From Ginglymostoma cirratum (lineage: Eukaryota): a DNA stretch of 64,000 nt. The stretch lies in contig JAHRHZ010000021.1 in assembly GCA_024137785.1 (NCBI GenBank), forward strand, positions 45,106,051-45,170,050. The letters run 5' to 3'. The notes beneath the pieces were generated by a model that ran no database searches, was not told where the DNA came from, and was given only the letters and a program-made list of their open reading frames with translations. Positions 1 through 64,000 of the stretch are shown one piece after another (the first letter of the stretch is position 1; the number at the start of each line of letters is the position of its first letter). Both the position numbers and the translations under genes were made by a program.

Positions 1-475
1 TGCAATGCCACAGTGATGCCACCCGAAGGCTGCAGGAACAGCAAATCATATTCAGCCTGGGAACCCTGCAGCCCAATGGCATCAATGTGGATTTCACAAG
101 CTTCAAAATCTCCCCTCCACCAACCGCATCCCAAAACCAGCCCAGCTCATCTCCACCTCCCTAACCTGTTTTTCCTCTCACCTCAAGCCACACCCCCATC
201 TCCTATCTACTAACATCATCCCGCCCCCTTGACCTGTCCGTCCTCCCTGGACTGACCTATCTCCTCCCTACCTACACTCACCTTTCCTGGCTCCATCCCC
301 GCCTCTTCGACTTGTCTGCCTCCTCTCCACCTATCCTCTCCTCTATCCATCCTCTATCCACCTCCCCCTCTCTCCCTGTTTATTTCAGAACCCTCTTCCC
401 CTCCCCCATTTCTGATGAAGGGTTTAGGCCCGAAATGTCAACTTTTCCTGCTCCTATGATGCTGCTTGACCAGAT
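1..475 (+). mobile_element. Penelope-like element 3' end (GIY-YIG C-terminus, pyrimidine-rich 3' region, pLTR)
   Basis: Frame from base 3 reads QCHSDATRRLQEQQIIFSLGTLQPNGINVDFTSF, followed by a C/T-rich tract and CTGATGAagggtttaggcccGAAAtgtc. Homologous to 61822-62301 on the other strand. Confidence 0.75.
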
Positions 476-631
476 GTTGTGATGGTGTGGGAGCTGGTCA
501 AGATGCTATATTGTGAGGGTATAGTTGTTATAGCATGGAGGTAGCAGCCCTCACTCAATGGGTAGCACTTTCCTTTCTATGTCAGAGCATCTCCAGTTCA
601 AGTCCCAGTCCAGAGAACATAGCCTAAAACT

Positions 632-770
632 CATTCGGAGAAAGGGTCACTCAACCCGAAACATTAATTCTGATTTCTCTCCACAGATGCTGCCAGACCT
701 GCTGGGCTTTTCCAGCAATCTCTATTTTTGTTTCTGATTTAAAGTATCCGCAGTTCTTTCAATTTTTATT
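632..770 (+). mobile_element. Penelope-type pLTR fragment (second subfamily) inserted into a SINE head
   Basis: agggtcactcaacccgaaacattaattctg...cacagatgctgccagacctgctg..., the same motif as the arms at 17252-17470 and 5478-5675. Preceded by a tRNA-like SINE head at ~545-625. Confidence 0.6.
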
Positions 771-1627
771 TACAGAATTTGGAGAGCCTTCAGTAAATAG
801 TCACGTACAAATTTAACCAGGTGAGCACTGACTTGTAGACTTGGTGCTCTGCCATCCTATTGCCTCCTGACATTGGATTCAGATAAATAAAATCTTTTCA
901 GCTTACATGTGGGGCTGCTGCTGAGCACCTGATTAAACAGATGGCAGTAGAATACAAAATCTGTCATCGGGCCTGAAACAGACATTAGATATTCAGTTTG
1001 TACAGACCATGGTCCTAACCCCTATTTCACAGGAGCAGCCCAGATGGTGAGCATGATTTTCTTGTGCAGCCATACATATGCTTTGTTGGGTTCTGCAGCA
1101 TGAGTTTTTCACTCCAAACAACAGGTGCACTGTCGACTTTCTCGTCCATAAACTCTAGCAGACTGTATCCTAACAAGTTCATGATGTTCAGTTGCTCACA
1201 TTGTCATAAACTGCTGGATAAGGAAATTATTTGGTGCTTTCAAGCAAAAAATATGCACAGCTGATCTGTCCCAGGGAAAGATTTACCCTGCTAACTGAGC
1301 GCTCATGATGGGATCACAATCCTGAGCAAGCAATTCTTCCCCAGAATACCTTCAGTATCAGGAGATCTCTGTCATGTATGACAGTATCATGCTTATGTCC
1401 AACCATACTGCACCTGTGATTTCTCTCAGACCTGATTTATGTAGCAGAGTTGATGTTTTTAAAGACATGGGGCCATTTGCATTTCTGGAAACAAAGATAC
1501 AGCATAAAGGGGAAAGAAAATAAGGCTCTACATTTAATATGCCAATATCTGTACAGGGAATTTTTAACTTGCAGCATAGCTCTGCAGATATGGCAATGAA
1601 GTGTTAGAAGGGTTTGGGATCTCAGGC

Positions 1628-1837
1628 CTGACACTGCAGGCTGAGCCAAAACTGTGCGTGGGACCAAGGTGTGACTCTATAGTGAAAGCTGGAACTGTGT
1701 GTGGGACTGAGTCTGACACTGTAGTGAGAGCCAGAGCTGTGTATAGGACTGGGGGCTGACACTGTAGTGAGGGCTAGAACTGTGTGTGGGACTGGGGTCT
1801 GACACTGTAGTGAGAGCTAGAAATGTGTGTGGGACCA
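1628..1837 (+). repeat. 43-bp minisatellite, about 5 units
   Basis: Unit ctgacactgtagtgagagccagarctgtgtgtgggactggggt starts at 1628, 1671, 1713, 1756 and 1799. Confidence 0.9.
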
Positions 1838-2383
1838 CTAGGATCTCATATTATCGCTCTTATATTCCAGTGATTTTCAATAAAGTTGCTGTATCCTGGA
1901 AGTCCTTTGACCCATTCTTGACTTTGTCACCAAGAGAAAAGATTGATCCGATGGAAGGAACTAGAAATCACTGATGACTCCACCAACTATGTATGGGAAA
2001 AGTAGAACCTTCAGCAGGAAGTGGAAGCAAATAGAACCTAATCCTGTGGGATGGTCTTTGGGGCTTGCAATGGAAAGAACTTTTTTTTGTGCTTTCATAG
2101 CAATCTTTTTATCGGATGGAAAACAAAGGTGTCTTTTTTTAAAATTCTTAAGGTTGTAAATCACTCCGTAGAAATGTTTTATGCTGCACAAGATTCTGTA
2201 GAAAACTGGAAAAGTAACTTGGGGGAATACAGGGAAATCATGTAGTTATATACACTTCTTCCTAATGTCAGCAGTCTTCCATTCTCTTGAGATTGGTGCA
2301 CACATCTCTGTACTAAAAATTGTGCCTTCTGTTAATTTCGGATGCTTTTTAGAAAATAGATTAAATAATTCTCACTCACATCC

Positions 2384-2494
2384 CTGGTCTCACACACACT
2401 CATGACTCAATAATTGTCAGACCCTAGTCCCACACACAATTCTGTTTCTCACTACAGTGTCAAAACCAGGTTCCACACACAGTTCTGGCTCTCA
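2384..2494 (-). repeat. Reverse-complement copies of the 43-bp minisatellite (2-3 units)
   Basis: tgtcagaccctagtcccacacacaattctgtttctcactacagtgtca...cacacacagttctggctctcac. Confidence 0.8.
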
Positions 2495-3869
2495 CGAATA
2501 GATTCAGAATCTAAAAATATTTGCATAAATAAGTATCATTTACATTTATCCATTTTCTACAGATCAATCACACCATCCATCATTTCCTCAGAGGTTGCTA
2601 GGACAGTGTTCTTTACAGATCGAGGCATTTGCCTCCTGCTAGATAATTCTCCTCACTCCACCAATGTCTCCTTTTGACCTCGAGTCCCTATTCATGCCAA
2701 CTCTCTGCTCCCTCAGTTCACACCGACACTCTGCTTCATCATGCCGGTCCTTGCATCCCTCACTTTATGTTGGTTCACTCCTCCTTCAGTTTCTCACGTG
2801 AGTGAGAATGATCTAATCTATTTTCTAAACATCATCTGAAATGAACAGTCAGTATACATTGACTGGCTTCTGCATTTCTTTCTTCAAATCAGAGAAATCA
2901 GCACTGAGAAGTCAGACAAATCTATGTAACTAGGTCCAAGCACTTGGTAATGCTGCAGTAGCACTGTGAAGGGTGAGGGGGTGGGTTAAAAAAAAATCAA
3001 TGTTTCTTTGGTTATATCACAGTAATGGGGCATATTTTCCAATGCTGCCATTGCAGGCTTGGTGAGTAGCTGCAGTGCATCTTGTAGATGATACACCCTG
3101 CTTTCGCTGTGCAAAGTGGTGGAATGGGTGAGTGTTGAAAGTGATGGACTGAGTGTCAATCAAGTGATCAAGCTTTATCTTTCAACATGATTGATTGTGG
3201 CCCCAACAACTTGGAAGAATCCCCTAAGACACTTCTCCAACAAAATTCTTCATTGGTCTCAGACTTGAAAACAAAATGCTCGTGGCTCAGTGCTAGAGTA
3301 TATAAAAAGAATGTATCTTCGATCTGTTGCCTTACTTCATTGAATTCAATATATTTTGGACCGAAGAATTTATACCGTGAGTACAAATTAAACAAAATTA
3401 TAAAATAAATAAACGAATAGTTGTTTTTGTATGAAATCCGAACTACTGCCCCATACAGAGCATTCTTTGTCATCTTGTAAAGTAGAGTGGCTGCCAACTC
3501 AATGGTCACAATCAGAAGTTTCAAACCACTGTTTGCAGTTCCTACAACAATACTGGGACTGAACCACAGCAGGAAGCAGTTTTGCAATATTAATACACCC
3601 TATAGTTATATCACCCAATGGCTTGTGTGCTTCCCTATCTGAGAATTAATCCTTAAATTGGAGCAGTGTTAGGTCAATTTAAATGGTAATATCACTGTTG
3701 AGTGTGAGGCACAGATGTTCTCTCCAGATGATGCCATGAATAGTTTATGAGAAATCTGGAGCTTTGCATGTAAGTAATAAAGTATTACATTTAAACTTTT
3801 TTAAGCATTTTGTAAATAATATAAATCATTTTTAAGTCCTGAGCCAGCAGTACATAGAAAGAAGGAAAT

Positions 3870-4250
3870 AACTTTTGCCTTTTTGCGGCTGCATTTCGCA
3901 ACCTCCGGACATCCCAAAGCATTTTACAGCTGATTAACTATTTTAAGGTGTTGCAATGTTGCAATGTAACTAACTCAACAGCCAATTTGCACTCAAATCC
4001 CACAATGAGCAATGCGATAATGGCCAGATAATCTGTGCATTTTGTTTTAGCCATGTTGCTCGAAGGATCAATATTGGGGTAGACCTCCCCTGATCTTCTT
4101 CAGCCTGTGCCATGGGGTCTCTAACACTCTCCTGAGAGTGAAGTCAGCATTTCAGTTTAAAGATGGTGAATGACACTATCTTTGGATATGCCGAAGTGGG
4201 TTTTGTGCTCAGGACTGTGAACCACAATCTTCAGACTTATAATGAGTAAA
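3870..4250 (-). mobile_element. DeuSINE/SacSINE1-like SINE, degenerate
   Basis: Reverse complement of the element at 31240-31655 (cagataatctg, aatattgg, L2-like tail ggacatcccaaagc). Confidence 0.6.
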
Positions 4251-4275
4251 GATGCAAGGGCATACAACAAAGTCA

Positions 4276-4457
4276 AGTCATAGTCATAGTGTCATACAGC
4301 ATGGAAACAGACCCTTCCAACCAACCAGTCCATGCTGACCATAATCTCAAAGTAAACTAATCCCACCTGCCTGTGCTTGGCCCATATCCTTCCAAATATT
4401 TCTTATTCATGCAATTATCCAAATGTCTTTTAAACATTGTAACTACACCTGCATCCA
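4276..4457 (-). mobile_element. CR1 (HER1-type) LINE 3' tail fragment
   Basis: (gtcata)n tail and cagcatggaaacagaccc, matching the 3' ends at 29040-29112 and 60100-60178. Confidence 0.75.
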
Positions 4458-4811
4458 AGTGTGTAATAACATCTCTAAACAAATTGATTAGAAAATGCCT
4501 AGCATTTGCTAACTTTGCAATCCAAAAGCAATGGCAGATATATTGATAACTGGTCACTGAGAAAGAAGGATTTGCATTGCAATACTCTGAGGCTATGGAA
4601 GGCTACTTAAAAGCCCTTTACAATCAACTAAATACTTTTCAAAAAAAGACATATTGATTATAGTAAGCCCCTATAAACAGCAATGACTTCATTTTAAAAC
4701 ATGTTTTAGTGATATTAGTTGAGAAATAAATATTGAAATTGTGAAAAAAACCTTGTACAAAAAAAAGCCTTTACCTGTACCAACTATTAAGTGAACGTTT
4801 ACAATATGACA

Positions 4812-4950
4812 TAGTTCTGGCTTTCACTACAGTGTCAGACCTTGGTCTCTCACATGGTTCTGACTCTCACTGCAATTTCAGAGTCCAGTCACTCACACAG
4901 TTCTGGCTCTCACTTCAGTGTCAGACCCTAGTCTGACACACAGTTTCAAC
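4812..4950 (-). repeat. Third cluster of the 43-bp minisatellite (about 3 units, reverse orientation)
   Basis: gttctggctttcactacagtgtcagacc...cacacagttctggctctcacttcagtgtcagaccctagtc. Confidence 0.8.
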
Positions 4951-5057
4951 TATAAATTGAGCTTTTTCAATGTGACACATTGTTGCTGAGTTAAGACTTG
5001 AGCTGATAACCCTCATTATGTTTGTGCAGATTCTACAAAATGATTAGGAGCTCTAAT

Positions 5058-5372
5058 TACACAGTGGTAATACCCCTACCTCTAGACCAGGAGGCCTGGG
5101 TCATGTCCCACCTCTGTAGAGGTGTGTAATGGCATCTCTGAACAAGCTGATTAGAAAATATCTGTACAAAGTCATTAAGGAATCAGTGCTCCTTTAAGTG
5201 AATTATATTTCCTGGCATTGCAGAAAGTTAGACCTGCAACTACATAGTATACAGACTGTGAGAGTGCTGTTGTGGTAATGTGCCTACCTCTGGATCTGAA
5301 GGCCTGGGTTCAAGTCTCACCTGCTATAGACCTATGTCATTACACCTCTGAACAGGTTGATCAAAAATATCT
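5058..5372 (+). mobile_element. Two tandem short tRNA-derived SINE copies (~5058-5162 and ~5268-5372)
   Basis: Both read gtggtaat..cctacctct..a..aggcctgggt..agtc.cacct...catctctgaaca.g.tgat.a.aaata. A minus-strand copy lies at ~32078-32180. Confidence 0.6.
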
Positions 5373-5477
5373 ACAGATTTGTGTCATTCTATTTGGTACT
5401 TCTCTTTACAAATGAGTGGAAATTGAAAGAGTTACATTATCCAGTTAAAATCAATTCTTGTACATTATATACAAAGA

Positions 5478-5675
5478 ACCACGAATACTGGAAATCTGAA
5501 ACAAAAACATAAATGCTAGAGAAACTCAGAAGGCCAGAGAGCATCTGTGGAGAGAAAACAAAGTTAATGCTTCAAGTCCAGTGACTATCCTTCAGAATGG
5601 GTAACATGCACCCTGTTTTTTCTCCACAGATGCTGACAGACTTGCTGAGTTTCTCCAGCAATTTATGCTCGTGTT
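5478..5675. mobile_element. Fold-back (inverted) Penelope pLTR-derived insertion
   Basis: Left arm gctagagaaactcag...gcatctgtggaga is the reverse complement of right arm tctccacagatgc...ctgagtttctccagc. Confidence 0.6.
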
Positions 5676-5686
5676 CTTAATATTAC

Positions 5687-6045
5687 GCTCAGTAGCAGCA
5701 ATGTGTACCATTTACAAGATGCACAGCAATAACTGATTATGGCTCCTTAAACAGTGCCATCCAAACCCATGACCACTACCATCTAGAAGGACAAAGACAG
5801 CAACACTTCCAAGTTTCTCTCTAAGCGATTCAGCTTCCTGACTTGGAAATATATTACTGCTCCATCACTGTCATTGGATCAAAATCCTAGAACTCCTTTC
5901 CCATTGGTATTGTGGGTCGACCGACAGCAAATGGACTGCAACAGTTCAGGAAAGTCGTTCACCACCACCTTCTCAAGGATGACTAGAGATGGGCAACAAA
6001 TGAAGGCCCAGCTAGTGGCACCCACATCCACAAATGAATAAAAGA
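5687..6045 (+). mobile_element. 3' fragment of an abundant shark LINE (CR1-supergroup, Zenon-like RT C-terminus)
   Basis: gtagcagcaatgtgtaccatttacaagatgcac (VAAMCTIYKMH) through ...cccacatcc..aatgaataaaa. Same family as 18808-19725, 29250-29890, 35535-35915 and ~3040-3200. Confidence 0.6.
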
Positions 6046-6250
6046 ATATATTTCAATCTCAAGTAAGCATCTGCATGAGAAAATACTATTTCCATACTCC
6101 ACATCACATCTTATAGGAAATCAAACCAAGTCTTATAATTTTACAGCTGGTTGATACAGTTCAGCTCTAATTTCACCTATTGTAACTGATACATGTCTCT
6201 ACTTCACGTTGCTGATTTCAGAAATAGTTGGTTAAGTGTGGATGATATAG

Positions 6251-6540
6251 ATCATAGAATCCCTACAGTGTGGAGACTGGCCCTTCGGCCCAACAAGTCC
6301 ACTCCAACCCTCAGAGCACCCCACCCTGACCGATCCCCCTATAAATCACCTAATCTACACATCCCTGAACACTATGGGCAATTTAGCATGGCCAATCCAC
6401 CTAATCTGCACATCTGGGGACTGTGGGTGGAAACTGGAGCTCCCAGAGGAAACCCACACAGACATGGGGAGAATTTGCAAACTCCACACAGACGGTTGCT
6501 CAAGGGTGGAATCGAATCCAGGTCCCTGGCGCTGTGAGAC
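6251..6540 (-). mobile_element. HE1/V-SINE
   Basis: V-domain (tgtgtggagtttgca...ttctcccc, catgctaaattgccc) and CR1-derived tail cactgtagggattctatgat. Confidence 0.85.
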
Positions 6541-6677
6541 CCTGTCCTATTTAATGTGATGCAAGATTTATGGATTCTGCATGGATGATTTGTTTTTTAA
6601 ATAGGACATCCTCTATAGAAGTTACAGAATATGTAACAAAAAAACTGAAAGAATATATAAATGGACAAGATTATAAA

Positions 6678-6974
6678 GGTGGCACGGTGGCTCAGTGGTT
6701 AGCACTGCTGCCTCACAGCACCAGGGACCCGGGTTCAATTCCACCCTCAGGTGACTGTCTGTGTGGAGTTTGCACATTCTCCTGGTGTCTGCATGGATTT
6801 CCTCCCACAGTCCAAAGATGTGCAAGTTAGGTGGATTGGCCATGCTAAATTGCCCCAAGTGTTCAGGGATGTGTAGATTCATAGGATGGGTCTGGGTGGG
6901 ATGCTCTGAGGGTTGGTGTTGACTTGTTGGGCCGTAGGGCCTGTTTCCACACTGTAGGGATTCAATAATCTAAT
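6678..6974 (+). mobile_element. HE1/V-SINE
   Basis: tRNA head with A box ggtggctcagtggttagc and B box gggttcaattcc, then V-domain and CR1 tail. Confidence 0.9.
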
Positions 6975-7341
6975 AAGATCACCTGAGACATTTGAAGTCT
7001 AAGATACAAAGTCATAAGCTGGTCACAATAACATGAACAGTGCTACTATGGTAGAAGTGAATCAACAATGTGGTAGATAAATACACCTTCTATGAAGATT
7101 GACCATATGAAGACACTACTCTGATATTGTATGTTCATTACAAGTACTGGCATCTTGTCACTTTAAATGCAGCATCTTCCTTACTCATCATCATTTTCCA
7201 GTGAGGATGAATATATGATTTCAACTGAAGATTCTTCATGAATCACCCAGTTTGGTTTTACTTTTCCTCCCCACATAAGCTTCTCAAAGGTCTGGCAACA
7301 CAGATGTGTAAAAGAACAAGTTCCTAATGGTATCTGGAGTG

Positions 7342-7645
7342 AATCATTGAACCCCTGCAGTATGGAAGCAGGCCATTTTGCCCATCAAGTCACACTGACC
7401 CTCTGAAGACCACCCTACCAGACCCATCCCCTACCCTACCTTTTCCCATGGCTAATCCATCCTGCCTGCACATCGTTAGACACTATGGGCAATTTAGCAT
7501 GGCCAATTTGCCTAACTGCATATCTTTGGACTGTGAGAGGAAATTGGAGAATGTGCAAACTCCAAACAGTCACCCAAGGCTACAATTGAACCCAGGTCCC
7601 TGGCACCATGAGGCAGCAGTGCCAACCACTGAGCCACCACACTAC
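7342..7645 (-). mobile_element. HE1/V-SINE
   Basis: Same motifs as the neighbouring copies, more diverged. Confidence 0.8.
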
Positions 7646-7849
7646 CCCAGTGGATTGATAACAACACACACAACACTAGAATAAAGGGTTAAATTTTACA
7701 TTCATTCCACGAATAGCCACGGTGCGAAAGGAACTATGTCATAGAGACAACAGATCTCATGAAACTGGAGCCTATATAGAGTTCCAGAAGCAGGTTATGT
7801 CTTGTCATGAATAGTTATATTAATATAAGTTTGATACTGTTTACTCTGA

Positions 7850-10135
7850 GTCTGCAGATTGCACCTATCTGTGCAATGGCTAACAGTAACCAGACTCACG
7901 GAAGTGGGGACCCAGTGGTCCTGCTTAAAATGAAACTCAGAAACAGTCCAGTGTTATTGCTACACCAGCCCAGTGATCCAACTCCAGGAGCAGCTGACGA
8001 GAAGCTCAGCAAAGGTAGGGAACCAATGATTGATGGATTTCAAGAGCCAACCTCAGCATTGAACCTTGGGGAGTCAAAGCCCTCTGAAGCTGAACAACTG
8101 CAGCAGAAGGCCAGATCAAAGATCACAGCAAGCAACAAAAAAATGAAAAAATCAATTGGCTACAGTGAGTAACAAATTAGCTTAGAAAAGAAGACTTGAC
8201 AAATCATATAGCCATGCAACAGGAGAGCCCTCTGCTACAGACTGTGGAGAGAGAGGGGGAAATCAAGCAGAAAAGCTGAAAAATAAACTGCAGGAAGCAA
8301 ACGAATCATTCTGGTAAGCATAGGCCATACTGTAAATATTCCAAAGGTGGAAAGAGGTTTACTTGGACCAGACCCTCTTAAAAAATGCAGAGAGCTCCTA
8401 CCAGATTGTTCATTAACTATCATGTTACCAACAGTCTATCAGATACCATATTGCTTCAGAAGCCAACCTGAAAGTAGGTCAGTACATTATTGTAGATGAG
8501 AACTGCTAAAGCCATTCTCCTCAGCCAAGACATAGCCAAAGATTCAGCATCATATTAAGATTAACTCTTTGGAAAATAAAACCCCATTATAAACCGGACA
8601 AAGTTTAATTAGTGCAGTTAAAAGCCACTGGATCCTCTGAATCCACTATAAATGACCTACGGTGTCTCATTACCGAAATGAAAATTTGAAACACGAGTTC
8701 CAACGAGACTGCACCGTAGTGGTGGTACAGGACAACAGTTTTTTTTCAAATGTTTAGCTTCTAAAGTAAATTTTACATTTCCACAAGTTTACCAGCAGAA
8801 AGCAGCACAGACTTTCCTTTTGAGGGGATAGGGTATTGTCCTGGAATCAACCTACCAAATATGACATGTTCTACTTTGTTAGTCTAAGGGCTATTAATGA
8901 GTCAGGAAGATGACAGTCACAAGGAACAAAGTGCCCAATGTGCAGTTGCTTATTGTCACAGTTCTGGTGGGAAAACCCCACATCAACATCAAACATACCT
9001 AGCAATCTATGCCGAATACCACCCAAACCATATGAAGAGTCATTTTCAAGTGGTTTGCCAAAGCACCAGTTGAAACTTTCAATCCATGGCAAGAAAATTT
9101 CAAAACAGACCATCTCTGTTAGCAACTGTTCAAGAAGTAGATGCTACTGAAGACCAACAGACACTTATCTTCTTGTAAGAAGCATTAATTTAAAAGGTCA
9201 AGGAAAATAGCTAAGCAAAAATATTCACAGTAAAGGAAATGCTTAATTAAAGGTTGGATCAGGCTCATATTCAAAGTTCAAAGCTTTTTCCTCTCCCACA
9301 TAGCCAGTAAAACCTTGCAGCTAGAACTTAGCCCCTGAAGCTTCCCTCAGCAGAGAGAACAAACCTATAAAGTTTTTCAAGACACAAATGCCTCAGTGAC
9401 AATTAAGACTGAACCTTATAGAAAGCCCAGAATGGATTAGTATTAAATAAGAATTGCAGTTGTCTAACTACATTAAAGATACACTGAAGTAAAAACCAAA
9501 CTGTTAGCAACTATACTCTACAATAGAACAAACTTCCAGCAATCCTCTATACAGAATGCCAACATTCTTGTGCAATTGTCACAACAAAGCGGAAGAAGTC
9601 TCTTTCACAGGAATGTTCAAAGCCAATGGTTCACAGTGATTTTTAAGCCAAGGCAAATTTTCACTTGAATTAATGAATGGCATTCCTGTGATTCAAAAAA
9701 AGATCCTGTTGACAGAAAGCACAAGAATCTTCCTTTAGGTTCACAGCAGGATATCAACGATAAGTGAACATTTGCTGAGTGCATAGATCACCTGCAGAAA
9801 TAGGATGATCCTTCAGGAAAAAAAGACGTAGAAGCACAAGTTGTCACCCAACTGGCGACGCTGTCAGCAGACCACAGTACTATGTACAAATGTCTTACAT
9901 AAGTCCTGATCCAGAAGGGAACTATCCCACAAATGATGACACACTTCTACTTCCTGATGGAGTTCCAGATAATTCCTTGTCTACAGATTAGCAACCATCT
10001 CACTCTGTATATGTTTAGCCTCTCTGGCAGTAAAAAAAAATCAAGCTTATGCTTCCTTTGTATCTTCCAAGAAAGCTAGAGATGCTGCTGAAGATTGACA
10101 CCTCAAACCAAAGAAACTTGTGAAGGAGGAACGGT
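7850..10135 (+). mobile_element. Highly decayed, internally deleted LTR retrotransposon, probably BEL/Pao
   Basis: Broken frames give TYLAIYAEYHPNH (cf. WYLPHHGVYHP), FLCNCHNK...KANG (cf. IRHCHEK...RSNG), ECIDHLQK (cf. EYLPTLQKR) and RKLEMLLKID (cf. HKLVLLLEAD) in the correct order, then a purine tract gaaggaggaa before tgtg. Confidence 0.4.
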
Positions 10136-10276
10136 GTGTGAGTTGTTAAATGTTAAATGTTTATGGTTCAATGTTATCATAAAATGGGGTACCATAAAAT
10201 AATTTTGGAGATGTACAGTGAAGGGCTAACTATATCTTTGCTTGGGGAACAGCTACTGAGCATGTTCAAAAGGAGC

Positions 10277-10653
10277 TGTTTTATGGACCAGGCTAAACCC
10301 CCTAAAAACATATTAAGAAGACAGCCTTAACCCCAACTTCTTTCTTATTTTTAAAGGCAAGTGTAAGGCTGTGTCTTCCAGATGCAACTCCATTGGTCAA
10401 ATTACCGGGCTTAAAGCAAAATATAACTGATTCTTGTACTATAGTTAAAATACAAACAAAAGAAAGAAGAATTGGAATAACTTAACTCTATTGGAAAACG
10501 TAACAGAATAATAGATTATGTAACTACTAAAGAGGAACAGTTCCAATCTATTAACATCCCATAAACACACCCTTGGCAAAGACAAATCCAGTAAAATAGA
10601 TTGCCTCACATGCAATTCTCCAGTCCCAGAAGAAAGATCGTCAAGAGAAAACT

Positions 10654-10687
<34 letters not shown>

Positions 10688-10959
10688 TCAAGTGTTTTGC
10701 TGTAGCAGGGAGAGATGTATAGCAACTTCCAAACCCCAACAGCTACTGAAAAGTTAAACTAAAATCCTGGTTCTATGGGAGCTTGACCCCACTCCTTCAT
10801 GCTGCTTATAATGTTCCAATTTGAAAAGAAAAGTGCCAAGGCCTCACAAGCTGTTCTCTTTCTTGGCTTGGAACGGATCACTCAGCATCTCTCTCTCAAC
10901 CTTTCTTCATAAAAATAATCAGGACAATGTACACCTCTTAAAGCCACAGTTTTATCACA
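10277..10959 (-). mobile_element. Probable solo LTR (TG...CA) containing a (GA)n microsatellite at ~10656-10685
   Basis: Begins tgttttatggacc and ends tatcaca; non-coding; no TSD recognised. Confidence 0.5.
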
Positions 10960-11299
10960 ATAGTGATATCAGATTATCCAGAACTGAAGCTTGTGGTTTC
11001 AAGGCTGCAAAAGCAAATCATTTCTTACTGTGGATTGGAAATACATACATTTATTAATGTAGTTAAAGTTCAACCGTGAGAGTGCAGATTCTGCCCTTCT
11101 ACAGCAACCAAGAAAAAGTGGATATGCCATCATATTTATAAAGAGAATCATGATAGAATCTAGTCAGCTAGGCAAGGCATAGAATTATTGTGATGGGTTA
11201 TTCAAATAGACAGCTGACATGCTCTGTTACATTGACATATAGATAAACATCAGACTCTAAGAGTCTAAAAAGAAAATAAAATGAGAAAGAAGGTTTAAA

Positions 11300-11670
11300 G
11301 ATGCATGTATCTAAACTATTTCACAAAATCAGGATGCCCCAAAGTGCTTTGCATTCACTAAATAGTTTTTAGAGTGTAGCTACTGTTGAAATGCAGAAAA
11401 TGTGGCAGACGGCTGGGTAAAGCCAAGAGCTACAGATGTCAACATAGTATTTATCAAGAAATGTGTGTTATTTTTAAATTCAATATGTTGTTTGAGGGAT
11501 AAATATTGGCCAGATTACCAATGAGAATTCACCAGTTTCTTTTTAAAAATCATGCTGTAGGGTCCTTTGTGTCTTTCTGAAAGGGTAGTCAGGACCTCAA
11601 TTTAACATTTTACTTAGAAGTTGGAATCACCTACAGAACAGCATTGATGCATCAGCCTGGACTTTTGTCT
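11300..11670 (-). mobile_element. DeuSINE/SacSINE1-like SINE, degenerate
   Basis: gagggataaatattggccag core and aggatgccccaaagtgcttt tail. Confidence 0.6.
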
Positions 11671-11761
11671 TCTGTTTATTATTTGGAAAAGACAGATGTG
11701 GAATATAAAGTTCGTTAAAGATCATTCTAGAATGCTTTATCTAACTGCCTGTCCTGAAGTT

Positions 11762-12098
11762 TGGTGGCTCAGTGGTTAGCACTGCTACCTAACAGTCTCA
11801 GGTTCAACTCCACCCTCCGGCGACTGTCTGTGTGAAGTTTGCACATTTTCCCCGTGTCTGCGCAGGTCCCCTCTGGGTGCTCTGGTTTCCTCCCACAGTC
11901 CAAAGATGTGCAGATTAGGTAGATTGACCATGCTAAATTGCCCCAGGGATGTGTAGGTTAGATAGATTAGCCATGGGAAATGCAGGGTTACAGGAATCTG
12001 GTGGTGGGGTGGGGGGGATAAGTCTGGGTGGGATGCTCTTCAGACAGTCAGTGTGAACTTGTTGGGCTGAATGGCCTGCTTCCACACTGTACAGATTC
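11762..12098 (+). mobile_element. HE1/V-SINE
   Basis: ggtggctcagtggttagcac head, V-domain and tail. Confidence 0.85.
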
Positions 12099-13789
12099 AA
12101 GCATAAAGACCATCTTCATGGCTGAATAAATTTGCTGTTGATTACAAGTAGACAATTGGGATTAATGTTTAATTAGATCAGTCTTCGTCCTTTTTGTTCT
12201 GGACAGGCCTCCTAACCACAGAAATCTTGATGCAAAGCTAAAAGTCACCACTCAGCATTAGTTGGATGGTACAAGGTTTTATGATAATGGAATATCATAC
12301 AATATTATTAGGCTTGGAAGTTGGAGGTGGACTTAAACTGGACTGTCCCTTTAAGGCCATAGAAACTAATTATTCAACCAAACACAATCCAAGGTAAATT
12401 GGAGCTTAGGCCAGTTGGTGAGGGACGTTTACAGATTCAAAGGTGTACATAAAGCACTGCCCCAGGCGTAAACCGGAAATGAACAATCTTGCTTGACAGT
12501 TTTTCATTGTTTTTCTAATACTTTTTGCCACACTGAAGTAATGAATTTTTGTAACTCTCTCCAACCCGCCTGAATTTTGCTTTGTTATTTCCAAAGAACA
12601 TTGAAATATTATAAAACTTTGAACGTACTGTAAAAGTGCAAAACAAACCTGCGATTTTTTATTGTGGATAACAATAAATACTATTGATGTTGTCAATGTC
12701 CTATAATATAGTATGCAGTGATGTGGTTGTACACGTTCTTTTAACAGTACTTTCCAGATGGTCTACCATCCTATTGGCATTAATGCTGAGTAGGTTATGT
12801 AGAATGTGCCAATATAAATGCAGATGCTCAACAATTGATTAATCGTTTAAGATTGCACAAACTAAATTTATGAAGACCACTTCTGACTCTTGATGAATGC
12901 TGTGGGAGAATTTTAAATTAAAAAAAAACTGCAAACAGGATTGAATTAACCATCCATAGCAGGAAGGCTAATGTTAGGGGGATACACATTGCTGATAAGA
13001 AAGATATATTGAAATGCATTAAGCAGAAAAATGAATGGTGAGCCAAAAACTTCTCTTGACAAATCCAACACCTCAGCTAAAAGACCAGACAGCTGAAGAG
13101 GGTATTAAAAAAATGAGAATGTTTGACATTATGCTTGAGGTGCAGAGTATAGTAAAGTCCAATAAAATATTGAAGAGAAATTCTAAAGATTCTAACGTGA
13201 CTGTACAAGGACACTTTTAACCCTTCACTAAGGTACCAAGGAAGGTGCTATCTGCTGTGACAGAGATGATGGAATTTGACAACAGCAGAGAGTGAGCAAT
13301 AGAACTGTGCGTAAAATAAACGTCAGTTTAATGATCCAATGAAAAGTCATCGTAACTGGTAGAACAAGAAATTTAAGGCATGCAGCAACCCTCATCTCAA
13401 TGCAGATAGAATACCAAGCAGAGCTAATGATATAAATCGAAGGTGTCATTTCACTGCTGCTGTTAGTATCATGTGAAGTCCAGGTAGGATTGAAGTTAAT
13501 AAAAAGATCTTCTTAAACAATACAGCCTAAAAAGATTAAAATTACAAAGATCAAATTCCATACAAATCTTATTTGCTGTGTGCAAGAATAACAGATGGAG
13601 CCTTCCTTCTAGGTGCACTGTGCCAGTGGCTTATTCAACCTTCTCAGGAAATATAGGGCAACTCACCTTGTACTCAGCCTTATTCACTGCATGAGTTCAA
13701 TTGTGCACCATCTATTTAATCTGTCACCTTGAGCCATGTTTCTAATGTTTCATCTAGCTTGTCATTATGACTACCTGCTTCCATCCCTG

Positions 13790-14070
13790 TCTTATTTGCA
13801 GTGTCACTCCAGCTTTCATCCATCCTCAGAACCTCCTGCCTTGAATTCCCCACACTACCCACTGAAATCCTGGACCACCCTAAAAAAACCATAAATGCTC
13901 CAAAACTCCAGTGGGCAGAACTAATCCAGCATCAAGATCCTTTCAACTTCCCTGCCTCTCTATGCTACTCATCTGTGTGTCTTCGTGTCCCCAAAAAAAT
14001 TGATTTTAAAATCCTAATTCTTATTTACAAGTCTTTTCAAAAGCTCATCCCAACCTCCTCTACAGTCTCC
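13790..14070 (+). mobile_element. Old L2 LINE RT C-terminal fragment
   Basis: VPKKIDFKILILIYKS, resembling the L2 motif LPVxQRIxFKILxLxxK. Confidence 0.5.
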
Positions 14071-14401
14071 TTCCACCTGTGTTTCAGCTTGTCGCCTCAG
14101 ATATTCTGTCAAGACCTCACCATCCAAAGTAGGGAAGGCTTTCAGCCTTCATACTCTGTACCTGTGGTTCCTTATCTCCTAACCCTCAAGTTTCACTTCA
14201 CTATTTTTCAATGTTTGCTTACTCTCCTTGTGAAGCCAAAAGGAAATTCTTCCAGAGCATTCTAGGCTTTGGGTGCGGAAATCTGGAATTCTATCTCCCA
14301 ACTCCAAATATCAATTGAAACTTTCAAACCTTAGGTTAGTTTCTTTATTAAGTAAGGATATTAAGGTGGGTAAACAGATTTGATACAGAGCAGCCTTGAT
14401 T

Positions 14402-14521
14402 AGAGAAAGTAGGAACTGCCGATGCTGGAGAATCTGAGACAACAAGGCGTAGAGCTGGATGATCACAGCAGGCCAAGCAGCATCAGAGGACCAGGACGTT
14501 TTGGGTCTAGACCCTTCTTCA
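14402..14521 (-). mobile_element. Penelope pLTR fragment inserted in a CR1 3' tail (~14255-14585)
   Basis: aggaactgccgatgctggagaatctgagacaacaagg...gggtctagacccttcttca, with CR1 3' UTR motifs continuing on both sides. Confidence 0.6.
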
Positions 14522-15252
14522 TCTAACTGACCGGTGAAAGATGCTGGAAGGACTGAATGGCCTTTTGCAGTTCCTATGCTCTACAAGTGCAAGTTATTGT
14601 TTTTCAATAGTGACACTTGAGTCACAAAAATCTAACTGTGTATTCTTCCACATAACTTTCATGCAAGAGCTTAACTTGGCAAGTGTTCCATCCTCATTCA
14701 GCCATGTCATGCAAAACTCCCCTCAACTTTTCATCATTGGAAAATCGTCAAGCCCCAGGGCTGCCTGTCACTCCAATTTTCTTACTTAACTGCGCAAATT
14801 TAAATCAATACTCATCTGGGCTGCTGAATGATCAGTCACGCAGAGGTGAAGTGTTCTGTCTATGTGGGAGAAAGCAATGTTATGGACTCAGTCACCCAAA
14901 ATGAATAGAATAGAACAGAATAGCAATTTGTTGTCACATGTATTTTTATAAAAGCAAAGTGAAAACTTTTCTAAGTCACCATACCATGGTGCCTAAATTA
15001 ATGACAGAAGTCATAAATAAGAAGAAAAAAGAAACAAAAGTAAAATGAAGTGTGCCTGCTGCCAACCAGCGAATAGTGCTCATGGTGCCTGACTTGTGAG
15101 TGAGGGAAGTAGTGGGAAATGGCACTTTCCCATTAATTTCAGTGTATATACTTGCCATAGGTGCTGCAGTGTTTGACCTTCAGGATCTGTGTTCTGTGTG
15201 ATGCATGGCTCCAAGGAACAATTGATTAAAAAACTCACAAAGGTTTTGAAGT

Positions 15253-15420
15253 AGATTTGTAGCTCACGCTGTGGGTGTTGAGGCTGGTTGGCTCGCCGAG
15301 CTGGTTTGTTGTTTCGCAGATGTTTCATTACCGTGCTTGGTAACATCATCAGTGCAGGCTCCGATGAAGCGTCGGTGTGTTTTCATGCCTGGTTTTTAAA
15401 CTCTGGCGTCTGCTGAGCTG
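15253..15420 (-). mobile_element. Penelope-like pLTR fragment (third subfamily) carrying a minimal hammerhead motif at 15315-15356
   Basis: Minus strand reads tgca-CTGATGA-t-gttacc-aagcac-ggtaat-GAAA-catc-tgcg. Confidence 0.6.
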
Positions 15421-17251
15421 GACTAGTATTGGAAAAGCCCTTGTGCTGGCACTCCCTGAGCAAAAGCTATCTCCTTCAACTTGACTGAGGCCGGCTGATA
15501 ACCATGACAAGCTTCCTGGCTTTGTGTCTGCATTGACAGTAAGGTAAGACAGAAGGAATGTGTGACTGGTATCTCTGGCTGAGGGGCAGAATGCAAAAAG
15601 AAAGGCAAGGCAATACAAGGCCAAGTGGGCTTCCAAGTAAGCTCAGAGTGAATGAGTGCTATGAAGGCAAGTAAACAAGCTGGAGATTCAGCCTGATCCA
15701 ATCCATGAGCTGGGAACGAATCTTTGAGTGTCCTCACTGCAACATTTTAATGATAACTGATGGTGCAGCAACAATAAAATTCAGAAGCATGCAGTAAGTA
15801 GATCAGAGATGTGTCATGAGGGTTCTCTGAGTGTGGCACATGTTGTATGCTAGTGTCCGTGGATCGTGACCTGAGCCATTGGTGCCCAATGTCCAACTTG
15901 GAGGGCCTTTGGGGTAAGCTGTGAGCTGAAGTGACCAGGTACCCTCTTGTTCTCCATGTTAAAGATTTTTGATGACTATCTTGTCTGGGCCATTTGGAAA
16001 GATAGGAAGCTAAATATGATGAGTCAGGTTGTGGTGATAATAAGGCATTTAACAAGCTACAATCCTCCTTAATTGGCAATTCACTGCTGCCTGGCGAGAA
16101 ACTCACCTGGTCGCTCTGCAAATGCATAAAAGATGCAGCAAGTTGCAGGACTTCGTCCAGAATTCTGCCGTAGCACATTTCATTATGTAAGACAAATATT
16201 AGATTCCACCCAATGTCTATCATACCAAATGTAACTTGTCCTAGTTGCTCAACTGGAATAAACTACATCTTGTTTAACACAAGCAGCTCTTCTCATTAGA
16301 CAACCAAATGGTTTCCCTCTGCCACACTAGGCTAAACTGTAGATCCCAAGTGGGAAAGAGAATGGAGTCAAAAATCTCCAATGGAGAACGTGATGAACTG
16401 GACTGAGGAGTCTTCTTACCATAAGATTAATTTATTCCCCAGATTTACCAAAATATTTCAGTACGCATACCATTCAATTCAATGTATTCTGAGTTTGCTC
16501 TTTTCACTTTTGTGGTTCTATTTCAAATGGGAGCTGGCCAAGTTCTCTTATGTAGCCCTTGGAAGTTTTTTTTTGTTGTTGTAATGTTGTACCTTTGATA
16601 AACATGCTTTGATATCAAAGGGATTCCACTCTGTCATTTGCCCTCTGCCTTCATTTAATGCCTCCATGGTGCAAAAGGTGAAAACCGTGACCATTTGCTT
16701 GGATCTTGATGAAGGCTGTAAGATTTTAATTCCCTGTAAGTAGTCACTTATTTTTAAGGGATCACACCTCTTTATTTGTCAGCTGTGGCCATGAGTAGCT
16801 ATATTAATTACATTCCCTACATATATGTCAAAATGCAAATTATCAGCATTAGCTGACCCTTTTGATCCTGACAAGTAGCAATTTACACTCCTACTGAGCA
16901 AGGTTGAAAATAGATATGTAATAAATTGAAGAATGTTTGTCTGAAAAGCTGCTGTTTATAGGTTTATTTGTTATTTCTCTGAAATGATATGAACAAGAAA
17001 TCATTGATATAAATAGCTGGTTACCTCTTCTTAGCCCGAGGGGCTTGAGGCCCTAAGAGACTGGTTCCAATCAATTCGGAATACAAAATCTTTCCAAATA
17101 TCACTTGACCTCACTGAACGTTATGATAGGAATAGTAAACAAAAAGGTTACTGTGGAAATACTGCTAAATTCCAAATTTTAAACTAACGCATAGAAATAT
17201 TACAAAAACAAAAATAGTTCATTCAGCCTTACGAAATTGTCCTTCAATTTG

Positions 17252-17470
17252 AAAACTGAAAGAACTGCGGATGCTGTATCTCAGGAACAAAAACAAAAGT
17301 TGCTGGAATAATTCAGCAAGTCTGGCAGCACCTGAGAGAAAAAATATCAGAGTTAACGTTTCAGGTCCGGTGACCCATCCTTAAGGGTTACTGGACCCGA
17401 AACGTTAACTCTGATTTTTTCTTCACAGATGAAGCCAGACCCACTGAGCTTTTCCAGCAACTTCTGTTTA
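17252..17470. mobile_element. Palindromic Penelope pLTR-derived insertion with 14-bp TSD
   Basis: Perfect TSD tgtccttcaatttg at 17238-17251 and 17471-17484. Arms are inverted around ccttaagg (~17380-17387). Confidence 0.8.
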
Positions 17471-18807
17471 TGTCCTTCAATTTGTCTAATGTTGTTCTGA
17501 AGGATTAATTATGCATAAAAGTACCACTCACTATGATGGTATATCATAGATTTGTAGACCATAACAACTTTAAGAACCAACATCTGATCTTCCACAATCA
17601 ATGTAACAATGTTCATCATCTCAACGTAATGTGGTCTCCAACTTGCGATACGCCACATCTTAAGAACAAGAGACTTGTCCAAGTTACTCCAGGAAGTGGT
17701 TTTCATCTACAACTTGAGTTAGCAGGTTCTTTGGTTTCCTATGTTTAAAGAGGGTGATGACAGCTACCTTCATAAAGCATAGTGAGCTAGTATGCCCATA
17801 TAACACATTCAATCATATTGTGGCGAATCTATAATTTATCTGTTTTAGTTCCATAACCCGATATTCTTATCTAACAAATCTTTTTTCATCCCAATCCTAA
17901 TTCTTGAAAGTTTCAATAGATTTAAATTATTTTGCAGGAAGAGAGTTTTAGATTTCCAAATTCATTCCTTTTTAGAAATGTTTGTGGATTTCACTTCTAA
18001 TGCCTGAGCTAGAAACTTGAGGCTGTATCTATTTGTCTATTTCTCCACCAGAAGATTATACTACCAAATGCTTTTAGCGTTTAAGTATTTCATTTTGATC
18101 TTACTTCAAACTTTACAACTTGAAGAAGTACAAACTAATTTCATCTAATTTTATGCAACTATTGTCCTCTTAATAGTACCCTTTTGATGAATCTCCACTG
18201 TAACCTCTTCCAAGATAAAATTGGGTTGCAACCCTTGACAAGATGGTCAGATTTACATGATGATCTGGTTAGTAACATTTAGTATAAACCAGATGAAGTT
18301 CAAAATCCCAGGTACTTATTAAGAGAATAATGCCACATTTGTTCTGAACAAGTAAAATAAACTTTACCAGGTTTAAAAAGCGGTTCAATTAAACCCTAAC
18401 ATTCAAGTTTACCATGAGATCAATGTGCAATGACAGACTAACTATACTCAAACACTCCCAAACACTGCACTTTAATTGGCCAATTGAGTAAAAACAGATC
18501 CCACCCAGGCATTAGGCAGACTGTGAGTCACCAAATCTCATTACAGCTCTGACTCCTTTCAAAGGGATTTCAATTATTCCAATTCTTCAAAGATTTGGTC
18601 TTGGAAGTCTTGCTCATGTTTTGATAATTCAATCTCATCTCCCTGAAATTGCATTGCACTCAATTCCTGAGACTGCACTCCAGCAACTATTCACAGGCAC
18701 AATTCTAGTTTTTTTTCAGAGAGTTAGCTTCAATCAATTGGCACTATTCCTGGGTTTCATTGCACCAAGCAAGTTCTAGTCATAGCTTCTTTCAAACCCA
18801 CATTTTT

Positions 18808-19725
18808 TTAATCACTTGTAGAATGTGGGCATCTCTGCCGGGCTATCATTTATTTTCTGTCCTTAGCTGCCCAGGAGAAGGCGTGGTGGGCTGCCTTATT
18901 GAACCATTGCAATTCATGTGCTGTAGGTTGACCTACAACGTGGTTCAGGAGGGAATTCCAGGATCTTGATCCAGTGACATTGAGGGAACGGCGATAGATT
19001 TCCAAGTCAGGATGGTGAGTGGCTTGGATGGGAACTTGCAGGTGCTGGTTTTCCCATGTATCTGTTGACCTTGTCCTTCTAAACAAAAGTGGTCATAGTT
19101 TTGGAAGGTGCTGTCTCAGGATCATTGGTGAAGTTCTACAGTGCATCTTGTAGGTAGTACACACTGCTGCTACTGAGTGTCAGGGGTGGATGTGGTGCCA
19201 ATTTGAGTTGCTTCACTCTGGATGGTGGTTATTCATAGAATCCCTACAGTGTGGAAACAGGCCCTTTGGCCCAACAAGTCCACACCAAACCTCAGAGCAT
19301 CCCACCCAGACCCACTACCCCAACAATCCACCTAACCTACACCTCCCTGAACACTACAGGCAATTTAGCATGGCCAAGCCACCTAACCTGCACATCTTTG
19401 GACTGTGGGAGGAAACCAGAGTACCCAGAGGAAACCCACACAGACACAGGGAGAACGTGCAAACTCCACACAGACAGATGCCTAAGGCTGGAATTGAACT
19501 CAGGTCCCTGGTGCTGTGAGGCAGCAGTGCTAACCACTGAGCCACCATGCCAGCTATGTCAGGCTTCTTGAGTGTTGTTGAAGCTGCACCCATCCAGGCA
19601 AGAGGGGAATATTTCGTCACACTCCTGACTTGTGTCTTGTATTTGGTGGACAGGCTTTGGGGAGTCAGGAGGTGAGTTACTCACCACAGTATTCCAAACC
19701 TGTTCTAGTAGCCACAGTGTTTATG
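18808..19725 (-). mobile_element. Zenon-like/CR1-supergroup LINE 3' fragment with a nested HE1 SINE
   Basis: KTQVRSVTKYSPLAWMGAASTTLKK on the minus strand, interrupted by the SINE at 19233-19550. Confidence 0.65.
19233..19550 (-). mobile_element. HE1/V-SINE
   Basis: Full head, V-domain and tail. Confidence 0.9.
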
Positions 19726-19789
19726 AGCATCACAAAATTATCAATTGCTCCCACTGACCTGGGAGGGACTTAGGGGACCCAGGAGCCTA

Positions 19790-20088
19790 GGTGGCACAGT
19801 GGCTCAGTGGTTAGCACTGCTGCCTCACAGCACCAGGGACCTGGTTTCAATTCCACCCTTGGGCAACTGTCTGTGTGGAGTTTGCATATTCTCCCCATGT
19901 CTGTGTGGGTTCCCTCCAGGTGCTCTGGTTTCCTCCCACAGTCCAAAGAAGTGTAGGATAGGTGGATTGGCCAGGCTAAATTTCCCATAGTGTTCAAGGG
20001 CCTAGATTAGGCAGGGTTAAAGGGGGATGAGTCAGTGTGGACTTGTTGGGCTAAAGGACCTATTTCCATACTGCAGGGATTCTATGAT
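19790..20088 (+). mobile_element. HE1/V-SINE
   Basis: Full head, V-domain and tail gggattctatgat. Confidence 0.9.
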
Positions 20089-20344
20089 CTCTCCTGCCCA
20101 GCTGCTAACATTATCCATACTGCCTGAAATAACTTCTTTGTTTCAATATTCTCTCAGGTCCAAACTGTAACCAGAGAAACCTCTTAAACTTGATCCATCT
20201 ACATTTTGCTTACTCTGCACTGGCCTCCCCCTGACCCTTAAGATGAGTATCCTTCATTTACAATTTGATTCTTTTATCTGATGAATTAATTGGTTACTCA
20301 GTCTTTCAGAGTTCTCTGTGTATACTTTTGACATAATTTAGCTC

Positions 20345-20662
20345 TAACATCATCAAAGACCCATCGCATCCCAGTAATGATCTCCTACTACTCTTCCGTC
20401 AGGCAGAAGATACAGAAGCTTGAACCCATGCACCAGCAGGTTCAGGAAGAGTTTTCTCCCAGCTGTTATTAGACTAATGAATGGACTCTCTAGCCTCAAA
20501 TTATGCTAATCTTGATCTTGCCTATGCAATGCAACCAGTATTCCTCTGTCTAAGTTTTTTTAAACCTTTGATCTGTACATCCTTGCTTACTATGATCTGC
20601 CTGTACCACTTGTAAACAAAGCTTTTCACTGTACTCCGGTACACATGGCAATACGTAAATCA
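20345..20662 (+). mobile_element. Rex1/Babar LINE 3' fragment
   Basis: NIIKDPSHP...LPSGRRYRSL...TSRFRKSFLPAVIRLMNG, a typical Rex1 ORF2 C-terminus, followed by a 3' UTR with aaagcttttcactgtac. Confidence 0.7.
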
Positions 20663-20974
20663 ATCCACCAAACAAGCAATCTGTCTCCGAATTTCACTTC
20701 TTTTCAAGCAGTGCACAAAGCCGAACTCAAGCCTTTTAGCTCAGAAATCCCAGCTGCTCTATGATCCTAAATTTCTGTCTCTGAGCTTCTTAAACCAACA
20801 GGGCCTCAACCAATTAAGACGTGAGTCAATTGCGTTTATACCATTTTGTTACAATTCAATCTTTAATTCATAAAGCCAAAAATGTTATGCTGAAACACAT
20901 GGACTATACTTGAAGAACTGCACATCAAAAGTAGAAAAGTTCCTTCACTGAACACCAACATTAGTAAAAAGAAA

Positions 20975-21187
20975 AAGTCACCATAGTCCTAGTGGAATCA
21001 TAGGGCTGATCGCTCATTAGAGAGAGACAATTGGTGATGACCTAATGAACAGTCACCATAGTTCAGGTAAAGGGAGAGGTTGAGAAGGAGAGTCCTTCGT
21101 GGTAACGTCAGCCAGTGTAGAAATTAAATCCATGCTGTTAATATCATGCTGCATCACAAACCAGCTATCTAGTCAACTAACCAACCC
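20975..21187 (-). mobile_element. tRNA-derived SINE (a different shark family)
   Basis: Minus strand ggttagttgactag...gctggtttgtgatgcag...ggactctccttctcaacctctccc...ctctctctaatgag..cagccctatg. Confidence 0.5.
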
Positions 21188-21849
21188 GCACCAACATTAG
21201 TGTTTCTCTGTTAATAAATACATTGAGAAAGATGACCACCTACAAAGAGGGTCACTTTTGCCCCAAGTCCAATACATGATGTCTTCAGATCAATCACGTA
21301 TTGTCTTGCCAAAGTATATGATTAATTTTGTAAATAATTTATCAATTGCGGTCTTCAGTTTAATGTTTATACTCACACCTGTTTCTTAAATTCATGGAGA
21401 TGATTGCTAAGTTTCAAACAAATAATCACATTTATTTACAATATTGATCCTGAAGATGCACTCTGTTGATATTGGAAGGTGACCTCAGCAACAGGACAGT
21501 GACATGTGCTTGATAGAAACTGTAACCGGATGAATCGTGCTGTGTGTAAAGATGTTCGGGCAGATTCTTCTCAAGAGATTGGGAAAGCCTTTCGCTGACC
21601 AGGGAATAGTTTCATTTAGCCTTGACAGATGGGTGAAAATATTAGGTTTCCCACAGTGAGTTCCAAGATGCCATTGTCACAGCCAAATGCTTTGAGCAGA
21701 TTCCAGGTGCCTTTTCTACCAGTGGTACGCTATTATCTGAGGAACGAGTGAGTCCCCATGCTCTGCCACTGAGAACAGTGCCCAGAAATTACAAAATCAT
21801 ACGTTATTAACTTTAATGCAAAATTTTGGAATGAATGGATTAGGAGCAC

Positions 21850-23935
21850 AGCCAAGATCTCTGATCTTCTCATGCAGAAATAAAATACGCATTTATTGGC
21901 CAAATGAGTCACATCATCTTCCTGCTACTTCACATCTTGCTCTAAACAGATAATGTTGCGATTTTTTTGAAAGAATTGATATTTCTGTCCTTTATTTTTT
22001 AGCCGTTAGTCCCACTTCAATGTCCATATTATAGGACACAAAGCAGTTTCCTTGCTCGGATCAGTACAACAGCATCCTGTGAAAATAATCAAACAACACC
22101 TTCCAGAGTTAATAAAACACACAGATGACCACTGCAATTGTGTCAGAGGGTGAGGTTCCAGATTCACAAGAGGAGAATCAGGAGGTGGAGGTTAAAGAGG
22201 AGGATGAACATGAGGGGGTGCTGGGAAACCAGATAGACAGCCCACATGTAGGAGTGATGCTAATCATCATTAAAGTGAAAACTGCTTTTGAGAGTTGTCC
22301 TCCACCACCAGATTCCAGGGCACTTTTGCCACATGCCTCACCTCCCAGGATCCATCAGGAAATCCAAGATCTTTCAACCCCTTCCCCATGGAGAACAATC
22401 GCCAAATCCACCCCCACCTAATTACCACAGTCACTCTTTATCTGCAGCAAAAGTAAACAATGAAAATATGATCCAAGTAACAGATATTAAATTATTCACT
22501 CTGCTATTTATCAAGAGAGACTAAGCTATGACTTATTTCTTACTTTGATGTTTCGCAAAGTGCAAGCCAAGTGGTAGCAAGGGAGGTGAGATTCTGGAAT
22601 GAGCAGGTCATTGGCTGCTGCAATGACAGATTGTGGGCCACAGTGATCCATTCATCAGGCTGGACCATCTCAGTATTGGCTGGAGCAGTCTGTGATGCCT
22701 TGGGCTAACAAATAAATACAAGGGAAATGGTGGCGTAGCAAGAAAGGAGTAGCTAAGGTCAGCACAGAGGATGCAATGGAAACTGATCGTGTTTTCATTG
22801 TAGTATTTTGTCATTTCATAGAAATTGGTTAGTTTCCCAGAGGTCTCCAATGTCTTTAGTGGAAGCTATCACCTCAGTCATCAGCATATGAACAATATTC
22901 TGCTTCACAAGTCACTAGCTGCAGTTGACCAGACTCCGCAAAGTAGACAGCAGCAGTTCCCAGTTGCATCGACCAAGCTTGATGTGGACTCCTCTTTCTC
23001 CTGAACCATGACAAGTTGGCTTTCAGGCAGGCCAACCATTGCATCAGGAGCCTTGTGTGAAGAACATTCAGCCTTATTCTGCATCTTGGCACTATGAGAT
23101 CCTCCATAGCAATACTAGTGTGCAACTTGGCAAGATAGCACATTGGCATCCCTTCCTACCAGGATTGGCTGCTGCTCACTAGTGTATGCTGAAATCCAGC
23201 ACAGTGTTCGTTCTACCCTACCCTCTGAGTTAACATGATGTTTGTGGTCTGAGGTGGCGTGTGTGATAGAGTTAACAACTGGTGCAGTGCCAGCTTCCTG
23301 CTGTTTTCCATATGTATGATCCTTCTTCCAGTTGAGTAGCTGTGTTTGGACTGAGTAGTACCTGTGAAGGATGTGATAACAGGGGCTGTATGAATTTCAG
23401 CATATAGTTTGATGGTGGGTGGATGTGTTGTATTGAGGTTGTGGTATTGGTAGCACAGTTATCAAGTAAAGTGCGTTTAAGAGATGGAAATTTATCCTGA
23501 CCACTTGTGCCAAAGCATTCGACTTATTGCAGCATTGGACCATCACCCCCCCGCCAAGAATCTCTTGTTTTATCCTACGCATTAGCTGTCTTTGATATAC
23601 CTCTTCCTCTGTAGCCCTTCCTCTGGATTTCCTGCCTCAGAATCCTCAGTACCTTACTGTAGACCCTGTGCACCCTTTCTCGGTCTCTGAACCACCCTTT
23701 GTCTGCTGGCCAGTCCTGAGAAAGTGGGTGTGTACAAGCTACAAATACTGCCACACACAAACAACTCATGATCAGCGCTTGAGTATTGAAAGTGTGGATG
23801 TTTCTCTTACTGTGATTTAAGCATGGCCTGACATGCTCATCAGCAATTAGTCTCCAAATTATTTGCGAGGCCAGACTTTAAAACAGATATTTCTTATCAG
23901 CCCAACACCCATGTGGTTCCTGCTTTCACCCTTAC
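21850..23935. mobile_element. Decayed Harbinger-like element: Myb/SANT-like gene relic (-, ~23500-23700) converging on an acidic transposase-like C-terminus (+, ~22125-22290)
   Basis: RERVHRVYSKVLRILRQEIQR...VQCCNKSNAL resembles RERAPRFS..LEVL.....QCRKKFNDL; EEDEHE...LIII tail. Confidence 0.4.
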
Positions 23936-24060
23936 AACAAAATGAAACTGTTTAAACTTATGTGCTGCTCTTGTGAAGTCTGGAACTATTTGTTTTGCCA
24001 TGATCAGTTATATTAACGATAAGCCAAATGATGTTAGTTTAGTTATCAACGGGTACATGA

Positions 24061-24255
24061 GAATCATAGAATCCCTACAATGTGGAAAGAGGCCATTCAG
24101 CCCATTGATTTTGCACCGACTCTTTGAAGAGCATCCCACCCAGACCTGGCACCCTACCCTATCCTGTAACCTTCCTATTTCCCATTGTTAATCCACTTAG
24201 CCTGCATATCCCTGGACACTATGGACAATTTAGCATGGCCAGTTTACCTAACCTA
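24061..24255 (-). mobile_element. HE1/V-SINE 3' half
   Basis: gaatcatagaatccctaca tail and caatttagcatggcc core. Confidence 0.75.
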
Positions 24256-25744
24256 ATGTGCTTTTGCATTACAACTGAAATATCAGACCAATCCCTGGAA
24301 GTATGTTTAGTACATACATATTCTTCTCACATTTTGGACAACCTGCTGTTTTCTATTAATATGGTTGTTTCTTTCATGGTCTTAATCAATTGCATTGTGG
24401 TGCATGGTTGGAAATGATAGCACAGGTCAAAGAAGATGATCCAATTTTGAAGTAGAAGCTATTCCTGCCACAATTGCTAGCGTAACAATCTGAATCATAT
24501 AAATAATTACTCCTCGTGTGCACAAATGCAAATCTGAAAAATCATCAAACTTTAATCAATTCATTCAGCTGTTTAAACTGACTTTAAATTGCTCATAAAA
24601 TAGCTGTTTTAATTATTTAGGCAAGCGATTTCTCCACTTATATGCTACAGCTTTCAGCACTGACAAATGTAATGACTGCTTGATTATAACAGATCCTTTT
24701 CTGTCTGCTTGGGACAAAAGTTACAGGTGTAGAAAAAGCAGAACAGTCATCCACTACTGATGGATGCGTCATTATATCCAACTTCTGCCTTAATTTGCCA
24801 CTGACAAGCTGACTGATAATCAAAATGTGAAAGTCACTCAGCATTAGAATAGTAGTTATCTGTTTGACAATCAGAGAAAAATGTTTACTCTCATTCTTCA
24901 TTACACACAAGTTGGAGAGTTATAAACACCAAACTAAACCCAAAATTTCACAAATAGGGTTTGGCCTGTCGTCTTTTATCTGCCATCATTTTCTGATCAT
25001 CCGGCTAATGCAAAAAGATGTGTGTTTTGAATTTATGGACAAGTTTTCTTGTGCAAGTAGACATTTGAAAAGGAACATTTTTGCAGGGTTGTGGGGAAGA
25101 ATGGTGAGATCGATTAGTTGCTCTACCAAATACTTTTCACTGCATCTTCCTAGATATATGTGACAAAAAAATCATTCATTCAAAAGCCAGCATCGACTCA
25201 ATGGGTTGAATAGCCCCCTTTTGCTGTGTAGTTTTGCAAATATTAGGTTCAGCCTCAAATGGCTGCAAACTGTGTAGCCCAGAGGATGTAAAAATGAACT
25301 CCAATGGTCCAACTGGACAATGCAGACTGTGATCAAGGAGATAAGCACATTCTAGTGAGATGGCACAACTGTAAACCTACAACTGAATTTTTAAAAATCT
25401 ATGAATAAACTTTTACAGCAAATTGTGGTGATGTTAATAGTATAGCAAGTGACAAAATGAGACCTATTTATTTTTTGCACAACTGAGTACTCAATGCTAA
25501 ACCTATGAAGGAATCTCTCGCTGTCTGTGGCTGATTTTAGCACCATATTATGGTGGATTATCTGTCCTTTCTTAGCTGAACCGAAAACTGTGGACTAGCT
25601 CTCTGACTTTACCCCAGCTCTGCCTTCTAAGGAATGGTCAGTGGAATTGTCAATTAAATTGACATCAGTGCTTCAGCTTCCCTGCAGGCTCTCTTGTTTA
25701 GGATTTCCATGAAAGATACCACTCTAACTTATTTCTTACAAATA

Positions 25745-28700
25745 AAAATAGGAAGAGGTAAGGACAAGATTATGAGGAGAGAATGTAGGAAGTTAGGCAG
25801 GAATTTAAAAAGGATGTTCTCGAGGGTAGTAACACCTGGATTACTCCTGGTGCCACAAGCTAGCGGGGGTAGGAATAGGAGGATAGAGCACATGAATGAA
25901 TGGCTGAGGAGCTGGTACAGGGGAGAAGGATTCACATTTTTAGATCATTGGAATCTCTTCTGGGGTAGAAGTGACCTAAATAAGAAAGATGAAATGCCCC
26001 TGAAATGGAAGGGGACTAATGTACTGGTGGAGGGCTTTGTTAGAGCTGCTCAGGAGGATTTAAACTAGGAAGTGGGGAGGGACCCAGGGAGATAGTGAGG
26101 AAAAAGATCAGACTGAGACTGATACAGTTGAGAAAAGGAGCAAGTCAAACAGTCAGGGCAGGTAGAAACAAAGCAGAGAACAAGATGGGACTGGTAAATT
26201 AAATTACATTTATTTCAATGCAAGAGGCCTAACAGGTAAGACAGATGAACTGAGGGCATGGTTGGGAACGTGGGACTGGGATATCATAGCAATTACAGAG
26301 GCATGGCTCAGGGATGGACAGGACTGGCAACTTAATATTCCAGGGTATAAGTGCTAGAGGAAGGATAGAAAGGGGGGCAAAAGTGGAGGGGGAGTGGCAT
26401 TTTTGATCAGGGATAACGTTACTGCTGTACTTGAGAAGCATATTCCTGGGAATATGTCCAGGGAAGTTATTTTGGCAGCACTGAGAAATAGGAAAGGGAT
26501 GATCACCTTCATGGGATTGTACAATAGCTGCCCCAATAATCAGCAGGAAATTGAGGAACAAATTTGTAAGGAGGTCTCAATTATCTGTGAGAATAATTGG
26601 GTGGTTATGCTAGGGGATATTAATTTTCTAAACATACACTGGGACTGCTATAACGTTAAGGGCTTTGATGAAGAGGAATTTGTTAAGTGTACACAAGAAA
26701 TTTTTTTGATTCAGTATGTGGATGTCCCTGATGAGAGAAGGTGCAAAACTTGACATTACGCTTGGGAAATAAGACAGGGCAGGTGACTAAGGTGTCAGTG
26801 GGGGAGCACTTTGGGGCCAGTGAACATAATTCTATTAGTTTTAAAATAGTGATGGAAAAGGATAGACTCAATCTAAAAGTTAAAGTTATAAATTGGAGGA
26901 AGGCCAATTTTGACAGTGGTAGGCAAGAACTTTCAAAAGTTGATGGGGGGGGTGGAGGTGGCGGGGGCGCGATGGATGTTCACAGGTAAAGGGATAGCTG
27001 GAAAATGGGAAGCCTTCAAAAATGATTTAACAGGCGTTCAGAGTCAATATGTTCCTGTTAGGCTGAAGGGGAAGGCTGGTAAGTGTAGGGAATGCTCAGT
27101 GACTAGAGAAATTGAGGTTTTGGTCAAGAAAAAGTCAGAAGCGTATGTCATGTACAGACAGCAAGGATCGAGTGAATCCCTAGAAGAGTATAAAGGCAAT
27201 GGCGTATACTTGAGAGCGAAATCAGGAGGGCAAAAAGGGGTCATGAGATAGTTTTGACAAATAGGATTAATGAGAATCCAAAGGGATTCTACAAATATGT
27301 TAAGGACAAAAGTGTAACTAGGGAGAGGACAGGGCCCCTTAAAGATCAGCAAGGCCACCTACGTGTGGAACCATAGGAGATGGGTGAGATGCTAAGCAAG
27401 TATGTTACGTCAGTGCTTACTTTGGAGAAGGATATGGAAGATATAGAATGTGGGAAAATAAATTGTGACATCTTAAAAAATGTCCATACAACAGAGGAGG
27501 TGGTACTGGATGTCTTAAAAGGCATAAAGGTGGATAAATCTCCAGGACTGGATCAGGAGTACCCTAAAACTCTGTGGGAAGCTAGGGAAGTGCTTGCTGG
27601 GCCCCTTGCTGGGTTATTTGTATCGTCAAAAGCCATATGCGAGGTGTCAGAAACCTGGAGGTTGGCTAACGTGGTGCCACTATTCAAAAAAGATGGTAAG
27701 GAAAAGCAAGGGAACTATAGTCCAGTGAGCCTGACATTGGTGCTGGGCAAGTTGTTGGAGGGGATCCTGAGGGATAGGATTTTCATGTATTTGGAAAGGC
27801 AAGGACTAATTAGGGATAGTCAACATTGCTTTGTGTGGAAATCGTGTCTCACTAACTTGATTGAGTTTTTTGAAGAAGTAACAAAGAGGATTGGTGAGGG
27901 CAAAGTGGTGGATGTGATCTATATGGACTTCAGTAAGGCATTTGACAAGGTTCCTCATAGTAGACTGGGTAGCAAGCTGGATCACTTGGAATACAGGGAG
28001 AACTGTCCATTTTGATACAGAACTGGCTCAAAGGTAGAAGACAGAGGGTGGTGGTGGAGGATTGCTTTTCAGACTGGAGGCCTGTGACCAGCGGTGTGCC
28101 ACAAGGATCGATGCTGGGTCCACTGCTTTTTGTCACTTAAGTAAATGATTTGGATGTGAACATAAGAGGTATGGTTAGTAAGTTTGCAGATGACACCAAA
28201 GTTGGAGGTGTAGTGGACAGCAAAGAAGATTACCTCAGAGTACAACAGGATCTTGATCAGATGGGCCAATGGGCCAAGGAATGACACATGGAGCTTACTT
28301 TAGATAAATGTGAGGTGCTGCATTTTGGAAAGGCAAATCAGGGCAGGACTTAAACACTTAATGGTAAGGTCTTGAGGAGTGTTGCTGAACAAAGAGACCT
28401 TGGAGTTAAGGTTCATAGTTCCTTGAAAGTGGATTGACAGGTAGATAGGATAAGTGAAGGAGGTATTTGGTATGCTTGTCTTTATTGGTCAGTGCATTGA
28501 GTATAGGAATTGGGAGGTCATGTTGCGGCTGTACAAGACATCGGTTCGTCCACTTTTGGAGTACTGTGTGCAATTCTGATCTCCTTCCCATAAGAAGGAT
28601 GTTGTGAAACTTGAAAGGGTTCAGAAAAGATTTCCAAGGATGTTGCCAAGGTGGGAGGGTTTGAGCTGTAGGGAGAGGCTGAATAGACTAGGGCTATTTT

Positions 28701-29112
28701 CCCTGGAGCATCGGAGGCTGAGGCGTGACCTTATAGAGGTTTCTAAAATCATGAGGGGCATGGATAGGGTAAATAGACAAGGTCTTTTCCCCAGGATGGA
28801 GGAGTCCAAAACTAGAGGGCCTAGGTTTAACGTGAGAGGGGAAAGACATAAAAGGGACCTAAGTGGCAACTTTTTCAGGCAGAGGGTTGGTGCGTGTATG
28901 GAACAAGCTGCCAGGGAAAGTGGTGGAGGCTGGTATGAATACAACATTGAAAAAGCGTCTAGATGGGTATATGAATCAGAAGGGTTTAGGGGGATGTGGG
29001 CCAAATGCTGGCAAATGGAACTGGATGTGTACAGGATATCTGGTTGGTATGGACGAGTTGGATTGAAGGGTCTGTTTCCGTGCTGTACATCTTTATGATT
29101 CTATGACTCTAT
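25745..29112 (+). mobile_element. 5'-truncated near-full-length CR1 (HER1-type) LINE: ORF1 esterase C-terminus and ORF2 APE-RT, disrupted
   Basis: ORF1 WLRSWYRGEGFTFLDHW...LKWKGTNVL; APE YFNAR and MLGDINF; RT KSPGLD, WRLANVVPLFKK, CLTNLIEFFEEVT, YMDFSKAFDKVPH, GVPQGS, KFADDTK; (ctatgact/t) tail. Many stops and frameshifts. Confidence 0.95.
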
Positions 29113-29249
29113 CTTCACAAACGTATTGTCTCAACTTTCAATGGGATACAATGGGTGTTTCATTTGGATTTACTCTGCTTCCCAAAAGCCTTTCTGTATA
29201 CCTACAATAGATTGAAATGAAGTTAATCACACTTGATTTGTTTTTTTTT

Positions 29250-29890
29250 TAATTATTTCTTCGGAGTATGTTGGAATCACTACATTTATTGTTCATCCCT
29301 AACTGCTTTCAAGAAGATAGTGGTGAGCTGCCTTCTTGAACCATTGCTGTCCTTGTGGTAGAGGTACACCCACAGTGCTGTTAGGGAGGGAGTTCCAGGA
29401 TTTTGACTCAGTGAAGGAATGGCAATACATTTCAAAGTCAGGGTAATACGTGGCTTTGGAGGGGAACTTGCAGTAGTTAGTGTTCCCATGTATCTCCTGA
29501 CCTTCCAGGTGGCAGTGGCAGTGGTCATGGGGGTGTAAGATGCTGTCGAAACAACCTTGGTGAGTTGGTGCAGTGCAACTTGTTGATGGTACACACTGCT
29601 GTCACTTGGCCACTAAATGATGTTGAAACTGAAATCATCAGGAGAAGTGGAGATGAATCCATCTCAATCCTGACTTGTGCCTCGTAGGTGGTGGAAAGGC
29701 TCACGGGGAACAGGAGACAAGTTACTCCCTGGAGAATTCCCAGCCTATGATCTGCATTTGCAGCCCCGGGATTTATATGGCCGGTCCAGCTTGGTTTCAG
29801 GTCAATGGTAACCCCCGGGATGTTAATACTGGAGTACTCAGCAAAGGTAATGCCATTGAATGCCAACGGCAGGTGATTAGATGCTTAGCT
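29250..29890 (-). mobile_element. Zenon-like LINE 3' fragment
   Basis: TYEAQVRIEMDSSPL...VCTINKLHCTNSPRLFRQHL. Confidence 0.6.
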
Positions 29891-31239
29891 GGTTAAATGC
29901 CTTCCAGGTCAAATTATTTTAGAAAGTGGAACAGAAGAACAATGGCCAAACAATCTGAATTTAAATCTGAACCAAATCTCTTATTGGCATTTCTGTGCCA
30001 TGGTCACAAAACCAGCACTATGGACAAATAAAACTCTAATGTCCACTGTTGTTAAAGTGCAAGGTACTGTAGTGGTTAAAGTTAGAAATTATTAAAATTT
30101 TGCTCAAGTCAAGTCAATTCACCAAGAAACACAAAACCTAATGTTTATTACTCTAAAATTTATAGTACATATTTAATATCAGAGAACCATTCAAAGCTGT
30201 TACAATTGTTTGAGTGCAATGTAACATTCTCAAGGATGTTTTGCCCAAATATTACTTTGCACTGTTTTTCCAAATATGACTTAACTTGAGGTTAACACCA
30301 CCTTCATCTCAGGGAGTGATGGGAAAAAAGTGTCCTCTATCTGACAGCTGTAAGTGTCTACTGTCCATTGACTGTGGAACTAATTGCCACCAAGTCAACA
30401 AGATCTGGAAATATAACTTAGAGAAAGGTGACCAGTATGGGACATAGAAAAATAAAGAGAATAGACATTCATCTCAGATTGGAAAACATTGTTTGTGCAT
30501 GCTGAGACTACCAATAACTGGACAATTTTTTTTTTGCTGCTTTCGCTTCATGTCACCAAAATGGAAAGTTTCACCAGTACTAATATCCATCACTTTGATG
30601 AATAACAGAAATGTAAAAGAGCTAGCACTGCATTTAATGGCAAGGAGACATGAAATATGCTAAGAAGATTTCCAATGACCAAATAGGCATTAGCATGATC
30701 TTGTTCCAATTAGGATAGGGAGGGATGTGGGAAAAGGTAAGCATCAGTAAGATGACTGGGCAGGCAGAATTCTCAAGATAGCTCGGAAACACTCAATGAT
30801 TAAACCCATCCACCTGCAATACCATTCTCCTGCCAGCAACACATCCACTACCCTACCACCATCAAAAGTAACCAGGAAGACAGAAGAGATGGTTTCATCC
30901 AGCCCTGAAACTCCCTCAGGGCAGGAATACCTAGCCTCATAATTACTAGTGAAGAAAACAATCTTCCAAATTATTCCATATTATTGAGTATTTTCGTGAC
31001 AAAATCTAGCAACGATTGTTTTAAACCACTCTCTGCATTTCTCTCTCTGACACACAGAGTCTCTCCCACACAACTTCAATCAGTTTTCTTAGATTTCAGA
31101 TCTGACAGCAAACCATTAACCAAAAGCTATCCTCTCAGGCACATTCAGCTGCGTGTTTTTTGCTGCTGGTGTGTTATGCAATATTACATAAAATGACACC
31201 CCTCATAATAATATCAGGTATGAAAAAAACATCAGTGTG

Positions 31240-31655
31240 AACAGTGTCTCAGTTGGCAGTACTCTTACTGCTGCGTCAAGTCTCTCTCCAGAAACCTGAG
31301 CACCAAATCCAGGCCAACCCGCAAGCACAGTGCTCAGGGAGTGCTTCATGGTTCGAGATACTACATTTCAGATGAGGCATTACATCAATGTTCCACCTGC
31401 CTATCCAAGGGGCATAACATATTTTGAAAAGCAGAGGAATTTGTCTGGCCAATATTTATCCCTCGACTAATTTATTAACATAGATTATCTGCTCATTGTC
31501 ACTTTGTTGTTTGTGGGATTTTACAGAGTGTACATTGGTTGCTATGATAGCCACAGTGACTGTACTTCAATGTATCTAATTGGCTGGAAAGCACTTTTGG
31601 ACTTTATGACAGCTTCCCAAAGTAACGAAAAGTGCTATATAAATGTAAATCTTCC
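31240..31655 (+). mobile_element. DeuSINE/SacSINE1-like SINE
   Basis: tRNA head, Deu-domain motifs (tttcagatgag, tggccaatatttatccctc, gattatctg) and L2-like tail gtgctatataaatgtaa. Confidence 0.7.
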
Positions 31656-33259
31656 TTTACATTGATGCCCACACTTTTAAATTTGAATGTTTTTTTTTGC
31701 TTCATTTTCACTTTAACATAACACTCTGGTTGTAAAAGACAATTAAGTATCAGCAACTGAAAGTCAATGTTGGAGCTTTGAGGTACAATATTGTACCCAT
31801 AATATTTCTGGTCAGCATTTACCCAATAATACTTCTTCCACATATCTGCTCAAAACTCTAGCAATGAACATGTTGAAAGAAATACTGGTACCAATTATTA
31901 ACAATCAAATAAAGCAATGCGTAATCTCATGTAAACTCTCTTTTTTCAAATTCAGTAAGTGAGGCTTTTCACAATAACTCATAAGTTGAAGAAACATTTC
32001 ATCAGGTAACTTAAAAGTTATAATCTCTTCATGCGTGGCAGTCACAGGAAAGGAGTGGAGCAGGAGCCACTGGTCTAAGTATCTTTAATCAACCTGTTCA
32101 GCACATTATGGCAACTCCTGATGCAGGCAAAACTTGAATCTGGACTTTCTGGGCTCAAGGTAGGGACACTACCACCACAACAGTCCTAGCATCAGAGACT
32201 ATGCTGATATTTGGACTTTACAAAACGCTTTTCCCTCCTTATTTATCTAAGCTCATTGACATATATTCAATTCCTCACTTCTTTCATTAGATCCCACTTA
32301 AATACATCCCCAACCATTGCTTCAATTACTTTATATGATTGTAAGTTCCAACCTCTAAACACTCTTTTGGTAAAAACAATTTCTCCTGAGTCCTTAGCAG
32401 ATTGTTCTTCTTTTTATATTTATAATCTAATTTTGGACTCTCTCAGCAGATACATTTTGTCTCCATTTTACCCTAAGGGACATTTTCTCACCATTTTCAA
32501 ATTATCTATTAGATCACCTTCCATCCATTATATCACTGTCTTTGTCACTGCACCTTTGGTGTTTTTTTTTATTTGGGGATTTGACACATTTTTTGGCTAT
32601 TTTAATCTCCATTGTGAATCACTGCTGTGCAGCAATGAAAGTGGATTGGAACGTAATCCTGGTACATGGTTCATTGAATAGGCTGGCACAATTTTAATCT
32701 TTATTTTACTGAGCGAGTTGAGTTGTTTAGACTGGGATCAAAATAAACAAGGGATGGAAAGGGCCCTGGCAGGATGCTTGCTTAAACAAATTCCACTTAA
32801 CCGCTGCTGCCACGAGACAGTAATGAGCTCTGTAACATCAAGGGCCACCATGGCGCAAACCATCATTTCATGACAGGAAGGCTGCCAAAGGAAATAATAT
32901 CAAAGACTAAATGTGGCGCCATCACAAATGTTGCACTAATGTAACTTTACAGCACTGTCAATGTGCAGCACACTTTAAGTTTCCACTGCAAATTCAGTTG
33001 GCCAGAAATTGAAAAGACACTTGTAATGCCTCAACTATTTGCTCCCAGCAATGACCCATTGTTTAGTTGGGATACAGGTCAAAAATGAATGTGAGAAACC
33101 ATAATAAAGATAGGAAATGTTCATTATGGCATGCTATCTCAAGAGTTAACTGATAAGATCTTAAGAAACGCTCAGCCACATCTATTTAAGCAAGGGTCAA
33201 ATAACATAACCAAGCATAAACTCTGATGAGGTTAAGTCATGAAGTGGAAAGGGAGTAAT

Positions 33260-33610
33260 GTGGCACAGTGACAGTGCTCCTAACTCTGATTCAAAAGTCT
33301 GGGGTTCCTGTCCCACTTGCTCCAGAGGTGTGGTCTTTTAGATAAGTTGCTGAACCGAGGTCCTGTAAACTGTCTAATGTCTCAAGGCACTATTTCAAAG
33401 AGCAGGAAAGCTATTTGCATTTCCTCGGCCAATATTTGCCCTTTGATCAAAACTGCTGTCATATTATGGGTCGTGGGAGCTTGCTGTGTCCAAACTGACT
33501 GCTGCAATGCCTACATGACAACTGTAACTATAATTCAAATTTACTTTGTTGACTATAAAGTGCATTGGGTATTCTGAAGTTGCGAAGGATGACAGATAAA
33601 TGAAAGTTTT
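33260..33610 (+). mobile_element. DeuSINE/SacSINE1-like SINE, degenerate
   Basis: Same motifs (aaccgagg, ggccaatattt, gtgggagcttgctgtg). Another weak copy lies at ~38370-38765. Confidence 0.6.
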
Positions 33611-34014
33611 GATTGCTCATATGCACAGTTTCATCTCCCTTCACATACTTAGCAACATTACAAACTCCACACATACATCTCACAGCTCAAAAACTGTCAG
33701 CTAATCAACACTCACAGGCACATCACTCAAACACTTTGCACCACAGTCTCTGATACACTTCACTCACCCTTGTTGGATAAGATGCTCTTAACTCCATAAA
33801 GGACACAGTGGTCTCCATCTTAGATTGGGCAGTTCTGAATCAGTAGCCAACGACAACACTGAGACCATCCAAGGGGACAACATGTTCCCAACTCATCCAC
33901 CTTCTCACACGCCACTTTCCCCTCATCCCACAACTCTTCCAAGAGATGGCGCAAGCATGGACCAATTGCCTCACCTTCATTTAATTCTAGTACATTGCTA
34001 CTACAACACCATTA

Positions 34015-34610
34015 CATGACGGAGCAAAGGTAGGCTATCCAGGCCATCAAGTCTGCTCTGCCATTCAATGAGATTATGGCTGATCTGATAATCTTCAGTT
34101 CCTCTTTTCTGCCTTTCTGCAAAATCCTTGATTCCCTTACTAATTAAGAATCTGTCTGTCTAGCTCTGAACATATTTAATGACCCAACCTCTGTAGCCCT
34201 CTGTAGTAAAGAATTACGCAGAGTCACAAATCTCTGAGAGAAGAAATTCCTCCTCACCTCTGTCTTAAATGTACAACTCCTTACTCTGACATTATGTCCT
34301 CCAGTCCTGGACTATCCCATAAGGAGGAACAATTTTTCAGCATTGACCCTGTCAAGTCATTGAGGAATCTTGTATGTTTCAATAAGGTCACCTCTCATTC
34401 TTCTAAATTCCAATGAGGACAAACCCAACCTACTCAATATCTCCTCGTATGACAGTCCCTCCACCACTGGGATCAGCATAGTAAACCTTCTCTGGACTGC
34501 CTCCAATGGCAATATGTCTTTCCTTAGACAAGCAAACCAAAACTACTCTCAGTATTCCAGCTGTGTTCTGATGAGTACCTTGTATGGTTTTAGCAAAACC
34601 TCCTTACACT
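34015..34610 (-). mobile_element. CR1 LINE 3' fragment
   Basis: Minus strand gives VLIRTQLEY..FW...LRKDILPLEAVQRRFT-like RT C-terminus and a CR1 3' UTR. Confidence 0.8.
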
Positions 34611-34685
34611 CATGCCTTTCTTCTTTCAACTCCCTAGGAATTGGAACTTGGCCAGGCAGTGTTGTGAGAGTTTGAACCAACTCAA

Positions 34686-34950
34686 GTGGCGCAGTGGCTC
34701 TGTGGTTAGCACTGCTGCCTCACAGCAGGAGGGACCATGGTTCAATTCTACCCTCTGGCAACTATCTGTGTGGAATTTGCACATTCTCCCTGTGTCTTCA
34801 TGGGTTTCCTCCCACAGTCTGAAGATGTGCAAGTTAGATGGATTGACCATGGGAAATGTAGGGTTATGGGGGCAGGGCAGGTCTGGGTGGAAACCCCTTC
34901 AGAGGATTAGTTTAGATTGAATGGCCTGCTTGCACACTGTAGGGATTCTA
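34686..34950 (+). mobile_element. HE1/V-SINE
   Basis: Head, V-domain and tail cactgtagggattcta. Confidence 0.85.
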
Positions 34951-35534
34951 ACTTAGATATCGGTACTTTTTAACTTTACAGCGTTTTAAACTTGACAGAA
35001 TTTTGAACTTTAGAGGGTGGTATTGTGGCCCAATCTTCAGTGCATATGTCATCAGGTACTAACAGACTCCAGCCTGGGATTTCGGGGTGGGGGTGCTGGT
35101 GGGCAGAATAGTGCAGATGCCTGATTCCTGGTGGACGAGGCTCTGCCCAAGATTTGCTATCCACAATTCAGATGAGGACTTGGATGGAACAGTAAAAGGC
35201 AGATAGGCAATGCTCAGAGAATTCAGGTTTCAGGCCTACCAGAAAGCTGACCACCACTTTAGAGAAGCATGGAGGAGTCCACTACCAACTTGTAATAGCG
35301 TTTTGTGGAGAGCTTAGCGCTCCTTCCCACTATGGAGGTCATGGCCAGCTTCAGCAGAACACTTGTGAAACTAACCACAGTACAATGTGTGAAAGCTGAT
35401 GTCTCAGCTTCCTTAGCAGCACAAATAGTTGCCACCAAGCAGAAGTCTGAGTGCTACAGAGAAAGCTTAGACATCATGAACTCGCAGCTCACCACCATGC
35501 CGCTACCAAGACCATGGATATCAGTACTTTATTT

Positions 35535-35915
35535 TTTATTCATTCATGTAAAATAGGCGTTGCTGGCTGGGCAAGCATTTACTGCACATTCCTAGTTACC
35601 CTTGAGAAGGTGGTTGTGAGCTGCCTTCTTGAACCACTGAAATCCATGTGCTGTATGTAGACCTGGCTGTGCTGTTAGAAAGGGAGTTCAAGATTTTCAT
35701 CCAGTGATAGTGAAGGAGCAGCGATATAAGTCAGGATGGCGTCTGACTTGAAGGGCTACTTACAGGAGATGGTATTTCCATGTCCTTGTTCTAGATGATA
35801 AATTTCACAAGTTTGGATATTATTTTCAAAGAATCTCTTTGAGTTAATGCAGTCCATCATGTAGATAGTACACACTGTGCATCAGCAGTGGAGGGGTGTG
35901 AATGTTTAAGGTAGC
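35535..35915 (-). mobile_element. Zenon-like LINE 3' fragment
   Basis: cttgagaaggtggttgtgagctgccttcttgaacc motif shared with the other copies. Confidence 0.6.
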
Positions 35916-35989
35916 AAAGGCACAAGGCAGGCACTGAGTAAATGTATAGGGGTGGCTTGTTGTATAGGATGGCGATGGCTTTTATTTCA

Positions 35990-36600
35990 GAATTGTGGCA
36001 AAAGGAAACCAATGACTGTACCAGAGGGGTTTAGGGAGGTGTTCATGGGAGGTGGTGTTGAATTAGACGTTAAGATAAGAATGTGGGTCGCCTTGCCTCC
36101 TCCCTTCCTCTTCTTCGTGAAGTGGTTACCATTTCTTGTGGTGTCAAGGGCTATGAGTGTACTCACAATGGCCAGACTGTGGAGAATGCTGCAAACCACC
36201 ATAGACCAAGGACACCTGAATATAATAGAACCTGCATTGCAGCACCAAACCAGATGTTCATGAATTTCCCTATTTCCCATAACCCCTTCTATCAATGTGT
36301 GGTCAGGCTGTACAGGAGTGATATGGCCACTTGTTGACAGGATAGTGTTTAGTGTCCAGACATCACCTTCTGGTTTAATCTGGTGGCTGAAGGGTTTTAG
36401 AAGCAGTATGCTAGGGCAGGAAGAAAGCATCAAGATTTTGGCTAAGATATGCATGTGGTCACACACCAACTGCACATACCGTGATGGGGACATATGGCAG
36501 TATTGAGGAAGGAACTCCCAATGTCACATTTATGAGTCAATGGCAGCCTGCACAAAAGGGGATCCCACTATCTTGGCAAAGCCACATATATGCTTTACTC
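35990..36600 (-). pseudogene. Harbinger (HARBI1-like) DDE transposase relic
   Basis: YVQLVCDHMHI...TLIEGVMG...SMVVCSILHSLA, compared with NVQLVCDH...VIE..IG...VCC.LHN.A of Harbinger transposases. Confidence 0.5.
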
Positions 36601-39236
36601 CTCTCTGATGTTATGGAGGGAGGGTAGAGATAAACTGAAACTACAAATCTCATTTTTTACAGTCTATAATCATTGCTCTTATTATTTGGAAGGTAAATGT
36701 GTGTTTCTAAGCCCCTGTTAGTGTGTGGCCAATTTAAAGAAATAACAAAAGACTTTGGTGGGTTTCCAAATAAAGATGATTATTTATTCATACACTCACC
36801 CAGAGTCTAAATGCTGCAACAATTACTCAGCACCGCTGCACACACACTTGGGAAAGATACAGGTAAAGAGAATCAAGCACTTTTACATGCTGTAAACCAA
36901 AGAATAGTTCAGAGTTTGTTCATTGTCAAGCTCATTGAAGGCGGGTCTTAGTGGGTTTGGGAAAGAAGGAAGTCTTTCGCTCGACTTGATTTATTGGGTT
37001 TAGTTGAGTTCAGTTTGCCAAAGTCAAACATTAGGATTTTTGAAGGATTCCCACATAGAAATGAACATTTAGCAGGTCATTAAGTTGAGCCTTTTGGCAT
37101 TCCTATCAGGAGGCACTATTTCTTTACAGATGGGCTTAGATTTATGAATCAGGCTGAAACGTTTTTAAGGATGTTACAGCCGCATGCTCGTAAAGACAAC
37201 ACACTATTCTGACATCTGCAGTGTTTGTCAGGGTCTTCTACAGAAAATCAAGGTCTTTTTTGGGTCTTTATGGCAAAACTCATTACCTCCAGTCAGTTTT
37301 GATTACATGAACAAAATTGGGGAATTTGCACACTTTCAAAATATCTTTAACTTTTTTGATGGCTCCTGGAATTGAGCAGCTTGATTTCCAGAGCATTATC
37401 TTAGTCGTTCATAGCATCAACTAAATTTCTGGTCCTAAAAACTTACGAACATTAAAACAAACATTAAAACAAACTAACCCAGTGGAACTCACTTCAAAAG
37501 TGGAATAACGTATAATACAGATTTCGCCTTTTGTATTTCACCTCGCTTGAAATAAAAGGGCAATATTTGCATTTCCATTTCCTTTTGTACTGCCAACATT
37601 TTAATGATTCTAGTATTCATTCAACTTCTCATCATTTTTAGATTTGACAAAACCTGTAGTTTTGTATACTTATGATTACATTCCTTTGACACAAGCAAAC
37701 ATGTAAATTAGCAGAGTAAGATAAAGTTATCACCCTGGAACTTTGAAAGAAATATCATTTTTCAAGTTTTACTGACACCCCCGACTACATAAGTGCCTAA
37801 CAGTGAAGGAGGTTGCTTGTGTGTATTACATACATTTACCTAATAGGAAAACCAATCATTCAGATTTGTTCCTCATACACCACTTAATTGGCTATAATGG
37901 AAGTGACTTGTATTTTCTTTTGAAGGAAACATACAAAGTTTCTTCAAGTGCATGAACTCAATATTGTACTGAATCAATAGTTGCCAGCTCAGATTGTGAA
38001 CTGATGACAAGTGGGGCAGTTTGAGAAGTTACAGCAAGTGTAAGGGAGCATGAGCTCAAAGAGATTGGCCTAGATCAAGTCAGTTTAGAAATGAACTGTG
38101 AAGAATTACATTGCTGTTTCAATTAGATATTTGAGGCTTATTTAATTAGGGAAAATATCTTATAAATTCAAGGGCATTAATATCATGCACAAGAAAGGTG
38201 GAACTGTCCCAGGAAAATTGCAATGAATGCCAATTTGCTTAATGAGAGCTTTTACTAAAACCCTGGTTTTAACTAAATAAAATACAAAGTACCACAAAAA
38301 ACGGTATGACATTAAAATAAATCAAAACAGTGAAGGTAGCAGCATGTTAATTGGTCTTGGCTGATTGTGGCCAGCTCAGCGCAGTTAGTAATGCCTGTGC
38401 TCTTACGACTGAGTCAGAAGGCTGGAAGTTCAGACTCCACAATGCATCTGCTCTGAATGTGGAAATGCAATATTGCTAAACATTTGGATGAAACAAGAAA
38501 CACAAGTGTTAATTAACTGACAGGTAAAAGATCACTGGCAGGATTCAAAGTACGGGGAATTCTCTCACGTCCTTTCCCTCACAACATTCCTTTCCCGTAC
38601 TAAAGTCAGACTATTTGATTGCTCATCTATCTCATTGACTCAGCTTTTAGACACCTGCTCTTAGATGTCTTCATGTGAGTTGGTAAAAATTTTATCTGAT
38701 AATACTCAAGTGAATCACCTTGCAATGTATTTAGTACATTAAAGTTGCCATATAAATGCAAGTTGTTGCTTTGTACTGACTGGTTTTGTTTGCTTACACG
38801 ATAAGAAAGACATCACCACAAAACTAAGACTATCCTCTGGTTAATTGGATGCGTCAGAACATCCAGGAAATGAAGAGACTACATAAACATGCTATGAGTA
38901 AAACCAGAATTGCTGTTTCCTTCGTTAATTAATCTTATTTCTTGGATAGTTCTGTAACCAGATACCCATCTTAAGCCAGGAACCTACTTTATACAACAGC
39001 ACAAGAACTTTAAAGCTTAATTTGGGATATCTTATGAAATAATAAACATATATATCTGAAATATTAGAACAATAAGTTAACATTTCATGGAAAATATAAA
39101 ACAAATGGATGCTCTTTGTTTATCACATATGTACATGACGAGAGGTTAAAATAAACTTACGAAGGTGAATTTAGCGAGACACTAAATGAAACACACTGGT
39201 ATTTATGACACACAAAGATTATGTTAATACACTTAC

Positions 39237-40172
39237 CCTTTCTGCAGATTGAGCTGTGCCAAAAAATATTGGAATAAAAGCTAACCAAATTATGCAGGTG
39301 GTGTACATGGTAAATCCAATAGGTTTGGCTTCGTTAAATGTCTCTGGAACTCCTCTTGTTTTAATTGCATACACAGTGCATGTGACCATCAGCAGAATGC
39401 TGTATCCCAGGGAACAGATGAGAGAAAGGTCGGAAATGTCACATTTCAGAATGCCCCTGGCTTTTTCTGGATCAACAGTTCGTTGCTCCCCATAGTCTAC
39501 AACAGTGTGCGGAGGATCGACAGCAAACCAGATAAAGACTCCCAGGAGCTGCAGAGAGATTAGGCTAAAGGTGATTGCCAGCTGGGAAGCTGGACTGATA
39601 AATCTCGGAGCAGAGACAGACGTCTTACCTTGTTCAAATATTCTGTGAATTCTGTTAGTCTTTGTGAGCAGTGCTGCATAACTAATACACATGCCCAGTC
39701 CTAAGAAAATGCGTCGGAAAGAGCAAAGAACTGTGTCAGGAGTTGCAATCATGAGGAAGGTTACAGCATAGCATAAGAATATTCCAGTCAGCAAGACGTA
39801 GCTTAACTCTCGGCCGGACGCCCTTACTATCGGTGTATCGTTATGACGAATAAAAGTTGTAATGACAAACGTGGTGGCTATAATTCCAAGCATAGCTATG
39901 AAGACAGGAACTATAGCCCAAGGTGAATGCCATTCTAGCTTGATTATGGGGATCAGCTGGCAGTCTGTGCCATTCGCATTTGGTTTCCTATTGAATGGAC
40001 ACATTTGACAAGTTGTCTCGTCGATCTGGTACTGGTAACCTTCACAACGTTCACAATGCCAACAGCAGGGCACGCCCTTCACGGTTTTCTTTCTCTCACC
40101 AGACTTACATGGTAGGCTGCAAACTGACTGCGGGATCCTGTGTTCTCCTCTGCCCCACTGCATGTTCTTCAC
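39237..40172 (-). CDS. GRM8: Internal coding exon of a group III metabotropic glutamate receptor (GRM8-like): cysteine-rich domain plus TM1-TM6
   Basis: Translates to VKNMQW...[29 protein letters not shown]...[18 protein letters not shown]...[14 protein letters not shown]...[34 protein letters not shown]. Acceptor ctccgcag|GTG at 40172 and donor AGG|gtaagt at 39237; 936 bp, phase 0-0. IHRIF, ERCEGY and YGEQRT..PEKARG favour GRM8 over GRM4/6/7. Confidence 0.93.
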
Positions 40173-40914
40173 CTGCGGAGAGATAAATGAGTGAGCCCTT
40201 CAGAGATAGCTATATAACTGTCCATGTACAGAACTGAACCAAATTCTAAGCAAACATCGAACTCGCAAAAATTGCCTTCCTACACAAATTGTTAAAGATT
40301 CATAACTTCATTGTAAAGTTATGGCAACAGACAATGCATTAAACTTTGGAAACAAAAAATAGTGAGTGTGAGCCTTCAAATATTCTACAATTCAGAGCAA
40401 CTGTAAAGGATTAGTGAGACTCTAGTATAACTAAAATGATGGTGAGGTTCTTGGCCAGCTGGCCAGGTCAGTCTATCTTTCAATATGATGGTGGGGTGGA
40501 AAGGATAGGGCGGGACCTGCATTCTCTCTGTTCCTTCTTTTCCTGAACTTTGCATCAAATTTCAAATCTCTAATTTTGAAGTCTCACATTGAGATTTTCT
40601 GTTTCTCTTCTCTACTGTAACACACTGTTTCCCCTTTATTGGCAGTGTACACACACTTTGTTCCTTCCTAGATTTCTCTATCCTTTGACTGCGGTCATCT
40701 GATTACAAAAATTAATGATACTGCCACTGTTATTTTCTCTTTATGTTGGCTTGTCTACTCTGATCCCCTTCTAGTCCCCATTTTGAATTGTATTAATGTC
40801 ATCACTCTTCTTTCATCTTTTATTTCTGCAGCATGGTCCAAGCTCAAACAATGCAGGAATACTGATTAATTCATCCACTTTGCTGACAACATGTTTGTAA
40901 ATGGAATGTTATAC

Positions 40915-41250
40915 AGAGTAATGGTTAAGTCACTGGATGAGTAATCAAGAGAACACATTAAAATCTCTGAAGACTATTTGTGAATTTGAAATCAGTTCTA
41001 AAATGTCTGAAAATAAAGAAGTGTCAGTCAGTATAACACAAAGTAGCTGGATTGATGGAAAAGAAAACTACTGAGGGAATTTGCTATCTTCATTTGGTCT
41101 GGCCGAAATGTGATACCTGTCCTACACCAAAATGCTTGACTCTTAAATTGCCATCTGTAATGGCCAAGCAAGCCAACACTTTCTCAGGGTGCCTCAGGGT
41201 GTTCACTAAGTCCCAACCTGTCTAGCAACGTTTGCATCCTGAGAATGAAA
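40915..41250 (+). mobile_element. Degenerate tRNA-derived SINE of the family at 53790-54106, in the short GRM8 intron
   Basis: ggttaagtcactggatgagtaatc...ggtctggcc...gactcttaa..gcc..ctg..atggccaagcaagcc. Confidence 0.5.
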
Positions 41251-41830
41251 TATAATACAACGTAGAGATAACGCAGTTGGGATGCTTGAAATCTCAAAAC
41301 GAATATTCTAAATGAATTTGAAAGAAACTTTCTCACGAGCTTAAAAGAGTGACAGTGTATAGGAAATTAGTGCATAGAAATCAGTAGTGATAACAATAAC
41401 AGCATTTTCTTTGTGCATAGACATTATTACTAACTCAATGGATCTTATTACCAACCCATCCATCATTCACAATGGAAAGGAGCAGCTCAGAGGCTGGTAA
41501 TGACAGTAAAATCCTCCATTTGATGAATTAAGTTATTGCTATAGTACGAAGTTCTTGCAACAGGACAATGCACATTATCCAATGTTCCAGAAAGTAAATT
41601 TATATCGCAGTGAGCGTGAAAGCACATTCTGAACACAATAACAAATGGCTAAAGCATATTAAAGGCATTTCATGTCTGGCTAGTTCTGACAACATCTAGC
41701 CTTTATTGAATCAAATGAATAAGATATCCACAAAAAAAGACTTCCCATAGAATAAATACTCCAATGCAAATTTGAACCACAGCTGTTACTTTCATTGACA
41801 GCAAGGGAACAAAAAAAAACTTTTGCTTAC

Positions 41831-41970
41831 ATTCAAGTGAAGATAATCAGTCCACTGTCCAATAACTTTATATTCATGAGAGGTCAGATTGGAAACCTGA
41901 TACTGGTAGATGTCATATCGTCCAGGAGCATCTCCATTTTCATTAAATGTCACAGGGGTTCCAGCACTTC
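41831..41970 (-). CDS. GRM8: Preceding coding exon of the same GRM8-like receptor (end of Venus flytrap domain)
   Basis: (G)[46 protein letters not shown]. Acceptor tttgtag|GA and donor AAT|gtaagc; 140 bp, phase 1-0, joins in frame to the exon at 40172. Confidence 0.93.
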
Positions 41971-42896
41971 CTACAAAAACAAAGTACATATGGGAACCTT
42001 GAGAGAACACAACTAAAATTCAATTACTATGTGCAGCAAAGAATACATCATTTGATATGAAAATGAATGGCAAAAAGCTCTGCAAATAGACATGGATATC
42101 ACAATTCATACTCATTAACCAATATCATAAATTAACTAATTTTCAGTTGACTACAAGGAGGTAAGGCAGATAATAGGAAATAAGTTTCACATAGATACAA
42201 AGTCATATATTACTTTTAGTATAGTGTGGAGATAAATTTGCATCTTTTCCAGCCTATGACTGATTTTTATTTTCTATTCCTGGGAGAATATGTCAAAATA
42301 AAACAGCATTAATGTAATACACAGGTATTGGTGAAGGAAGGTTGTGACAGCTGTGTTAAAACCTAGATTGACTCTACATTTAAATTATTTTGTGTCAGAA
42401 AGAGTGTGAAACCAGGACAATCCCTGATGTAAAGGAAGCATTTTTGTCCAAGATCGAAAATGACTCCAGTGACAAAAATCAACACAAAACCATTCCAAAG
42501 CTGCAAATGACACAAGTGAGCATTTTTTTTCTATTTCTGCTGTTCAAATTCAACCTTGATTCGGGGGTTTCAATTTTCACTTGTCAGCTATAAGATGTGA
42601 CGAAGTTCATGCACAAACGTCTCAGCTCTGAATGGGGCATGAAACCGTAGCATTAATCGCCTCAAGCATGGATCAAGTCCCTGCAAGAATAAGTAAGGAT
42701 AATTGTTCAGGAGATTTTGCATTGCTAAATTGCAAACGTTATTTGTGAAAATAATGTTGGCACTAAGTAATGGGAATTTTGCATCGATTTGTCCTTGTGC
42801 TATGTTTATTTTAGTTGATTTGGACCCATAATTTGGCAAAGGTACCACCAAGGTAGGATACTGAAAACAAAAGGCTCTCATCAGATGCCAATGTGG

Positions 42897-43690
42897 TAGG
42901 CTCCGATTTCCACTTATGTGGAATATGATGTAATTCGGGTGGGCAAGGCAGGCTGCTCATCAGTTGTTCTCTCATACCCCATCCCTCCCAAACATTGATG
43001 CTGTGGATATAGCGCAGGCTAATGACCAGGGTTTTTCATTTTGCAGGCAAAGTGTGGAGGTGGGCATCTTTAAGGGCGTGACACCCCACGCTCCCACTAG
43101 CAAGAATTCCCACCAGACTGCATGCCAGTTAAGAGGATTAAACTCTGACCAGCCAGTTCTTTGTCCAATCAGAAACCCTGGCCAAGATGTATCTCTGTGC
43201 CTGAAGCTGCGAGCCAGCCAGAGGCCAGCTGTCACTGTTAGCTGATCAGCAACCATGAACACTGGGACTGGCACAGAGGTAAGTACATTTGCAGTTTTAA
43301 GGAGAAAGGGTTCAGTGGGGGTCAGGGCAAGGGCAGTAGTGTGATCTTCAGCAGCCAACCCTTGCCCTGCATCTGTGCTCCCAATTGCCCCCACATCCAC
43401 CCCCAAAAACAACAGGCATTTTTCCAGGCAGGAAGGAGACTACTTTTCTCTTCAGCTGGGAAGGCAGGAAGTTGGACCAGTAGCAGGCTGAGACCTTTGT
43501 CTGGTTGTTAATTGACCATTTAAGACTCTGATTTGGTTGCAAGTAAGAAAGACGGCCCATGGATCTTTCTGCACAGAACTGCTGCGGCAGCAAAAGGAAG
43601 GTTAAGTCTCTCTCCAGTGCAAACCTGACTGATTATTTGCCCTTCTCAGCAGCGAAACTGTTATCTTAAGGGAAGGGAAAGTTCCATGCA
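42897..43690. mobile_element. Possible non-autonomous Harbinger-derived element
   Basis: GC-richer non-coding block with GG..gatttcc / ggaaagttcc-like ends, similar to the end motif at ~52029-52042. Confidence 0.3.
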
Positions 43691-45089
43691 ATATCATCTT
43701 CAATTTCGAACTTTATTCTTTAGCAAGACAAGATACAAGAGACATCTGTATGTTCCTCATGTCTAGTGCAGTTATGGGTCCTGGAGTCAGGGTGTTGGTG
43801 TAGGTCAGCAATAGTTGGAATTTAAATGGTTTGCAATCATCTAATGATTGATCTCAAAGCAATAAGGAAAGCCGGTTTCATTATATTTTTCTAAAAAAAT
43901 TTATTCTGGCACAGTTGGACAAGCAATGAACAACAAAGCATTTAGATGAGTTGACATCCCCTGTCCCCAGCCTCATACAGGCACTCATTTTAACACAGTA
44001 AATGCCCTTGGAACCAACCCTTACTGTAATGGTGACCCCCATCCCCTTCAGAATGATGTTGAGGACAGATAAGGGGTAAATAGAATCCCTTTCCCGTTAA
44101 TAAGAAATCTCCATTCAAATTGGTATAAGCATCCACCCTGGCTGTCTGAACTGGTTCATTACTGGTGAGGGAGTGTGGAAATAGCAGAAGAATGAGTGCT
44201 CAGCTTAAAGGAAGTCTCTGGTTTCACCATTCCTACATCCTCCTTATCCTTGTGGCCACTGAATTCTATGGCAGGTTTCTGGGGACTACAGGATATGTCA
44301 GTCAGTATCTCATGCAGTTGTGGCATTCATTTCTGCCAGTTGTAGGCTCTAGTACAGATACATCCAGTCTCTAGCATGAATAACACCCTAATAGATTGAG
44401 CAGCCAGCACTGTGTGAGTTGCATAGCAACAGTGAGGATGTTTTATTGTGTGGATTGATGCCACGCTACAAGTCTGGGTGTGAGACAGACTGGTCAAGGA
44501 CAAGGTAAGTCAAGAACTGTCTTCAGCTTAGACTTCAAAGTAATACTATTTCTCATGTATTAATACTGAACACTACTATATAATATAATGATAGATTTCT
44601 ATTGATACATTACGTTGGGATTAAACTATTTTCTTCAGGTATTCATCTCCATGTGGTCATGTGAGTCATCCCCTCTAGAATGGTGCAGAGGTGACAAATC
44701 ACTAGTGTAGAGTCTAGTATAATGTGGTCTAACTCTGTTCATATGATGCAATTTGTGCGCAGTGATGTGCAGCTCTGTGACCTCATCATAAGGTTGCTGT
44801 AGGGTCCTGAAGCCCGTACGCGACAATGAGCATGTAGCAATAGTAGTGCAGGAGAATAATGACAATGTACATGACAATGTAACTGATATTAACAGTCACA
44901 CATTATTTGAGACTTAAGAAAGAGGGAACGTTAAAACTGTAGAAGAGCTCTGGACATCAGTATTTGTACATCAGAGAGTAAGTAATCAGTTTACAGGAAC
45001 TCCTGGGAAAAAGACAATAATCAGTCTTCGATAATGTAGAGATGAGCAGTCTCGAGCAGGATTGGTCTAGCTAACTACAGTAGTGTCAG

Positions 45090-46108
45090 ATATAACAAGG
45101 TGTAGCCATGGATGAACACAGCAGCATCAGAGAAGCAGGAAAGTTGATGTTTTGGGTCTGGGCCCTTCTTCAGAAAAGATTTTGGAGTTTAACCCTGAAA
45201 AGTGTGAGGTGATTCATTTTGGAAGGACAATCTTGAAAGCAGAATACAGGGTTAACGGAAAGATTCTTGGCAGTGTGGAGGAGCAGACGGATCTCAGGGT
45301 TCATGCCCACAATTCCCTGAAAGCTGCCACCCAGGCGGATAGAGTTGTTAAGAAGGTGTATGGTGTGTTAGCTTTCATTAATAGACGGATTGAATTCAAG
45401 AGCTGTGAAGTTATGCCCCAGCTATACAAAACCCTGATTCGGCCACATCTGGAGTATTGCGTTCAGTTCTGGTCACCTCATTACAGGAAAGATATGGAAG
45501 CATTGGAAAAGGTGCAGAGGACATTTACCAGGATGTTGCCTGGAATGGAGGGAAGATCTTACGAGGAAAGGTTGCGAGAGCTAGGGCTTTTCTCTTTAGA
45601 ATGACGAAGGATGAGAGGTGACTTGATAGGGGTGTACAAAATGATCAGAGGTATAGATAGAGTGGATAGCCAGCGACTTTTTCCTCGGGTGGAGGTAATT
45701 ATTACGAAGGGGCATAGTTTTAAAGTGAGTGGAGGTAGATATAGGGGAGACGTCAGAGGTAGATTCTTCACTCAGAGAGTGGTAGGGGCATAGAATGCAT
45801 TGGCAGAGAGGGTAGTGGAATCGGCCTCATTAGGGGCATTTAAGCGGCTATTAGATAGGCATATGGATTATAGTATAAGGTAGGGGTGGAGGTTAGACAG
45901 ACATTAGGTTTAGGGTAAAAATTTCAGCACAACATCGTGGGCCGATGGGTCTGTACTGTGCTGTACTGTTCTATGTTCTATGTTCTATAAGGGTCCAGAC
46001 CCGAAACGTCAGCTTTCCTGCTCCTCTGACGCTGCCTGGCCTGCTGTGTTCATCCAGCGCTACACCTTGTTATCTCAGATTCCTGCATCAGCAGTTCTTT
46101 CTATCTCT
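45090..46108. mobile_element. Composite: inverted Penelope pLTR arms (45090-45178 on -, 45990-46108 on +) enclosing a CR1 3' fragment, flanked by a 15-bp TSD
   Basis: TSD ctacagtagtgtcag (45075-45089) and ctacagcagtgtcag (46109-46123); the arms are mutual reverse complements. Confidence 0.8.
45179..45988 (+). mobile_element. CR1 LINE 3' fragment (relatively young)
   Basis: EFNPEKCEVIHFG...LYKTLIRPHLEYCVQFWSPHYRKD...RFFTQRVV, then a (ttctatg)n tail. Confidence 0.92.
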
Positions 46109-47355
46109 CTACAGCAGTGTCAGGAGTGTAGTACAGACACCCAGCTCCCAAACCTCATGCTAAGCAGAGCCTATGAGTGCACAATAACGCAGGTCTAAGC
46201 AGCATTAGCACAGATCATGGAAGCCACCACTGTAGGAACAAGTGCACGGTGCATGCCTGTAAGATGATCCACGATGATCTGGTATCATTTGCTACTGTGC
46301 ACTATATCACACAAAGTCTGCTGACAGTTGTGCCAAGTCCATGACCTATTTTTGAGCGCAATCACTGTTTTACGTTGAAAGTTGCTTCAGATTATTCGTG
46401 ATGTCTATTGGCTAATACATGGTAAACAATTGGAGTTGAATTCCGAGAAAATCAAACAGACAAAAACAATGCATGGACAAAACAAACCAGAATGCAGAAG
46501 GTAAGAGGCTGCTTTTAATCAAGAGATTGTAATTAGCACCTAAAGTAGGTGAAGCTAAAGTAGGTGCAGGTAACTGCTTATATAGCAAGAGTTTTAGAAT
46601 CATTTTAAAGTCGTTAGAAAATACCCTTTCAATATTGTCATAAAATTCAACATTAAAATAAGCTACAGTTAAAAACTTGTTCAAACTAGATTATGTTAGA
46701 AAAGTAACATTTGCCGGTGCATCTGTTTTTAAAATTACCCTAGATCTACACAAAATTATGCAGTGAATTATCTGTATTTAATAAAGGTTTCTGCAGAACA
46801 GCATAAAAACTTAAACTCTGTAAAACTATCTTAAACTATAATTGAGCAATTGAGCAATTGTTTTGCTTGTGGAATAGAAAATATTCTGATCACAGGTTTT
46901 TTGTGACTAGTTGGTAGAAGATTGAACAGTGAATCTGTTTACAATGTACAAGGGCCAAGTATAAATCCTGATGATTATTGTGTGAGGAGCAATCAAAATT
47001 ACATTCATGCTAACTGATGCGCCAGCCGAAAACAGTTCTGAGTTTAAAAGGTCAAACTCCCTAGGAAAACTGGTGCTCCAACTGATGACGTGAGTAGCTC
47101 ATCATCTCACAGATAGATCAGCAACATTACACAGCAGGAGAGAGATTGAGTTCAGACGGTTGACAGTAGAAGAGGAGTTACCCGGAGTAAATTACGTTTC
47201 CTTCTCAGATTAACCTGAGTCAGTTGAAGTAAACTTTGTATGCAGTATTTTCCTTACACGAGGTAACTTTAAATATCTGGACAGATTAGCACAAGTTGTC
47301 CAGGATGATCAATAGAAAGGAAAATAAAATAAAGAATGTAAGGAAAGAGGAAAGT

Positions 47356-47582
47356 TGTAGTGATTGGAACCAGGTGGATCATATTGACTGTGAGATCCTT
47401 GATTGGCCCGGGTTAACAGCATCAATCAGGAATCCCTGGCTGACAGACATAAATAAAGGGTTTGGAGAGCCTCCTGATTTCAGGGGCTGACTCTGAACTG
47501 ATTGGTCACAGCCAGTGTACTGTACACATGTAAATAAAGGCTGTCTTGGTGACAAGATATCTGCCTCTGTGCAGTTATTTCA
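47356..47582 (+). mobile_element. Solo LTR (Gypsy-like), 227 bp
   Basis: TG...CA ends, internal aataaa, and a perfect 5-bp TSD aaagt (47351-47355 and 47583-47587). Confidence 0.8.
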
Positions 47583-49208
47583 AAAGTAAGTACAATTACG
47601 GCTGTTGGGAAGGTCCTATAGCATTTTCCTAAAAACATTAACGGTAGTTATGGAGAATGAACACTGCTGCCATTTTGATTAAGATATTCCAAACTGCAGC
47701 ACAGTATTTGATGTAATTTTGGCCTAATTTTTCAAACAATAGTAAATTATCATGGCAATGGTTATTCTAGGTTATATCAGGGGGTTATTTTACAGTATAT
47801 CAATTAAATGTTATAAGAACACTCTTACGACCCATTGCAATTGATTTCAATTTAAGAAATAAGCACCCATGTCAGTGGAATAAGACACCCACTACCAGCA
47901 ACAGATTTTAAAATTGGTCAATTCAATTATGCTCTCATTGTCTCAGGAAATTGGACACTTCTAGCTACTTAACATTTCAATTATTATTGAACATTTAAAA
48001 CATTAATTCCATGCCTCATCCAATCTGTGGTTATTTTATTACTAATTCTTTGAAGTTTTTTAAATGTTTGCTAAAAAAATGTTCAACAAATTAAAGACAA
48101 TATCTGTGCCTCAGGAATGACCATGATTCTTGGTGAAAAGAACAGTGATTGTGTGGTAATGTTGAAGAAAACATTAAGTAGTACAGGTCTCTGAGAGGGC
48201 AGGCACCTATTTCATGTTGAGTCAGTTTGATTTGTCTGTCATCCCATTGCTGGAAGACCACCTCCATTTTCATCTTAGTTAGAAATTAGAATGATGTAGA
48301 GGGAAAGAAAAGCAAAGAAGCTGAAAGGTTCAGGAAAACACAGACAATTAATGGTTATAAAGGCAAAAAGAAAACAAGCGCCCCTGAACTGGACACTCAA
48401 ATTCAGCTCAAAATTGTGTCTTGGAGCTCAGTGGAAAACAGGTGTGAGGAAGTCTAACTTGTCTCCCACAGAGAACTGAGAAGAAAACATAACAAGACTC
48501 CGTATTGGCAGAGATTGAAGTAATGCAAGGAGTCATGGAGATTACATTCTATCTAGTGTTCACGATATTAAAACATTTACATTCTTCTTCATGTATTCTC
48601 ACTTCTGTGAAAGTAATGAAACATTGGACAAATACACACATTATCTGGGAGCTCTATGATAATCTTACATCATACGTTATTTATAATAGTAGAAATGTTA
48701 TTTGCCCAAAGAACAGAAAAGCAATAAATATGTGTCTACTGATGAAGCACCATTACTTATAATCATGTTTAAATCAGTGTTGGAATCATTTATCATCTCA
48801 TGTGTTCTTGACAAGTAGAAGTTTCTACTCAATTATTTTTGTTTGCTGTGTACAACATCAGATCTCAGTAAAAATGAATTGTCGTATAGATTACATGGTA
48901 GTCTGGCAATCAAAAGTTGAAACATCATTTATCTATTTCCCTGTCAATCAGTGGTGCTAAATAAGGAAGGAACGATCAAGGGAGGAAATAGAATTAGGAA
49001 TAAAAAGAGGCATGAAGATACTATACAACAGAATCTTTTGTATTAGCATTATGGAATTCTTAAATGGTGCCAAAGGTGTTTAAATAGATTCTCACAGTAA
49101 GATTCAAACTGTAACTAATTGGCTATTTTTCAGAGCCATGCTAAGGGGAGTGCTGCACTGCGGAAAGTGCGACCTGATGCATTAGATACTCAACCAGGGC
49201 TACGTTTA

Positions 49209-49349
49209 GGATTTAATTTTGCAGAATTCCCGTAGGTTTTTCACAATTCCACCAGGCGACAATCTTAAAAGTTTTTTTAAAAAGCAAGAAATGATAAACA
49301 AATCCCGAATTTCTGTAAACTTACGTTAGTGAAGGGGCAAGATTCAGCC
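49209..49349. mobile_element. Tourist/Harbinger-type MITE
   Basis: Imperfect TIRs ggatttaattttgc / gcaagattcagcc flanked by TTA and TAA; sits inside a DeuSINE remnant. Confidence 0.5.
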
Positions 49350-49414
49350 TAACAGGAAAAGGAGAAAAGAATCTTCACTGCCATCATTGGGTATCACCCC
49401 GCTTACATCTATTC

Positions 49415-52042
49415 TGTGGGCAGAAACTTTTACTTTTCAGAACCACTTAGGGCAGGACGGGTGGAGATGCCACAGGCACTGAACGTGTTGAAAACTCAGC
49501 AATGTGTGTATTTTATTTTTTTTAATGCAGACATTCCAATTGCTACAGATGCCTGGTTTCCTGACCAAGTGGAATTCATAAAATCCGAATGCAAACTTAT
49601 TCAGCTTCATTACTTATAGGGTCCCTATAAGGATCCGTATTGAAAGAGGGTAGAGGTTTATTGATAAGAGTTACAGCATGCACAGATGGAGGCTGAAAGT
49701 GACAAGGCAACATCATGTTTCAGTGATGAGACTCAGGAGATGAAACTGCAGGCTGCAAGGGATGATGGACTGATACTGTTTGCTGTGGGTGGGAGGAAGA
49801 AGTTTGCCACAGAGAGCAGGCAGTTGTGGATGGAAGTTGCAAAAGAGGTCAGCAGCAGAAGTGTAGTGTTTTGCTCATGGATCTAATGCTGCAAGATGTT
49901 TGATTACCTCACCTGGCAAAACAATAAAAATCCAGGAACACTTGAAAACATATGTACAGTTCATAATATTGAAGTATACAAGACTCGGACCACCATGTCT
50001 CATTTGCTAGTTTGTACTGTGCTTTGTTTCTGGGCTGGTAAGGAAAGGTATGTGGCATATGAAATTCAATACCCCGATTGCCTTCTCATGTCATTACCCC
50101 TCTCTGTCGAGACATTTTGTCCCATCCCACTTGACCATTGACATTCACCCTCAACTTATGTCAATGTCAGATCCATCCCTCAGAGTGACCCTCCACAACT
50201 ATTTTCCTCCCGTTCCTTCAGAACAGTAGCTCTCACTTGAGGCTTTCATCTTTCTGTCCTTGCAGAAAGGGACAGGAGTAGAGCTGAAGGTGGCCCTCAA
50301 GTCCTAGCCACCTTAACAGATCCAGAGGAGGGAGTGCTGGAGAGGGGCCTGGTCTCAGTCTGCATTGGTGATGGAAAGATGAGAGCCTCCCAGCTACATG
50401 ATAACAGAATTAAATATCACACATGGAGCATATGGCACACAGAACCACTCATGTTGATATGAACTCATTACCCAGTGAAATATGATCACATGCACCATAA
50501 CGGCAGAAACCTCTCACCTTGTCAGTGCTAATTCATGTCTTTTATCTGCTGCAGGCCCTTTAAATGTCTCTTGGAGTGGTGCAGGGGGATGATAAAGTAT
50601 TCACAGAAAAGGTCACTATTTTTGAGGATGCCCCACCACAAGCCTCGTATACATCATCCACTAGCCAGTGTACACCCACTTCAGGGGCTTATCAAGACAG
50701 TTAATTGGATTGTCATGTGATATCAAAAACGTCCTAACGAAGTAACTGTAGATGGGTAAGACAGGGATAGCAGTGAAGAGTTCCCAGTATGGGCGTAGGA
50801 CACTTCAAGCTCTGTTCAGCTTAATGCAAATGCAGAGCTTCCATCAATGTTAGCAAAGTGGGCTTTTTCTGGAGTAGCAGTAGAAAAGGTGCGAGGCCTG
50901 TCAGCCATTCCAGGTATAGTGCTCAGGTGTGCCTTAGGCCTCTGTGCAGTTGTTTAAATCCGTGGAAAGTGTGTGTTCCTGCACAGAGCATCAGATGCAG
51001 CAATCAGTTAAGTGCAAGCTGGCTGTGGCTCAGAATGTTACCATTAGCTGGATTGAGGAATACTGATCATCGAGTGCCTCAGTAAACTGTAGTATAGCGC
51101 TGTCTATATCTTGGCTTACAGAGAGGTGTTGGTGTGTCCTGGAAGGAGCATTCACTCTGTGGGCACTCCAATTCCTGACCCTTTCCGCACCCTTATTCAG
51201 AGTTCCACAGGCCTCTTCCTGTCTCCAGGCAAAGTCTGCCTCTGCAGAGATGCAAGACATTGGTAAGGACCTACCAAGTTCCAAAGCCTAAGGAGACATT
51301 GATTAAAAGCATGTGGTCTTTCTGACCAGCCGTGTTGATCTAAAAGTACTTCTAAATGCCAGGCCTGGCAAACATGGTCACTTGTGGAATACATTTGCAT
51401 GCACCAGATTGTGACATTCAACAGATATCACCAATTGATGCCTGAATGAACCAAGAGTCCAAAAAATAAAGGCTGCAATGATCTTCACTAACACTGGCAA
51501 TGCCCACCTGCGCATCTGGTCTATTTGGCAGGAGGTCTTCTTCCATGAGGCTGCAATACCTGATGGGAAACCATGAGTCCACTGAGGCAATGGTTCTTGG
51601 TGACAACCTGAAATCGGATGTACTGCCTTTAGAAACTTTGTCAGCTATGTTGATACTTTTGAGTTGGAACTGCAAGCTTATTCCCTTTGTTTTGAGGAGC
51701 AACAGGTGACCGAGAAGGGTGTAGCTGCTCCTGCTTTTGCTAATCCTCTTGTATATGTGGAGGTCTATGCTGGAGGTTAAGTGCTCCCATTGCTGATCTG
51801 AAAGTTAACAGCTAGGTAGGGCATGAAGTTCAAAGACAAAAAAAGTTCAAGATAGCAGAAATGACCTCCAAGGTGTTGGAAATACATCTCTGAAGCAGGG
51901 AAAGTAGAATCTCAGGGCAGGTCGTTTATCAGCAAGGCAACATCCATTATTGCTGTATCTTTTAAAGCACTTTTTGCCTGCCAGTTGCCTAGCCTGTCAA
52001 ATCCCACCTCCATCTCATTTTGCGTTCCTGGAAAGTTCCATG
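49415..52042. mobile_element. Decayed two-gene Harbinger transposon: Myb/SANT gene (+, from 49686) and HARBI1-like transposase (-, ~51000-51700), convergent
   Basis: Plus: SCFSDETQEMKLQAARDDGLILFAVGGRKK...LWMEVAKEVSSRSVVFCSWI*CCKMFDYL (Myb/SANT). Minus: CSLMEEDLLP...ALPVLVKIIAAFIFWTLGSF..IGDIC (HARBI1-type N-terminus). Confidence 0.65.
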
Positions 52043-53789
52043 GTATTAAAGTTGGAACTCTGCATTTAAGACGCAGCTAAACACTTCACATATTTAAATA
52101 AAAGATTCGCTCTTCCCCACCACTGCACTGTCCCATGAGATTTCTATTGCATGATCTACATCACACTCTGTTTAAAGCTGAAAATTCGTCCATTGTTTCT
52201 AATTTCCCAATAGTTGCAGCTACTTTAACCTGCCATGCACTCAGAAACCATCTCTCCTTGACAGGTTGAAATTCCCTCCTAAAGTACGTGAAGAAAAGTA
52301 CAGTCCAAAATGTTGGTCAGAAATCAACACTTTATTTGTTTCTAAACAAAAGCACTGATTAGGAAACTGGCTGAAACAGAATACAGCCCTGCAGTACCGA
52401 TGCCTTGTACAAGCAAAAGCACTCACTCACTCACTGTGCCAGCTCATAACAATGTAAGAAACAATGCGTTCCTAAAGGCAAGGTGATGCTTTACAGTTTT
52501 AAGTACTCTATTCTTTACATGGTTCGAACATATTGGAAAGCTAGCCTTCCCAAAACAGAGCATGGCAGTCAGTGAAGAGAGAACATTCAATTTAGAGTTC
52601 TTGGAAAATACAGAGATGAGATACATTAGAGTGGCTGATCCTCATTCTGTGACAAAATTAAAGTTGCAAACTTAAAGGTACAAAAATGTGGGACTTGCTA
52701 TTGGTAATGTGGCAGAAATCAACAGTAGCTTCTCTGATGCTGCAAGGGGCCACATTTTTGATACAAGTGGTGAAAATAGATTTTTTTTAAAATTTCATTG
52801 TCCAAGACCAGCTTGAACAGATTTCACACAGATATTAACACTATATCTTTCTCAACAGCTGCATTTGTACATAAAGTGCTACAAAACTAGAAAAACTGAG
52901 ATTACCAAGGATTCCTAAAAGCAAGATTTCTAAATGTGGCTGTGCTAATATCAGTACTCCAAAGCTTAATGCTCACATCTATTTGAAATTCATTTGTATT
53001 CCATTCTGATCGAACAAAAATCCAATTCACAGCTTGCAAAGTGAGGGTCAATGTAATCAGTTGGTGTTTTCTCACCTCTTGAGTTTGAAGGTTGCTAGTT
53101 CAAGATTTATTCCAGCTTTTGCAGGTATAGCCACTGATAGCACTTCAGTGTAGTAATGTGAGACTGTTCATTGCTGGAGTTAATAATGCTGAAATTGCAC
53201 AGCTTCAGAAAAGAAGCACTGGGATCAAGATAGATGACTAACTGAGTGTGTCTTTGAACAGAGTGTTGGGAATTAGGTGAGTAATGGAATCTCAATTCAT
53301 CTAAAATTCTGTTTGTATTTTGCATTGAATATTTATTTATCTGTAATTTATTGTTCAAATTCTAAATGTTATTCACGCTTAAGCAGAGATATATGCAAGT
53401 CTCTATTTGGGAGCAATGAAGCTAATTAATTGAAGAAACCAGCTTAAATTAGTTCCCTTATATCTGGGGCTAAGCTACCTTAGAGCATAAATACAGAGGC
53501 TTCTCTGTGCAACCTAGTTCAGAGTATAACTTTGACAAAGTTCTGAGTTTAGTAAGTAAAAGAGTTAGGGGACAGATTAGTTACTTTGCTTTGCTTTTTC
53601 CAACATCTTCACCCTTTAGTAATTGCTTCTCAGACCATTATAGAGGAAGAAGATCTTTGGTGAGTACCTGATAAGTGATTAAAACTTAGTCTATTCCTAT
53701 GGTTGAGAATAGCATTGGAACTGGTGCTAAAGTTTTGTAAAGTATACAAATGAGGAAAAATAAATAACTGAATAAAATAATTTGGGGAA

Positions 53790-54106
53790 GTGAGGCCTAG
53801 TAGTATTATCACAGGAATGTTAACCCAGAGGCCTAGGAAATGTTCCGGGGTCCCGGGTTCGAATCCCACCATGGCTGATGGTGGAATTTGAATTCAATAA
53901 CAGAAATATCTGGATTTAAGAGTCTAATTATGACCATGAATCCATTGTTGATTGTCAGGAAAAACTCATCTGGCTCACTAATATCCTTTAGAGAAGGAAA
54001 CTGCCATCCTTACCTGGTCTGGCCTATCTGTGACTCCAGACCCACAACAATGTGGTTGATTCTTAACAGCCCTCTGGGCAATTAGGGATGGGCAATGAAT
54101 AAAAAA
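53790..54106 (+). mobile_element. tRNA-derived SINE whose tail matches the Zenon-like LINE 3' end
   Basis: B box gggttcgaatccc; tail gggcaattagggatgggcaatgaataaa resembles the LINE end (gatgggcaacaaa...gaataaaa at ~5990-6045). A reverse copy starts at ~63895. Confidence 0.65.
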
Positions 54107-54444
54107 AGTGCGTAGAAGCTGATGTAAGCTCTCTGTTCAGCCGTTTATGGGACTGTTAGAGAATGGGGAGTTTAGGTTGAGATTTGGCTGAGTTTATTGA
54201 ATTAACTCATGATGCACAGGGCAAGCAAGGCGTGATGATCCAAGTTGCAATCTCTATTCATCTCCCACCATCTCCTCTTTCATGTTCAATTTCTCATCCC
54301 TTCCCTCATACACCTACTGTTCAGCTGCATGTAGTTTCTAGCAAGGACTGTTTCTTCATTACAGCAACGTGGTGGCACTACATGCAGCAGATAACCTGAG
54401 TGAGCGAGTGAAAGAGTGAGGAGATGAAAGAGTGAGTCAGTGAG

Positions 54445-54572
54445 NNNNNNNNNNNNNNNNNNNNNNNNNNNNNNNNNNNNNNNNNNNNNNNNNNNNNNNN
54501 NNNNNNNNNNNNNNNNNNNNNNNNNNNNNNNNNNNNNNNNNNNNNNNNNNNNNNNNNNNNNNNNNNNNNNNN
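54445..54572. other. Assembly gap (128 N) next to a GAGT-rich simple repeat
   Basis: Run of n. Confidence 0.99.
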
Positions 54573-54599
54573 GGAACAAGCCCTCTTCTGAGGCTGGAG

Positions 54600-54700
54600 T
54601 AGAGTCATAGCATCATAGAGTCATACAGTATAGAAACAGACCCTTTGGTCCAACTCGTCAATGCAGACCAAGTTTCCCAAATTTAACTTGTCCCGTTTTC
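54600..54700 (-). mobile_element. CR1 3' tail fragment
   Basis: (agagtcat)n then cagtatagaaacagaccc. Confidence 0.7.
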
Positions 54701-55774
54701 TTTCATTTGGCTGTGAAAATAGGCATATTTCAGTGAAGACCTTCTTAACAAAGCACCGCGTGTCAAACATTGGTCTTTGCTGAGGTTCAAGGAAGAGAAT
54801 TGCTCCCTGATCATCCTCGGCAGAAATGGCCTCCTCTTGAAAGCCATTTCCCCTCTTCCAGCAATTTGTCCTGCTCTGTTTGACCTCTGTTTATCCTCCC
54901 AGTCATACTTTATTCTAAACAAAACTAATGCACCTATGTCTGATAGAATAACTGATTTATGAAAAACCCTTAAAGTCAGCAAAAACATCCTTCAGTCTCT
55001 GCCACATGATTCCTGATAGACTTTTGAAACTTGAAACAATTAAGCAAAGCACCACTGCCACTTGGAATTTCAGCAGCAAGAAATCAACCACCAGCCACGC
55101 TATAACTAGTAGATAAATCTCTTTGGTCAGTAGGAGAACTGATGTCTGTTTCTTTGATTTGAGTCGTAGTGGACTTGCCTCCATTTAGTCTTCCTGATAA
55201 TGATGTGTTGAGACTAGTACTGGCATTCATATCTGTTCAGTGATCGATTTAGGTGCAGATGTAGCCAGTCTTATCATGTTGGCGAAAGGTTGCTAAAATC
55301 AGCATGGGTTGGTGAGAGTTGTGGATGCTGATTGGGTTGTAAAGAAAATATGAAAGGTCCTTCAAAGTTTGACTCTTGCAGATAGAATTCTACCTTCATG
55401 ATCCCTGCCTTTATTATTAAACCAACTGAGAGATGACAAATATTATAAGTATTCCTGCCAATGGTCTAATGCAACTGACATCCAACAATCTAGCCAAAAC
55501 AAGAATAGGATTTATAAGTACTCAAACAAGTGAAGACACTTTTATAAAGCCATTTATACATTGTTACTCTTAGACAAGACGTCAGAATTTTTTGTCTTGC
55601 ACTCATCAGGTCTGGGAAGCAAGACTTGACAAAAGGTACACCAATTTATACAGAATGAAAAGAAGGTGCTGATTGGTTGGGCCTTTGTTGGCATGGAGAA
55701 GCAGCAAGAACAGTTGCATGGTTATCAGAGCATGTATGTAGAGTCTGATGATTCTGTGGCAGTGAGGGTAAATT

Positions 55775-57708
55775 TAGGATGGGTTGTAGCTTTCATGGTG
55801 CTAGGATTAAGGACATTTTTAAACGTTACAAGAATATTGTTAAAGGTGAGACTGAGAAACCAGAAATCATTGTACAAATTGCTAGGAATGACATTTTTAG
55901 AGAAAAGATTAAAGTAGTACAGAGTGAATTTAAGACGTTAGGCAGGAGATTAAAAAATAAAACCTGAAAAGTCGTAATTTCTCCTTTACTCCAAATGCTA
56001 AACTCATATGAGGGAAGGAACAAAAGGTTAAAGGAGATAAATTAATGGCTGAAGAGCTGGTGAAGTGTTCAGGGATTCATGTCTTTTGGACAATTGGCAT
56101 GTCTTTTGGGATAGAAAAGACCTGTTCAAAAAGGATGGGTCTAACCTAAACTGGAAAGGGACCAATATCTTAGCAGAGAGATTTGCTCATTCTATTAATG
56201 GAGGCTTTATACTGATACAGAAGGCGAGTGAAGGAATTCTAAGTAGCAGTGTAAATGGAAGGATAGTTGGGGTAGTTTCTGAATGCGAGGAAAGCACATC
56301 AATTAGAAAAAAAAGACAAGAGAGAGTCAGAGTATGTAGTAACTCTGAAGAACTAAATTGCATTTATTTCAATGCAAAGGGTCTTACAGATAAAGGCTGA
56401 TGAACTCAGGGCATGTTAAGAACATGGGATTGGGACGTCACAGCTATTATACAAATTTGACTGAGAGATGGACAAGACTGGCAGCTCAATGTTCCGGGTT
56501 TTAGATGCTATAGGAAGGATAGAAAAGGAGGCAAGAAAGAAGGAGAGTGGCATTTTTGATTGAGGAATACATTACTATTGCAACTAGGCAAGATATTTCT
56601 GAAAAATCATCCAGTGAAAATATACAGGTAGAAATTACAAATAAGAAAAGAAAGATCACTTTGATGGGATTTTACTATAGGCCCCCTAGGAGTAAGAGAG
56701 AAACTGAGAAATAAATATGTAGGGCGATCTCAGATATATATAAGCATAATAATGTTGTAATAATGGGGGATTTTAATTTTTACAAACATTGACTGGGACT
56801 ACCATAGTGTTAAAGGTTTGGATGTGCTCAAGAAGAGTTTCTTTACCAATATGTGGATGCTCCTACTAGAAAAGGAGCAAAACTAGACCTTCTTTTGGGC
56901 AAAAAGGCAGGGCAGGTGTCTGATGTAAAATTAGGGGAACACTTCAGGTCTAGCAATCACAATTCTATTAGCTTCAAAATGGTTATGGAAAAGGAGAAGC
57001 CTTCTATAAAAATTAAAGTTTTAAATTGGAGTAAGGCAAATTGTAATGGTATGAGACAAGAACTTTCAAAGGTTGATTGGAGTAGACTGTTTGCTGGTAA
57101 AAGGATGTCTGACAAGTGGGAGACTTTCAAGAGTGTGATGATGAGAGTTCAGAGGCATTATGTTCCTGTTAGAGTGAAGGATAAAGCTTGTAAGATTAAG
57201 GAACAATGAATGAATAAAGATATTGAGGTTCTATTCAAGAATAAAAGGGAATCATTTTGTTAGATACAGACAACTTGGTTCAATTGGATCTCTTAATCAA
57301 TATATAGAGTGTAGAGGCACTCTTAAGAGAGAGATAAGGAAGGCAAACAGGAGATATTAGACAGCATTGGCAGTAAAGGTTAAAGATAATCCAAAGAGAT
57401 TCTACAAACACATTAAGAGCAAGAGGGTAACTAGAGAGAGGGTTGGGCCTCTTAAAGATCGAGGAGGTCATCTTTGCGTTGAACCCCAGGAGATGGGAGG
57501 GATACTAAACGAATATTTCGTGTCAGTTTTTACTGTGGAGAAAGAAATGGAGTCTAGAGAATGCAGAGAAATAAACTTTGATGTTTTAAAAGCAGTTTAC
57601 ATTACTGGAGAGGAAGTTTGGAAGGTCTTAGAGAATATAAAGGTGGATAAATCTCCGGGACCTGACCTAATATATCCCAGAACATTGAGGGAGGTAAGGG
57701 AGGAAATT
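55775..57708 (+). mobile_element. CR1 LINE 5'/middle part (ORF1 esterase, APE, start of RT), decayed
   Basis: FHGARIKDI...PEIIVQIARND, LNWKGTNILAERF, CIYFNAKGL, PTRKGAKLDLLLG, DKSPGPDLIYPRTL. Confidence 0.9.
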
Positions 57709-59546
57709 ACATAGAAACATAGAAGAAAGGAGCAGGAGGACGCCATTTGGCCTTTCGACCCTGCTCCACCATTCATCACGATCATGGCTAATCATCTAAC
57801 TCAATAGCCTAATCCTGCTTTCTCCCCATAACCTTTGATCCCATTCACCCCAAGTGCCATATCTTGCTGCCTCTTGAATACGTTCAATGTTTTGGCATCA
57901 AATACTTCCTGTGGTAATGAATTTCACAGGCTCACCACTCTTTGGGTAAAGAAATGTCTCCTCATCTCCGTCCTAAATTGTCTACCCAGAATCCTCAAAT
58001 GTGACCCCTGGTTCTGGACACTCACATCATTGGGGACATCCTTCCTGCATCTACCTTGTCCAGTCCTGCTAGAATTTTATAAGTCTCATTAAGATTCCAC
58101 CCCTCCCATTCGTCTGAACTCCAGCAAAAACAATCCCAACTTAGTCAATGTCTCCTCATACATTAGACCCGCCATTCCTGGAATCAGCCTGATACACCTT
58201 TGCTGCATTCCCTCAAGAGCAAGAGCTTCCTTCCTCAGAAAAGGAGACCAAAACTGCACACAATAGTCTAAGTGTGGCCTCACCAAGGCCCTGTATAACT
58301 GCAACAACACATTCCTGCGTACTCGAAACCTCTCGCAATGAAGGCCAACATACCATTTGCCTTCTTTACTGCCTGCTGCACCTGCATGCTTACCTTCAGC
58401 AACTGGTGCACAAGGACACCCTGGTCCCACTGCACACTCCCCTCTCCCAATTTACAGCCATTCAGGTAATAAGCTGCCACCTTGTTGTTGGTTCCAAAGT
58501 GAATAATCTCATATTTGTTTAAATTATACTGCATCTGCCATTGATCTCCCTGCTCACCCAACCTGTCCAGATCATGCTGAAGGATCTCTGTATCCTCGTC
58601 ATAGTTCACCCTCCCACCCAACTTGGTATCATCTGCAAACTTGGAGATGTTATGTTTTGTTCCCTCATCCAAATCATTAATATAAATTGTGAACAGCTGA
58701 GGTCCCAGCACTGATCCCTGTGGCACCCCACTAGTTACGGCCTGCCAATTTGAAAAGGGTCCATTAATTCCTACTTTGGTTTTGGAGACGAAACAAAGTT
58801 TCCTATCCATCTCAATACAGTTCCCCTAATTCCATGTGCTTTCATCTTGCACATTAAGCTCTTATGTGAGACTTTGTCAAACGCTTTCTGAAAGTCCAAA
58901 TATACTACATCGACTGGCTTCCCCTTGTAAACTCTACTCATTACATCTTCATAGAATTCCAACAGATTTGTCAAGCATGATTTCCCCTTCATAAATCCAC
59001 GTCGACTCTGTCTGATTCTGCCACCACTATCTAAATGCTCTGCTATAAAATTCTTAGTAATGGATTTGAGAACATTCCCCTCTACCGATGTTAGGCTCAC
59101 AGTCTATAAATGCCTGTTTTCTTTATACCTCCTTTTTTGAATATTGGAGCTACATTATCCACCCTCCGATCTGCAGGGACTGTTCCAGAGTCTATAGAAT
59201 CCTGGAAGATGACCACCAATGCATCCACTATTTCTAGAGCTATTTCCTGAAGTACTCTGGGATGTAGATTATCAGGCCATGGGAATTTATTGGCCTTCAA
59301 TCCCAACAATTTTCCCAGCACCGTTTCCCTACTAATATTGATCTTCCTCAGCTCTTCCCTCTCACTAAATCTTGCATCCTACAACAATTCTGGTATCTGA
59401 CTTGTGTCCTCCTTTATGAAGACAGAACATAAGTACGTATTCAGTTCCTCAGCTATTTCTTTGTCCCCTATTATACATTCCCCCATTTCTGTCTGTAGGG
59501 GACCTACATTTGTCTTTACCAATCTCTTTCTCTTCACATACCTATA
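57709..59546 (-). mobile_element. CR1 LINE of a different subfamily (RT through 3' tail), antisense, nested
   Basis: YRYVKRKR, CLTNLLEFYEDV, YLDFQKAFDKV, SGVPQGSVLGP, KFADDTKLGG, and a (ttctatgt)n tail at 57709. Confidence 0.92.
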
Positions 59547-60178
59547 GGTGGTTAAAAAGGTATTTGGCAGGCTTGCCTTCATTGCTCAGTCCTTTGAGTA
59601 TTGGAGTTGAGATTTTATGTTGAGGTTGTATAGGACCTTAGTGAGGCCTCTTCTGAAATATTGTGTCCAGTTCTGGTTGCCCAGTTAAAGAAAGGATATT
59701 ATCAAGCTGGAGTGGATTCAGAGGAGATTTACCAAGATGTTGCGAGGCATGGAAGGTTTGAGTTATAAAGAAAGTCTGGATATTCTGGAACTTTCTTCAC
59801 TGGAGCATCGGAGGTTGAGAGGTGGCCTCATAGATGTTTATAAGATAATGAGAGGTATAGATAGAGTTGATGGTTATCTTTTCCCTGGGATGGAAATTTC
59901 AAGACTCAAGATGAGAGGAGAGAGATTTTAAAAAGACATAAGAGACCTTTTTTTTTCACACATGCGAGCGTTGTTCGCATGTGGCATGAAATTTCTGATG
60001 AAGTGGTGGATGCAGGTACAATTACAACATTTAAAAAGACATTTGGATGGATGGATATATGAGTAGGACAGTTTTGGAGGGATATGGACTGCGAGCAGGC
60101 TGAAGGGACTAGTTTAGTTTGGGATTATTTTCAACATGGACTGGTCGGATCCATGCTGTATGATTCTATGACTCTATG
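59547..60178 (+). mobile_element. CR1 LINE 3' end, probably the continuation of 55775-57708
   Basis: LYRTLVRPLLKYCVQFW...LEHRRLRGGLIDVYKIMRG and a tgattctatgactctatga tail. Confidence 0.88.
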
Positions 60179-60479
60179 AGTCAGGGTTTTACATTGGAGT
60201 GCAGCAGAGATTTAAAGTCTCCAGGACCCCTTCCTTTTATATAATGGTATAATGTGGGTACAAATTCATTTTGCCTGCATAAAATAACATCCTGTGCATT
60301 CATATATACAGCTTATGGATCATTTATTAAGCCAATTAAGATAATTGAGCCATTAAATTAGGAGTCAAGTGACAGTCATGAAAATGGGAATGTCTTCTTT
60401 TGAAGAAGGCCAACTTGATATTTTATAATGCGAAGTTGGGGGTTATATCCGAGTCTCTCTTAAATCAGACTAATAAAGC

Positions 60480-63400
60480 AAATGTAGAAGTTTAATTTGA
60501 CACAGGAATTTACACTGAAGATACTATTGTGTCCCAAGTTTAGCAGAATAGAAAATGATACCTACAATAATGTAAAGATTTATTACCCAAGTGATCATCT
60601 TACTTGTGTTGAAAGCCGAAGAGTTTATAATTTGATGGCATCCTTTAAAATAAATGTTAGGGATTGGCATATGATCATGAAAATTATAGCTATATCTAAT
60701 AAATATGGGAAGGAAGGCATCTACCATGCAACTGCATGTCATTACAGTAAGTGCGAGGGTCCATTTGTTAATAGTAGGGAGGTAAAATGCAATAATTGTG
60801 GAGGGATAGATGTAAAATTTAAAACCAAAAGTGGTTTAGGACAGTATAAAATGCATTAACATGCAGAAGTTCATAAGAGCGAAAGAATAATTAAAACTGA
60901 GAATCTAAAAAGGATGATGAAAAGTCAATTTGGCTTAAAGAATCGGCCTTCTTTAAAAACTAAAAACAGAATATGATGGCCATCATGCTAGCATCAGATG
61001 CTAGAATAGCGAAAATTCTTTCCAATAAGACCTATAAAAATATTTTGGCTAAGAGAAGAAGTGCCAAGTTTATAAAACTGAAAGTTTGGTTATGCCTCCA
61101 TAACTAGTAATTATCAATGAAATTAAAGACCCCATTAATTGGGACGAAATTGAAGATGTACAACAAAGAGCACTTGTACCTGAAAATGTAAATTCATAAG
61201 ACAGATTCAAGAACATTGCAAAAAGGAAAACAATATATTTGGACTTATTGAGGCTAACTTACAGATAACAGTAAGGATAGGAAATCCCTGATTAGTGGGA
61301 TGAATGAAAATGAAAGCTTAATAACTGAAGGAAATAAATCAAATTTCAGAAGTAGATAATAAGAATAGGATGAGTCAATAGAAAGCAAGGCAGATATAAA
61401 CAGAACGTTTTTACAATTTTCAGCATGAGAAAAAGATTTGCCTGGAAAAATTCACATTCAGGACGACACAATCATTGTATTAAAAGGACAAAAGGGCACT
61501 AGCGAGAAGAGTTATGGGTGACTCTGATTAAATTGAAGATCTAGAACTATGTTTTAAATTAAATTATCTGTGAGTAACAACAAAATTGATGTTGGGAAGT
61601 TCTCAATCAGTAATAACGATACAAATGAGAAAGGTTTAATGGGTGATACTACTGAGAATTAGGTGAGTGAGAGTATTGAGGAACTGAAAATCAGTACTGC
61701 CTCCTGCCTGGATAAATTAATACAATAGATATCAAATACTTATTTATTTCAAATCCTATACTTTTTTTTTAAAGTCTATTAATTAAAATAGCTATAATGT
61801 CACACAAGTTCAAGATAGGGATAACATAGTGTGGAGCCGGAGGAACACAGCAGGCCAGGCAGCATCAGAGGAGCAGGAAAGTTGATGTTTCGGGTCGGGA
61901 CCCTTCTTCAGAAACGGGGGATAGAAGGGAGCTCTGAAATAAATAGAGAGAGGAGGGGTGGGGCTGGGGAAGGTAGGTGGGATGGTGATAGGTGAGTACA
62001 TGAAGGCAGTGGTGGGGATTGGTCAGTGAGGTGGGAGGACCAGATAGGCGGGAGAGAAGATAAGCAGGTTGTGTCAGGTTAAGGAGGTGGGGATGAGAGG
62101 GTGGGTTGGTCATGGAATGAGGCCAGGGGTGGGGAGATTTTGAAACCAGTAAAGTCCACGTTGAGGCCATTGGGTTGTAGGCTCCTGGGGTGGAATATGA
62201 GGTGCTGCTCCTCCAGTTTCCGGGTGGCGTCATTGTGACACAGGAGGAGGCCCAGGATGGACATGTTGTCCAGGGAGTGGGAGGGGGAGTTGAAATGGTT
62301 CGTAAACTTTCCTGCTCCTCTGATGCTGCCTGGCCGGCTGTGCTCCTCCAGCTCCACACTCTGTTATCTCTGACTCCAGCATTGGCAGTTCTTATTATCT
62401 TCAAGACAGGGAGGATGGTTTTAATTCCAAAATTTGAAGAGCCATTCATTTTTAGAAAATTGATCATTGGAGGCCTATTACAATTGGCTTTGTTTTATTA
62501 CATTTATTTATTAAAATGATGGCCAAAAGGTTGTCAAAAGCAATTAGTATTGGCACTTCATAAAAAGAATTTACCGCAGGTACAACTGGTCGTTGTGAAA
62601 ATGTCACAATCCTACAAAATCGTTTATAGGGTGCAAAAAGAAAGGAGCGTTATATTCATTAATGTGGCCATGTTCCTCGATACTATTGATCACAAATTGA
62701 TTCTTAGGAGCTTACAAAGATTCAGTATGTGTTCTAAATTGTTTAAATTTATTCAAAATGTATCACGATTTTATATAGGTGTGTGTGTATTTATACATCA
62801 ATGTATATGATATAGTTATGGAATGTGACATAATAAACAATATTACTTTTAATCCTTAAAGGAGTTGAAGTGATCCTCTAAAATCACTATAATTTAATGT
62901 TGTAAGGGGTGTTTTGTTGTGTACTCTGAAGGAGAAATGTACCAGTTATCAAAATTTTCAATCATAGTAAATTAGTAATTTGTATATCCCTTGCTTTTTC
63001 TGACAATTTTGCTTTAAACGGCTGATATGTTAGCATGAGCACAAATTTTGAGATTTTTTACAAATTTCTGTTAAAGACAGTCCTGAAAATTAACATCAAA
63101 AAGATTGCTTTGATTTATGTGATTTGTAAAATCAAATCATTTCATTTCAATAATGAGAAACAGTAGCTCTTAAATGGACTGGGTTAGCTCAATAGATTCC
63201 AGGAACGTTGTAGGGGCCCATAAATTCCTGAGCAGGAATTAAAGATGATAACTGAGAAAGTATATTGCAAAATTGGATTAATAACTTTATATTATCAGTG
63301 TTAAAACCTACCCAGCAGTTAGAAATGTTAAAATTATGTATGATTGTGATGTTCTATTACCTTTTAATATTTAATGACATATCCCAAACACTCTTAAAAT

Positions 63401-63770
63401 TTGATGTCGTTTTTAAAAAATAGAAAAGACCAAGCTATGGGTCCCTGCCATAATTACTGATTCTCCACACAAGACGCTGGAATGAGACTTCCAAAGTTTG
63501 AAACCCAAACACCTTCTGCAATAATTAAAATATTGGACTCCTTGAATGAATTATCAGACTGAATGATTCAAGGTTTACTTACTCACAGGAGTGTGAACAT
63601 AGTCAATAAATTGGAGACTTTAAAATTTAATAAGTCCTACAGGTGGTTCAGGAAGGAGCTACAAAGGAGTTGTACTACACAAGTGGCTTGAGATTACAAT
63701 TCAGCCAGTGAAGTCATCAGGTCTTCAATAAACCAAGTCGAAAGAAGAACCAAACACATCAACATGGTAC
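60480..63770 (+). mobile_element. Decayed R2-family non-LTR retrotransposon (zinc fingers, Myb, RT), interrupted by a Penelope insertion
   Basis: In order: YHATACHYSKC (60722), CNNC..FKTKSGLGQYKMH (60788), IAKILSNKTYKNILAKRR (61006), STASCLDK (61693), GRMVLIPK (62409), HWRPITIGFVLLHLF..MAKRLSKA (62465), FINVAMFLDTIDH, ISLAFSDNF (62984), LKPTQQLEML (63301). Confidence 0.8.
61822..62399 (-). mobile_element. 5'-truncated Penelope-like element with inverted pLTR (62303-62399) and 13-bp TSD
   Basis: NHFNSPSHSLDNMSILGLLLCHNDATRKLEEQHLIF..SLQPNGLNVDF (GIY-YIG C-terminus). TSD ttcaagataggga (61809-61821) and ttcaagacaggga (62400-62412). Confidence 0.85.
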
Positions 63771-64000
63771 GTGGGGGTTGGGGGAGGGTGATGGTTGGAG
63801 CTTCATAAATCGCCTACTTTGCACATTCATGGTGAAGGTTTCTCCCCATTTGTTTGACATCCATTACCCAATAAATTATCTCAATTCAATTTTCTTTTGT
63901 TTACTCACACGATGCGGGCATCACTGGCTAAGCCAGCAATTATTGCCCATTCCAACTCGCCGAGAGGGCAAGGGTCTACATTGCTGTAGGTCTGGAGTCA

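Follow-up and report, generated by a model that had tools for sequence, protein, structure and literature searches.

A heavily decayed lineage-A R2 retrotransposon copy beside GRM8 in Ginglymostoma cirratum

R2 retrotransposons of lineage A (R2A) are already published for sharks, and the available part of PMC13188248 names R2-1_STig, R2-1_SCa, R2-1_CCar, R2-1_CMax, R2-1_SAc, R2-1_HSa, R2-1_CPu and R2-1_CPl as chondrichthyan members, mostly long ORFs embedded in 28S rDNA. Copies of site-specific R2 elements that are dead and lie, at least apparently, outside working rDNA have been described in Drosophila (PMC2718515) and in birds (PMC5035012). As far as the accessible text goes, the Drosophila copies are 1–2% diverged and often incomplete, and the decayed bird copies keep 28S fragments. 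In addition, R2 families that insert non-specifically are reported from flatworms (R2NS-1_SMed and R2NS-1_CSi; PMC5035012), a cockroach (BLAG; PMC7650587) and sponges (R2-homologues; PMC13188248). These types are all invertebrate, the two R2NS families belong to clades D and C, and in the published descriptions available the families were recognised by many young copies with unique flanks. In the open-access literature we found no description of a generalist vertebrate R2 or of a dispersed shark R2. The natural strictness of R2A targeting is an open question, and R2A proteins are under development for safe-harbour gene insertion (accessible part of PMC13580325).

Here, we analyzed a stretch of 64,000 nucleotides of Ginglymostoma cirratum (assembly GCA_024137785.1, contig JAHRHZ010000021.1, forward-strand positions 45,106,051 to 45,170,050), referred to as the window, in which a sequence-only reading had noticed the remains of a clade-A R2. 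Positions 60382 to about 63800 of the plus strand are a heavily decayed copy of a lineage-A R2 retrotransposon, which confirms that observation. The fossil shares with the chondrichthyan R2A elements the order ZnF3-ZnF2-ZnF1-Myb-RT-thumb, the RT clade and, despite its decay, 33–40% identity over the RT. In contrast to these mostly 28S-embedded elements, it is dead, split by an insert and located in a host-gene region, with neither end visible. ZnF2/ZnF1 and the RT also align to R2Tg (9nl3, 9dou) and to PlaMe R2 (9nl2), but these form a separate lineage-A branch. Compared with the Drosophila copies the fossil is far older, and no 28S was found in the window, whereas the bird copies retain pieces of it. 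With R2NS, BLAG and the sponge types it has in common an R2-type element in non-rDNA surroundings; however, here a single ancient copy without a visible junction takes the place of many young ones.

Identity and anatomy of the R2 fossil

A single-frame read-through of the fossil, searched against 1.84 billion representatives, gave 44 matches. Its PDB matches below E = 0.4 were to R2 of lineage A only (9nl3/9dou, R2Tg, E = 2e-16; 9nl2, E = 8e-12) and spanned both the finger region and the RT. Frameshift-aware alignment after removal of 61809–62399, which had been proposed as a check, scored 601, 549 and 483 against three R2 proteins, while ten base shuffles per protein reached 35–56 (39–49 for P0081, against 601 for the fossil); with the segment left in place, the scores for the same three proteins dropped to 416, 432 and 326. 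After excision, 844 residues of P0081 are aligned with 33.6% identity; the fossil is collinear with one ORF, today interrupted by 18 stops and about 22 frameshifts. Pfam gave no match in the single-frame read-through or in the finger region, because decay is too great. All motifs quoted in the sequence-only reading were found in place, distributed among the three frames of the plus strand, and the fingers, the Myb remnant, the position in the RT tree and the R2-only PDB matches together uphold its assignment to clade A.

The extent needs adjustment. R2 does occupy the interval 60480 to 63770 given earlier, but it starts about 100 bp before it, near 60382, and the homology is solid only up to about 63650 and weak up to about 63800. 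Alignment of 60180–60380 to R2 stayed at background score, the 5′ end, with the 5′ UTR and self-cleaving ribozyme of canonical R2, not being recognisable upstream of about 60380; extension over 63640–63900 gave background scores as well, and the tail past 63640 is not significant by itself. A scan of the whole window detected no displaced 5′ pieces or second copy of the fossil and, as the earlier reading had it, no endonuclease piece (best scores 47–51, background level). If it survives, the C-terminal part with zinc knuckle and restriction-like endonuclease is expected past position 64000. The features of the locus and its surroundings are as follows.

39207–40175, minus strand: GRM8 exon for the cysteine-rich and 7TM regions (best PDB match mGlu8, 634 bits, against 588 for mGlu7)
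41828–41977, minus strand: GRM8 exon, end of the ligand-binding domain, the host exon nearest to the fossil in the window (tblastn with Mobula GRM8, 86% identity)
59530–60179 (start approximate), plus strand: 3′ end of a LINE, which we take to be of CR1/L2 type, where the 5′ end and junction of the R2 are expected (70–72% identical to other LINE copies in the window)
60382–61808, plus strand: 5′ part of the R2 ORF fossil with N-terminal region, three finger remnants, Myb, linker, RT(-1) and RT0 (frameshift-aware alignment to residues 104–600 of P0002 and to P0081)
60605–60670, plus strand: ZnF3 remnant (CCHH in relatives), second Cys and first His gone (alignment and motifs of reference proteins)
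60695–60754, plus strand: ZnF2 remnant (CCHC in relatives), both leading Cys gone, His and last Cys retained (alignment to R2Tg, 9nl2 and shark R2s)
60788–60862, plus strand: ZnF1 remnant (CCHH), first His gone, internal stop (PDB match and shark R2 alignment)
60931–61059, plus strand: Myb remnant with frameshifts (alignment with the Myb of P0002 and P0081)
61809–61820, plus strand: left copy of a 12-bp target-site duplication (alignment)
61821–62399, minus strand: younger insert of 579 bp, presumably Penelope-like, a 3′ fragment with an inverted terminal segment
62400–62411, plus strand: right copy of the 12-bp target-site duplication, where the R2 frame resumes (alignment)
62400–63800, plus strand: 3′ part of the R2 fossil with RT motifs 1–7, thumb and linker start, firm to about 63650 (frameshift-aware alignment, PDB)
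62996–63007, plus strand: dead FADD site within the RT of the fossil
63895–64000 (start approximate), plus strand: dispersed repeat after or interrupting the fossil, before the endonuclease domain (63942–64000 is 74% identical to 54031–54096)

Along the fossil, the domains follow one another as N-terminal region, ZnF3, ZnF2, ZnF1, Myb, RT, thumb and start of the linker, and the finger-Myb region scores 163 against 55 for the next-best place in the window. Three fingers of the types CCHH, CCHC and CCHH in this order reflect ancestry and not working fingers, as ligands are missing in each; degeneration, previously ascribed to the first finger, thus extends to all three. The FADD site is indeed dead, with N replacing aspartate in both RT motifs. 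Domestication of the fossil was ruled out, since catalytic residues and zinc ligands are lost, and the copy is without present function.

Typical hallmarks of Penelope-like elements are a GIY-YIG endonuclease, a terminal repeat that is often inverted at the 5′ end, and a target-site duplication. The insert within the fossil has two of these, namely the duplication (11/12 bases identical between 61809–61820 and 62400–62411) and inverted arms of 67 bp (61817–61883 and 62305–62371, 93% complementary). Its GC content is 0.55, against 0.32 in the R2 fossil. The named cluster nearest to it is GIY-YIG (score 0.88, 15% of members), which serves as a lead only, and Pfam gave no GIY-YIG match in the insert. 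The insert had been described before as a Penelope element flanked by target-site duplications: the duplication is present and excision restores both the frame and the motif before RT1, while the name is in part our own assumption. Pieces related to the insert occur elsewhere in the window at 6–704, 14410–14521, 45085–45176 and 45989–46105, with 73–93% identity.

Placement among cartilaginous-fish R2A elements and age

Phylogenetic trees were constructed with FastTree for 101 rows and with IQ-TREE for chosen subsets of 36, 22 and 14 rows; P0007 and P0065 were left out because of short coverage, and P0023 and P0029 are without RT. An RT tree had been suggested as a check of the R2 identity, and among these rows, which comprise no named Utopia, NeSL, HERO or R4 proteins, the fossil falls inside the cartilaginous-fish R2A clade that includes R2-1_CPu (support 100/97, 100/99 and 100/99 in the three IQ-TREE runs, with FastTree in agreement). 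AU tests reject a grouping with a second turtle lineage (p = 0.002), with the PlaMe/bird/Danio group (p = 0.0008) and with the outgroup rows (p = 0.0006), whereas placements next to R2-1_CPu (p = 0.145) or immediately external to the other shark rows (p = 0.088) remain compatible with the data. The exact place of the fossil is unsure, as its branch is long and AT-biased. It may derive from an extinct sub-lineage, given that placement outside the other shark rows is compatible with the test and that branch length and composition are unusual. The second turtle R2A lineage (P0080, P0014, P0058, P0061 and P0025) forms the sister group of the shark clade and is separate from PlaMe.

Several rows could be matched by eye to elements in Table S2 of PMC13188248, as far as that table was available: P0081 is R2-1_CPu, P0062 is identical to R2-1_STig at 72/73 residues, and P0003 is the newt element R2-1_PWa. 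Since each of these counterparts is listed with 28S flanks on both sides, the fossil is bracketed phylogenetically by 28S-targeting elements. The suggestion that its lineage had changed specificity is thus not demonstrated, the named relatives in the accessible table bearing 28S flanks.

The age of the fossil was estimated from its decay. Near-intact relatives share 126 invariant residues, of which the fossil keeps 69, and 13 stops occur in its 515 codons; simulated neutral decay fits both counts at about 0.25–0.35 substitutions per site. Whale shark and zebra shark differ by a dS of 0.061–0.111 over about 50 My (PMC13100897, accessible part), which corresponds to 0.6–1.1e-9 substitutions per site, year and lineage and gives the fossil a nominal age of 230–580 My. 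Part of this figure stems from alignment error and from genuine differences between lineages, which make it too high, and we therefore hold the claim to an age that is probably over 150 My. A pedigree mutation rate of 7e-10 per generation, given in the available text of PMC10587355, led to an impossible age and was not used.

Genomic surroundings and further R2A copies

The window contains only two GRM8 exons, at 41977–41828 and 40175–39207, the latter with an identity of 94% to Mobula and 88% to Callorhinchus GRM8, which identifies the host as an elasmobranch. The R2 fossil is antisense to GRM8 and upstream of both exons. As the remaining 5′ exons must lie past 64000, the fossil probably sits antisense in a GRM8 intron; of the intron location proposed earlier, the neighbourhood of GRM8 is thus observed, and the intron itself follows from the two exons in the window.

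No Rfam match, neither rRNA nor snRNA, was obtained in the window at gathering score, no rRNA was matched in 58000–64000 up to E = 10, and neither of the two 28S target-site motifs was found in the window with up to three mismatches. Because the window is without 28S, the fossil is not inside an intact rDNA unit. The earlier statement that no 28S flanks this copy accordingly holds as searched, but it says little: neither R2 junction is visible, as the LINE adjoins the 5′ side and the repeat and the window edge cut the 3′ side, and the sequence has decayed by about 0.3 substitutions per site. Nested LINE fragments, likewise taken to be of CR1/L2 type, lie on both strands at 56000–60180, 25650–29100 and 45100–46100 (about 67–75% mutual identity), and an assembly gap of 128 N is located at 54445–54572, about 6 kb from the fossil.

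Gene models of R2A were counted from two homology searches, of which the second scored 8000 candidates only. Chiloscyllium punctatum has at least 13 models, with 10 on scaffolds of 0.21–11.5 Mb (11.5, 4.4, 4.3, 3.6, 2.0, 1.9, 1.7, 0.53, 0.28 and 0.21 Mb) and three on scaffolds below 5 kb, including the intact R2-1_CPu. Scyliorhinus torazame has at least eight, four of them on scaffolds of 163–487 kb, and Stegostoma at least one, on a 50-Mb sequence. R2A pieces on large scaffolds are thus common in shark annotations, which makes it doubtful that an off-target insertion is as rare as the sequence-only reading had supposed. However, scaffold size is no proof of a non-rDNA position and does not replace a flank, and the pattern is not special to sharks, since annotations of turtles, a cuckoo and a teleost likewise contain R2 models on large contigs. 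Among the 104 matched proteins, 28S read-through peptides were found in P0019 only, which is uninformative for the shark fragments.

The models of C. punctatum, which are only those copies open enough for annotation, belong to three sub-families. The largest of these, a STig-like group, is star-shaped with pairwise identities of 60–91%. In the 12 of 15 Chondrichthyes rows of Table S2 that were available (PMC13188248), the C. punctatum entry is R2-1_CPu only, and the STig-like group does not appear. The 14 shark models scored keep 82–97% of the invariant residues and are therefore far younger than the fossil, although annotation favours open copies. One model, P0021, joins a class-C GPCR (ANF_receptor and NCD3G; V2R/CaSR-like) just past the start of its first transmembrane helix to an RT fragment of the STig-like group; its shark R2A origin is read from tree position alone, and it may represent an R2 that inserted into a receptor gene or close to one. 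Furthermore, the accessible part of Table S2 (PMC13188248) lists the white shark element R2-1_CCar with 28S on neither side and a stop in the ORF, and the catshark element R2-1_SCa with about 120 nt of upstream 28S only, preceded, judged by eye, by sequence unlike 28S. Both may be off-array copies.

Origin of the copy and its rivals

At roughly even odds (probability about 0.5), we regard the fossil as a stray insertion, very old and long dead, of a lineage-A R2 of cartilaginous fishes that had its home in 28S rDNA. By the route that we infer, an rDNA-embedded R2 would have been co-transcribed and made its protein, which now and then would have nicked a non-rDNA site and reverse-transcribed nearly the whole RNA there. 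Target-primed reverse transcription begins at the 3′ end, and as the N-terminal region was nevertheless reached, the copy would be near-complete. It would have landed antisense in the GRM8 intron, where it had no promoter of its own and did not spread. What followed is preserved in the copy itself: neutral decay, visible in 18 stops, some 22 frameshifts and about 0.3 substitutions per site, and the hit by the Penelope-like element. Since turnover of rDNA would purge on-target copies and spare strays, a slowly evolving shark genome could collect R2 relics with specificity unchanged. In the published parts available, the off-target insertion rates of avian lineage-A proteins are roughly 1% and 0.1%, with sites that bear little resemblance to the rDNA target (PMC11371274), dead-end copies outside rDNA are reported for five Drosophila species (PMC2718515), and a 2026 review cautions that extant positions mislead, because copies inside and outside rDNA are lost unequally (PMC13580325). 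A stray origin is also consistent with the lack of a second fossil copy in the window. Against it, neither junction is visible, so that target-primed insertion at this site is unseen, and off-array copies seem more numerous than a rare accident suggests (at least 10 of 13 C. punctatum models on scaffolds above 200 kb).

Alternatively, the R2 could have inserted in 28S in the first place, with a piece of rDNA or a 28S-R2 co-transcript moving into the GRM8 intron later on, and its short rDNA flanks would since have decayed, been split by later insertions or come to lie past the window. This course of events is possible but appears clearly less probable to us. It requires no special explanation for the near-full length, and at a divergence of about 0.3 a short flank would slip past motif searches; it also has parallels, as far as the sources were accessible, in R2-1_SCa with its upstream 28S remnant and in Gopherus rows with mutated 28S flanks (both Table S2 of PMC13188248), and in the bird copies that keep 28S fragments (PMC5035012). 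However, neither rRNA in Rfam nor a target-site motif with up to three mismatches was detected, in searches that decayed rDNA may escape. We consider it unlikely that specificity became relaxed in one sub-lineage of shark R2A, which then dispersed as a partly generalist LINE in the way of the flatworm R2NS families, with the fossil as an early member. The three C. punctatum sub-families with copies on scaffolds of 0.21–11.5 Mb, the star shape of the STig-like group and its absence for C. punctatum from the 12 available Chondrichthyes rows, the GPCR-RT fusion of P0021 and R2-1_CCar without 28S on either side (PMC13188248, accessible rows) would all suit such a spread. Yet copy numbers are around ten and not hundreds, 28S-linked members occur, in one species or another, in every well-sampled sub-lineage among the rows available, and the off-array copies, with 82–97% of invariant residues kept, resemble separately decaying dead ends; the ambiguity of scaffold size and the large-contig models of turtle, cuckoo and teleost argue in the same direction.

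Utopia/NeSL elements lack a Myb and target U2 snRNA or SL, whereas the fossil has a Myb remnant and no Rfam snRNA match was found in the window. That it belongs to another clade with a restriction endonuclease (Utopia/NeSL, HERO or R4), in which dispersed copies are ordinary, is highly improbable, even though the trees are without named members of these clades and the endonuclease and the 3′ end are not seen in the window. All significant PDB matches are to R2, the fossil nests with the 28S-flanked R2-1_CPu at full support, and the Myb separates R2 from Utopia (PMC13188248, available text).

As a single locus, the fossil is a dead retrotransposon relic that proves little alone, and its interest comes from its great age and the testable question it raises. 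Because rDNA erases R2 history, the presence or absence of an ancient off-array copy at orthologous sites of a conserved gene can serve to date shark R2A. Shark genomes seem to hold off-array copies of varied age, in sufficient number for estimating how often R2 inserts off target in nature and for asking whether specificity became relaxed in one vertebrate lineage; a lineage of that kind would be the first generalist vertebrate R2 in the open-access literature searched. Tentatively, and with odds well against it, cartilaginous-fish R2A elements may long have been leaky or partly generalist, keeping their 28S targeting while seeding near-full-length copies genome-wide. If so, the fossil, probably over 150 My old, would be the oldest datable trace of such behaviour, and its orthologues across sharks would form a fossil record of R2 of the kind that is lost from rDNA.

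R2 ORFs on large contigs were also observed in other vertebrates. P0080 of Chrysemys picta (156-Mb sequence) is an ORF of 1291 aa with finger, RT and endonuclease motifs that carries the annotation of a PDE3B isoform. It is not the same as the Chrysemys row of Table S2, and its ZnF2 motif is absent from the first 400 characters of the other turtle rows there (PMC13188248, accessible rows); P0080 is a promising candidate for an off-array R2 of young age. In Cuculus canorus (1.4-Mb contig), the R2 ORF P0082 is named mitochondrial enolase superfamily member 1, and in Coilia an R2 ORF (P0056) lies on a contig of 42 Mb.
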